A DNA stretch of 62,987 bases, counting the filler, from Hyphochytrium catenoides (taxonomy: Eukaryota > Protista > Hyphochytriomycota): the NCBI GenBank assembly GCA_900088475.1. It is 8 parts of 8 records of this genome, joined end to end, with 100 filler letters (N's around TTAATTAATTAA, not from the genome) between each part and the next. Parts side by side here need not be neighbours in the genome. Positions count along the whole stretch, not along the records: positions 1 to 17,592 come from FLMG01003773.1; 7 more parts are not named here. One strand, given 5' to 3'. The translations under genes and the position numbers were made by a program. Each line of letters starts with the position of its first letter. The stretch's first letter is position 1. The notes under the pieces were generated by a model. The model was given only the letters and a program-made list of their open reading frames with translations. It made no database searches and had not been told where the DNA came from. Of this stretch, positions 1 to 62,987 are shown in pieces.

Positions 1-466
1 AAGGACCAAGATGCCGAGAACCATCAAGAGCGGAGCGGTCACATTGCCTCCTTCTCGGTCTTTTACTTTTTCTGAGGTTGTTCTTTCTCTCTCGCGAGTG
101 TCTTCTTCTGTTTCCTCTAAAGGTTTATTCTTCTATTTCTTCTGGACGGGCTCGACGTATTTTCCTCTTATCTCACTTGTCTGTCTGGCTTTCTCTCATT
201 TCTCTACTTTATTTGTGGGCCCTCATCATTCTCTTTTTCCCCGTCTCTCTTTTGACAAAGTACTTCTTCTAAGCTCTTCTTTTTTGATTCCTTTCTTTCT
301 TTCTTTCCCCATTTCTCATCCACTCTCGCTCTTTCTCTATTATCTCTTCTTGTTCTACGCTCTCGCTCTTTCTTTATTATCTCTTCTAGTTCTATCATCG
401 AACAATGTCGAATGAGAATAGGCGTCATCACACTCAGCCCCGGCCATTGTGAACTACATGCTAAGT

Positions 467-690
467 GTCTGGACTTCCTATCAGTTCTCGGCCTTTGATG
501 ATGTGTCCGTCACGGATTCCCTGCAATCCAGAACCCTGTCCTATGCAGCAGTCCATGACGGCTAGTTGCTTGTCTGAGAAAGCGAAGGTGAGGAAGTGTA
601 TGAGGGTCCCTGCCAGGCTGTCGGGCTACACTGTGCGCCGCTCGTCTCGGAGACTTTTGGCGGTGCTATGCCGTTCTATGTCCTGGACTC
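467..690 (+). mobile_element. CRE-clade non-LTR retrotransposon fragment (copy A, RLE domain)
   Basis: Near-identical to 943-1180 and 2015-2240; across frames reads SAFD.VSVTDSLQSRTLSYAAVH..SEKAKVRK.YEGPCQAVG..PLVSETFGG, the C-terminal restriction-like endonuclease pattern. Confidence 0.75.
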
Positions 691-744
691 TATAGTTCTG
701 CAGATACTTTATTCCTGTCTAAGATGATCGTACAAAAGCAAGGA

Positions 745-828
745 ACCTAACCCTAACCTAACCCTCGTCCTATATCATTGTTCTAACGGTAGGACGTTTG
801 GGACGCCTAATGAACGAGGAAACCCTAA
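745..828 (+). repeat. Short interstitial telomere-like (CCCTAA/CCTAA) repeats
   Basis: aacctaaccctaacctaaccct at ~744-765 and aaccctaa at 821-828. Confidence 0.45.
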
Positions 829-874
829 GATCATCATCCTCAAAACTTCTACTAGAACTACCAACGACTAGAGG

Positions 875-1630
875 TCTCTTGCGAACCTCGCCACCTTCTT
901 CCGGGCTCGATGCAGAAGCCTGGAGGTTTGTTGCTTCGTAGCGTCTGGACTTACTATCAGTTCTCGGCCTTTGATGATGTGTCCGTCACGGATTCCCTGC
1001 AATCCAGAACCCTGTCCTATGCAGCAGTCCATGACGGCTATATATCAAGGTCGTTTGTCTGAGAAAGCGAAGGTGAGGAAGTGTATGAGGGTCCCTGCCA
1101 GGCTGTCGGGCTAACTTTGTGCCGCTCGTCGTCTGGGACACTTTAGGCGGTGCTATGCCGTTCTATGTCCTGGACTCTGTGCAACAGCTGGTTAAACTTC
1201 AACGTGACCATGCGCTCTTGAGGCTTCCCATCCTCTTGGTCGTTGGTCTCGGTTGGCAGAGACTCTGAGTCCTCATACCAGAGTCTCTTTCGCGAATCAT
1301 GAAGAGAGTGAGAGTCAGATTCTGGTGATGCGTATTCCTGTCCAGCAGTTGGACCCCGCTCTAGCTTGTATGATCAAGCGCGATGCTGATGATGGTCTCG
1401 GCGCCACGCCCCCCGTTTCTTCTTCTCCTCGACTCCTCCGCCTCCTATCGTTATTGCCGAAGAGTTCAACTATGATTCTTCTTCTTCTTCCTTTTCCAAT
1501 AATGATGGTTGCGGGGAGAATGTGCTGGTGTTCAAGAAGAGTCTACCCAGGACTTTGTAGATCTTCCCTCTTCTTCTTCTTCTTTTTCCTCGTCTCCTCT
1601 TTCTCCCTTTTCTTCCTTTACTTCTTCGTA
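875..1630 (+). mobile_element. 5'-truncated CRE-clade non-LTR retrotransposon (copy B)
   Basis: EPRHLLPGSMQKPGGLLL...FD.VSVTDS...EKAKVRK (frameshifted RLE), then a 3' region ending in a (TTC)n-rich tail at ~1570-1628. Confidence 0.75.
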
Positions 1631-1649
1631 GTCAGTAGTGTTAGAGAAA

Positions 1650-2651
1650 ATTTGCGCGCAAAAGCTCCCTTGAGGGCTACTTCCCTCCCGCACGCAGGGG
1701 CTTTCCTTCGCGCTTCCTCTATTCCCTGCTGGTTGCAATTGAAGATTTCTTCTCCGTTGGTGTTGCGAGTGATGTTGCGGTGATTTCTAGGTATCCCCTT
1801 TGTCTGCACCCCGGCCTCTTTCCTCTCTTGTGTCCGTCCAATGGATGCCTTTGGCGCTCAGGCCTTAGTAGTCTATCGTCGTGGCGGTCGCGCTCATCAA
1901 CGTCACCGCCGCGCAAGACTCTACTTTCATGCCTTTCGGGATTCTGGTCTCAATGTCTCCCAGGAACCTCGCTAATTACAAGCCTGAAGATTTGTTGGTT
2001 CGTGGCTTCTCGACTTGCTATCAGTACTCGACCTTTGACGTGTCCGTCAGGGATTCCCTGCAATCCAGAACCCTGTCCTATGCAGCAGTCCATGCCTGCT
2101 ATATATCAAGGTCGTTTTGTCTGAGAAAGCGAAGGTGAGGAAGTGTATGAGGGTCCCTGCCAGGCTGTCGGGCTGCAATTTATGCCGCTTGTCTGGAAGA
2201 CTTCTGGTGATGCTGTGCCGTTCTATATCCTGGACTCTGTGCAATAGCTGGTTAAGCTTCGATGGGATCGTGCCGCCCTTGAGGCTCCCCATCCTCTTGG
2301 TCATTGTTGGTCTCGGCTGGCAAAGGTTCTGACTCGATATCTCCATACCGAAACTCTCTTTCGCGATTCATAGAGAATACGATATAGATCCTGAGGCGCC
2401 GTATTCCTTTTACGCAGTTGGACCCCATGATTGAGCGCGATGACGATGATGGCTCGGCGCCACGCCCCTGTCTGCTTCTCCTCGTCCTCTGTCTCCTAAC
2501 ATTATCGCCGCAAGGGTTCAACTATTATAATTCTTCTTCCTTTTCTGACATTGATGGTGAGAAAGGAGGAAAACGTAACGCCCTGGTCTCCTACGCACTT
2601 CTCTTCTTCTCCTTCTTCTTCTTCTTCTTCTACTTCGTTGACTTCTTCTTC
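1650..2651 (+). mobile_element. 5'-truncated CRE-clade non-LTR retrotransposon (copy C, longest)
   Basis: LRATSLPHAGAFLRA..LRxFLGIP, zinc-knuckle relic C..PMDAFGAQALV.RRGG..HQRH, RLE YKPEDLLV..FDVSV..KAKVRK, 3' (TTC)n tail; several frameshifts and stops. Confidence 0.8.
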
Positions 2652-2710
2652 CTAGGTAGTTATAGTTTCATTTACAAAAAGGTACAAGAAACTTTATATA
2701 AGGATAAAGG

Positions 2711-3562
2711 GTCCCGTTTGGCTATGGATCTACGCCTTCACACGAGAATCTCTCTGGTGATTCATGAAGAAAAAATCTGAAGCATCTTCCCCTTTGAGCA
2801 GCTTGTGGGACCCATCGCTTGCTTGCCTCGCCGGCGGCGGTTGTTGAACTTGATGATGACGACATTGTGGTCGGTATTTCACCTCCAACTCCTCCTCCTT
2901 CTCCCGTTATTATCACTGAGGAGATGAATCATGATCCTTCCTTCACTGATGAATGAGTGAGGAGAAGATCAGGTTAAGGAGGAAGAGACGAAGGCGTTGT
3001 AGCTTTTCTTTGTCTCTTTCTCTACTTCTTCCTCTGCTTCTCCTTCTTTCTCCTTCTTCGTTTTTTCACTTCTTCGTATAAAGGGAAAATAAACCAGTTA
3101 TATATACACATAAGAGAGCGCGAAAAAGAAGATGAAGCGGAAGGAACAGAACAAGAAGCAGAAAGAAGGGAACTAAACGAAGAAGAAGAAGAAGTAGAGG
3201 GAGAGGAAGAAGGAGGTGAAAGAAAAAGGAAGAGGGAAGACGAAGAGAAAGAGACAAAGAAAAGCAATAACGCCTTGGTCTCGTCCTCAGCAGCTCGATC
3301 TCCTCCACGCTCATCATCAGTAAAGGCAGAATCATAGTTGATCTCTTCAGTGATAATAAGAGCGAGAAGGAGGAAGAGGAGGTGAGCCACCAATCACAAT
3401 GTCATCACCAGCAAGTTCAACCGCCGCTGGCGAGGGAAAGCAAGCGAAGAGTCCAGCTGCTCATTGCTAGGACGACGCTTCAATATCTGAAGGGCATTTT
3501 CTTCATGAATCGCCAGAGAGATTCTCGTGTGAAAGCGTAAAGCCATGGCCCAAGCGAGACCA
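2711..3562. repeat. Imperfect inverted repeat made of two 3'-end LINE copies (2711-3075 +, ~3170-3562 -)
   Basis: cacacgagaatctctctggtgattcatgaagaaaa (~2739) matches the reverse complement of ttttcttcatgaatcgccagagagattctcgtgtg (~3497) with one mismatch; similarity extends ~350 bp to the TTC/GAA tails. Confidence 0.85.
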
Positions 3563-4961
3563 TTGCTTAAAAACTAGAAAGTCGAAGATGGAGAGTAGAG
3601 AAGCGATGAGCCCAAGGAACAGAGGAAGAGAGATGAAGGACAATGAACAGGAGGAAAGAGTTTTTTTGGCACAGACAACGACCTACTTGTATAGAGAGGA
3701 TGAGGAGATTGAGAAATGGGCTGAATGTATTGAAAAGAGTCAATCGCGCTTAACGTGCCAAAGCCACCTTAACATCTTCTCCTTTCCCGCTCTTCCGCTT
3801 CGCCGCTTGCCGACAGGATGGAAGAAAAGGCGGATTAGCCAGCGGGGGAGAGGCAAGAGAAGGGAGAAGCCGGAACGGCGCCGAGGAAGACGAACAGATG
3901 CGGAAGAAAAGAATAGAATTCTACAACGACATCTAGCTAATAACTGTTCCCAAGACAGCCAAGAGGCCTAAAGCGGCGAGGTGGAGAAGATGAGGAGACT
4001 GCCAGAACTTTTGCCACCAGTCAGGAAAGACTGCGAACTGAGAAAGAGAACGATATCGTACCCGTATGACCGCCTAATTCCTGCTCTGTAGAGCGTAGTA
4101 GAGCCACTATCCCGCACTGTCTCAGATTTCTGGCTCTAGACGGATGCCATCTTCAGGACTTTATCTGTCTCTTGTCCTTCTTTTTAAAACGGAGTAGTTC
4201 TATGATAACTTAGATGAGTAGTACAGGGCCTTTGTTATTACCAGCCTTACTGAGGCAGTCCTCTAGCTAACGAATAGACAGGGAAGAAAGTATGGAAACG
4301 GATGAGAACAGGTTCTAATGAGAGAGAGAGAAGAAACAAGAGGAGAGCCGGAGACAATGGAAGGAGAAGGAGGCGGATGCAGGAGTCGTTCTATAATAAG
4401 AAGAGAGACAAAGCGGCTGGTAAAAGACAGCATCGCTTCCGATACTTTGGTTCACACTGCAGACGCCGCAGGCCCCGCTAAGCCGACTATAATCCGTTGC
4501 AAAAGAATAGCGTTCGCCGGTTCCGAGGACAGACTTGTGCTAAGACAGAAACACCGGTGAGAAAGTTGAAGAGTCTATTTGATGCTACTACCAGGACATG
4601 GGTATCGCCTTGTGTTTACACTTCTGCTGCAGGGTAGAGTTAATCAGCTGTCCTGATATGTGCTAGGTCTTCGTTTCCGCTTCTTGCTGTTGCTGCCGTC
4701 TCTACTGGGAGAGGGCCGCCGCCCATCTGGATCTTGGCAACATTGTGGAATGTATGAGAAGAGCAGTCTCTGTCGACGATAATGACGGCTTGAGACGTTG
4801 AAGGAGCAGTTCTCACTTGGCTATGGGTAGGCCAGCTAACTTCATCCTTCGCCTTTGATGGCTTCCGGGCATCACTCTCTCCATCCCTACTTCTTCTTCT
4901 TCTTCTTCTTACTGTTGCCCTACATCCTTGCCTACTGCTCCAGCCTTCATGACCTTCTATT

Positions 4962-6629
4962 ATGGTGGCAGCCTCCTCATCCCGTCTGACAGTTTGCCTC
5001 TGTCCAGGTAAGGCGACACCTACTGGCACGCAAAGGCGAAGAGACAACCATGATCCTCTTCTTGCGATCATGATGGCGGATCAGTCAACAGCAAGGCAAC
5101 CGTCCGCGACACCTTCTTCGTCTCCCATCATGTGCAAGGCCACTACCAGTCAATGGGCAAGTTTGAAGTCAGCTATGGCGACAGGGCATATGAGCCCATT
5201 GAAAGTGGGAGCGCTCCCTCTTTGGTGTAGAGGAGGAAAAGTCGTCGCGCCACTTATAATCTGCCTAGCTCTTCTGTTGCTGCTAGTTGACGGCCTGCCA
5301 TACTTACGTGAAAGCTCTAATAACGGAAACAACGACTACTTCCATTCCGTCTCACAGCGCTTAAGCTCGATTGTCGACGTGCTGGGTCTTTCTCGTCAAG
5401 GACGAAGCAGGATTGTGGACCCTTTGGGGTCAGTGGACACTGGCGACCAACATCTTTGGCGGGGCAGCCTTGATTATACGCTCCTCACTACCCCTAGCCC
5501 GACATTAGAAGAGCATCATGCATTATCGTCATCATCCAATGATGGCAAGGCCAGCCAAACAGGAGCCTTACTATTGACAAAGAGGCATTTGATGATGGGA
5601 GCTATTAGTCGTACTGGTGGTCGAGGTGCTGTCATTGCCCCTGCGGCTCTTCATCCTGCCCGACCCGCTGGTCACTTGCGTCGTGGCGACCGTAACGTGC
5701 GGGCTGCCGCCGCCAACAAGCAGGCACCTCCTACGGTTTCCGCAGTGTCAGAGAGCACAGGCAGGCGGACGTTCCTCGGAAAGCTTGGTCTAGCATTCTT
5801 AGCGGTAAATGGCGGTCCCGCAGTGTTACCACCGTCTAAAGGCTATGTTATAGCGGCAGAACCAAAGAGCCTACAAATGGCTATCGCCATGGTCTATCGG
5901 ATCCTAACTGGATACACCGGCAGCGGACTGGAGAGAGGACCCGTGGAGTACAGATCTAAAGAGCTATATCTCAAAGGGAAGGATGGGAAGCTGACGTTCA
6001 TTAACCCCAGTCTAGCCGAAGGAAACTGTGCCAATTGCGCTTTCGCTGAAGCAGTAATGCTCGTGAACGAGCCAGGTCGTACCGCGAGGGCAATCCCTTA
6101 CGCTACTCCTGAGATGTCCTTCTTATCAAATGTCGTTAGAGACTTTGGAAGCACGTTCGGGTTTGCTGGCGGAGCCAAAAGAGACTGGAGAACGCCAACC
6201 TACCGATTAACCACCTCGCTGTACGACAAAGGCAATAATCCTAGCCGCTGGCAAGCGTATGAGAAGCAATTACTCCGTGTCATGAAAAGCGGTCAAATAG
6301 CTCTCGTAGCTTCCGGAGCAACAGATGGCTCTGTACGCGTGATGGGCCATGCAACCTTAGCTGTCCGTCTTGGTAACTTTATCGTCCACATTAACAATCA
6401 GCGCTGGACCCACTCGTTCAGCAGTTTTGCAGAGTTTCTTCGCATTTACTCTGAAGCTTCAAAAAGGAAGCTTGAGACCACCAGCGCCTTCAACCCAGAG
6501 GAAGCAGTCACAGGTCATGATATCTTCGTCTTGGGCATGCCCATCAATCCGCTGCATTATAGAAATGAAATGGCTGGCATGGTGCCGCGTAAGGAACAGG
6601 ACCCGTCCGACCTCTTTTATCCTAAGTAA
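4962..6629 (+). CDS. Protein with hydrophobic signal, transit-like region, twin-arginine motif and C-terminal papain-fold (Tox-PL/glutamine deamidase-like) domain
   Basis: 555-aa intronless ORF (true start may be ATG 5070 or 5175); VVAPLIICLALLLLLV; GRRTFLGKLGLAFLAV..VIA/AE; INPxxxxxNCANCAFA ... GHATLAVRLGNFIVHINNQ. Confidence 0.7.
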   Translation: MVAASSSRLTVCLCPGKATPTGTQRRRDNHDPLLAIMMADQSTARQPSATPSSSPIMCKATTSQWASLKSAMATGHMSPLKVGALPLWCRGGKVVAPLIICLALLLLLVDGLPYLRESSNNGNNDYFHSVSQRLSSIVDVLGLSRQGRSRIVDPLGSVDTGDQHLWRGSLDYTLLTTPSPTLEEHHALSSSSNDGKASQTGALLLTKRHLMMGAISRTGGRGAVIAPAALHPARPAGHLRRGDRNVRAAAANKQAPPTVSAVSESTGRRTFLGKLGLAFLAVNGGPAVLPPSKGYVIAAEPKSLQMAIAMVYRILTGYTGSGLERGPVEYRSKELYLKGKDGKLTFINPSLAEGNCANCAFAEAVMLVNEPGRTARAIPYATPEMSFLSNVVRDFGSTFGFAGGAKRDWRTPTYRLTTSLYDKGNNPSRWQAYEKQLLRVMKSGQIALVASGATDGSVRVMGHATLAVRLGNFIVHINNQRWTHSFSSFAEFLRIYSEASKRKLETTSAFNPEEAVTGHDIFVLGMPINPLHYRNEMAGMVPRKEQDPSDLFYPK

Positions 6630-8789
6630 TGATAACAATCACCCCTTACTTTTTATCGCCACGGTTGTCCATTCAGTAGTGATATGATGCTAGCACTTCG
6701 GATCATCTGTGTGCAAGAATGGCCGTGCTTCAGAACAGATTCACACAGTGGAAGTTCAAAGCTCATATGGCTGCGCAACAGCACAGATAGATTGGCGCCA
6801 CGCAGCTGTACTTCTCCCTTTACTCCTCATAAAGATGGGATAGTAGACGGTTTAATGCTGTTACTCCTCATAAAGAAGCTAGATGGCGGCGATCGGTTGG
6901 TTAGCTGAAGGCAGCCAGAGCAAACTCAGAATCTTGTGGGACTATTGGACGGGGAGGAGGAACTGCTAGCTACGGCTTGCTTGCCTATGGCTTTTTGAAG
7001 AGATGGCACCAAGGAGGGAGTGATGATGATGATGAAGGCCGGTTGTCGAGTCATAGAGAGGAAATAATGATGGCCATGGCTTAGCGTTAAGTGTCTTCGT
7101 CAGTGGAGATACGCTTAGTTCAAGCACCAGGGAAAGAAAACCATGGCCTTGAACCTAGCCCCTGTACCCCTTATGACTTTCCTCCTCGACGAGCTGGTGT
7201 TGATGGCTCTCTCCCTTGTTGTCTTCTTGCGGAGGATCTCCTTGTCAAAAACGCCCGTGCCCTTCTGGGGTTTGCGCTGGTCCTTCCTCGGCACCTTACT
7301 TACCTCGCTCCACTACGTTTTTTAGACTCCTCTGCCTCTGACCGGCCCGAGCATCAGGCGGAACCTACCGCTTATTATATTGGCTCTGTTGTCGGTCTCT
7401 ACATTCATTGGTGGCTGCTCGGAGGGCTCGACAACCCTTTGCCGGCATTGCACTCAGTGACTCTGCAGAGTCATGAACCTGAGTCTTATTAGGCGTAGCA
7501 CATAGATCTTCCACGCTTTACCTGTCCATGTTAGCCTCTTTATACGCATCTCTCCGCCAGGATGAGGCCTTGTGATGATGCGGCCGTTGCGATGTCAGCG
7601 GACCTTTTGTCATGCCTGCCTTCTTCGAAAGAGCAGTAACCAAGACGGTGCCTTCTCATGATCATTATGCTCCTTCTTCCTTCTCTCCTATCATCATATG
7701 ATACTATAGAAGCCGCCTCTGCATCATAAAGGCCTCCAGGCAATGTGGCGGCAGCAGGAAAGCGGTCAGCCTTTGAAGAGGAGCTGCTGCTCCCAAAGAC
7801 GGTTGCTGGTGGTGCTACTGCTGACACAGGAAGAAGGAACCGCTCTAGGCTGACGATGGTGTTAGACGAGGACAATCAGGTTGGGACAGTAGCGGCAGTG
7901 CTTCATCATCAGAGGTAATGCTACGAATATCTCCTTCTTTCTGCACCGTCATCGCACTCGTGAACGACCGTAATGCTAAGAGTTTTCTCCTGTTTCTCAG
8001 CACTTTGAGCTTCCCGCCTTCACTTTTATAATCCCCAGGCTAACCCGCCGTCTAAGCAACGTTTGCCGCGGCTCTGCTGCTCGCACGCGGCTATATCTTC
8101 GTGCTACTATGCCTAAGGCTCAGCTCCATGACTCTTCTGCCCGTTAGTCTCTGCGAAAGCTAGCGTACTAGGCCAACTTCCTTCCACAGTCAGGATAGTA
8201 GAAGATCAACAGGATTAGGCCTTCCCTTGAGACCAATTGCCTACGAGGCTGTGGACTGCAAAGAAAGTTCTCCGGCGGGGCGGCAGGAGGAACGTCGATG
8301 ACATTCAGAGAAGTAGAAGGAACACAGAGGCAGGTGGAGACGAGGCACAACTAGAGCAGTTTGAAGAAGGTGCCAGATAGATCGACGAGATGTACGCAAG
8401 AGATGCTGGGCTGAGATGATGCGGGCAAATGAGCAGCCACTTCGCGAGATTCCTTCACCTGCTGCTCCTTGCTTGCTGGTCCTCTTCTCCTTCCCTTGGG
8501 CGTGATGTCAGCGTTGGTCTTTGACGAGGAGCCATATCGGTCCTTCGCTTTGGAAGATGGGACAGCAGGAATAGAGGAGAAGGAGGAGAAGGATTGCGAT
8601 TGCCGTGCAACCTCTACTATCGGGCGACGCTGTGATGGATGAGCTGCAGAAATGCGGTGCTCATCATGCTTGCACAACCCCGTCTTCCTCATGCTTGAAA
8701 AGCATCATCATGAGAGGTGTTCCCCCGCGGTATAAGCGGGACCTGTGCGGCGCTGAGTGGAAGAAAGGCCAAATAACTTGGCGGTGATG

Positions 8790-9640
8790 TCACGCGTAGC
8801 TCTTCTTCCTCTATCTTGCTTCGAGTGCTGGGAGCTGGGATCCTCTTGCCTGTGAGCAAGAGCACTGGGATCTGGATGCGGCCCCCAAGGAAAGCCGTGG
8901 ATGATGAACTTTCTTGCCTTCTATTGTGCGTCTGTTCCGGATGAGACCTCCTCCATATATTGGAAGGGCTTGAGCAACAATGCCGAGGTGGCGCTCTCGC
9001 CACTTCTGATTGTTGATGAACACAATGTAGTCCTTGACCCACGACGCCATCAGGGTATACTGCCCATAGCTAGCCACCTTCTTCCCTCCTTTACTCTCAT
9101 GAAGATGATAGCTAGCTGGTCATCTTTCGTCGTCCTCATTAGCAGTGCCTGCGTGACCCTCTGAACCCTTTCCTCGAGGGAAGAGGAGCTGGTGCCCATC
9201 CTTTTTGAATCACTTCACCAGCTAATCGCGGTAGCTGAAGGTGCTCGTCAAGATAAAGAGTGGATCTCAGTGAGTGTGCTACGGCGTACGCCATATTGCC
9301 ACAGTTCCGAGAGCTGAGTATGGCATCTCTCTTCTACGATACTGACTCTCCGCCTTCTCTTCTCACCGGAGCAGCCATTGGGACCCGTGACGAGCCACCA
9401 GATTAGCTCATTGGCGCCAGCGTCACTGCTTATCCCACTGGTCATCAACTTCTTCGCCATCCACTTCTTTGCGAGGTTTTAAGCCACGTTCGGAAGCTTT
9501 CCGGGTTGGTGGTGCCCTCGAAGGCATTCAACACCATCTTCAAGGATAGCAACTTCGTCGACGAGCAGGCGTGGCTAGTGCTCCTCCGTCCTCACCGTTC
9601 AGGATTGTCTCAACCAGCGCTACAAAGTTGTTGAGCCGCT
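8790..9640 (-). pseudogene. Degraded paralogue of the 4962-6629 papain-fold domain
   Basis: Fragments NFVALVETILNGEDGGALATP, QALLMRTTKDDQLAII, TLMASWVKDYIVFINNQKW are collinear with NCAFAEAVMLVNEPGRTARAIP, KQLLRVMKSGQIALV, TLAVRLGNFIVHINNQRW; frameshifted. Confidence 0.6.
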
Positions 9641-11239
9641 TAGCGTCATCCTTAGACTCTTCCCGTTTGAGAAGTTATCTCAGCCGCTGCATAACTTTTG
9701 CTGTCAGTGGTCGTGGTTGCTGGGATTTTTAAGGGGATCGGAGGATGGAGCTGTCATCACCTCCTCTGCCTCTCCCTCGACCTCGCTCTAAAGCGTCTTC
9801 GCAGCGACGAGCTCATCAAGCAAGAGCTTTGCATTCTCTCCCAATAATCATTATTATGCGTAGCGACATCTATCACCGCCGCGAAGGAGAGAAAAGTCAC
9901 CTTCTTCTCCATGCCTTGGCCTTAATTCTCACTGGTGAATAAGGCTCGTTCAAACATGTCTGGAGCTGCCGGCTGCCTCCCGTCAATGGAGAAGAACTAA
10001 GAACGACACTGGGATCCGTGCCTGAGAGATGCCCCGAGCGCTAAGACGGTAATCGATCTTCACAGCGTAGTTTGATAACATCTTAAGCGTTGAACCGCGG
10101 TTCGCTCTGTCTCGCAGTGGCCACCACTGCTCGGGTTTGAGCACCAGTAAGCCCAATCATAGTCTTCCGGTTTGCTTTGATCCTTGGTTCTGGTGACGCT
10201 GCGGAAGAAGGATAATGAGGTCATTGAGCGCAGGCTCGGGTTTAATCAAGAGTGTGCCACGGATCGAATCTGCAGACTGATTTCTGGAGCCGCAATAAGC
10301 TCCAGATATCGACCGACAGACACGGATAACGAATATGCTAATAGAAGTAATCTAAGCAACTGGCAGCGCAACAGTCAGAGAAGCCTCCTTACAGCTTCAA
10401 AGCCGAAAGTCTAGCGAGCGGCCTTCAAGCAGGAAGGAGCATGTCTAGGCTTAACAAGATAGAGCTAAATTTTGACTGATTCCCACTGCGGGCTGCTTGT
10501 TAGCTCCTTCCCCCTGGTGCGCCTACACATCTATCATAGCTTCTCTCTCGCGCACGCGTGCATCTCCTCGTCTCTTGCTGCTCTTGCCTACATCCCTACA
10601 TCTTCACGTACACTACTCTACTGCTTCAATACACCTGCCTTATCGCTCTGCTGGTCTTCACATTTGAAAGGGAGCTCTCTTCTTTTGGTCATACTGCTTG
10701 GCTCCCTAGCTGACCTCCTTACCTTCTGGCCGCTCCCATTCCCAGGCTTGTTCCTGCTCTTCCGTTGACGCGCTGGGAAGGTCCAGCCATCTCCAGTTAG
10801 CGTGAAAGAATGGCAGATCATAATAATCGAACATCAGCTAGTTGTCAGAAGCTTCAGAAGGCCTCGCCGATGCTTCAGCCCAGATCTCTTGCTCCAAGGA
10901 GGAAGGCGCTCGCCTACGAATAATAAGGTACAAGCCACACGCTGTCAGCGCTATAAAGGAACCAAGGATGCCAGCTAAGTCAATTCATCGCACGCGACAG
11001 TCTGCTACCGCTCCTCTTTCTTCCCCATCAAGCCCTCGGCGCCCTATGCCTTGTTTTCCGCTTGCAGCGCTGCCATCCGTCCTCTTCTTGCTCTTCTAAG
11101 TAAAAGACTTCTAGGCCATCGACAGCTGGCTCTGACACTACTATTCTCAAGGGTAGGGACATCGTCCGGCGGACGAACGAAGCTAGAAGTCGCGGTTATC
11201 TTCTAGCAATTTCCTCCCTCAAGCGTAATCTCTCTCCCG

Positions 11240-11259
11240 CCATCTCTCTGTCACCGTGT

Positions 11260-11305
<46 letters not shown>

Positions 11306-11395
11306 CTCTCTCCTCTCTTCTTTATTCTCTCTTTCTGTCTCTCTCTCCTCTCTCTTTCTACCTTAGTCGTCCCTCCCTCTCGCTCTCCTCTTCTC
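11240..11395. repeat. (CT)n microsatellite
   Basis: Direct inspection. Confidence 0.9.
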
Positions 11396-11909
11396 ACAAG
11401 CAAGATTGCCTCTCATCTTTGTTCCGTCCTAATGAGCCCGTTAGTGCGCAGCGCTGCAGCGGATCATTGCTCTGTCATCACGGGTCGGTGACAGAAGCTC
11501 GGACCGCTCTACCATTATTTGTTACACTGGCAACCTTCGTTTCAGTCGCTAGCGCCAGCCTTAGGAGGAAATAGGCAGAATAAATCCTCCTGGAGCTCAG
11601 TCGTAGAGACATCAACATCCCACGTTCATCGCTGTTTGTTAGGCTCTTAGGGTAGGAAGAAGACACTGCTGAAGAAAGAAAGGATTGGAGGACTGTCTTC
11701 CGCATCAAAACCCGCGCTATCTATTGATAAGTGCCTCTTCAACTCTCTCCTCCTACAATCCATTGTAAGGCTAATGGACTCTTCTTGATGTACTCCTGGT
11801 AGTGGGAAGAAGGAAGGGCTTCCAACCAGCAGCAGGTCTTCTTCTTCTTCGCCGCCTATCGCCTAAGTACTACTACCACTTACTTTCCTCCTCCCACCAC
11901 TGCGCAGAG

Positions 11910-12335
11910 TTTGCTGTGGTGGCTGCTGCTTCTTCTGCTAGCTGCTCCTGCTGCCAACAACGCTGCGGTGGCTGCTTCCTACTGCTGCCTGATGCTGGTG
12001 GTGGTGGTGCCGCCAGTAGTGCTGCTGCGGCTGCTGCTGCTTCTGTGTGCCGCTCTCCTTCTTGTTCCTGCTGCTCTTCTTGTTGCTTGCTGCTGCTCCT
12101 CCTGCTGCTGCTGCTCCTGCTGCTGCTGCGTGCTCCTGCTGCTGCTGCTACAGCAGCCCAACAACAGCTCCTGCTGCTTGCTGCCAATAAGACAGCCGCT
12201 TCTCCCTACTGCCTGATGCTGCTGGTGGTAGTGCTGCTGCTCCTCCTGCTGCTGCTGCTTGCTCCTGCTGCTGCTGCTTGCTGCCAACGCAGCCGCTTCT
12301 CCCTACTGCCTGATGCTGCTGCTGCTGCTGCCGCC
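11910..12335. repeat. (CTG/CAG)n tract with embedded degenerate minisatellite unit
   Basis: ctgccaa..cagccgcttctccctactgcctgatgctg recurs at ~11951 (degenerate), ~12181 and ~12282 between CTG runs. Confidence 0.85.
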
Positions 12336-12522
12336 CGACCGAGCCCAGCTTTTTCTTTGTTGACGGACGGACGACGACGAGCAAACCTCGCTTACTTTGC
12401 ATCATCATCACTCAGCTTTCCAAGAACAAGTAGAAAGCTTACGAAGCCGAAAAGCTAGCAGTAGCGTATAACAAACAGCAAGGTTGATAATATTTGACTT
12501 TGTATGGCGACTCACCTCCTGT

Positions 12523-12594
12523 GGTTCTATGGTGTAACGGTTAGCACTATGGACTCTGAATCCATCGATCCGGGTTCAAATCCCGGTAGAACCT
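12523..12594 (+). tRNA. tRNA-Gln (anticodon CTG)
   Basis: 72 nt; acceptor GGTTCTA/TAGAACC, D-arm TGGTGTAACGGTTAGCAC, anticodon stem ATGGA-CTCTGAA-TCCAT, T-arm CCGGGTTCAAATCCCGG; followed by CCA and a T6 Pol III terminator. Confidence 0.97.
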
Positions 12595-13354
12595 CCATTT
12601 TTTGGGGTTGACTTGACTCCTATTTTCAGGCTGTGTTTGTTATACGGCAAATAAATTTTATAAAAGTAACACTACTACTAAGGATAAGGTTAGTTTTACC
12701 ATGCCATAAAATACTAATATTTAGATATATTTCTCAGTTCAATAAGCCATAAAAATGCTAAAAGTTATTTCTCAATTCAATAAGGAGCTGCTTTCTTCCT
12801 TTTTTGTTCGCTGTTCTGGCCTGATGTGAGTCCTTACTAGTAGTTTTCGCTCTTGTTCTTCTTGTTTGTTGGACATTTTTCATATCTTCTGTACTAAACA
12901 GTAGTCTACTAGTGTCACACCTTTATAATCATTGCTCGTTAATAAAAGGCCACATTTCTTTTTCGAAAGAATAGATAAGGCAAGTCAATAAACAGAATAG
13001 CTAGGGCAAGTACTGCTACTTTTACTCACCCAAGTCCGTACGTATAGATTCAGTAAATTCCAAACTAGATCCATAAAAACGATCTCGTTTATTAGACTAT
13101 TCTAATAAAACCGTATATTTTCCTGTGGACTGCCTTTCTATTATATTGCACGCTTCCTCTCTTTGCTGCCCTTCTACTCCCATCTGCTCCTCTCATCCCG
13201 CCTGACTCTGAGTCCTCCTTCTTTCTGCACTGACTCTACCTCTCTTCTTCTGCGTCTTATTTGATTCTGGTTCTCTCTTCTTTATCTCTTATCAGTTTTT
13301 TATGGAAATTTGTTGGGCATTTAATTAGTTAACGCATTGGCTATGGCCCTACTA

Positions 13355-13932
13355 CGAGAAGGAGAAGAATAAGAGAAGAATGAGAAGAGGAAGAAGGGGA
13401 AGAAGAAGAAGAAAAAGAGAAAGAAGAAGATATAAGAGCTACAAAGTCCTGGGTGCTTCTTCAACACGCTCTCCTCCTCTGCCATCAATATCAAAAAAGA
13501 AGAATCATCGTTGAACTACTCTTCGGCCATAACTTTAGGGACGGAGGAGGCGAAGAAGAGGGCGTAGGGCCCGAGACCAGCAGCAGCAGCAGCACACTCG
13601 ATTAGGCAAGCAAGAGCAGGGTCCAATTGCTGAAGGAGAGGAATAGTTCTACGCTTCAGAATCTGTAGCGCATTTTCTTCATGGCCCGCGAAGAAGAGAT
13701 TTCAGGTGTAATGAAGGGTTGTGGGTTGTTCAAGCCTTTGCTAACCGACACCATTATTGACCTCCTAGAGATAGAGAAGCTTCAAGAGCAGAGGGATCAC
13801 TCTCAAGCTTCTCAACCTTCAGGATGAGGACATCCCTAGGTCATAGCACCACCACCAAAAGACTCCCATACGAGCGGCACAACCTGCAGCTCCACATCCT
13901 GACACGAACCCTCATACTTCCTCACCTTGACT
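13355..13932 (-). mobile_element. 5'-truncated CRE-clade LINE (diverged copy F)
   Basis: Minus strand reads KVRKYEGSCQDVELQVVPLVWESFGG in one frame; 3' part shares cccaggactttgtag and the TTC-rich tail with copy B. Confidence 0.75.
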
Positions 13933-14862
13933 TGCGACCTATTATTTCCAATTTTCTAAACTAATAAACAAAACGAGACCTAATAAGCTAGCAACTACTA
14001 CTTGTACTACGTAACCCTATAAGAAGCGATAGAAAAGAAGAAGAAAAAAAGGGAAAAGAGTACAAGTACAGTAGGCAACAATAGCTCCTCCTCACTATAA
14101 TCTATCCGTGGAAGTAGTCTGCCGCGAGTTACTCCTTTTAAATATATATTTTCATCATAAAAGTAATTGCTCGTTCATAAAATATTAAAATAAGAAGGAG
14201 TAATCGAAGAAAAGAAGAGAGAGAGAAGAGGAAGAAGAAGAGAAGATGAGAAAAGCAATAACGGCCTGGTCACGGCCAATTGAAAGAGTATAAATTCTAA
14301 TAACGGTGTTTTCCATAGTAATAATTAGTGAGTTCTATTGTTCTGTATAGATCTTGACTCTTCGCCTAGCCTTGCACTGCAGTAGTTGCCTTTCTCTTCT
14401 CTCTCCTAAGATGGGACTATTGTAAAACAGTAGTAGAACTATACGGAGGTTTTAGAAAAAAAGGAATAGCTGTGGAAAGAGAAAGAAGGGGCATCTTCCG
14501 CGTACTCGGAGAGTGCACTACTAAAGGATCCATCACGTGCCTTCGTCTGTTCATCGCACATAAGGAAATTTCTCCGCTATAGAACTCTAGTCTTCTGCAT
14601 AAAGAGCGCGAGGAAGTTGGCAGTTCTCCAACCCCGCCGCCTTCACTGTGGCACTATCGCTGGTGGTTTAGTCAGTAAGACGGAGAGAAGCGCGCGCTTC
14701 CTTGAGGCGGCGTGACAGTTCTTAGAAAAGTAGACGCATAAGAGTACTTACTTCCTAAGCCTAAGCAACCTCGTCCTCTGAGGAGTGTGGTTGTTCATCG
14801 TGGATGGAAGCTTGCAGCGGGAGAGCCGTAGATGCCGTCTGAGGCTGGAAAAAAAAGCAGCG

Positions 14863-16470
14863 ATGAGACAGCGGAGAATGCGATCCGCGATTTTCTTCTC
14901 GCCTTGTCTGTCTTTGTTTGCTGTACTACTACTAGTACTGCTGAGTACACGGAGATTCCCTGTCCAGGCTGGCGCAGGTTTCTCGCTTCCTCGCTATTCT
15001 AGCGACTCTTGGGTCCTAACAAATGACCCGCCGGCCAAGACACCAAGCTTCCGTTCAGATTCCTCATCAGCGACGGCAGATTCGGTTGCTTTCGGGAGGA
15101 CAAGCAGACTTCCTGCAGACCGCCCGAGAAGCCCCAAGGCTGGTGGTGATGTAGATTCTCCTGCCCCCGGATCAGAGTACTCTTCGCGTGCGCATGTCTT
15201 ATCTCTGACTTCACAGCTTCAAGACGTCTTACTGCGCTATGGTGAAGACAAGGTCATCATACCTGGGCAATCCATGCTCAGAGATATCTTTGAGTTCAAG
15301 AGAAAGGTTCAGGACTCACTAGCTGCTGCTTCTCAAGAGAAGATGGCTGAGAAGCAAAAGCAAGAAGAGCTCGGGAAGGAGCTAGCTGCCTTGGAGGATC
15401 ACGTGACACAGAGACTGATGAGCTGGGGAGGCTTTAGACGCGAAACTCTTTCCCCTGCAGCAATCGGCATACTCCGAGAGCTCCTTCCTTCCTACCTAGA
15501 TTCAAGTCTAGCTCTATTTGCAATGTCTCAGGCTGCTGATCAACGGTACGTTCTCAGAAAGGATCTTGGGGCGTACAGGACGTTTAGAGACTCTGAAAGC
15601 GTAGTAACCAATCGGGAGATAGCGCTCGAGTACCTGACAGACCCTGAGCTCGCAGGGTATAACCGGATGAACCCTATAGAGAGACTCGAGTATCGGAGGA
15701 AAACGCTTCCTTCCCCTGCCCTCGTCTGGATCTTCGACCAGGTCTATCGATCCTTGCTCAATCTCAAGCTACCGACGGAAACCGCGGAGGATGTGACATG
15801 GAGGCTCCATTATATGGAGCGGCAGCTTAACAGCCAACGTTCTCCGGTACTAGATGACCTTCTGCACCTTATGAAGCGGTGGGAGCCATGGGAGAAAGGT
15901 ACGCGCAAGGAGCTCCTCAACATCCATCCTTCCACAGACAAACAAAGTGTGAATCAGATGCTCGAGGACATGAACGTGTTTCTGAGAGAGACGGCACAGC
16001 TCATCAGGAGCACGATTGAAGATATAAAAAAGAGAAAGAGCCCGGAAAATCTGCAGAATGAAGCGACCACACGCGACAGCTTAGCTCTTCTGGAGAAAGT
16101 CGCGGCTCTTGTTGAGCTTGAGGCAGGTTTAAATGACAGGCTAAGCGTGGCATACTCGACCACCAGGGATGCACTGGAGAAATTTCAAGGGAAAGGATAT
16201 GGAAATAACCTTCTAGCAAGATGGAAAGACGAGGAAGAACGTCAGCGACGGGCGTCATTGTCACCTCAAGGCCCCAATAAGAATGAAGAAACAAGGCTCA
16301 ATGGCCTGCTGTTTCTCCATGTCTTTCTGGACGATCTTGTCTTCCCCGACCTCCATAGAATGCTGGACAGGCGAGAGAAGGCTGCTCTGCGCGGAGGCTT
16401 ATATTATAGCCCTCGGCCAGGGTGTACCTGGGACGTCCAAGCAAAGGATCTAATCTGTGGCGATGTCTGA
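14863..16470 (+). CDS. Hypothetical secreted, largely helical/coiled-coil protein
   Basis: Long intronless ORF; N-terminal hydrophobic signal (LSLFAVLLLVLLS..VQA); start ATG 14863 or 14878; no recognisable domain. Confidence 0.7.
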   Translation: MRQRRMRSAIFFSPCLSLFAVLLLVLLSTRRFPVQAGAGFSLPRYSSDSWVLTNDPPAKTPSFRSDSSSATADSVAFGRTSRLPADRPRSPKAGGDVDSPAPGSEYSSRAHVLSLTSQLQDVLLRYGEDKVIIPGQSMLRDIFEFKRKVQDSLAAASQEKMAEKQKQEELGKELAALEDHVTQRLMSWGGFRRETLSPAAIGILRELLPSYLDSSLALFAMSQAADQRYVLRKDLGAYRTFRDSESVVTNREIALEYLTDPELAGYNRMNPIERLEYRRKTLPSPALVWIFDQVYRSLLNLKLPTETAEDVTWRLHYMERQLNSQRSPVLDDLLHLMKRWEPWEKGTRKELLNIHPSTDKQSVNQMLEDMNVFLRETAQLIRSTIEDIKKRKSPENLQNEATTRDSLALLEKVAALVELEAGLNDRLSVAYSTTRDALEKFQGKGYGNNLLARWKDEEERQRRASLSPQGPNKNEETRLNGLLFLHVFLDDLVFPDLHRMLDRREKAALRGGLYYSPRPGCTWDVQAKDLICGDV

Positions 16471-16629
16471 GGGCAAGAGAGAGAGATCGTGGACCTTCTC
16501 CCGATGAGGCGACTTCATAGGTCTTGGTCTAAGGGCTAACAATCATGTTGCTTGCTTGGCTGAGAACATCAGCGTAATCATAACCCATCCCTGAAATAAG
16601 TAGAGCACAGCGTCTTGCGTGGTGGACAA

Positions 16630-17592
16630 GCTCTCTCTCTCTCTCTCTCTCTCTCTGGCTCTCTCTCTCTCTGGCTCTCTCTCTCTGGCTCTCTCTCTCT
16701 CTCTCACACACTCTCACTCTCTCTTCCTGCCCTTCTGTCTCTCTCTCTATCTGTCACTCTTTCTCTCTCTCTCCCTCTCACTAGATCAAGCTCGTTTTCT
16801 GGGCCACGCGCCTCTCTCTCTCTTTCTAGATGAAGCTCGTCGTCTAGACCACAAGCTTCTCTCTCTCTCTTTCTCCTCTTCCTCTCTTTTTCTCTCTATA
16901 TATATATTAATGCACGGAAAGCAGCGTTGGGTCCATGACTATGTGGGAGCAATGTATATGCTGCAGACGATCTATCTGTCTCGCCCTCTCACTCTCTTCT
17001 TCTTCCTCTTTTTTCGCCGCTTCCTGCTGTCTATTTTCACTCTCTGTCTCTCTCCAAGTGAGGAGAGTCAACTTCTTTCTTGGCGCTGTTAGAGGACGAG
17101 ACAACTGATGACCGGACTGCGCTCTTTCTCGGTCAGCGTCCGTCAGCAACCGTTGCCTGCTAATAAGAAGCTGATCAGGATTAGCGGGAAGGGAAATGGA
17201 ATGGAAGCACGGCTGACCTGCTCTCTCTCTCTCTCGCTCTCTCTCTTTGTTGCTCTCTCTCTCTCTCTCGTCTAATTTCGCTGCTTCTCCCTCTCTCTCT
17301 CTTTTTCTCTCTCTCTATTTCTTATTAGTTCTCTCTCTCTCTTCCTTTCTCTCTCTCTCTCTTCTTCTTCTCTCTCTCTCTCTATTTTTGCCTCCCTCTT
17401 TCTATCTGTTAGCACAATAAGGTCATCGCCTAAGCTCTATCTCGTACTTTGAAAAGAAGTCCACACTCTGTCTGCCTCTTTCTTCTATGTTTTCATTGTT
17501 GTCTATGCTTTTGCTTAAGAAAGAAGGTCAAGATGAACTTCCTCCTGGCTGTCCCTCCTCCATATGATGACTCTCTCTCTCTCTCTCTCTCT
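16630..17592. repeat. (CT)n-rich low-complexity region at contig end
   Basis: Direct inspection. Confidence 0.85.
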
Positions 17593-17692
17593 NNNNNNNN
17601 NNNNNNNNNNNNNNNNNNNNNNNNNNNNNNNNNNNNTTAATTAATTAANNNNNNNNNNNNNNNNNNNNNNNNNNNNNNNNNNNNNNNNNNNN
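17593..17692. other. Artificial contig spacer 44N-TTAATTAATTAA-44N (also 22760-22859, 26078-26177, 33726-33825, 57448-57547, 59027-59126, 61729-61828)
   Basis: Identical 100-bp structure with six-frame stop linker, seven times. Confidence 0.98.
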
Positions 17693-19508
17693 CTAGCGCC
17701 CGTCGTGGAGTCGTCCTCTCCAAAGACTAATTCTTCCGCCACTCTGCCACCCATCGCCACATCCAGCATCGATCTGAGTTCCTTTACTGTGTACGAGTCC
17801 CGATCGTACTCTGAAACTTGTGTGGTTACCCCAAGGGCGTTTCCACGTGGTATGATAGTTACCTTGTAGATGGGATTTGACCCGGGAGTCATAAGTGCAA
17901 CCAGCGCATGCCCGCACTCATGAAACGCTGTGTTCTTTAAAGAATCCGCCCTTATGACTGCCGATGTCCTAGCAGGGCCCATGAAGATCTTATCCTTAGC
18001 ATACTCAAAATGCGCCATGTTCACCTCAGAAGCCTCTTCAGCACATCCCCTAAGCGCCGCCTCATTTATCAGATTGTGGAGCTCGGCTCCTGACAGACCT
18101 GGCGTTAGCCGCGCAATGAGGTTCAGGTCGACATCCTCGGCGATAGGCAGATCCTTCGCGTAGTGTTCCAGAATCTCCAGCCGTCCTTTAACATCCGGTA
18201 AGGAAACAGCCACTTGTCGGTCGAACCTGCCAGGCCGGATAAGGGCTGCATCCAGCGTCTCAGGAAAGTTGGTAGCACCCACGACGATAACGTGGTGGGT
18301 TTGTTCAAAACCATCCATTTCAACCAGCAACTGATTCAGCGTCATCTTCAGTGCATGAATGTCGCGGGATCTTCTCGTGCCTCCCACAGCATCAATCTCG
18401 TCTAAAAATATGATACACGGAGCATTCTTCTTCGCTGCAGCAAATAGCTCCCGGACCCTCTTAGGGCCGACGCCGACGTACAGCTCGTCAAATTCAGATC
18501 CTGAAGCATAGAAAAATGGTACTCCTGCCTCTCCCGCCATTGCTCTTGCAAGCAATGTTTTGCCCGTCCCAGGAGGACCCGTCAACAGTATCCCCCGTGG
18601 TAGTCTGCCTCCAAGTTTTGCGTACTTATCTGGGTCTTTGAGGTACTGAACAATCTCAACTACTTCTGCCTTAGCTTCATCCATGCCCTTGACATCGCTA
18701 AACTTTTTATCTGATGTCATAGTGGCCGCGATTTCCATGTCCATCTTTCCTGAGAGTCTGCTGTTGCTTTCCATGGCAAGCGAAACAATGGTGACAAAGA
18801 TAAAGGCTGCAATGAACGAGCCAATCGCCATGCCAGGAATCGCCCTGAGGCCACTACTAAGTTTGACAGTGATAGCTTGTGAGCCTTGTGAAGCGTACGG
18901 AATGCCTGAGGCGGCCATCCGCGTAGCATCTTGTGAGGCTGTCAATGCACTTCGAGGGCCTTCTTCAGACATCACACGAAGTATTTCATTGAGAGATGTC
19001 CGATCCAGCTTCCCACTGCGAACAAGCGCCTTTAAATACTCCTTGATGGCCTCCTCATTCACCGCAAAGCGGTCCTGCTGAAATCGACGAAGTACAAGAG
19101 AAGGATTCTGCCGGTTCAACTCCTTGAGATACCGGACCTGTCGATACGGATCTTCTGGAAACTTGGCTGCTTCCTTTTCCAGGGCTCTTAAATGTCTTTG
19201 AGTTATCAAGGACAAGAAAGACCGGCGCTGAAGGTCTGACGTAGCTCTGTTTTGGGTAAGGCTGCCTAGAGGCGATCGCTTTATCAGGGCCAAAGAGGGC
19301 GCAATGGGTCCCGTCCTGGATGTCAAGATGCTGACATATCGCCGAGAACCAGAAGCCCCACTGCGTAGTGGCGTCAATAAACCGGATCTCATCCTGTCAC
19401 CTAAGTCAGTTGCCTATTTATTCTCTAGTGAGTCAAGGAGGCACATGCATACCATGGACATAATCTGCTCGCTGGAACGCCAGTCTTGCTAAGCGCGAAG
19501 CGCGACAT
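17693..19508 (-). CDS. YME1: Mitochondrial ATP-dependent zinc metalloprotease YME1/FtsH (3' end truncated by contig end)
   Basis: Walker A GPPGTGKT, Walker [20 protein letters not shown], zinc motif HECGH; exon 1 19453-19508 ([18 protein letters not shown]) joins in frame via GT-AG intron 19394-19452 with CTGAC branch site, giving a presequence-like N-terminus. Confidence 0.95.
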
Positions 19509-20159
19509 GGTAAACCCGGAAGTCATCGATTGTTCCACGGAGGCCAGTGTTCTGCTCCACTAGCGTCACATAAAGACACCCACCTTGGTGCCTGGCTATG
19601 CTTTCAATCTCAGATTGGCAAACCAAGCTGCAGAACGAACCCCAAAGCACTCCCCAAGATATCTGGAGAGCAATAGCAGACATCATCATCGGCTTCTTGT
19701 TGTTCCATCATCAGAGGGAGAGAACGTCGGTCAAGCTCTCAGTGTCCCACACCCCAAAGCTCCTGTCATCAAGAACACTCTCCAGCAGGAAACGCAGGGA
19801 AGCCGAACGAAGGAGGAAGACCCATCCACTCCCATATCAGAGAATCTGAGAATTGATAATCGTTAGCTTTTTCATGATTGATTATCCTTACAGGACTCTT
19901 ATGCGGACTCATCCCCAGTTCTTTCTTGCTTCTTGATGATGATGAGCGTGTCTATGGTGAGAGGGTAACACTTTCGGGGATGTTTAGTATGGAGTACAAG
20001 CGCTACTATTATGGTATCTAGGAGGAGCTGCGCTGATACTAGCACTCATCGCACCCATTCCAACGTGATCAGCTGCTGGTTGATGATAATGGTCCCTTTA
20101 TTAGCTGATGAAGTATAATTTTGCTATGGGGAATCCGTGGTACTACTTAGTACGGAGTC

Positions 20160-21270
20160 CTAATCCGTGGGCCTAGCCAGGACGATATAGTCCTCGCCAT
20201 AATAAATAGGTCCATGCGCCGCGATAAAGTTTTCTGCCTCCTTTTCTACGCTGTCAATATGGGCGGCCATAGCAGCCGCCAGTCCTCTATTCTCGAAAAG
20301 CGGAAGCTTATGCCGGGCAACATTAAGCTGTCACAGAATGTTACACAAAGCTTAGCCACGGCATGGGACTAGCCAAGGAAGTTAGGCTCAATTACCTGTC
20401 GAGTGATGGTCCACAGCTTATACACGTTGCGAAACGATTGTGTCGATATCACGAGACAGCCAGACGCTGCAAGATTCCTTTCAACCCAAGACAACGGGTA
20501 CTCTCTATAGCAGCGGTGGCCAGCCAATAAGATGGATGCGTCTCGCACTTCCACCATTTTCCGCATGATCTGGGCCCCTGGCTCATCTCGATAGCTTTCA
20601 TCGTGCAAGGGGCTCAGGCCTACAATGTAGAGGTTGCCAGCAGGCCGCAGGTGCTGTTTCAACCTCCCTAGGATCTGATCTTGCATATAGGGAGAAAAGC
20701 CATCCATTGCCCCTATTAAGTAGTCTGCTATGATGGTGTCGAATAGCTGTAGGGCGCGTGAGACTTGAAAGGTGGTAGACCTGTGTTGCTAACAGGAGTC
20801 GCTTACCTCGTCGCGAAGAAAGTTCTCATCAGCCCAGGTGCCTACAGCAATTCTTGCCTTGTCTTCGAGGATCTTTGGGTCAATCTTCCCCTCTATGGAC
20901 TGAGGCACAAAACAACCTTAGTTGCTGGTCGAGGCTTCGAGTGTACGCTTGAGGCTCACACGCTTCATCCCGCTGTCTGCTGTTACTGCTACCACCTCTG
21001 AAGCACTTAGTGTGAGGAGCCATTTTAGTGAGTGAGTGCCTGTGCCTAAAGTGGGGTGAAGCGGAAGCCTTATGAGAAATCAGCCTATCGAACGGTCCTC
21101 ACTAGGATACGTGAATTCATACCGGCATCAAGAATTCTTCCCCAAGGTTTGTCGCCTTGGAGTTTCTCTATGGCAAGGAAGAGTTTATCGGTAGTTTTCT
21201 GCAGTTGCTGGGCTCCATCTGAAGCAATACTACTACCAGCCACGCAGCCTACCGATGGCCCATTCGTCAT
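20160..21270 (-). CDS. Class I SAM-dependent methyltransferase-like protein, 5 exons
   Basis: GT-AG introns 21046-21122, 20900-20959, 20747-20806, 20328-20395 give a continuous ORF with ILDAGTGTHSLKW (motif I), FDTIIADYLIGAMDGFSPY, RCYREYP. Confidence 0.88.
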
Positions 21271-21350
21271 GGCGAATCCGCAGTCAGCCGGTTTGGCAGC
21301 AATAAACCCAGGATAAGGTCCCTTCTCACACCTGACACTATACAGATCAC

Positions 21351-22055
21351 TGACCAAAGGAAGGCTACTGAGACAGCTTAGGCCATAGCAGGCATGCGTG
21401 GTGACTAGTTGACCAGTCTCATCCAAAGAGCGTCCTCTTTGGGTCAAAGGCTTTGCTTCTATGTGATGAGTGATGAGAAGAGAAAGACACTTCTTCCTCA
21501 GTCAGAAGAAGTCTCNNNNNNNNNNNNNNNNNNNNNNNNNNNNNNNNNNNNNNNNNNNNNNNNNNNNNNNNNNNNNNNNNNNNNNNNNNNNNNNNNNNNN
21601 NNNNNNNNNNNNNNNNNNNNNNNNNNNNNNNNNNNNNNNNNNNNNNNNNNNNNNNNNNNNNNNNNNNNNNNNNNNNNNNNNNNNNNNNNNNNNNNNNNNN
21701 NNNNNNNNNNNNNNNNNNNNNNNNNNNNNNNNNNNNNNNNNNNNNNNNNNNNNNNNNNNNNNNNNNNNNNNNNNNNNNNNNNNNNNNNNNNNNNNNNNNN
21801 NNNNNNNNNNNNNNNNNNNNNNNNNNNNNNNNNNNNNNNNNNNNNNNNNNNNNNNNNNNNNNNNNNNNNNNNNNNNNNNNNNNNNNNNNNNGACCAAAAG
21901 AAGGCTACTGAGACAGCTTAGGCCATAGCAGGCATGCGTGGTGACTAGCTGACCAGTCTCATCCAAAGGGCATCCTCTTTGGGTCAAAGGCTTTGCTTCT
22001 ACGTGACCAGTGATGAGAACAGAAAGACACTTCTTCCTCAGTCAGAAGAAGTCTC
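21351..22055 (+). repeat. ~165-bp direct duplication flanking a 376-N gap
   Basis: 21351-21515 versus 21892-22055, differing at a handful of positions. Confidence 0.85.
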
Positions 22056-22859
22056 GTAGCTCAGAGCTTTTCTTCCTGAGTCGTAGACAGATGAGAAGAA
22101 TGGAGATGATGCAGATTATTATTGCGCACTTTACAGCTGTACAAATCTTTTGCCGTGTTGTAGTTGTAATGTGTGGTGTGTTAGATGTGTGTATTGCAGT
22201 CTTCCCCCTGGTACATCCTCCCCGTTTGTTCAAAAGCCTACAATTACTTGAGATTCTATGTGTGCACAGCTTCACAAGGATTGGATGGCTCTCCGCTTAC
22301 CTCAGAGCTTGCCTTCTCTTTCTGGAGCGAACAAGAGCTGCACTTTGCCAAGCAAATCCTGGCTTCATCTTCTGGAGCAGCATTCATCTAGTTTCCTCAA
22401 AGATAAAGCATCGCAGCGATTGCCTTAGTGGTGGAAGTTAAAACGGGGACAGACAGAGCGGGACCGTGCAGGTTCTTTTAGTCTTGTGCCGCGGCAGGGA
22501 TGAGGGTTTGTGCCTCTGTACCCCAATCTACTACTACTAGGAGATAGAGGGATCAGGTAATCTGATCTTGGGCGATGGCTGTTAGGCTTGGCGCTTCAGG
22601 CTTTTCGGACTGATCTCATGACTCGCAGCAGCTCTACAAATAAAGCTTTTTGTTTGGCCTACACTTATTGGCCCCAGTAAGGTCAATCAACTTCCAATCT
22701 TCCCTTTCCTACTGGTTCGCATCTGCAAAACCTCGTCGGACTCGACCGTCAGCGCTATANNNNNNNNNNNNNNNNNNNNNNNNNNNNNNNNNNNNNNNNN
22801 NNNTTAATTAATTAANNNNNNNNNNNNNNNNNNNNNNNNNNNNNNNNNNNNNNNNNNNN

Positions 22860-25086
22860 TACACACCTAGCTCTCAGGGACATAGACGTTACGGGTACAC
22901 CTGTTATGGGAAAGAGGGATGTGAGAAGAATTTCCAGAAGAAACAGGAGCAGCACAGGAGAGAGAGATGATGAGGGAAGCTAGGCCGAGCAAAAGATCTC
23001 GAGTTCAGACCAGGCTCTCAGGACTGAGTGATCATTCAGAGAAATCTCCGCCATAGATCAATACCCAGTCCCTTTGTTATCGTTTCGTCTAGATTGTGCT
23101 CATACAGAAGCTTCAGGCATTGCCACCTAGCTCTGTAAAGTTCATCAGGTTATGTTAGGCCCACACTCGCAGTTGTTGGTCGTGACTGTTTGCTTCTCCT
23201 CTTCTCACTTGAGCTGCTAGAGTGACGCTCCTGTTGCATACAATGACATCGAAGGAAGGCGGAGTTCATCCGCACAATATCGCTGTTCTACACAGCAAGG
23301 ACCAGTATATTATCTGGTCAAGCCGGCTACGAAGTTACCTGGATGAGTTAGACCTCCTCGTTCACATCGAGGATGAGAGTCAGACACTGATGGCTGATGG
23401 CGAAGACCCGCTCATTAGTAAGGACTTCACAGAGACAAGCAAGAAGAATTGGAGAAGAATGATCGGAAGACGATCAACAAACTGGTTCCCCTAGTTTCTG
23501 ATGAGTTCCTGTCGCTGCTGGAAGGGCAAGAATCAGCGTACGCGGGATGGCTCAAACTGCAGGAGCAGATGGATGGAAAGGAAGGGGACAACGTCCTCAG
23601 GCGTCTTCAGGAGATCACCAACTCCAGGTTTGATTCTGGAGGGACCACCTCTCTGAGATCCCACCTGACCACCCTGAAACAGAGGACAGAGGCTCTAAAG
23701 AATATCTTCGAAAGGAGAAAGAAGTAAGAGAACCAGCAGGACATTTATGAGACAATCCTGATCTCTTCAATTCTCCAAAGCCTCCCTCCCTCCTTTGGCT
23801 CTATAGTGAGCCACCTGTACGTCCTAGGGACCTCCTCTCTGGCTGCAAATGAGGTCATCAACCGTATTATGGCTGATGAACAGAGAAGAGTGTCTAGCTC
23901 TGTACACTTTCAGGATAATCTACCCTCTTCGGAGATGAATGCCCTTTCTGCTCCAGGGGAAAGGAAAAGAGAAGATCCCCCAGATCAGCGAAGACAGGAG
24001 AAACCTGCGCGTGGTAGCAGGCAGTGCGGCATCTGCCGGAAAAAGGACATAACAGCGCAGACTGTTTTGAGCTTCCGGAGAACGCTGCTCGCAGGCCAAC
24101 TGGCTGGAGGTCTCGCGTCCACTTGGACAAGTTGCCGTTGGCACAGGAGCCCAGCAGCAAAAGCAATGCTCAGCAACTTAGTGCTCTCATAGCTGCTCTC
24201 CTATCCTCCACTTCTTCTTCACCAGGAGCTCTATCATCAGTTGCCACTAATGAATTGGGATTAGCCAATCAGTATACAAAGTCTTCTGTCGACGCTGGTG
24301 GATCCCTTACCCTAGCTTCTATCCAGCAGGCTGCAGCGAAGGCGAAAGCCGTCCAGAGTAGCCACAAATGGCTGCTAGACAGCGGATGCTCCAGTCACAT
24401 TACTGGAGATCGATCACTCTTTCTCTCTTCACTTCCATTGACCCTCTACCTCTCTTTACCGCTGACAACCGGCCAGTTTTTGCCGTGGGAAAGGGAAGCA
24501 TACTTATCCCTGCTGCCAATAGAGCACTCTGTCCTGCGGATGTTCTTACTATACTAAGCACTACCACTCCCGCTGTTTCAGGCCTTTCTACCGCAATTAG
24601 GGATAGTACCAGAAATACCACCCATACGATCATCCAACTAGGAAGAAGATGTCCCAACATATCTCTCCTACAGATGTTTGGAACTATAGGGAGATGTTGA
24701 ACTATGGACTATCTGGATCATACTTCATACAACTAGGATTTACTGTTGAGTGCTACAATGTTCGTTGTCAGTAGTACAGTAGTCACTCTCTATACACACC
24801 TAGCTCTCAGGGACATAGACGTCACGGGTACACCTGTGTTATGGGAAAGAGGGATGTGAGAAGAATTTCCAGAAGAACACAGGAGCAGCACAGGAGGGAG
24901 AGATGATGAGGGAAGCTGGGCCGAGCAAAAGATCTCGAGTCCAGACCAGGCTCTCAGGACTGAGTGATCATTCAGAGAAATCTCCATCACACATCAATAC
25001 CAAGTCCCTTTGTTATCGTTTCATCATCTAGATTGTGCTCATACAGAAGCTTCAGGCATTGCCACCTAGCTCTGTAAAGTTCATCA
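22860..25086 (+). mobile_element. Ty1/copia LTR retrotransposon, internally deleted (gag + protease only), frameshifted
   Basis: 5' LTR (truncated) 22860-23147, 3' LTR 24695-25086 (TGTTGAAC...GTTCATCA); PBS-like GGTTATGTTAGGCCCA at 23148; purine run AGGGAGA before 3' LTR; gag WSSRLRSYLDELDL, knuckle CGICRKK/GHNSADC, protease WLLDSGCSSHITGD. Confidence 0.9.
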
Positions 25087-25279
25087 TTTACCAGGTCAGC
25101 TGTCCAAGTTACAGTCCCATACTCCAAGTAGAAGCAGAGATGTGGAAGAAGAAGATGAGCTCTAATATTAACTATGGAATATGACTATAGGAGAGCCACC
25201 TCTCCCTATTCCGAATAGAATCAGATAGATTCTTGACCCTTCAACTTCCACAAGCTAGAGAGTACTCAGTTAGCTTTTA

Positions 25280-26077
25280 AGGGGACATGCAAGCTCTAAT
25301 AAGATTGTCTCCGAATCCCATAGGTTCTACAAAAGTCATACATCGCAGCTGAAGAGAGGACACATTGGACGGATTCGTAGCTGACAACTGGCGCAAACCT
25401 TCTTGTAATCCATCCCCTGCTTTGATTGTAGCATTGAGCCACAAGTCGTGCCTTATAGCGATCGATGTTGCCATCACTTCCATATTTCACGCGGAATACC
25501 CCATTTACACCCAATGACGTTTGCGCCTGGACGATGATCGACGATTTCCCATAGGTCGTGTTGGTCCATAACAGACGCCATTTCACAGAGGATAGCGGTG
25601 TACCATTCCGAAGCATCCGTCCCACAAAAGAGCCTCCTGTGTCGTTTTGGGTTCAGTCGGTGATGAGGAGTTGCCACTGTGACCATCCAGAAAATAGAGT
25701 CTTCTTGAAGGCGGCGTTTAAAGAGTTCGGGAAGGAGGTACTTGCTGCTGAATACCGCCGGATGGTGGAGCTGGGTTTTGAACAAGCGGATGTTGTAGAC
25801 TGTCTGGGCGATCCCGCAGTGTTTCCCGATTGCCATCATTAGAAGGTAAACAATGATCTATCGGAACCGAGCTATCGTCACCGCATACCTGTTGGAGTCT
25901 GAGGGCACAGCTATGTGGCCTACAAGCTGGCAAGCGTAACTACCCAAGTTTCAGCTCCAAACTCCCAGTAGAAGCCGAGATATTGTTGGAGTCTGAGGGC
26001 ACAGCTATGTGGCCTACAAGCTGGCAAGCGTAACTACCCAAGTTTCAGCTCTAAACTCCCAGTAGAAGCCGAGATAT
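25280..26077 (-). mobile_element. Second Ty1/copia remnant (RT N-terminal fragment plus probable LTR end)
   Basis: EWYTAILCEMASV..LWEIV..NVIGCKW/VFRVKYGSDGNIDRYKARLVAQ..APVVSYESV; minus strand ...CCAACA followed by GGTATG at ~25890. Confidence 0.8.
25890..26077. repeat. 94-bp tandem duplication
   Basis: 25890-25983 versus 25984-26077, one C/T difference. Confidence 0.95.
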
Positions 26078-26804
26078 NNNNNNNNNNNNNNNNNNNNNNN
26101 NNNNNNNNNNNNNNNNNNNNNTTAATTAATTAANNNNNNNNNNNNNNNNNNNNNNNNNNNNNNNNNNNNNNNNNNNNGATCACCAGGGCGGGAGAAAGGA
26201 GACCGAGACAGTAAGTGAAGGGCTTAGCAAGGAGAAAAGAGTATCTGTAGCGTTTGGCACACTTTGGACGGCCTATGTGATGACATTAGAAAAATGGGGG
26301 ATACATAAAAAATTATATAAAATGAAAAAACATGTAAGAAAGTTGCTTGTACTCCCTCAGTAGAATACTCACCACTTCTATGATAACGGCCTATAGCTCT
26401 TTTATGAGTGCCGTACTCTGTCTCCATACAAGTTTTGCTTCTTTACGAGGAGCCCATAGTGTTTACGGATAACTAATCTCTCTTTCTAAATCTCTTTCCT
26501 ATCTTTATTGCGTTATTATTTTTCAAGAAATTGTACCTTTTCGTGTAATGTTGTTCAGGACCCGACTGCCCCCTTTATCGCTCAGACCCACCCGTTCATG
26601 CCCGTTTCTTGCAAAGGTGCTAGGGTATTAATTCACACTCATTAAAATGCTTTCTTCGCTAAACTGATGCTAAAACCGTCAATAATGGCACAAACGTGTC
26701 AAATTACCCTCACAAATATGGTCCCATAATTTACAATCTTTACAATAAGACTACAAAAATGTGAAAGTTAACTGTCCTTAATTTGGGTCCTTTGCCGGCC
26801 CCCC

Positions 26805-27330
26805 CATGTGCCTCTCTTCCTCTCTCTCTCTCTCCACACCTCTCTCTCTCTCTCTCTTTCTCTCTGTCTCTCTTTCGCTACACTTTTTTCTCTCTTGTGT
26901 CTCTCCCTCTCCTCTCTCTCTCTCTCCCCTCTGTCTCTCTCTATCGGCCTCTCTCTCTCTCGACTCTTCTCTTCTCTCCTCTTCTCCCTCTCCCTCTGTC
27001 TCTCTCTCTGTCTCTCTCTCTCTCTCTCTTTCTCCCCTATCTTTGTCGTCTCTCTTTTTCTCCTTTCTGAACCGTCCACTTTTTGTTCTGTCTCGCTGTT
27101 CTCCTTTGTTCCCCTCTGATCTATAGTCAGTTGTTACCTTGGGTGCACCATCTGCCTTTGCTCTTCGCCTGCCAAAGTTCCTCGACTTGCTCTCTCTCCC
27201 TCTCCCTCTTCTCCAACCCTCTCTCTTCCTCTCTCTCTCCCTCTCTCTCCCTTTCCCCCTCTCTTCTCTCTCTCTCTCCCTCTGTCCTTTTCTCTTCTCT
27301 TCCGCTCGCTTGCATTCTTTCCTCTCTACC
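26805..27330. repeat. (CT)n-rich low-complexity region
   Basis: Direct inspection. Confidence 0.9.
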
Positions 27331-28035
27331 ACAGCCTTCCCTCTTGCCCACACAGAGCGTAGGGCACTGCACGGCCTGCAGGTAGTGCCTGGCGTCCTCT
27401 CTTCTCCCACTGAATGGGCCACTGACGCTTCATTGCCGGTCGCTGATCATTGCTAATCATCATCATCAAGACGGCAGAGACAGCCGCAGACGCAAGAAGC
27501 AGCATCTGCGGCATTGGTTGATGAACAAGCAGGCGCGAGAGGCCGTTGCTTGCCGTACATAACCCTCTCTTTCCCTTCATCTCTCTCCCTCGTTATCTTT
27601 CTCTCTTCTTCTCTTCGTCTCTCTCCCAGCTCCAACGACGACGCGGCGTAGCAGCAGCGCCCGCTCTCGATTATCCAGTTTATCCTCTCTCTTTCTTTCC
27701 CTTTGCCTGTCCATCCTTGCGTCCCGTTAGAAAGAAGCGGCTGGTGGTGAGAGATAGCATATCGTTCTTGAGCAGGATAGCTGTCTGCACTGTGTTTGCA
27801 ACGATCTTCTCTCTCTCTCTCTCTGTTAGTTTACCTAGGCAACATCGTCCGACTTGGACTCCTTTCCCACCAACTCTCTCTCTCTCTTGTCTCTCTCTCC
27901 CGCTCTGTCTCAATGTGTAAGAGCGACTGTTAAAACGCTCGGCACTCAGTCGCGTCCCGCGGTTTTCCAAACCTTTGAAGAGAAAAAGAGAAGAGAGGAG
28001 AGAGACTAGAAGAGAGAACCTCTGTGGTGAGCAGC

Positions 28036-31000
28036 ATGACGGAGGAGGAAGCGGACTATCGATGCTTCCCAACGGACAACCTTCTGCTGGTACTCGACGA
28101 GCAGTGCACGGTCCTCTCGGCTAACGCGGTGGCGCTCAGTACCTTTGACAGAACCGTGGAAGAGCTCCAAAGAGGAGCTTTTCCTAGCTTTCTCTCCCTC
28201 TCTCAGAGTCACTTTCTCCATGCTTTTGAGCAGCTAAGGCGAGAGGTAGGAGTGGTGACCGTAGAGACCGCGCATATAGCGGCGAAGACAGAGAAGAAGC
28301 AGGATCACTCTTCTCTCTCTCTCTCTTCTTCTTCATCTTCGCTGCTCTCTTCCTCTTTCTATCCCTGCAAGATCTCCTGGCGGCTCTTCCTTCGTGGGTC
28401 TTTGTGCTACGCTGCTGGCCGGGTAGAGAGGCGAACAGAAGGGCTAGAAGAAGAGCTGAAGGAGAAGATATGGGACTCTCTCTTCTCTTGGAGAAAAGAG
28501 AAGAAGAAGCACAAAGGAGGAGGAAAGCGGCAGCAGAAGGAAGATGAAGAACAAAGGAGAAGAGGATTGTCACAGGATGAGAAAGAGGATGAAAGGCTAA
28601 GAGAGATCGAGAAGGGCTTCTGGCTCGAGTCAGTCAATGACGTGAAGAGAATCTGGGATTTGCCCAATGATTCTCTTATCTGGGAGCCTTCTGTGCAGCT
28701 GCTTCTTGGCTATCCGGCGGGGACGCTCCCTCCATCTGTCTCCTGGTGGAGAGACCGCATTCACAGTGACGACAGAGAGAGAGTACTACATGGCTTGCAG
28801 CGGTTTCTCTCTGATACTGGGAGATTCTGGTGCGAAGAGTACCGTCTTCTCTCTCTCTTCGGAGACTATGTCACCGTGATAGACCAGATCCATCTTCACA
28901 GAGACGAGAATGGGAAGCCTCTTCGCGCCATCTGTGCGCTGTTCAACCCTCTCCATCGCAGCCGCCTCTGTAATGTCCTAGGAACAGGGACAAGGGCCAA
29001 GTTGATTGGAGACATTCCTCTAGGACGAGCAAGAGAGGACGAGCTGCGCTATCAGACGCAGCTGATCAAGACTATAACGGACAATACCGCTAGTGCGCTG
29101 TTCATGATGGACGAGAAGGGCCATCCCACCTTCCTCAACCCGGCGGCGGAGAGGATCACGGGCTACAAGCTCGAAGAGATCAGAGATCGTCCGCTACACT
29201 ACGCCGTGCATTATAAGTACCCTGATGGACGGCCGTACCCGATGGAAGAGTGCCCGATAGACAACTCTCACGCCGCGCTGGTCCCTCTGCAGAACCAGGA
29301 AGAGATGTTTGTGGACAAGAATGGAAGGATCTTCCCAGTCGTCTGGTCCGTAGCGCCGGTAGAGAAAGACGGCAAGGCAGTGGGTGCAGTTTTAGAGTTT
29401 AGAGACGTCACTGAGGAGAAGAAGGCGGAGAAGGACAGGCTGGAGGCCAAGGTGGAGGCCAAGCAGCAGCAGATCAAGGCTCAGGAAGCAGAGACGCACA
29501 AGAAGAAGATGACAGAGTTTGTCGACTATGTCTGTCACGAGATACGGAACCCTCTGCACGGCATTGTGGCTAACACGGAGTTCCTGCGTCAGAACCAAGT
29601 TAACCTACAAAGACGGGCAAAGGAAGCTGAGGAGAAGAGAGAAGGAGCGCTAGCGGCACTTTGGCAGGAGCTCAAGTCCATGACAGAGTATATACAGAGC
29701 ATTCAAGAGTGCGTGAGCCATCAGGCGCTGATCACTAACAATGTGCTGGATCTTTCCCGTCTGGAGGCAGGAAAAGTAGAGCTTGACCTTCAAGTCTTTC
29801 CTTTGCAGATAGTGGTACACCAGTCCGTAGACATATTGAAAGGGAAGATCAAAGAGAAATCTCTCTCTTTGGAGACCGAGCTCTCTCCAGACAGTTCTCT
29901 CCTGGTCAAGGGAGATCCGACTCTTCTCCGGCAAATATTCATCAATCTTCTCTCCAACGCTATCAAATTCACGCCGCCGCAAGGGACGATCACTCTCTCC
30001 ATGGAAAGCCCGATAAAGAGCGGTAATGGGTTCCTCGGATCCGCCTCTCCTCAGAGCAGCAACTACGCTTCTCCTTCTTCCTGTTCTGATGACCACTCTC
30101 TTCTCTCCTCGTCTTCTTCTGCCTGTGGTTCCTCTCATCAGTCGATCACCGTGCGAGCAGCGGTAACGGACACAGGGTTCGGGATTAGTGGAGACGCAAT
30201 GGAGAAGCTCTTTTCTCGCTTCTCTCAGACAAACAAGAAGATTAGCAGTGAGTACGGCGGCTCTGGCTTGGGTCTCTCTATCTGTTATCAGATTACTAAG
30301 CTTATGAACGGGAGCATTATGGTTGAGAGCAAGCCAAAGAAGGGAACAACCTTCCGCTTTGCCGTTGAACTCGATGAGCCAACGGGCGAAGAAGTCCAAG
30401 AGTACCATCGGAGACTGGAGGACGAAGAGGCAAGAAAGGCAAGACAGATCTCCAGTTCATCCTCTCTCTCTTCTCCCTCATCGCGTTCGTCCGCTGTCTC
30501 TCCTACTTCTGCCGGTCCTTCTCCCCTGAGGAGCGTCCTTGTAGCAGAAGACAACCGGATCAACCAGAAGATCATCTCTCTTTATCTAAAGAACCTAGGC
30601 TTTGCGTTTGAGGTCGTGAACAATGGGAAAGAGGCCTTAGCAGCTCTCTTCAATGTCAAGGGAGAGCCTCAGCATGACTTGGTCATTATGGACCTCGAGA
30701 TGCCAGTGATGGACGGGAGAGACGCTACGAGACGGATCAGAGAGATAGAGAGAAAGAGAGAAGAACGCCACACCACCACGGAATCTATGAGGGCGACCCA
30801 GCCCGACGGAGAAGAATCGAGAGAAGGAGAACAAAGAGAGAAGACCGACAATGGAGAAGAAGAAGAAGAAGGAGAGAGAGAGGAAGAAGAAGAAGACGTC
30901 TTCTCGGAGCCTTGCTCCTCCTCCTCTGCTTCCTCTTGTTCATCGTCGTCTCTGGTGCGGCATGTTCCCATCATTGCTCTCAGCGGGAACTCTAGGATGG

Positions 31001-31170
31001 AGCAGATCAACGAGGCTCTCTCCTGCGGAATGGACGATTATCTGACGAAGCCCTGCAAGCAGGCAGAGCTGCAGATCATGCTGGCCAAGTGGGAGAGTTT
31101 CTTGAAGGGAAAAGGAGTAGAAGAACGGGAGAGAGAAGGGAGAAGGAAGGAAGATGGCGTGGCGGCATGA
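28036..31170 (+). CDS. Cytoplasmic hybrid sensor histidine kinase (PAS/PAC x2-3, HisKA, HATPase_c, receiver)
   Basis: PAS motifs WRDRIHSDD and LNPAAERITGY; H-box YVCHEIRNPLHGI; N-box INLLSNAIKFT; DTGFGI, GGSGLGL; REC VAEDN..MDLEMPVMDG..DYLTKP; intronless, no TM segment. Confidence 0.95.
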   Translation: MTEEEADYRCFPTDNLLLVLDEQCTVLSANAVALSTFDRTVEELQRGAFPSFLSLSQSHFLHAFEQLRREVGVVTVETAHIAAKTEKKQDHSSLSLSSSSSSLLSSSFYPCKISWRLFLRGSLCYAAGRVERRTEGLEEELKEKIWDSLFSWRKEKKKHKGGGKRQQKEDEEQRRRGLSQDEKEDERLREIEKGFWLESVNDVKRIWDLPNDSLIWEPSVQLLLGYPAGTLPPSVSWWRDRIHSDDRERVLHGLQRFLSDTGRFWCEEYRLLSLFGDYVTVIDQIHLHRDENGKPLRAICALFNPLHRSRLCNVLGTGTRAKLIGDIPLGRAREDELRYQTQLIKTITDNTASALFMMDEKGHPTFLNPAAERITGYKLEEIRDRPLHYAVHYKYPDGRPYPMEECPIDNSHAALVPLQNQEEMFVDKNGRIFPVVWSVAPVEKDGKAVGAVLEFRDVTEEKKAEKDRLEAKVEAKQQQIKAQEAETHKKKMTEFVDYVCHEIRNPLHGIVANTEFLRQNQVNLQRRAKEAEEKREGALAALWQELKSMTEYIQSIQECVSHQALITNNVLDLSRLEAGKVELDLQVFPLQIVVHQSVDILKGKIKEKSLSLETELSPDSSLLVKGDPTLLRQIFINLLSNAIKFTPPQGTITLSMESPIKSGNGFLGSASPQSSNYASPSSCSDDHSLLSSSSSACGSSHQSITVRAAVTDTGFGISGDAMEKLFSRFSQTNKKISSEYGGSGLGLSICYQITKLMNGSIMVESKPKKGTTFRFAVELDEPTGEEVQEYHRRLEDEEARKARQISSSSSLSSPSSRSSAVSPTSAGPSPLRSVLVAEDNRINQKIISLYLKNLGFAFEVVNNGKEALAALFNVKGEPQHDLVIMDLEMPVMDGRDATRRIREIERKREERHTTTESMRATQPDGEESREGEQREKTDNGEEEEEGEREEEEEDVFSEPCSSSSASSCSSSSLVRHVPIIALSGNSRMEQINEALSCGMDDYLTKPCKQAELQIMLAKWESFLKGKGVEEREREGRRKEDGVAA

Positions 31171-31179
31171 GATAGCTGA

Positions 31180-31597
31180 GCTCTCTCTCTCTCTCTCTTC
31201 CTTCTGCTGTCTTTATCCTCGCTTGACACTGTAGATCCGAACCGAAATGAAGACGGGATGAAGACTTTTTACTTCTCGCTCTCTTCCTCCACGCTGCGCA
31301 TTCTTAGGTGCCTTCTTATCTCTCTCTCTCTCTCCCCTCCACTCTCTCGCTCTTCAACATTCCTCCCCCTCCTTCCGCTTTTGGCCCTTGCCGGTTCTCT
31401 TCCGGCAATCGTCCCTCTTTTCTCTCTCTCTTCCTATCGGGTAGTACCCTTATCATCTCCGTGTAGGGACATTTGGAGGAAGAGAGGGTCGGTTCTGCTA
31501 GTCATTTATAAGATAAAGAAAAGAAGAGGTCTCTTTCTCTTTTCCCTTTCCTCCCCTCCGTCGAGCCTTTCTCAGCAGTAGGAAGAGAGTAAGAATA

Positions 31598-31631
<34 letters not shown>

Positions 31632-33377
31632 CCTTCCGGTAAGGAAAAGTTCACTGTCGATTAGTAAAAGAAAGCTTGTCCCGACTTTTTCCCCCTCTCT
31701 CTCTTCCGTCCACTCTCTCACTCCCAAGCTCTCTTTCCTAAACCGGCACGCTGCTCGCTCTCTCCTTCAGAGCAGCATTCTCCGCCCTTAATCTCTCTCT
31801 GTATACCTCTCTCATGAACGCGCTCCTCTCTTCTGTCTTTCGCCCCTTCTCTCTTCTCTCTCTCTATCTTCTGTCTCTCTCTCTCTGTCTCTCTCATACA
31901 CCATTTTCCTCTTTCTTCAAAGGACCATAGTCTTCTCTTCCTCTCTCTGCGCAGCTGTCTCATCGGCGCTCATCCTCTCTCTCTCTTTCTCTCTCTATCC
32001 TCTCCGCGCAGAGAAATGGCAACAGGAAACAACGTGATCCACGCGTCTTCTCCTCCCAAGAAAGCTACCTCTCTCCCCAGGATGGACGTACAAAATATTG
32101 GGTGGTTGTTTTCCTGGCATAGAAAGAGTGAGTGACCTTCTTCGCGCTTCTCTCTCTCTCTCTCTTTCTCTTTTCTCTTTCTCTCTCACTGTCTCTCGCC
32201 TTTCTATTCTGCAACAATTTCTTCTCCCCTTAGGTGCGCCGCCTCTCTGAGCGGTTATAGTTCCTTGTGGGAACGAAGATTGATCAACCTGCCTCTCCTC
32301 TCTGTCTCTCTCTTTTCCTCTCTCTCTCTCTCTCTCAACACTCACTGTCTAGTTCTTTTGACCAACCCGCCTCACCTCTCTCCATCTCTCTCTCTCTCTC
32401 TCTCTATACAGCCGGCTCTCTTTCCCCCACACCTCTCTCTCTCCCTGTCTCTCTCTCTTTTATCTTCTTCTGCCTCCTGTTGTTCTCTCTTTCTCTCTCA
32501 TCAAAACTACTAAAACTGTAGTTTCTACCTTCTTTTTTCTTGATGGGGAATGATAGACGACATCTCTCTGCGTTTCTCTCTCTTTCTCGCACTCTCTCTC
32601 TCCCCTCTCTCTCTCTTCGCTCTCTCTCTCTTCCTCCTCTCTCTCACTCTCTCTCTCTCTCTGCGGCTGCTCTGTCTGTCTCGTCTTCTGACCTCTTTCC
32701 TCTCGTAACCCTATCTCTCTCTCTCTGTCTCTCTCTCTCTGTCTCTCTCTCTCTGTCTCTNNNNNNNNNNNNNNNNNNNNNNNNNNNNNNNNNNNNNNNN
32801 NNNNNTCTCTCTCTCTCTCTCTCTCTCTCGCTGTTGGTTAGTCTGCCATAAAAGGTTCGGAAGACGTGTGTCCCTCACGCAGCAGACAAAGCCCATTATC
32901 CAGAATACCTCACAAAATTGTCTACTCACATTGCTAACAAGAGCGCTTCATATTGAGAATTCAGCTGCTTGGGTCTTTTCCAATCTTTAGGATTCGAAGC
33001 TGGACCCTTTTGTGCGTCATCATGACATCTAATGGTTCTTAGGGACGCCAGCAAAGGAATCTGCAATTCCTCATTTGTTATTGCTTGAAAAACGCAGTGA
33101 AAGGTTACAGAGCCAATGGAAATATCAACTTCTCTCGTACAAAGAGGGTTTCACCCTCTTGGAATAATAATGACTTCCGAATGTTTCGTCTGCATGCCCC
33201 CTGTGAAATCTTTCCGATATGTAGCTTATTTATGTGGATGGGCATAATAGAACTCCTTCCGAAACCATCACGCAGATTGTTTCTTTCGGGAATAACCCCG
33301 TTAGCGCCTTTCTCCCGGTCACAGCGCTTGGATGAGTTTCTGGAAGCTTCTGCCTGTCCAGACGTGTTTTCTCTCTT

Positions 33378-33421
<44 letters not shown>

Positions 33422-33725
33422 GGTGAAGCACTATGTTCCTCTGTCCTCTGACTGATCTGTCTCGCACGCGGCAGCAGACAACCGAGCCTCAGGCCGTCAA
33501 GTTCCTTGCTGCTGTTGCATTGGCTAGACCGAGGCCCGCATCCCACGTTTTCTAACTTCTTTCAACCTTCCACTCCTTTCTCTCAAGCTTCGATAGCCTC
33601 CTCGTTCTTTCCTTCCACCTTCCTTTGCTACACACTCTCTCTCTCTCTCTCTCTCTCTTTACTCTCTCTCTCTTTCCCTACGCTCTCTCTCTCTCTCGCG
33701 CCTCTCTCTCTCTCTCTCTCTCTCT
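31180..33725. repeat. (CT)n/(GA)n-dominated region
   Basis: Direct inspection; includes a 45-N gap at 32761-32805. Confidence 0.8.
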
Positions 33726-35530
33726 NNNNNNNNNNNNNNNNNNNNNNNNNNNNNNNNNNNNNNNNNNNNTTAATTAATTAANNNNNNNNNNNNNNNNNNN
33801 NNNNNNNNNNNNNNNNNNNNNNNNNTTGTAAGGTACAAACCATTTATATGTCCATTTGTCCAATGTGTGCAAGGTTTAGAGCACGAAGAAGAATACCAAG
33901 TGCGACATGTATGGATTTCCCCTGACAGAGTGAAATTTTTTATATAGCTGACGGAGTACGCATTAACCCATCGAAGCGACAGAGAGACCAAGGGAGATTT
34001 GGTATAGAGCCAACTGAGGGAGACCACCAGGATTAGAGCGAGAATAAGAGCAAGCAAGTTAGAAATCAGTGGAGTGCATTGAAGGAAGCAAAGTAGAGAG
34101 GGAGAGAGAGACAGACAAAGGCATCTTGAGAAGGAGGGACACGTGGGAGAGCTGATGAGGGGAAAGTGCAATGACCTATATAGATCTCATGACAGAGTCA
34201 CTAGATAACAGATTAAGGAGGAGTGTAAGCGAGAGGTGAGACAGCGGGGAAAGTAGAATAGACAGAAGGAAGGAGGAGCACGCATAGGAATAAAGGGAGA
34301 GAAGAGGAGAAAGAGAGTGCCGAAGAAAGGGACATGCTACATTGATGGGAGGTGAGTCAACGTGCGATGAGAGGGGACGCTACATGAGAGCCCAAGAATG
34401 AAGGCAGAGGAACTTTCTCTCCTCTCTTTCTCTCTGTCTCTCTCTCTCTCCTTACGCATGTTAATACATCTCAGTCTTTTGTGTCTCTTCCTCTGCCCTC
34501 CTGCAGCAGTTACTCACCGTCTGTCCCTTTGTGACTGGAAGAAGACCTCCTTTCCTTCGCTCTTGATATGTGAGGAACCGCTTCTCCTTCCCAAGAACAA
34601 CGCTCCCCTTCTAATGGACGATGGAAGAATGGCCCTCTGTAATGTAAGAAGAAGCGTATCTTGAAGGAGAGTGAGAAGTGCCTTGTCTGTACCTTGGCTG
34701 GCCAAACCTCAGTTCAGACAAACACCACGCAGAGGAAGACTTCGCGGGACAAGTAACAAATACATTCAACTTCAAATTATTGATTAACTGAAATATAGAG
34801 GGCAAGGAGAGAGCCTCACGTGGGAGAGTCAGTCTACCTGATAATGGAAAATTAAAAGTCGTAACATGCTGAAGAGATTATATTAAGAGGCTATCCTAGA
34901 AACTTGCAAAGAGGAAGAGAGCAATAAGGAAAAAATAGAGTATCCTTCGTCATCAGAGCCATCCGCTGCCTACTCTAGTCAGGACTCCCGTCCTGAAAGT
35001 ACTCTCGAAGAGGCGAGGTCACATCCCATACACGGGCCGATCCGTATCCAGCGCACAATCATCTGATAGCAGCTGTCAGAGAAAAGGGCAAATTTAATAA
35101 CCTCCTGTTCCGTATCCCTTCATTCTACCTGAAGTCCAAGTCCATGATGAGCAGCCGTGATCTGACATGATATTCGTTCTTGGCCCTGTCACTCCTTTAT
35201 AGGAAGGGACAGAGCTATGCTAAGAACAGTGCGTTCGATGCTTTTTTTGAAAGAGTAATGGCAGACAAGGAAGACGGGGAGAAAGGAGCACTCCTGTGAA
35301 GCGAAAGAATCAAAGTTCTTTTGACCCAAACAACGAGAGAGCGGGCGCAGAGGAATGAAAGGAGCAAAGGATACACCGAGTAAAAAGGAAGAGAAGCAAG
35401 AACGTGAGAAAATGTGCTGAAAGAGGGACGCACCCAGCGATGGTGCTAAGCAAGAGATGTGACGATGGGGACCGTGAAGACGCACCAAGAGAGAGAGTGT
35501 GAAAGACAGATAGACAAAGAGGCGGAAAAG

Positions 35531-35572
<42 letters not shown>

Positions 35573-38124
35573 TGGGACAATGAAAGTATGATCAGTGTAT
35601 CTCGTGATAGTGACTTGTCAAATTAGACCTGAGCCCTACTGAGGAGTTATAGTTAGTGTGTGAAAAGAGCGAGTGGAGAGTAGTAAGAAACACCGCTGAA
35701 AGAGAAAGTAACAGGGAGAGGTGGGAGAGGGAGAAAGAGAAGTAAGAAGAAGGCCTCCTACAGGCGAAGCGTGAGAAGAATAGCTTGCGCGGTGAGAGAA
35801 GATATAGATATGGAGACAAAAGGACAAAAAGAGCCACTTGACTCGGGACATAACCCGCGGCGTAAGCTCTCAATAAGCCCCAGGACCCTCAAGGATGTAA
35901 CGAAGGCCGCCAGGGAAGTGATGGCGGAGTGTAGGCTGCTACAGCACAACATGATGAACTCTCCTTCTCACACTATAAGAGTCAGCAAAAACGGCGGCCT
36001 AGCTGGAGGCATCACAACGTGGTGTAAATAGACAAGAACGTCCACCTCATGCTTTTTGGACGTTCGACCGATACCGACTTTGAGACGACCGCCGCCACGA
36101 GGGGAACTAGTAGCAAGTCCTCGCTAAAATAGCCATCTACCAGCTCTTTAGCAGAGCTTCCAGGCAGCCCCTAGCGCCCGCGATGTTCTGGACTAATAGC
36201 TGACATGCCTGTGTGAGTTCTCTACACTATGAGATTACAAGTCTAAGTCTTTCCAGGTAGTTGATGCGAAAGGAAAAGGAGAAAGGCCGCAAGAGATAAG
36301 GTTTTGTGGGTGATGGCGTATGGGTGCAGCTGACCCGACCACCTCGGAATAGCTTGGGTAAGTACAGCCTCGGAGCCCACCCAGTCGAGCAGCAGTAAGA
36401 AGTGACGCCTTCCCAAAAAACAGTTACCATTGCTAAAGGTTGCTCCCGGCCAGCCTTCCCAGCTTTAAAAGCTTCTCATGTACATTCGGTTTCTAAGCCA
36501 AATGTTGTGCAAAGGGGCGTTACAGCACAGCCGCCTTCTCTGTCGCTTGGGTCAAGCGTCGCGCCTGGCTCTTGCCGGTGAACAGCCGAGCCTAAATTGT
36601 CCAGTGAGAAGACGGCTTCTTCAATGCCACTCTCATTGTGTGGCACACTCCTTTGAAGGTGGAGAGTGTTACAACGGTAGTGGAGATTATAGAGGGAGAG
36701 CAAAGGTGTCAGTCTTCGCTTCGCAACTCTCGTGAGGCCCTAACCCGGCGTTTGATTTGGGGTCCCATAATAATGGACGGATAACTTAAGTCCGTCATCG
36801 GTCTTCAATTGCTGAAGCTTCTGGGCGTTGCGAACATCTGCTGTATGAGATGGAGATTTGGTCATTGAGAATCCGAAGTGGTCATGCAAGCAATGCGGCC
36901 ACAGTCAGAAGAGCCTATTAGAGCTTCTGCCTTCCTAGCCAGAGGGTCTGCTAGTTTGGCGGCAGGTATTATGATGTTTCGTAGAGTCGTAGGATTATCA
37001 GTACCCCTGCTTATCGGTTTTACAACCTATGGCGTCTTGATGGCTGTGAATGTCCAACTGACCATTGACAGCGCATACGTGATGATCTGTCGACGCCGCA
37101 ACTCTTACCAAACGATGCTCGAGATACCTTTGACCAGGATGTGGCAGGACATGCGAGTGGTCAGGAGTTAGTCACTCTTTTACTCCCAGTTAGAAGGTCA
37201 GGTAGTTGGTTACTCCCTTTCTATTCTAATAATATATCTCGCTGTTGGAACTCTAGCTTGACCCTCTTACTTAGTGAGAGCAGATCCCCTTCCTCCCCTC
37301 CGTCCTTGCCCTTCACTGCCCATCACTGCAGTGTTGCACTACCCAGGTCTCCAAGAGCGAACAGAGACCTGAAACCGCCACACACTGGTCCATCATAACA
37401 TAACGGCACAGTGCAGTTCCGCCCTTCTGAGCCCACACCATTGCCATAAAGCGAAAATATCAGGGGTTCGCTTTCTGCCCCTAACAACACAATACCTGTA
37501 CGAGTCGTAGAAACGCTAAAGTGCAGTTAAGTCCCTTGTTAGCGGACAAAGGCAACAACGTGGCCAAGAAACCCGACAATTTTGAAATCATCCGTTGGAA
37601 CACCCATCAAGCCTGTGTCATGGGTTGAGACGTTAGAGCAGACTTTATTGTTGCTGACATGGGATGGTTCTTCCAGCCGTTGTGTCCTGATTTATGTGAC
37701 GACCTTAAGCTTGCTGCCAGGTTGATGATAGCAAGGAGAGCAGAAGAATGATGATGACAATAAGGTCAGCCCGACGGAGAGTTGGGAGCATCTACCAGAT
37801 AATGCAGATCTGCTCCTGCTGCGTCAGAAGAATAGCTTTGGGCAACAGGGAATTCTTAAGCCTACAGATTTTTTGCACGGACCTAAAGGCCAAAGAAGAC
37901 AATGAATGCCAAGGACTCATTAGCGTAGGATTAGCTATTGGGATTAAGGAGCTGACTTGGCAGGCGTTACATCTCTCGTGGACAGCTAGGATAATGGGAT
38001 AATTACTTGAGGGGACAGATAGAGACTTTGTCGGGAACAGTTTCCTCTCTCCCACTAATTTTCTCCTGCATCTAAGGTTCGCTGTTTGCAGATAAGTTCC
38101 GCTACTACGTTGAGAGCACGAAAT

Positions 38125-40821
38125 ATGGAGACAATCTCTCAGCAGCCAGTGAAGACGATGCCCCGGCAGCCAGCGGAAGACAAGTCTCTTTATCCAAAGA
38201 ATAACGACAAGGACAAACAGCGCACAATTTTGAACAGCACACCTCCTATGCTAGCGCAGGAGACTATTGTCCCAGGCCTTACGAAAGCCCTTCCTCTGAG
38301 AAAAGGCGTGGTAACCCAAGTACCAGAACAGCCCGCCACCCGTTTTGCAGGCTTGAGAGTAAGTCGAGTTGATGTCACCTTGGCTTCCGATTGCTCTCTC
38401 TTCGGAGGGCGCAGTGCCCCCACTGTTGAAAAGGAAGGCGGGAATAGCCATTCTAATAATGCGGAAACAGCAGATCGCGATCGCATTGCTGGGTCCTCGC
38501 TCCCCGCTGGGGGTCATGAACGACCGGCAGGAAGCCCTGCCATGTGTACTCGTGCATTAGATCCTCTTGCTGCGGGGCAGTCATTTGCTGACAGCGGAAG
38601 CGCATACTGGACAATACGTGCATATTGGGCCAACGAGGAAGAGAAGGCACAGAACACTATGACAATAAACTTCGCGGAGTCAGTCTGTGCCTGGATCCTG
38701 GGGTCCGAAACTCATAGGAATTTTATTGGTGGGATGAGGCGACATAGGTCTTTGGTTCGCTTCTCAGTACTAACCTACAATGCTGCAATCACTTCAATCA
38801 CGGTGGCGCTCCTGGTCAATGAAACCTTAGGAACTTATCTGGCAATCTTTGCTGCAGTTGGGGCCATCCAAGGTGACCTTCAGACAGCATTAGGCATGAA
38901 CAGAAAGCTTTTAAAGAAGTTGGCCCATAACCCCCAATTCTGGACAATGCTACTTCTTATGCTAATACTTTGGATAACGGTTGGCATCATGCTTGGTGGG
39001 ATTCGAGGACCTCTTGTCTCACTTGCTGGAGCTCTTGTGGGCATCATGGGAGGTCCCTCAAAGGATAGCAATCACTACAGGTTTCGGCCGAGCACTGGTT
39101 TCTTCTGGACATACTTGGCTGGTATAGCTCTCTTCACGACTTTGGCCGGTAGTATGGCGTTTAAGGTTTTCCGTGGCGGGAGGGTACTGCGCTGGTCTGT
39201 CGGGGCTAGACAACTGACAGGGGAAGATATTGTCGTTAACTCCGCGGCAACGGTCGTCATGTTTCTTCTCCCATTCTTCGTCGATGCCTGCCGCTCTGTC
39301 TGGCGACGGTTGAGAAGCCAACCTCAAGGGCTCACTGATAGCTCGATGACGGTTCCTAGTGGTGGTGTGCGGGAACAGCAAAAGACAATGAGAAGCATCC
39401 GATGTGTCAATCTTCAGTGGCCTCTGATCCTTGAGCCCATGGCAATGGTTGACCCGTCGGCCGTTGTTGCTGAGGAAAGGACTACTGGCGGCGCTGGTAG
39501 ACAACCGTCAACTCAAACAATACCCCCGGAGTCTCAATATGTCTTGGCACCTCCCATGAAACCACCTACATGTGATGACGTGGCCTTAGCGATGGGAGAG
39601 GGCAAAGCTAAAGGCTTGTCTGTCGATATAATGGTGCCTTGTGAGATACGCATGCCTACTACTGGCATTACACCAATTCTTCTGCACCAGCGCCCTAGCC
39701 TGTTAGACCAGTTGGTGGCCATACCAGTCTTGCGTTCAATAAGCGGGCCGCTTGCTCGTTACCTAGGGCACAGGAACCAAGGTGGTAGCCGGGTCTGCCG
39801 GAAGAAACAAGTCCGAGACTGTGGCTGTCATAATCGGCTCGCGATGGCTACTGTCAGGGTCACGCCAGATGGTCTTGCTCAGGAAATGCAACCGATAGAG
39901 GTATCAGGGGGTTACCGTCAAAACGCAGCGGGTCTGACGCTAGTAAGGCACAAGCGTTGGGCCCAGACACGGCACACACTCGGGATCAGACTCCTGCTAT
40001 GGATCGGGGTTGGACTTATAATTCTTACGTTCTACCTAGGTAACCAACGGAAGACTTCTCCTACTTCGGTAGTCCTGGGGCGAGTCTTGCCGATCTTAGC
40101 ATCCATCACCTGTATATGGAACATTATCTCGTTTCTCTTCCTTTCTAGTCATTTCAATGCCAGTCTGCTGCTTCTCATCTGCAAGTCGTCCTTCGACTTT
40201 TGGTTTCTTGTGGCTCAAGATTTCGCACTCTTTCTGTCATTGTCCGATGCATTTGAATATGATGCGAGAAGTCTAGCTTTAATCGGATGGTGTCTGCTTT
40301 ACCTGGGCTGCTTGTTCACGGATTCAATTCTACCTCCCTTGAACGACAAGGAAATTAAGCTGCGGATAATAACGAAGCAGTTCATGGGAGGAACAATACT
40401 ACTGCCACTGCTAGCCATTCAATGCTGGTTCTTGTATGACCTCATTTGCCTGGATGGGAGCGTCCACCTCCGAGCACGGACGATGATGCAGATCACTAAA
40501 TTCGTGGAGGAAGGTGTAACAGATGCTACTGGTGGGGCTGCTAGCGTTCTGAACTTTAGCACGGATAGCTTCATCGTTGGAAGGCAGTTGTCTATTATAG
40601 TTTTCTCCTTCCCACTATTCTATCATTTTCTTCTTCAGTGTGCGATACCGATTACGTCCGAGGACGCACCAGCTTCTAAGGGTTGCTCATCAGGAGAGCG
40701 ACGATTGTACTTTCTGACGGCATCCGTTTCGTACAGGGTACCTATTTGCAGACCGAACGCAAACTGGCAAAAAGGGCAGACATCGAAACGTCAGAAACTT
40801 TCATCGTCAATCAGCACATGA
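38125..40821 (+). CDS. Uncharacterised polytopic membrane protein with two ~6-TM modules
   Basis: ~900-aa intronless ORF; two hydrophobic clusters with parallel motifs NRKLLKKLAHNPQFW and NASLLLLICKSSFDFW. Confidence 0.85.
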   Translation: METISQQPVKTMPRQPAEDKSLYPKNNDKDKQRTILNSTPPMLAQETIVPGLTKALPLRKGVVTQVPEQPATRFAGLRVSRVDVTLASDCSLFGGRSAPTVEKEGGNSHSNNAETADRDRIAGSSLPAGGHERPAGSPAMCTRALDPLAAGQSFADSGSAYWTIRAYWANEEEKAQNTMTINFAESVCAWILGSETHRNFIGGMRRHRSLVRFSVLTYNAAITSITVALLVNETLGTYLAIFAAVGAIQGDLQTALGMNRKLLKKLAHNPQFWTMLLLMLILWITVGIMLGGIRGPLVSLAGALVGIMGGPSKDSNHYRFRPSTGFFWTYLAGIALFTTLAGSMAFKVFRGGRVLRWSVGARQLTGEDIVVNSAATVVMFLLPFFVDACRSVWRRLRSQPQGLTDSSMTVPSGGVREQQKTMRSIRCVNLQWPLILEPMAMVDPSAVVAEERTTGGAGRQPSTQTIPPESQYVLAPPMKPPTCDDVALAMGEGKAKGLSVDIMVPCEIRMPTTGITPILLHQRPSLLDQLVAIPVLRSISGPLARYLGHRNQGGSRVCRKKQVRDCGCHNRLAMATVRVTPDGLAQEMQPIEVSGGYRQNAAGLTLVRHKRWAQTRHTLGIRLLLWIGVGLIILTFYLGNQRKTSPTSVVLGRVLPILASITCIWNIISFLFLSSHFNASLLLLICKSSFDFWFLVAQDFALFLSLSDAFEYDARSLALIGWCLLYLGCLFTDSILPPLNDKEIKLRIITKQFMGGTILLPLLAIQCWFLYDLICLDGSVHLRARTMMQITKFVEEGVTDATGGAASVLNFSTDSFIVGRQLSIIVFSFPLFYHFLLQCAIPITSEDAPASKGCSSGERRLYFLTASVSYRVPICRPNANWQKGQTSKRQKLSSSIST

Positions 40822-43329
40822 CAGACGCGGTGACGCAATGAATGATAGCTTCAGCTACACTTTTTAGAGCCTGTCTTAGCGCCGCCTCTCGGCCCACCTC
40901 CTCCAGGTCGAGGGGTTATCTCATCATTAGAGTATGAATTGAATCCGCAGATACCCTTTCCTTTCCTTATTAACAGCTTTGGTCCAGCTGCTGTGCAGAA
41001 CCAACTGCCAGGCGCAGTGATTGAATTGGTGGGTTCACTTAGGCAGAACTCTCTCTCCAAACAAATCACGTATGCCTCCCTCCTGTGTGCTTAGTGAATA
41101 AGGATTAGCAGAAGTAATGGTTGCTCAATACCGCTATCTACTATGGTGGTTGATACCAGGGTCATCCCCTCAGGAGGTAAACCCTGAATTAAAAGTCAAG
41201 CACCGCTCGCTTCCCTGTGGGAGGGCAAAATAAAGTAATGGAGCTAGAACCAGCACCAGGAGCTGAAACCCAGAAGAAGCTGCACGCCGGCAGTTTAAAG
41301 TACAGATGCTCATGGTTGAAATGCTAATGCTTTGTCCTTTGCTTGTTGAACAAGCAGTCTCTTATGGTGTTGATATTTTATCCGAGAGGCGATACCCTGA
41401 TACGTAGACTTAATAGAACGCTACTACTAGCAAAAGCAGGAACAAGTACTCCTCCACTCAGACTAGAGTCACACTCGCCGCCGCCAAGGAAGTATGCTGC
41501 CAAGATTGTCAATTTCTGGTATCCACTCTTCTGTATGTCTTGCCAGCTTATGGTGGCGAAGAGGCTTAGATCGTCCGCATTTCCTCAGCTCTATCATGGT
41601 GCGTTATGGGTCCATAAATAATAGACAAGAGAGGGGCTGAGCGGCTCCATGTCTGGACGCGATCGTAAGCCCCTGCTGGCACATGATTCTGGATGTCCTA
41701 TTTAATTGATGTCTGACGCGACAATTAACTCTGGCGTCGTCAATCTCCTGAAGGCTAGCTCCATGGTTCAACCCTCTACCATTATGATAATACTGAGTAT
41801 GGTGCTACTAATTTCAACATGTTCATGAACTGATCATGTCTCTTTCAGAATATTCGATGTCAGCCTGGGAGATGTTGCAAGAGGTTACTTCAAGCAATGT
41901 AGAGCCGTGGAAAACTCCTTGATATCATCATCATCGTCCTCCTCTTGCCTAGGAGCTTGGCGAACTTTCCTCAACATGCCCTGACCAAGACTGTGAGTAA
42001 GGCCGTACTGGTATGTGTATGATATGGTCGAGAATAATGGGACACAAGAGAGCAACAACGCTACCGCGAGACACTCCAATTAAGCATTCGATGGTAACAC
42101 CACTACCGGAATAAGAAGAACCTCGAGAGCATCATCAGTCTCTCTACTTCTCTGCAGCGGATCCTCCATCACAAGAAGTGTTCACATCTCCCTCGATAGT
42201 GCTTCAAGGCGTCATGTGTCGCGGACACGGCGTTGATAGCATCATTTGTTGTGACCCGTCGACCGGCACAGAGGTAGGACTCGCCAGTATCTTGGAGGAG
42301 AAGTAGGAGGTCACAAAATTGTGGCCATGAACATCGATTCCTGTTCGAGGCCAGGCAGCATTCCTCGGAACAGTAAGGTAGAATATCCGTAGGATGTTAA
42401 GGTTTCCTGGGCTGCGGAGGATGGACCTGGCCTCACTCTCTAAGTTACCTGAGGCCAGGCACATCCCCCCTTACGGGGCAGCGCATGTACTTGCGCTCAG
42501 GGCAGTCAGTTAGCAGGCCCCGGCTGCCTGCTGGTGCCTCAAAGCATTTCTTTGAACAGTACCTCTTATTTGCTGGCAATCTGGAGATAAGGCCGCACCA
42601 CCACGGATTCCCCAACTTCTTGATGATTCAACGCTGCCTGCCTAAGTTGCATCACATCAGCAATATTGTGAGCCCCTTCCATCCTCTCAAGAATGCGCGA
42701 TTGAGTCTCTGTCTAGTGTTCCTGGCCCTTCGCGGCCGCTGGGATTGATGCCTTGTGGACGCTGAGCCATTCCGCTTTTATGCTGGAGCCACTCGTCGCC
42801 CGACGAGCAATCGTTCTCCAGTATGAATCTATCGCTTTTTGAAAGTTGTTGTCAGATCTCAGGATGGGGGATGATGATGGCTAATAATAAACAAGCAAGG
42901 ATTCCCTACCAAGAATAAATGATCAGGGAGAGTAGTATTGGAAAGCCAATCTTACACCTGCCGCAGACAAACGCACCACCACCATGTAGTTCTAGTACCT
43001 GACTGATTCAGCTGCGTCTACTACTACCGCTGCTCTTTCTGGCAAACAGCTACCGTCATGATTCTCTACGTAACAGAGTCTATTGTGCATGTGCATAAAA
43101 GCGTAAGAATAGGATTAGTCTTTGCCCCTTCATTATCTTAATAAAGCTTAACACTGCAGATGTGAACATAGATCTACTGAAGCACTTCTTCTCTGACAAG
43201 TTCAGGTAAGCATCCATGCTGTCTTCGCTAGTATCAAACACTAATCGAGTTTAGTAGAGAGGCGCGTAGGGACTGCAATCATACGCAGGATCCGTAGAGA
43301 AGATTAACTCTCTTTCTCCTCTTCTTTCC

Positions 43330-45779
43330 TCATTCAGAGAGAGATGAACTGGTAGTGGAAAAAGTACCCCTAGTAGATGTATTAGAAGAGACGCTTTGCC
43401 CGTCATCGTCTTCTCCCTCCTCTTCGGAGCCTTCCTGGTCCTTTTCTTCTTCTTCTCCCGCTGGGACACTTTCAGCGCGTTCCCTGTTATTATTAGGACC
43501 GGCTTCCGCATGCTGCCGAGGACGTTGATGCTTTCGCCTACCGACATATGTCACCGACTCTTTGACGAAGAACTGCACCGTCTTTTCCAAGGCGGACCCG
43601 GACCCGGCCCTACAGTCCTCACCTTCCGCGTCCTTCTGTTGGTTCGATCCCTCCTCCAGCACCTTCAAGGCGTTTTTCAGAGTCTGCAGAGCTACTGGAA
43701 GACGCTCTTCCAAGCCTTCCCTTAGTTCGCGCTCTCTCTCATTATCCTGTGGGTCACGGAACCTGACCTTAACCGTTATTGACCTAGTCGAGCTCCGCTG
43801 CCGCCATGCCCGCAGCTTCTTCGGGCGACCATTTTCCGCTAAGCTGAAGATAAAGTCCTCGACTAGCGTGTAAGGGTCATGCTTACCTTCAACCCCTTCC
43901 CACGTATCATAATGGGATTCCAGGACTAGTTCGCATCGGGAGGCCGCAGAGTCCACGACGAAGTCTGCAATTCCCTTGCAGTGATTCTGCTCGTGGCGCA
44001 GAAGTATGCCAACTACAGGGCCTTCAGCTTGGCTAACATGGCCAGTCCTCCGTCATCGAAGTCAGACATATGGCTGAATGGCACGGTGTATGTATCGGGC
44101 TCAGGCATAACGTACAGGAAACGGAAGTGTGGGCAGTAGCTCTGAATAGCTCTCATTGTCTCCGTCGTGACGTACTCTATCGATAAAAAAGGAAGGGCAC
44201 GAGAATGATGGAAAAAATGGCGGGTTATCAGTCAAGACGGCCCACAACCACTGTCAGAGAATAGTACGTCGTAACAGTGTGATGGTCGCCTTGTATCACA
44301 GGCTCCTCTAGCGCTGGACAGGAGGCAAGAAACAGACTAAAGTGCCGCGCATTCTGGGCTACTGCTCCATATCCCTCACTTCTATCAAGATGATAACTGT
44401 AAGAGATGGAGACTTGTCTGATAAGAAAGCTTCGAAGCTTCGGCTTCCGTACTTGAGACAACGTAGAAAGCATAGTAGGATCGTATCCGAGCTTCAATGT
44501 ATCAATTTCCCAAACTCGAAGGTTCTGGCAATGACGGAAGATTACCAACACTGTCTCCCAAGAGAGTGTCTGATTCATTTTTGGGACTCGAAGCTCGTTT
44601 GTACCCGTAACACCGAGGCCCCAGAAGAGTTCCAGATTCGGACAGTGCTTATACACGATTTGATAGAACTCATCATCCGCAAGAACTCTGCCAGCATTTG
44701 ATCTTATCAGCTCTCCAGACATTAATAGTCTTCGAATGCCTCCGTTATGCTCGTGCCAGCGTTTGAGAGCAAATCTGAAGACTTCAATTGTGGATCCGCA
44801 GGCTGGAGCCACAGCCAATATCTCCTCACCTTCCTCCGATGAAGAAAGGAAAGAGGTACATCCTTGCCGCTGCTGCCTCCCAAGGGACAAAGAAGATCCT
44901 CGGACTATCTTGCGGTACTGGAAGGTATGATATCCGCGTACGCTTTCTGCGCGTACTAGGTGGTAGTCTGAGTAGGGATATCAGTTCAGATCAAGAGATT
45001 CAAGGCTTGGTAACAGTCTAGAGGCGGACTCTAGGATGAGATTAACTCCAGCTTCAGGGGCTTTCCTGAGACTATCCCCTTCTCCAGCGACCAGGTTAAG
45101 GTTGTTGATGCTGAGAGTTCTTAAGTCAGGCAGGGCTCTGAAAATTTCATCCCAGAGCTTGGACGCTTCCTCGCAGGGCTTATCTCCCATCGAAGTAGAC
45201 GCGGATGAATTGAGCTCAACCCGACTACTAGTCAGGCACCTTGTTGGGAAGTCCAGCTCAACTACAAGGTGGGCGACCGGGATGCCCTTAGTCGCTTGTA
45301 CCTGCGTTAAAATTCTTCTAAGAAGGTCCAACCGGTACTGCGGATCGTCGATAAGCTCTAGTGGCGGACAGAAGTAGACAAACTGATAATGCTGATCACC
45401 TGCTATCGTACGCGCCACCTCCGCTTCCAAAGAATGCATAGATTCGGGACATACTGAAGATAGCTCTTCCATGTTACGGAGCTTATAGCTCTTCCACCAA
45501 CCTTTCCCATAGTGTAACGCTCCAGTCTGCTGGTTAAACATATGAAGAAAACTCGGGGAAGAGATCGCCTCTCTCTTGAGTCCAGTAATCTTCTACACGG
45601 GAGCTTTCGGCAGCGTCTACAAGGATGTTTCGCAAGACACTCGGGGGAAGGCGAGCTAGGGTCGCTGAGCTATTAAGCCTGTCGGCAACAAGGCGCTTAT
45701 CTTTCTTGGACGAGCCACGATGGAGGTCTAAAGCATCCGGCAGATGTGCATTGTTCCGTTCGAGCCCATTATGTTGCAC
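43330..45779 (-). pseudogene. F-box/LRR-like gene, disrupted
   Basis: LARLPPSVLRNILV (F-box-like) followed by LRR-like units ALPDLRTLSI, LLPSLESLDL, HCPNLELF, HCQNLRVWEI, SCPALEE, YCPHFRFL; in-frame TGA at 44981 and several frameshifts. Confidence 0.65.
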
Positions 45780-47779
45780 TCTCCTATTGATTGGCTCTTT
45801 AAATCAAGGGCAGCGTCGGCTGGTGCTAGTAAAAGGTTCTGTTGTCTATCTAGGAGATTATAAACTTGTTGCAGGCGGCATAGATCATAACGATGTGCAG
45901 GATCAATTGTGCCAGAAGCTGTCTGATGAGATTGACGGTGGAGGACAGAGCACATTCATTATAGGGAGATCATCATGAGGACTACCAAGAAGAAGAAAGA
46001 AAGAGTATTGCATCCTGTCATGAGTCTTCTTGTAGGATGCATTTGTCTGATCGAACGAAAAATGCCAGCGCCAGCAGCATCAGCAGATGGCACTAACAGG
46101 GATTTGTGGCTGGTTCATCCGCTGTCATCATACTACACTGACTGTTCCTTTTCCTCTCGCGCCGGCTCTTGCAGACGGTGAGTGATGATAATGACGGAGC
46201 TGCAGGTCCTGGGAGCAGTGGGAAGATGACGGGGTGGTCGTAGCAGCCAATAGATAAGAAGAATTGTATTGATTCTTAGAACCGCGCTCTGACCGACGCC
46301 GCCATCATGAGGACTGCCATTAAGCGTCATTTACCAGCCGAAGTCACCCCCCAAGAGAGGCAGGTCGGAGAAGGAGAGGTATTATGCATTTCCTGGATGA
46401 AGCCTCCGACGACCAGAAGCGAGGCAGGTGGTTTGGCGCTTGTGTCTTCTTCGTAGCATCATCTTTGGAAAATGGGCGCAGCGATAGGAACACGCATTTG
46501 GACTACTCCATTAGTAAATATGAAGCCGCTTACGAGAGAAGAGTTTGATGACACTAGGATGCGTGAAGGTATAGAAACTATCACTTCTTTTTTGCTAAGA
46601 CCACCATAATATAAAATAACTCCAAGAGGTCAAGCTGAACTCCAAGAACTTTAGGAGGACGCATGGAGTAGACACTTCACACGGAGCTTTTGGGTCCGTC
46701 GTCCGGTCTCAGCAGGTGCAGAGGCTTCGGTAACACCGTGCTAAGAAAATCGAGAACAAGCGTGAGGAGGGGAAGCCTGCAAAAGTACGACAACGAAGGG
46801 AACAAAAGGCTGAAAAAGAGGTGGAAGCTGCAAGGAGATTGAAGAAGCAAGAGGGAGGAGAGAACAGGGAACTGAGACTTCTGAGATCTTTTGCCTGGAG
46901 AATAAATATTTTAACCAGTCATTGGTAAGGCAATTGAAAAGGTTCTTATTTATCTGCACACAGACAGAGTGTTTTGTTTAGGTCATCATCATGTCCCTCC
47001 TGGCAAACGGGGAGGAGGACTAGAACTGAGTCCAGAAAGAAAACAAGTAGAAAGTCATGACATCAGGAAACTGAGAGTAGCCCTCTTCACTTCCATGGTC
47101 ACAAAGCACACACTTCCTCTCCCTAACAGCAGTTGTTGCTTATTGCCTATTATTCAATTGTCTAGCTTCCTCCTGGTGCAGCATGGCTACAAGCAGCGTC
47201 CGTTCCCCCTTCATAGGCTACTACTAGTAGATAAGAAGGGATCGTCCGATGGTACTCGTAAACCATGAACAGCGAGCTTTTGATAAAGAAGAATCGAAAG
47301 ATAGCAGCATGATGGTTGGAGCGTTAGAGTACTAATGAACTTTCCGCGGTTTCATTATATGTAGAGATAGATGATGCCCTAACAATAGGGTGGCTCTTAG
47401 GAACACGAACGACCGCCGGTCACATCATCATGTCTCCTTGCTTAACTTGCTTCCTCTCTTGCGTAAAGGGACCCCTGGGATCAGAAAGCTTTTATTTTCT
47501 GCCACATACTAAATAAGAAGCTTGACAATGCCCAGTAGAGTGGTGGCGGTCTGCCAGATATTGCGGTCCTTTCGTGCTGGGCGGTGGCAAGTTGGACCGA
47601 TAAATTAATATAATACTAAGCAGAACGCCTAGGGCAGAGCATTCAAAGGTTGCCATTGCTTACCAAGACACCAAGTGCTACGAATATCTTGAACTCACAC
47701 AATAAAAAAGTTCCCGGCCTTCAATGACCGTTCATTATTTTATGGGATGATAGCTACTACTAATAGCTACTAAGAAGTA

Positions 47780-48190
47780 AAAGAAGAAGTAAAAGATGAA
47801 GAAAGAAGGAGAAGAAGAGGAGGAAGAAGAAGAAGAAGAAGTATATTATAGAAGAAGAAGAAGAGGAAGAAGAAGAAGACAGAGGAGAAGAAGAAAAAGG
47901 AGAAGAAGAAGAGAAAAGAAGAGGAGACGGGAGCCAGAGAGTCCTGGACTCTACAACGCGTTCTTCTCTGCCACCCTCCTCGCCATCACTGTCGAAAAAG
48001 GAAGAAGAATCATGGACTCTTCCGCAATAATGATAGGAGACGGAGGAGGAGAAGAAGAAGGGGCGTGGCGCCGAGAACATCATCATCATCATCGCGCTCA
48101 ATCATACAAGCTAGGGCGGCGTCCAACTGCTGAACAGAAATACGCTTCAGAATCTGAATCGCATTCTCTTCATGGATGGCGACAGAGATG
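47780..48190 (-). mobile_element. 3' fragment of the CRE-clade LINE family (copy G)
   Basis: Reverse strand cagcagttggacgccgccctagcttgtatgattgagcgcgatgatgatg matches ~1343-1395; long GAA tail. Confidence 0.75.
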
Positions 48191-48566
48191 ATTCTGGTAT
48201 CTTTCTTACTCAACCTCCTTTCCGTAGTAGCAGCAGCACTTACCATAATAACAATAGGCAACTATGCGGCAGCCAGAGTTACTCCTTGTCCTCATCTGGA
48301 GTTACTCCTTGTTGTTCTCATCAGGAGGGCCAGAAGAGTCGTCCAGCATCAGCCATCTATCCTCCTTGTATGCCCGCCCCGTTGTATCATCACCGTCTAA
48401 TGATGGCTCTCATTGCCAACTACTACAAAGGTGCACTTCACACTCCCATGTACTACATACTCTTATCATTCTCCTCGTAAGCTGTGAAGACTCTTGAGAA
48501 GTAAGACCACCCTCGCCTCATTACTTACGAGAGATTTAACAACATTAAGTCATCCGTTACCATCAT

Positions 48567-48726
48567 CATGGCCTACCTCTCTCAACATGATGACGGAGGG
48601 AAGATGGATTGTTATGACGTTATGCGGCGGTGTAACAAGGACAGACATGGCCTACGTCTCTCAACATGATGACGGAGGGAAGATGGATTGTTATGACGTT
48701 ATGCGGCGGTGTAACAAGGACAGACA
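48567..48726. repeat. 79-bp tandem duplication
   Basis: catggcctac..caacatgatgacggagggaag..caaggacaga twice, one mismatch. Confidence 0.95.
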
Positions 48727-49627
48727 GGTTAATCTGCAGCATCGCTGCAGCATCGAAATCCTCAGATATGGCGAGCACTAGGGAGGAACAGGTACATTTG
48801 AGGATTTCGATTCTTCGACGATGCTGCAGATGGCCAGCTTCTTTCCTACCAACTCCTCGTTGTCTCTTACTTCAATCTCAGCTTTCCAAGGATCAGCCAC
48901 TTAGATTCTTCCTATAATTATAGTTCCATCATCTTCTGAAATGAGTTCTCATTCAATCTCTTACACGATTCAGCATGACCCTCTAGCAAGAAATGACCAT
49001 CTTCATTGAATGACTCTTGTTTACTTCCGACAAGCTTCAGAGCTGGCTTTATTATTCCCAACTAAGACGTTGATGTTGATAATGATGACGTTTGTTGCAA
49101 GCCCGACGATTATTATCTCTAAGGACGACTAAGGTGAGAAGGAAGATAATTCGAGAGAACGAACTAAGCATAACGTTTGAGCCTTTTAGTCGTATCCTTT
49201 CACCTGCATTCTTCTGTCGCTCAGCGATATGTTTACACCGGTCCCGCGGCCACCCACCATCATCAACCGCTTCTTCGTCCAGCCTCGGCACCGACAATGT
49301 CGGAAGAGATCATCGAACACATGTTAGGGTGAGAGAGAGTAGTCGATATAGTTTATCTTAGGTAAGACACCTTACTACGACACCCGTCTTCTTAGTCATT
49401 ATTTTTTTGAACATAGGCACACCTATCAAGGTGAATACGTGGTATCCCGAGATTGAGTTGTCGTAGAGGCCGTCATTTTCAATGGGAATGGGGAAGGGGG
49501 ACGGCAGAGACTGGACAAACTGCAGACAAACAAGAACGCTGCCTCGTTGTTGGCTTTAGACAGTTTGCTTCTTTGAATGAGCCCTACTGTCCCATCTCCA
49601 TTCTCTGGTTCTTTACGTGATGTTGGT

Positions 49628-49828
49628 TCAATGATGCGTCTCGCCACGCATCCTGTCTCCCATTTGCTGAGTAGTGCTCTTTTGCGAGTCAGGAGTGACT
49701 GCGGCCTTCATGCGGTCCATGGAGCCAGTCACCGTCTCCTTGACTTTCTCTCCCATAGTCTTTTGGTCCTGAGGAGTAGTCTTCTCAGCCATCTGGCTGG
49801 AAAAGTCCTTACGTCCGGTGTCGCTCAT
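49628..49828 (-). CDS. HSP12: Hsp9/Hsp12-like small hydrophilic stress protein
   Basis: MSDTGRKDFS..TPQDQKT.GEKVKE.VT..DR.KA.VTPDSQKS matches the Hsp12 family pattern MSDxGRK...PDSQKS. Confidence 0.85.
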   Translation of the reverse strand: MSDTGRKDFSSQMAEKTTPQDQKTMGEKVKETVTGSMDRMKAAVTPDSQKSTTQQMGDRMRGETHH

Positions 49829-51649
49829 TGTTGTTAAGTGGTTGGAGGTTTGTCGATTTCTGATAAAGCTTGAATTGGTTGTTGTTGGCTTGGCTTGGAA
49901 AATTCAATACTGAGTGCTTGAGAAGAAGCGGCCTGACTCCTGCGCCGTTGACTTCCCTGTTTGCTTAATATAGCAAGGAGTTACGGAGAGTAATAAGAGA
50001 GGTACGACGGAGAAGTGTTCTTGCCAAGTAAGCTCTTGCAAGAAAAGAGGATCGGAGACGCCATTACAAGTACTGTAGAGAGAACACAGCAAGCACTCCT
50101 AGATGCTGGTGTTCGAGACCTAGAGGTGACGCACTTAACTATCTCCTTTCTAAGTTTCTTTCTGATCGCCTTTATGGGTAAAATTCCGTCTACTACATTC
50201 TTCCATTAGCTTTAGAAGAAGAGCAGCAATCGAAAGGGGACCAGACACATCGGGACGAAAGTTCTGGAGAAAGAGGGCTGCGTATTCCCGAACCTCTTTG
50301 TGCTCAACTGCAGGAGAGTTGCCTTTCTGACGATCGCGTCAAGGTGGAAGGGCAAAAAAGCTCCCCACTTCGACCTCTAATAATGGTAATGCCTTAGTTG
50401 GAAGAGCCTTCTTCCTTAGCATATAGTTTCTAGAGGCTAGTCGCGGCAGCCCAACTGGGAAGCAACTGGCTCATAGATGCTCAGTAAGTACTCGCTCATG
50501 GTCAGAAGTTCATTTACGGAGAACAATAATGTTCTGGATATTTATTGAGAACTCTCTGCAGCATGGTGGTCTCCTTGCCTACAGGTCAGAACGAAAATCT
50601 CCTCTCTAAGCCGGTGACTTTACAGCCCCGCAGCTGGAGTTGCTCTCCCTGTGGTGTTGTTCTGCAAGGCGGCAACTGCTATATCTTTTCATGGTTGGCT
50701 TCCTTGTCATCATGATAAACTCAAGCACTATGCCGCACGCAGCAGAACCTGTAGCAAAAGCGTGGGATCTAGAGGCGAGGCAAGGCCGAGAACAGCGTCG
50801 TAGCTTTTGTGAGGATGGGATGATAGGTAGTCCTCGTAGTGCTAACTGTAGTCAAATCTGGCATTGGAGCTGGTGTTTTGTAAGAGCAGCTGCGTGTCTT
50901 GACATGGAGAGGAAGGATCAACACATTTAGAATTGTCGTAACAAAGAGAGAGCGAGGAAGGGAAGAACGAGGAAGCACGTTCATTCTAAATAAGACTACC
51001 ACGAGGCCCCTGCAAACTGCCCTGGTCGTATCTTGGAGGGTGTGTCAAAGATCTTAAAAAGTCATCCACTCGAGCCTTCAACCTCATCATCATTGTGTAC
51101 AAAGATGCCAAAGGAAGATGGATACCTCTTCCTTTTTTTTTCTATTATTATCAGAAAGGACAAGCTCCGAACAACCAGAATTCCATACGAGCATTGTTCT
51201 TCTAGCTGAAACTTCCGTTCCCGCTTGTTCTTCTCTCTGCTTCTTCCTGCATTCATTGTTCTGAGCTTATTACATTCACCCTGTTCAGCCGTCGAAAGCA
51301 CAGGGCTCCGACCAATTTGGTCATCACAATCATGATCCGTGCAAGCACACAACAACATCTTTGTGTTGTACAAGTACAGGATGGATTCTCTTCCCTCCTC
51401 TCACGATACTCCCTCCAACCACGGGTTACTGCGGTGACACGGGCGGACGAACAGGTGACCCCTTTTCGGTTCACAAACCAGCAGGAAGATGCTTCTTTCT
51501 TGCAGCGATTAATTCCATGACGAAGAATAACGGATCGAAAGCGTTTTTCAAAGAATACTACTAACGTAGTTCTATTATAAAAACGAAGTGAACGAAGAAG
51601 AAGCATACTAAGAAAAACCGTTCTCCGCGCTACCATCATTATCGGGAAA

Positions 51650-51830
51650 GGACGGAGGAAAAATCATAATAGTTGAACTCTTCGGCAACAAGGATAGCAG
51701 ATGGCGGAAGAAAAGAAGAGGACGTGCCTCCGAGACCATGATCAACGCATCATACAACCGCTGCAGAGGAAACGCTTCAGAATCATCTGTAGTGCATTCT
51801 CTTTATCATGCAAAAATCTCTATCGCTTTA
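51650..51830 (-). mobile_element. 3' fragment of the CRE-clade LINE family (copy H)
   Basis: atagttgaactcttcggcaac and gagaccatgatca..catacaa match the reverse of ~1365-1475. Confidence 0.65.
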
Positions 51831-53257
51831 ACCCTTCCTACCTGAGTCTCGTCGGCGATTATTTAATAAAGAAAATGCGCTTCTTCCTATCTTGAAGCAT
51901 AGTATTGCTCTTCAATCGTTAGATTCTTCTCTAGATACGGTGCTACCGAGTCATGATGATTGGCCTTGGTCCCTTCTCTTTCCCCCTCTCCCTCGTCCTA
52001 CTGTGATCGGTTGTTGAGGAAGAGAGATTAACTATGTTTCTTTGTTCCTCCATCCTCTTCTTTGTTCTTCTTCTTCTGCTTCTGCGGGGTAGTAAGGCCC
52101 CATGTATAAACGATGAGAAGATGTAGCACTGTGCAGAAAGAGAAAAGAAAAGATCAGCCTTTCTCTGGTTCATGACGGTTGATGTATTTGCGATGCTGTG
52201 GCATAAAAAGAATGATGGGATAATAATGTCATCGGCAGGAAGCGAACAACCAAATGCTTGCATAGTTCTCGAACAGACTCCTCCAGAGCCCTATTTCCTT
52301 TAGATTATCTCAGAGTCCCCGAAGTTTGCCTGACTGCGTGCCGCGGACCCACCACCGGTCAAGGCTATTGCCCCTATCATTGGAGGACGAACGATTGTGA
52401 AGAACGGCCATGGTAGTTAGTGGTGGTGGTCCTGGCAGATTGATATTTGTTATGGGAACTGTAGAAGACTTGAACGGAGTCCACAACGCTTGCATTGTCT
52501 TTTCCTTTCCAGGGATATTTTCCTAGCCGCCGATTGCTACTCGGAAGGTTGTTGTTGTTGATGGCTTGCGTCGTCATCAGTATTCAGTATTGGGAGTTTG
52601 ATGAATGAAGTATGTAAATTCTTGACTAAGCACTATAAAAGCTCTTGCTTTGAGCTCCCCTAATGCCAACCTAATCGTAAAGGTAGAATACTACTGGCCG
52701 GCTTTTCGTACGACCGTTCACTCTTGCCCTTTATTACAAGTGAGGTAGTAGTGCTAACTATTACTCAGGCACGCGCCAAAGAGTAGAGAATCGGAAGAAA
52801 GACTTTGATATAACTGACTGCTGTCTATCACATTATGCCTGGTGTGACATTACGGAGGTATTAGATTAGGGGACAAGCTGCATTGTTATTGGCGGCGGTA
52901 GTGGCTTAAAAGAATTACATGGTAGTGCGGAAGTGTGATCAAGCATATCAATGGTCCGGCAGCGCCTACCTACTACTACTGGACATCCATTGTCTGTTGT
53001 TGCTGGATGCATAAATCGTCCCCACCAAGCTCAACGATGCAGATCACCAAAGGGATTTTGGAATGCCAACCGGCCAATCGTCTTTCTACGTACCAGCCGC
53101 AGCGCTGTCGCCTCATTGACATGCGTGCCGTATCTGATAATAGTGCTAACAGCTTGTTGATAGTACTCGAGTAACGAGTGGTGTCATCATCTGTAGCGAC
53201 AATGCCTCACTTCTCGAGCTGTGTCCGCCTAAACCTGGCTTTTGCAAAAGGTTGCAG

Positions 53258-53635
53258 CTAGCCTTCTGCATGTTGTTGCTGCTTGTACATGACTTCGTTT
53301 TCTGGGTTGGAGTGGTACTCTCCAATAGGAATGTAAGCTGTTGGCAGGGCCTCAGCAGCCCTATTCTTAGACATCATATGCAGGAGTCTACGCCCCTCAT
53401 CTATAAGGCCCCGAATCTCCGTTTCCGCTTCTGCTGCTGCTGCATCGTCAGCTTCACCGTTCTGGCTCTTGTTTGTGTTCTTATTATGGTGGTCAGCCCA
53501 CTTCTTCTGGATGTCATCGAGCTGGTCAGAAAAGGGCTGAAGCTCGTCATCTCGGTATTTGCCCTCCTTATTCAGCATCTGCAACCCATCCAGTGTCATT
53601 TTGAGTTGAGCCTTGACGCGACCTTGTGGATCCAT
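53258..53635 (-). CDS. Small hypothetical helical protein
   Basis: 125-aa ATG-started ORF with normal composition; no domain recognised. Confidence 0.5.
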   Translation of the reverse strand: MDPQGRVKAQLKMTLDGLQMLNKEGKYRDDELQPFSDQLDDIQKKWADHHNKNTNKSQNGEADDAAAAEAETEIRGLIDEGRRLLHMMSKNRAAEALPTAYIPIGEYHSNPENEVMYKQQQHAEG

Positions 53636-55623
53636 GGTGATTCAAGGTCCTTCGAAAGAGAAAATAAACCCCTGGATTGTCGGCGCGCCGCAGGCTGATG
53701 GTAGCAACTAACTCTGCACTTATAGGTTGTGAAGACGGATTGGTTGGGGAGTGAATAACGCGGACAATTATTTTAGATCTTCTCCAGGTGGTCTTTCAGT
53801 ACCCCGCCAGTTCTTGGGATGATGGTCCGCGGGTCAGAAGAAAAAGCTGGCACTGCCACTAAAGGTATGATTGAGAAGAAGAAAGGGCCGGTCACTTTCA
53901 ACAAGGCCCACCAGAGGAGAAAAGCAAGGAAACCGCTAAAGGGAGCTGGTGCTGTTGCCGGCTCACGCAGATATTATGGTGCTAAGAAGAGAACTCCTGA
54001 TGAGATGATGATGCAGAGAGATCCTTCTTTCCTCGGCAGAGGAGAGAAAGGAGAACAGACGACGGCTTCTCTCTTCTTACGAAGAACAGCCGCTGTGACA
54101 AGCGGGCCTGGATACCAGAAGATTGCCCCTTTATACGATAATATTATGGCAGGATCCTTTGGTTTCACGAGGTGTATATTCGCCTGTGCTGATCAATGAC
54201 TTGTTATGTTTCTCTTAATACACATACCAAAAATGGTGCGACCAGGTTAGGTTTTCAGTAACTATCTGATGGGTTATTCTATACATGAGTGGAGAACCAA
54301 TGCCGTGCGAGAGCGGCTCGAATCAGTTCTCCACCTGCTGCTGCAGAGCATTCCCCTGGCAAACAGCACCTTGAAGCGGGGGAGGACAGGCAGCGATGAG
54401 GGACGCATTAGCATTGACGACGAGGGCAACCAGTGATGGCCTTCCGCACTACTGCCAGCTGTATTTGGCACACCTGTTGTTAACAAGAAGAAGGTGGTGC
54501 TAAGACTGCCGTCTAAAGGAAGCGGCGATGAGATAAGACGGGAGGCAGCAGGGAGGTCAGATGGCCCCAATGATGAGGATTGCGATGCTGATGCTGTCCC
54601 CGTCAAAGTTTTCTGTTCTCTCTTAATTAGGGCGCCCTCGTAAGCAATAAAATTGGCCACAGTGTTTGTGGAACGCCGACGGTCTTTGCGAGATGAGGTG
54701 CTGCTGGGTCAGGGTGGGAATCATGATGGCCAGAAATGGATCTCTGTGAGCGCTTTCTCGCCCGACTTTGGCCTTTGCCTTATTAGACAGAAATTCGATA
54801 TCAATCAGCCCTGAAGACGAAGAGACGCAATGAGGGCCACAAGAACCCGTCGCTTCTTAATGGCACATTTGCTATTAGGGGTATAACGCGGTCCTAGTTG
54901 TTGTAGTGAGAAGGTAGGAACTGTTCTCTCGTTGTTGCCCCTCATATGATGCTCTATTTATCGTGGACTTGGATCTCAAGTGGACGAGCGAAGACCTCTA
55001 TTCATTTAGCTCATACGATAGAGGCAGTTTCATGGCGGCTGACCACTTTAGTAGGAGCTCAGCTGTATGAGAGATTGCTCTTGTCCATATGTTTGAATCC
55101 ACGGTCGTGCATGTACGCGCCCAACTCGGCCTTAGGCCGAATGCAAAAGGAACAACCAACGGCCAAATGTTTTGATGTTGCTAGGAAGACAGAACTGTCA
55201 GCTATCTACTATTCCCTCTCTTACCCTGCTCTCCTTTCTCCTTAGCGTTAGAAGATTGCTGATAAGATTGTCTTCATGTGTATCATATTAGCACCTGTAA
55301 ATGATGGCCTCCTGATGGACTTTTGAGACATAATATACAAGCGACTGCGAAATTGTCTTCAGAACGCCGCTGGTGTGAAGAAGCTTAAAATTTCCCTTGC
55401 AAGTATGTCAAGCAAAGAGTCGAAAGGCAGCTTGAAGGGTGAAGCAAGGTGCAATCCCCTGTCTATGCTGATCTTCATCACCATTATGCTTCTCCTAGTG
55501 GAAGGGTAACAGCAGTAATGAAAGATACGCTTGTGGGAGATGGGCGGACCGGTTCCAGGGATAATCCTTCTGGAGCAGGCAGGCTCTCAGGATGCGACGA
55601 CTTCGCTGCCGGGCTGCCAGGAT

Positions 55624-57127
55624 TCAGTCCTTAACAGCCTCAACTTGGGCTACGGGCTTTCGTTCTTCTAACTCCTCGACCTCCTGCTGCCCCTTCTTGG
55701 AGATCTTTTCCTCTTGTGCTACCTCATGTAGTAAGAGTCGGCACTTGATGCGAGCTAGGTATCGTGGGTATCTGAGGCCCAGGTAGATTTGCAGCATGGA
55801 AAGGCATACGTAGGAGATGCCATTGCTGATGCCAAACTCCGACCAAGAGAAAGAAGTGGTGCCAAGCATCTCCACGAGGCTTCCTTTTTTGCCTTCCGGC
55901 GAAAATAGAATCCTGTTCCTTATGGCACAGGCCTCTCCGTCTTCCAGGAGCGTGCCATACATAATGCTGACACGTCTTTCAGAACAATCCATACCTTCTA
56001 CTTTGAAAGCAGACTTGAAATAGAGAGAGAGAATGAGGAGAGAGATCTCAAATAAGGGCAGAAGGAGATATACCCTGAGAATGCGCTGCAGTCTGTTAGG
56101 GTAAGTGTCAATGATAAGGTTGGCAATGGTCCCAACGTTGTAAGAGAGAAAGACGACGGTGTCGTGCGGGTTGAAGCAATAAGTACCGGCCACTGAGAAA
56201 AGAAAAAAGAAGCACTTGGTGATGACAAGAAAGGAGTCGAAAGAGAAGAGCACCCTCTTCACTAAAGCATAGTTAGAGGCGAAGAGCATGTTCTCCCCCA
56301 AGAGCAGAACCGATAACGCGATGAGCGGCGCGACGAGAGGCTTGATCTGGTCCGAGTGAAAGTAAGTATAAAGCACGAGGTAAACGCCTATGAGCGTTAG
56401 GTTGAAGAACGAGAGAGAGGAGAACACTCGGTAGTATCTCACTCTTAGTGGGTAATACAGAGATGATAGAGAATCTCCGAGTAGGGCACATATGGTTTTC
56501 TGACTGCTTTCATGTGCTGAGAGAAATATCTCAGGATATTCCGGGGAGAGACGGAGCATGGGATACGCAACCTGGTCCCAACTCTGAGAGGAAGAGGGCG
56601 AGGACAGGTAAGACGGAGAAGATCTATTCTGGCCTTTGTCCTCTTCAACCCCACCCGCTTTTGACGTCTTAGCTTGAAAAGCATTGTTAGGACTCCTTTT
56701 GTTCTCTTCTACCTGTCCAAGTGGCGTCTTGTTTAGTCCGGCAATGGCTGCATGGACTACCTCCGTTCGGTCCGCTTCTCTGCCGCTGTGGAAGGCTGTC
56801 AGAGGCACAGCCAACTGGTTTGAAGCAGACGAAGAGGTCCAGGCAGTGGTGATTGTGGGCAAAACAGCCCTTGTGAGATAAGATGACGGAGACCGGAGGA
56901 GTGCCGATGGCAAAGATGGAGCCACCTTTTTCCCTTTCTTGTTCAGGGTTAACTGTATTCCACCTCCTGCCTTCTCTCCTTCCTTGCCGTCTTTACTGCC
57001 GCCAGATGTTTGCTTGTCGCCAGTCCTAGCGATAACCGCCAAAGACTTCTTACCTCCGGGTTTCCTCGCGTTTTCCTTCTTTCGCTTCTGCTCTCGAAGC
57101 CTGGCTGCCGCTGACATTATCATCATT
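55624..57127 (-). CDS. Uncharacterised membrane protein, single ~6-TM module after a disordered N-terminus
   Basis: Part of a 570-aa ORF (could start at 57336); NYALVKRVLFSFDSF and LIIDTYP parallel the modules of 38125-40821. Confidence 0.8.
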
Positions 57128-57547
57128 GGGCTCTGCAAGATTACGCAGTGATGCAGAGACTTCGAAGAGACCCAGATCGTCCTAACCATAACTAAGACGT
57201 ACGTGAAAGCTTGGTTAAGAGTGAATTCCAACAAGGACAACGAAGGAAGTCCACTTTCTCTGTCCCCAAAGCATTGGTCTTTTGCAGGTGTGAAGTTCCC
57301 TTTCAGGTCCACACGGTACTCGCACAAATCTGGCATCTGCCGTCCAAAGAGTAGAATTGAGATAACCGAGACGATTACGACCAGGCTGATCTTCAGATAC
57401 TGAGTCGCTCTTCTCCTGCTTGGCCTGATGGCATCATAGCAGACTCCNNNNNNNNNNNNNNNNNNNNNNNNNNNNNNNNNNNNNNNNNNNNTTAATTAAT
57501 TAANNNNNNNNNNNNNNNNNNNNNNNNNNNNNNNNNNNNNNNNNNNN

Positions 57548-58424
57548 CGAAGGGTAACAAGATACCAGCAGCGATGTCCCTGGGGAAAGTAAAAAGAAAG
57601 CTTGAGAGGCCAGAGCAAGCAGACAGATAAAAACAGAACTGAGGGTTAAACTCAGGACGAAGAGTAGGACACCTCACGATGCCCTCACACTAGCGAAGAA
57701 CGTCCGAAGTTTTGTTGCTAAGCTTTTAAGCAAACTCAGTAACTCATACGCTTACCCATGCGAAGAAGGGGAAAGGAGCTCTCCAATATCGTGCAGCAAA
57801 GCAGCCACAACGACCTCTTCGTCCGCTCCATCCCTGAAGGCTCTTGTGGCAGACTGTAAGCTGTGCTCATAGAGATTAACCTACGGTAGAAGGTAGCAGA
57901 GCATCAGAAGAAGTCATAAAGGGGAGAGGCGAAGGTTGGATTAAAGCAGATTGGAAACGAAGATGGGACTCCTAGAACCGCGCCAGCCTTCTTTGAAAGC
58001 AGGGGCGAGGTGGTAGCACAGATCTATCACTCCTAGATCTTAGTTGGGTCTTTACCTGAGCACCCACGGAGACCCCCGTTTCTGGGTGGTCAAGCTGCTT
58101 GAGTAGCCATAGAACCCTCTGAGACTGACGCCTGGCATTGGATACATCAGCGTAGAGCTCAGCCATCAGCTCGTACTCCTTTTTAGTCCCGTCTTTCATA
58201 GCAGTAAACTTCGTTATCACGTTCGGCACTTTATAGTTGTCTTCATTGCATTTGAGATAGGTCTTCAGATCGTAAGGATCAGAGCTCGACGAATGGGTTC
58301 GGATTGAGCCAGTAAACTGCGTTAACGGCCCTCCCTCCCGTTTCCCATACTGTGTGACAGCGCGACGAAGGTTGATCGCGAGAGGAGGAGTGGATATATG
58401 CCTTGGGAGAAAGTTGCGGGCCAT
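57548..58424 (-). CDS. HD-domain protein of PhnZ/TmpB-like type with presequence-like N-terminus (3' truncated)
   Basis: Introns 57881-58055 and 57580-57755 give FTAMKDGT..QVNLYEHSLQSATRAFRDGADEEVVVAALLHDIGELLSPSSHGDIAAGILLPF. Confidence 0.88.
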
Positions 58425-58911
58425 GGCAGTTGTCAACTTTTGCAGAAGCTGTTGGAGGGAGGATACCGCTATTTTCTGGCTGGCAAAGCAGAAGGCGGCC
58501 CGGAACTCCTCAGCTGGTGGACAACCAAGCTTAATAGGTACGTCCCTCTGAACTCAAACTCATAGAAGTCTTCAGCAGCAATCTCTAGCAGTCTGCGGCG
58601 GTACTACCATTGATAAGCGGCAGCTGGGTGATGATGCTGGTCATTCATATTATGAGGGAAGTCCTGGTCTGACTCTTCATCTTCGCATCAGTATGGTAGA
58701 TCCATCCTCAAAGTACAAACCAAGGTGTACACAGACTTGTCACTTGTCACATCCTTATTTCTATGATTATTGTGTATTGCACCAAATTATGAATCATGCA
58801 ATGATCTTATCAGTTATCGTTATAGTAGACAGTTCAGAGTCTCCACTATTCAGAGTTCCCGCGTTCAAAGAGTCGTAGAGAGGAGAGATTAATGGGGTAA
58901 TATAAAGGCCT

Positions 58912-58930
58912 TTAGAGCATCTCCACCGGG
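58912..58930 (+). mobile_element. Possible PIF/Harbinger (Tourist-like) terminal inverted repeat
   Basis: TTA followed by GAGCATCTCCACCGG; the partner end would lie beyond the contig end. Confidence 0.3.
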
Positions 58931-59126
58931 GGTCTTTATCGCTATCTCTATCGCTAAACTTTCATGTCTCTATCGCTACTGTATATAGCTTTCATACCCA
59001 AGCACGTTGCCGGTTAGTGAGTCTCTNNNNNNNNNNNNNNNNNNNNNNNNNNNNNNNNNNNNNNNNNNNNTTAATTAATTAANNNNNNNNNNNNNNNNNN
59101 NNNNNNNNNNNNNNNNNNNNNNNNNN

Positions 59127-59510
59127 AGTTGGTGCTGGAGTTGGTGCTGGAGTTGGTGCTGCAGTTGGTGCTGGAGTTGGTGCTGGAGTTGGGGCTGCAG
59201 TAGGTGCTGCAGTAGGTGCTGCAGTTGGTGCTGCAGTAGGCGCTGCAGTAGGTGCCTCAGTAGGAGCTGCAGTCGGTGCCGAGGTAGGGGCCGCAGTAGG
59301 TGCGGCAGTAGGTGCGGCAGTAGGTGCAGCTGTCGGTGCGGCAGTAGGTGCAGCTGTCGGTGCGGCAGTAGGTGCCTCAGTTGGAGCTGCTGTAGGTGCC
59401 TCCGCACTTGTGGCACCAGCTAGAAGTCCTATCATGAAGGCAGTAAGGAATGCTAAGAGAGTTAGCTGGTGCAGCCATCTCCGATACCGGCACGCTGGTG
59501 ATGGACTCAT
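59127..59510 (-). CDS. Secreted mucin-like protein with (APTA/APTE/APTP)n repeats, N-terminal part only
   Basis: Signal LTLLAFLTAFMIGLLAGATSA, then 12-bp repeats with synonymous third-position variation; runs into the gap. Confidence 0.8.
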
Positions 59511-62500
59511 ATTTGTTTGATTCCGGCCTGTCAAGGGGCACTTCTCTCGGGCTGTATTTAACGTAGATCAAAGCCGCGGTTGTGTCAGGGAGATAGAGCA
59601 AAAATAATTATGGACGCGTCTTGCCACACGGAGGCTAGTGGCCGATTAGGGAAATAGAGCCGGACCTGTGATGCCTTCGGGCAGTCGTGGGAGAGTGTAT
59701 TACAAAGCTCCTGAGTCTGCGCTGTGCCTTTCGGTGGTAGGCATGCGGAAGCTAGTGTTGCAAGGCTGCTGAATCTCAAAGCGGGACTCATCCTCACTTG
59801 GGGAAAGGTTGGGTACCAGGGCCCTGCGTACTCTGATCGTTCACCTCACGTAACCAACGTAACTCCAGTCGCTGGATATTTCTACATATTGATGAGGGCA
59901 GGCTGGGTCAATCCTTTAGAGTTTGCTAGCTGCTCTCTCTATTCCACCATTTACTGCTTATAGGATATAGCTCTGGTGGCAATGTCAACGGGTGCATGCC
60001 CTGATCTACAAGTGCCATTCTATTTCGAGGCACCATATCCTCGCTGGTCCTATTTGCCTCTTGTCAGTACCATCAAGTGAAAGAAGACCAACCTATGCAA
60101 GGAGTCTCCCTTCTCAAGTCTTTGTTGGTCCTTGCTACTACCATTGGCATCCTCGACTCTATTTGTGATGAGAACAATGAGCTGTCGATGGGGTAATGGG
60201 AGTTTCTGCTTCACTGGCTAGGACGGGGGAGGATAACATCCTCTCTACAAATATAAATATACGGGAGGTTACACTACTTACTACACATCACCCGGTGCCA
60301 GCGGTAATAAGTTGGACAGGCAGCGCTGGCGACGCCTTTTGTCTGTATCTTCCACTCCTTGTAACGGCAAGGTTGAAACAAAAGCCCTACTACCATTGCA
60401 CTACTACTAAAGACTCTATTAGGGGGAGCTTTTGATTGCTGTCTTTTCAGTGATGTAGTGATGGGATTGCGCTCATGGTTCACGCTCGGCGTAAGAAAAA
60501 GTGAGATAGTAAGAACATGTGGACGTGAATAAAAGTAGCTGGTACCCTCATAATATAGTAGTACGAGCTGTTAGCATTCTACCTTGGGGGTGCCAAGGTT
60601 CTGATAATAGTCCAGGAGTTGTATGGAGTCCTTTCACGCTCATCCAGGTGCTATTGGTCAGTGTTGAGGTGGCGGTGCTCAGGCTTGCAGAGATAGCACT
60701 CGATAGTTCTCCTACTGTGAGCTTCACCGCCGCTTCCTTCCCTCCTCTTCCTCTTCGAGAGACAGCCTCATCAGGCTAAGAGCTGAATTAGTAAGAGTAT
60801 CAAGTGAGCGTAACTGCTCCATATCAGCGCCCAATTCTTTTATCAAGCTTCCTCCAGTGGGTGATAAAGACAGACAGCTAAAGCGGCTAATCTTCCTTGA
60901 TTATTGTAAACCCTAACGGTAGTTCCTGCTTCCCGTTACCAGCTCCCGAATGTTCGTTTACTTCCGTGATGAACAGTAAAGAAGCGGCAGCTCAGGTCGA
61001 AGCCTCTCGAGCCCAAGCGTACAAGTACTCCTTTTGGGCCTTTACCCTGGGTGACCTTCATCCTTCGTGGAGCTACTGATGACGACGTCCTCCACCTTGA
61101 CAGTAGATGCTCGGTTAGGGCGACCCAGGTGAGATATGAAGGAATGTTATGGCTAGGCCCTACCTTTCTCAGTCAGCCTGCTCTAAAAAAGTTGTGTCGT
61201 CTTTGTCGTCCACTTCTATAGTACTCCGTAAAACCTTATGCCATGATGGTGGTAACGAGTATGCTTTTTTGCTGAACGGGTCCGATTGCCTGCCCAGCGC
61301 CAACAGCAAGGTGCGGTAGCGCAATTGACGAGGTTAATGCACGCTGTGCCAGCGGATCCCCTTCATGATAGATGTGGAGTAGGAGTGTCTCTGTCATCCC
61401 GCTTTAGTTCTATTCTTGGAGGAGCTCCGATCCACGCCCAGCAGTCTACGCACACGTCTCTTGCAGTCGCCTTCTTCTCCCGCGAGCCCTTAAAAATTGA
61501 TGCTGTAGCACGCACTTGGTGTCAGGTGCATTCACTGGGGATCCAAGAGTAGTACTGTACCTTGAACTACGTTTAACATGTAGGGCTTAGATGGACAGCT
61601 ACTACTCTACTGTTTTCCATCATCCCCTGGTGGGATCAATAGAGTCATCATGAATGTCATGCGGTAAAAAAACAAGGAAGTCAATCAATAGGAGGACTGC
61701 TCAAGGCACTGTTGTAGAGTACCGTCTTNNNNNNNNNNNNNNNNNNNNNNNNNNNNNNNNNNNNNNNNNNNNTTAATTAATTAANNNNNNNNNNNNNNNN
61801 NNNNNNNNNNNNNNNNNNNNNNNNNNNNATTTCAGCAATTTGCTGATAGCGTATCGTTTAGCGTACCCCGGTGGAAGTGCTCTAACCCATGTTCTATGAG
61901 TACAACAGTTTCGGCTTACTACTCTATCCCATGAGATTATAAAGAGTAGTGCGTACATTGCCTTGAACTCTCAGTTACTTCATTCCTAAATTTTTTTCGA
62001 GCTTATTATCCTACTCTGAGTACTTTTCCAGCTGTTCCGAGTAGAAGAAGTCTATGACTGAGGAGGAGGATGAGTAGGCCATCATGAGCTAGGAGGTTGG
62101 TGGTTGTTGGCTGTACAACAGAGCTAAATAATGACAGGGTTCTTCAAGACTCTGATATCATTAGTAATAGAAGAAGAAGAAATGAAGGATCTGCAGCTGC
62201 TAGCACCATCATCATCGAATGAACTAAGACGAAGAGGACAAATAAAGAAGAAGAATGACAAGCAAGGAACAAAACAGGAGAAGAGGGAAGAAGCGCTCGT
62301 CTTTCCACTGTTTGTTGTCGTCCCTCCTGGCCCGTTCGGGAGGTTAGGGCAACAGAGTGAAGAAGACTTACTGCAGACTGCGACGATCGCCATTCATAAT
62401 TGACCTTATAAAATGAAGAAGAAGAAGAAGAAAGGCAAGTGTGCGTCTTACATTCTTCTTTTTTGCTCTCCACTTCTCCTCATCAAATCATCACCACCCT

Positions 62501-62987
62501 AACGAGGTCTTTCTTCCTCCACCTCATCTTCCTGTCCTTGTTTCTCATGTCTCTTCTTTCTCATGTCTCTCCTTAACAGCATAATTGGCTACTAATGATA
62601 AAAATCTCTTTATTATCCGCCAGGAGGAGGTTGTTGAAGCAAATCAGCAGCAAGCACCACTCGGTTATATAGTAGTAACAGAAGACGACGACCACTAACT
62701 GATGGAGGAGCGAGAGAGAGAACTATGATGAAGAAGAAGAGAAAGACAGACCGAAATCCTCCGTCCTCCTCATAGCAGGGACAAAGGTCCAGCGCTAGAG
62801 GGAAGAGGTCTGAGTACTACTAAGTAGTCCAGTAGAGCTCGGGATGGCCTGGGCGCGGGTCGGGCGCCGCTGCTGCCTGCATCCATGTTGATGATGATGA
62901 TAATAATAGAGATTCTTCGTGCTGCTGCTGCTGCTGCTGATGCACTGTAAAACGTTTCTCGGGTTTACCCAAAGTTTCTCCCAAGGT

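Follow-up and report, generated by a model that had tools for sequence, protein, structure and literature searches.

An intronless papain-fold gene of Hyphochytrium catenoides, probably derived from bacteria, with a putative secretory leader and an apparently non-working twin-arginine motif

The window analysed here, a stretch of 62,987 nucleotides of Hyphochytrium catenoides DNA (assembly GCA_900088475.1) joined from eight parts with filler between them, carries in its first part (FLMG01003773.1) an ORF that combines a long N-terminal leader with a predicted papain-fold Cys/His domain (Table 1). Over the first 900 nt its frame contains no stops, compared to 13–17 in the other two frames, and the same applies to a paralogue (C2328) in the host genome. 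All leader elements listed in a preliminary description of this locus lie within this single open frame. The start given there, position 5175, is Met72 of the ORF and is also kept in the paralogue; based on alignment with the first Met of the paralogue, translation likely begins at Met37/38 (5070/5073). [quoted passage not shown] A search for exact sequence matches in the protein collection returned none for the protein (six alternative starts), the neighbouring ORF or the paralogue.

Table 1 Features of the ORF, with positions in the window and residues of the encoded protein.
Feature	Position	Strand	Residues and remarks
ORF encoding leader and papain-fold domain	4962..6629	+	555 aa + stop, uninterrupted
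Hydrophobic segment VVAPLIICLALLLLLVDGL	5241..5297	+	res 94-112; 63% identical in paralogue
Low-complexity linker	5298..5591	+	res 113-210; 23% Ser/Thr, 10% Asp/Glu; 40% identity to paralogue
Basic Ala/Arg/Gly-rich 'transit-like' stretch	5592..5747	+	res 211-262; net charge +7
Tat-signal look-alike SESTGRRTFLGKLGLAFLAVNGGPAVLPPSKGYVIAA	5748..5858	+	res 263-299; RR at 5763-5768
Predicted papain-fold Cys/His domain, Tox-PL1 / SpvD / OspI kind	5859..6626	+	res 300-555

The gene belongs to the eukaryotic genome and is not a contamination, because its 17.6-kb contig shows eukaryotic microsatellites, a tRNA and host-like GC, the family is represented in the host genome by three loci plus allelic copies, and a long low-complexity leader of eukaryotic style is common to two paralogues. 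The paralogue is 65% identical in the domain and 40% in the leader, and keeps both the hydrophobic anchor and the RR. Between the two copies, dN/dS is 0.42 for the domain, 0.66 for the leader and 0.84, close to neutral, for the Tat-like stretch.

Within the domain, Asn355-Cys356 (Cys at 6027-6029), His463 (6348-6350) and Asn478-x-Gln480 (6393-6401), present as GNCAN, GHATL and HI[N/D]NQ, spell out an NC-H-[D/N]xQ signature, and that of Tox-PL1 is NC-H-DxQ (PMC3482391). In 13 of 13 aligned sequences the Cys and His never vary, and the Asn that precedes the Cys hardly does; HI[N/D]NQ is conserved too, with DNQ in P0005. Pfam PF15644 matches the domain below its gathering threshold (14.4 vs 24.1 bits, E=0.08) while covering profile positions 2-111 of 114, and similar sub-threshold matches were found in P0002 and P0006. 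An AF2 model of the domain (pTM 0.74) places the Cys (Cys95 in model numbering) at the beginning of a helix (94-107) and the His (His202) within a strand (197-209). Almost all of the best 50 structural neighbours are papain-fold enzymes, led by SpvD (Z 8.7) and AvrPphB (8.3), and OspI (6.5) is a neighbour as well; on the tool's own scale, Z-scores of 8-9 are frequent among models that Foldseek does not clearly match. PF15644 also accounted for 19 of the 30 nearest clusters in a language-model search, with SpvD, YopQ and OspI among the clusters as well; sequence searches of the PDB turned up designed 'Cake' repeat proteins and FCP proteins, which are noise.

Judged by the structural model together with these matches, the C-terminal domain belongs with the papain-fold enzymes of the Tox-PL1/SpvD/OspI kind, and catalytic activity, as a protease, a glutamine deamidase or a cell-wall amidase, is predicted. 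With Tox-PL1/PF15644 and the related effectors SpvD (PF05563), OspI (PF21435) and YopQ, its nearest neighbours in fold and in language-model features, it shares the papain-like fold with the Cys at a helix N-terminus and the His on a beta-strand, the NC...H...[D/N]xQ signature and the C-terminal placement in exported bacterial proteins. It differs from them in that its Pfam match is sub-threshold, that most members of this family have Asn, not Asp, at the third position, and that its relatives are lipoproteins made by Oligoflexia-type bacteria.

An exhaustive profile search of 1.84 billion (1.84e9) representatives yielded seven relatives, all of them bacterial: six are full-length and carry a lipoprotein signal of bacterial type, and one is a fragment. 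A word-index search with the alignment added P0008 as the sole further sequence, and two with the domain alone gave no matches. The full-length bacterial relatives (n=8) are lipoproteins whose genomic copies lie in Oligoflexia/Silvanigrellaceae MAGs, and in 8/8 a module of 200-250 aa separates the signal from the domain. Tat is used by a single one of them, P0006, which starts with ..WIRRTFLAALTILSTGAAGC, a twin-arginine lipoprotein signal containing the same RRTFL. By hhalign, the catalytic core matches the bacterial relatives with 99% probability (E=5e-18), and the domain is ~25-30% identical to them. Word searches, metagenome scans and viral scans revealed neither a eukaryotic orthologue nor a viral carrier, and no true PF15644 members were found in 131 genomes of the bacterial relatives' phylum. 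Around the bacterial relatives, neither a T3SS/T6SS/T7SS or RHS context nor an obvious immunity gene was seen. In a tree of ambiguous rooting, the eukaryotic copies group as a single clade that is set off by a long branch. Taken together, these comparisons suggest that the gene was horizontally acquired from bacteria, a direction of transfer that the tree does not prove.

In the leader, the hydrophobic segment of the preliminary description was recovered as a strong one: over its 19 aa, VVAPLIICLALLLLLVDGL averages 2.77 on the Kyte-Doolittle scale, and it may serve as an ER signal peptide or as a type II signal anchor. For cleavage, VDG/L is a candidate site that fits the (-3,-1) pattern and would put Leu at +1. 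Where translation starts, whether the segment is cleaved and how the protein is routed through the secretory pathway are predicted from hydropathy and from conservation in the paralogue. Low-complexity sequence of ~190 aa links the segment to the Cys/His domain. The 'Ser-rich transit-like' region previously assigned to this interval held up in part: the linker is moderately rich in Ser/Thr, and the stretch that follows it, which includes HLRRGDRNVRAAAAN and HLRRGDRNVRAAAA, begins in the region of the conserved Met212 and has one acidic residue, is basic. However, the scarcity of acidic residues that a transit peptide should show directly after the signal was not found, as residues 111-210 contain 10% Asp+Glu; only residues 211-262 are transit-like, and the label fits only partly because the first half of the linker is too acidic.

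The Met212 region offers another reading of the basic stretch, in which a downstream start at Met211/212 would produce a presequence rich in Arg and Ala with a hydrophobic sorting segment behind it. The two would make up a bipartite signal for the mitochondrial intermembrane space or inner membrane, possibly giving dual localisation. Met212 is invariant between the paralogues, and the high net charge and near lack of acidic residues have a counterpart in the paralogue, whose equivalent region runs for ~80 aa without an acidic residue. Nevertheless, such a signal is very improbable, since both paralogues keep the 210 codons upstream as an open, alignable frame, which is thus coding, the paralogue is without a hydrophobic sorting segment, and the mtDNA is without TatC.

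Immediately ahead of the domain, STGRRTFLGKLGLAFLAVNGGPAVLPPSKGYVIA/AEP (residues 263-301, nt 5748-5864) has Tat-like anatomy, with STGRRTFLGK followed by 18 uncharged residues and VIA/A, and a best 13-mer KD of 1.78. The RRxFL, hydrophobic core and AxA-like site proposed earlier are indeed present, and the peptide satisfies a TATFIND-like rule of our own (RR.F[LIVM] followed by an uncharged hydrophobic run), which was used in a strict and a relaxed version. In random sequences of the same composition, the strict rule was satisfied in 0.036% of cases (leader composition, 192 aa), rising to 0.23% with whole-protein composition and 555 aa, while the relaxed rule was satisfied in 1.7-5% of trials. 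At these rates, a Tat-like peptide is unlikely in one given protein, yet several are expected per proteome. The peptide shares with bacterial and thylakoid Tat signals the S/T-R-R-x-F-L-(x)-K motif, the moderately hydrophobic, uncharged core of 18 residues, the basic c-region residue and, in VIA/A, an AxA-like site. Those signals are N-terminal, whereas the RR here is internal at residue 268 of 555 (231 when counted from Met38), in a host without TatA/B/C and thylakoids. In the AF2 model, the stretch lies outside the fold with a pLDDT of ~28-31 and ends ~3 residues ahead of the modelled fold start.

Conservation in paralogues had been put forward as a check on the assignment, and the paralogue does not conserve the motif and its hydrophobic core. 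While the RR itself is kept, the equivalent of RRxFL plus core reads RRTHVEPLKAASLAREDG / DRRTHVEPLKAASLAREDG, is charged, and is without the second hydropathy peak. Both paralogues have ESTxRRT in common, and the core of the motif is accordingly older than the duplication.

The preliminary description had considered that signal, transit-like region and Tat peptide might form a tripartite leader of the kind that brings proteins into the thylakoid lumen in algae with complex plastids. The order of the elements does resemble that of lumen-targeted proteins of complex-plastid algae, and cleavage after Gly111 would leave a Leu at +1 that ASAFind-type rules tolerate. In contrast, the host offers nothing for such a leader to address. 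TatC (PF00902) and TatA/B (PF02416) were undetected in the 61-Mb H. catenoides genome, its gene-rich 48-kb mtDNA included, and LHC, PsbA and PsbP were undetected in searches of the same genome, in which Sec61/SecY was found as a positive control (E=5e-75). H. catenoides is a plastid-less heterotroph, and its published genome paper reports no relic plastid genome, finds the mtDNA without TatC and gives a low share of predicted secreted proteins. Because the organism has neither a Tat translocase nor a thylakoid, the Tat-like peptide is not a working Tat signal, and because a plastid is absent, stromal-type processing to expose the internal RR is impossible. The first 100 aa after the anchor, at 10% acidic residues, the leader length of ~190 aa and the lack of an h-region in the paralogue argue further against a tripartite leader. 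Targeting to the thylakoid lumen is thereby refuted, as the host is without a plastid, TatA/TatC, LHC, PsbA and PsbP, and we consider a functional leader of this kind extremely improbable. A mitochondrial Tat pathway was considered and rejected on the same searches, TatC/TatA not having been found in the genome and the mtDNA being reported without TatC.

The RR could also be part of a processing site. Fungal secreted toxins are often made as prepro-proteins, and cleavage at the conserved dibasic sites KR208, RR241 and RR269 could free a mature domain from a pro-region in the secretory pathway; the RR would be conserved on that account, with the hydrophobic run being incidental. In favour of such a prepro-enzyme, both paralogues keep RR268-269 and R208 unchanged amid drifting neighbouring sequence. 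However, a kexin/furin P-domain (PF01483) was not detected in the genome and, by our estimate, a leader with 40% identity should contain several conserved islands of six out of seven residues. On balance, a prepro-enzyme is distinctly unlikely.

We find the following account the best supported, with a probability of roughly 0.72: the locus holds an intronless, bacteria-derived and duplicated toxin-like gene with a eukaryotic secretory signal or anchor, in which the RR peptide does not work. In the course proposed, this plastid-less stramenopile would have taken up the gene of a papain-fold Cys-His enzyme from bacteria, and duplication would have followed. The long, fast-evolving N-terminal extension would supply one strongly hydrophobic segment, which may direct the protein into the Sec61 route, so that the catalytic domain would reach the ER lumen and hence the outside of the cell or its surface. 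The RR peptide ahead of the domain would be an element of an unstructured linker, and would either be what is left of a bacterial export signal in decay or resemble one by chance. What speaks against this account is that the peptide exceeds what chance predicts for a single protein; if it is inert, its quality is accounted for only by a fossil origin.

With regard to the origin of the inert peptide, the second alternative of the preliminary description, in which a bacterial Tat peptide was kept behind a newly added eukaryotic leader, is viable and compatible with the preferred account as a sub-hypothesis. A donor protein made of Tat signal and domain would have been overtaken by an upstream eukaryotic signal or anchor, leaving the old peptide as an internal, decaying linker that is recognisable here and eroded in the paralogue. 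In line with this, the domain's relatives are bacterial only and the full-length ones are exported, P0006 has the same RRTFL in its signal, the unstructured peptide ends at the domain boundary with n, h and AxA-like c regions all in place, ESTxRRT predates the duplication, and the strict chance rate is 4e-4 to 2e-3 per protein. On the other hand, the signal never adjoins the domain in the 8 full-length relatives, just 1/8 uses Tat, and the chance explanation is of comparable standing. Moreover, hhalign against the bacterial relatives confined the match to the catalytic core and gave none in the Tat-like stretch. The stretch evolves near neutrally (0.84), while the selected domain itself, on its long branch, has retained only ~25-30% identity; a peptide under no constraint should have vanished, except after a recent transfer from a donor outside the sampled sequences. 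A bacterial fossil is thus a minority possibility that we hold tentatively. A separate MAFFT placement of the h-region as an inherited internal bacterial segment (GNFIIET..G.G.L.R) was rejected, as the hhalign match comprises the catalytic core alone.

Coincidence would mean that a basic, Ala/Gly/Leu-rich linker happens to spell RRTFL and a mildly hydrophobic run in one paralogue, without significance either past or current. At 0.04-0.2% (strict) to 1.7-5% (relaxed) per protein, several such peptides are expected per proteome, and this one was chosen from a very large scan; the missing h-region in the paralogue, near-neutral evolution and the hhalign result, with no bacterial homology in the stretch, are in agreement with chance. 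However, chance sits awkwardly with the position at the domain boundary and with a motif that has all its parts (S/T-RR-x-F-L-x-K, 18 uncharged residues, Pro/Lys plus VIA/A), and the bacterial exported ancestry of the domain makes chance less comfortable. As the source of an inert peptide, chance is quite conceivable, though short of even odds, and another role, for instance as a pro-peptide, is rather unlikely.

More speculatively, and somewhat doubtfully, RRTFL may be the fossil of the donor's export signal, with an Oligoflexia-type enzyme captured, given a new leader and secreted as an antibacterial weapon or digestive tool. If the fossil reading is true, the locus offers a snapshot of 'leader replacement' in the domestication of a bacterial toxin by a eukaryote.

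Under the preferred account of a secreted protein with an inert RR peptide, the apparent anomaly of a toxin-fold enzyme in a thylakoid lumen disappears. In its place stands the lineage-specific uptake and duplication, by a free-living 'pseudofungus', of a rare bacterial papain-fold toxin-like family, one of the Tox-PL1/SpvD/OspI kind that was otherwise seen in just a few bacterial proteins, whose genomic copies lie in Oligoflexia-type MAGs. The 'dae' domesticated amidase effectors of ticks reportedly represent a bacterial papain-superfamily toxin domain gained by a eukaryote. The present gene would resemble them in its horizontal gain, intronless structure, eukaryotic N-terminal hydrophobic leader and duplication, and differs in toxin family and host lineage; here the host is a hyphochytrid, and the leader, of ~260-300 aa, is of unusual length and under little constraint. 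If secreted and active, the H. catenoides protein would join the few bacterial toxin domains that eukaryotes have domesticated, and would provide a first handle on an uncharacterised enzyme family.

All leader elements named in the preliminary description, a hydrophobic signal, a transit-like stretch and a twin-arginine peptide on a toxin-like protein, are present in one open frame. The interval originally delimited, 5175-5865, begins at Met72 of this frame and ends just beyond the AxA-like site. The hydrophobic core of the Tat-like peptide (RR at residues 268-269) ranks second among the protein's hydropathy peaks (1.46 across 19 aa). An RGD tripeptide within HLRRGDRN (5682-5690) is probably meaningless, since the paralogue does not share it and has HARLGLG instead.

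Features of the papain-fold gene, its leader and its surroundings (nucleotide positions in the window; res, residues of the protein)
Feature	Position	Strand	Remark
Single uninterrupted ORF, 555 aa	4962-6629	+	reading of the window
Strongly hydrophobic segment VVAPLIICLALLLLLVDGL	res 94-112, nt 5241-5297	+	Kyte-Doolittle 2.77 over 19 aa
Linker, ~100 aa, after hydrophobic segment			23% Ser/Thr, yet 10% acidic
Basic Ala-rich stretch with HLRRGDRNVRAAAA inside	res 211-262		net +7
Tat-like peptide STGRRTFLGKLGLAFLAVNGGPAVLPPSKGYVIA/AEP	res 263-301		
(CT)n arrays	11263-11359, 16631-16779, 17221-17383		
(TGC)n array, ~310 bp	12020-12331		
tRNA-Gln(CTG) gene	12523-12597	+	directly after (TGC)n array
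Second long intronless ORF, 535 aa from first Met	14863-16467	+	signal-peptide-like start MRSAIFFSPCLSLFAVLLLVLLS

The C-terminal domain (residues 300-555) matched PF15644 (Papain fold toxin 1, glutamine deamidase) over nearly the full length of the profile (2-111 of 114), yet below the Pfam threshold (14.4 bits, E=0.08). Word-index searches with the domain found no match, and a profile compared exhaustively with 1.84 billion representatives retrieved just seven proteins (E 4e-10 to 5e-5), to which an alignment search added one bacterial relative (P0008). The full-length bacterial relatives comprise six of the profile-search matches, P0008 and an ORF at locus L009; all eight start with lipoprotein signals (LLAAC, GGAAC, FFAGC etc.) and carry the shared module C-terminally. 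Genomic copies were located in Oligoflexia and Silvanigrellaceae MAGs, next to ordinary bacterial genes. Comparing the profile of the eukaryotic pair with that of the eight bacterial members gave 99% probability (E=5e-18), the match spanning the core from PSLAEGNCAN to ..IYSEASK. In an AlphaFold model built from 13 sequences (pTM 0.74; core pLDDT 80-94), the invariant Cys lies at a helix N-terminus, and a strand carries the invariant His. Nearly all of the 50 best structural neighbours are papain-fold Cys-His enzymes (Z-scores: SpvD 8.7, AvrPphB 8.3, YopQ 8.1, OspI 6.5; further neighbours include staphopain, C39 peptidases, SpeB and CHAP-type lysins), and because Z 7-8 is common according to the tool's warning, the weight rests on the uniformity of this list. 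An independent protein-language-model search returned PF15644 in 19 of the 30 nearest clusters, with SpvD, YopQ and OspI also present. The Tox-PL1 signature NC-H-DxQ (PMC3482391) appears in the domain family as GNCAN / GHATL / HINNQ, with HIDNQ in P0005. Searches, profile homology, model, fold neighbours, language model and signature together lead us to assign the domain, as a divergent and rare subfamily, to the Tox-PL1/SpvD/OspI branch within the papain superfamily. Its nearest kin are Tox-PL1/PF15644 and the effectors SpvD and OspI, with which it agrees in signature and fold although it scores below the Pfam threshold. Its putative chemistry may be that of a peptidase, a deamidase or a cell-wall amidase. 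A lead to the substrate comes from P0007, in which a glucosaminidase-like region (PF01832, residues 102-211, sub-threshold at 25.2 bits, the cut-off being 30.2) lies N-terminal to the papain-fold module; such fusions are an architecture typical of peptidoglycan hydrolases. At L010, in a MAG labelled Pseudomonadota, the homologue (4929-6100) is divided by a frameshift or assembly error between two frames that overlap (4929-5843 and 5729-6100), and the next gene (6366-7481) encodes a lipoprotein with a sub-threshold bacterial SH3 domain and a GHIALIG...IYHNNW motif resembling the same Cys/His module, so that this neighbourhood may serve a function directed at the cell wall.

H. catenoides is a free-living, osmotrophic, non-photosynthetic stramenopile, in which the genome authors found no relic plastid genome; their assembly has 4758 scaffolds plus one mitochondrial record, and the mtDNA is described in the supplement as a linear 48,124-bp fragment without rps7 and TatC (PMC5795050). 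In the assembly G000 (61 Mb, 4759 contigs), the sole SSU rRNA detected, one of bacterial type, is on the last contig, C4759 (48,127 bp), which codes for cob, nad1, nad11, nad6 and many ribosomal proteins and is therefore a gene-rich mitochondrial genome. Overlapping ORFs with Pro/Gln/Phe-rich repeats (PPQFPPFPQLPED) at 9019-9659 (-) of this contig, unlike normal mitochondrial genes, may belong to the six ORFs left unassigned in the supplement (PMC5795050). Six-frame HMM searches covering the entire genome gave no match to light-harvesting proteins (PF00504), TatC (PF00902), TatA/B/E (PF02416), PsbA/D (PF00124) or PsbP (PF01789), and the positive control Sec61/SecY was detected by the same procedure (E=5e-75), which therefore works on this genome. 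The host thus lacks thylakoids as well as a Tat translocase, be it in a plastid or in the mitochondrion.

A second full-length copy on contig C2328 (569 aa) is 65% identical in the domain and 40% in the leader, and the genome search revealed no further relatives of the leader. A third, more divergent domain paralogue (35% identity) lies on C2511 (L003) and C3968 (L004), positions 12-626; these near-identical, edge-truncated short contigs break off at an identical position within the gene, are probably two haplotypes of a diploid assembly, and lack the N-terminal part that could polarise the state of the RR and the hydrophobic region. In both full-length copies the leader frame contains 0 stops versus 10-17 in the other two frames and is therefore coding; with dN/dS values of 0.66 (leader overall), 0.84 (Tat-like stretch) and 0.42 (domain), the leader is weakly constrained. 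The C2328 copy retains the first Met (aligned with Met38), Met72, the hydrophobic anchor, Met212 and ESTxRRT; after the RR it continues with the charged THVEPLKAASLAREDGSAMAP, which has no hydropathy peak. Both observations named in the preliminary description as refuting the idea have thus been made, a host without plastid or Tat machinery and an RRxFL plus core that paralogues do not conserve. The proposed targeting to the thylakoid lumen is thereby refuted, and a working Tat signal, excluded by the missing translocase and thylakoid, the internal position and the unconserved core, retains a negligible probability.

In isolation, the Tat-like peptide satisfies a TATFIND-like rule (our own implementation, in strict and relaxed forms). 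Among random sequences of matching composition, 0.036% (leader composition) to 0.23% (whole-protein composition) passed the strict form and 1.7-5% the relaxed one; given these rates, such a peptide is improbable in one given protein, yet several are expected per proteome. The RR peptide has the motif of a Tat signal but not its context, namely position, machinery and conservation. The reading with the highest probability, about 0.4 and only slightly ahead of a fossil signal, is a coincidence in a basic, Ala/Gly/Leu-rich linker, as the peptide was picked out of a very large scan and the paralogue has no hydrophobic core. A retained bacterial Tat peptide, the other option of the preliminary description, is nearly as probable, though unproven: a fossil export signal would agree with the exported bacterial ancestry of the domain, the RRTFL Tat lipoprotein signal of one bacterial relative, the location at the domain boundary, the complete motif and the low chance rate, but the signal adjoins the domain in 0/8 full-length bacterial relatives, homology in this stretch was undetectable by profile-profile comparison, and a near-neutral peptide should not outlive a domain whose own identity has fallen to ~25-30%, unless a recent transfer came from a donor not yet sampled. 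Present roles unrelated to Tat are, taken together, unlikely. Dibasic pro-peptide processing would fit the conserved RR and KR sites, although no kexin P-domain was found in the genome; translation from the conserved Met212 further downstream would instead yield a mitochondrial-type presequence with a hydrophobic sorting segment.

Of the leader elements, the strong hydrophobic segment alone keeps its physical character in both copies, with basic residues (R, K) before it and acidic or neutral ones after it, charges that fit a signal peptide or a type II signal anchor. With a start at Met72/77 the segment would serve as a Sec61-dependent signal peptide, and with a start at Met37/38 as a type II signal anchor; from hydropathy and conservation we infer that either would bring the C-terminal domain to the lumen or the cell exterior. 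The ~190-aa linker evolves fast and probably acts as a disordered stalk or pro-region. AlphaFold models the Tat-like peptide as unstructured (pLDDT ~28-31), with some 3 residues between its end and the fold.

The four eukaryotic copies form one clade on a long branch (support 99/98), whose place among the bacterial sequences is not fixed by the tree. Neither the profile search of 1.84 billion representatives nor metagenome and viral scans turned up an orthologue from eukaryotes, viruses or metagenomes. The gene is a single exon of 1668 nt (genome average: 3.64 introns per gene, 228-bp exons; PMC5795050), on a contig that is eukaryotic in character (microsatellites, tRNA-Gln, host-like GC and GC3). 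The economical account has the gene pass from a bacterium to the hyphochytrid and then duplicate, a direction that we infer. The closest functional and evolutionary parallel is the domestication, by eukaryotes, of bacterial toxins from the papain superfamily, as reported for the 'dae' amidase effectors of ticks. The H. catenoides gene would represent a lineage-specific case of a known kind of event, in which a eukaryote captures a bacterial toxin-like enzyme gene and gives it a secretory leader. The second long ORF on the contig is single-copy in the genome and matched no Pfam family. The two long, single-exon, secreted-looking genes lie 8 kb apart in gene-poor, repeat-rich surroundings.
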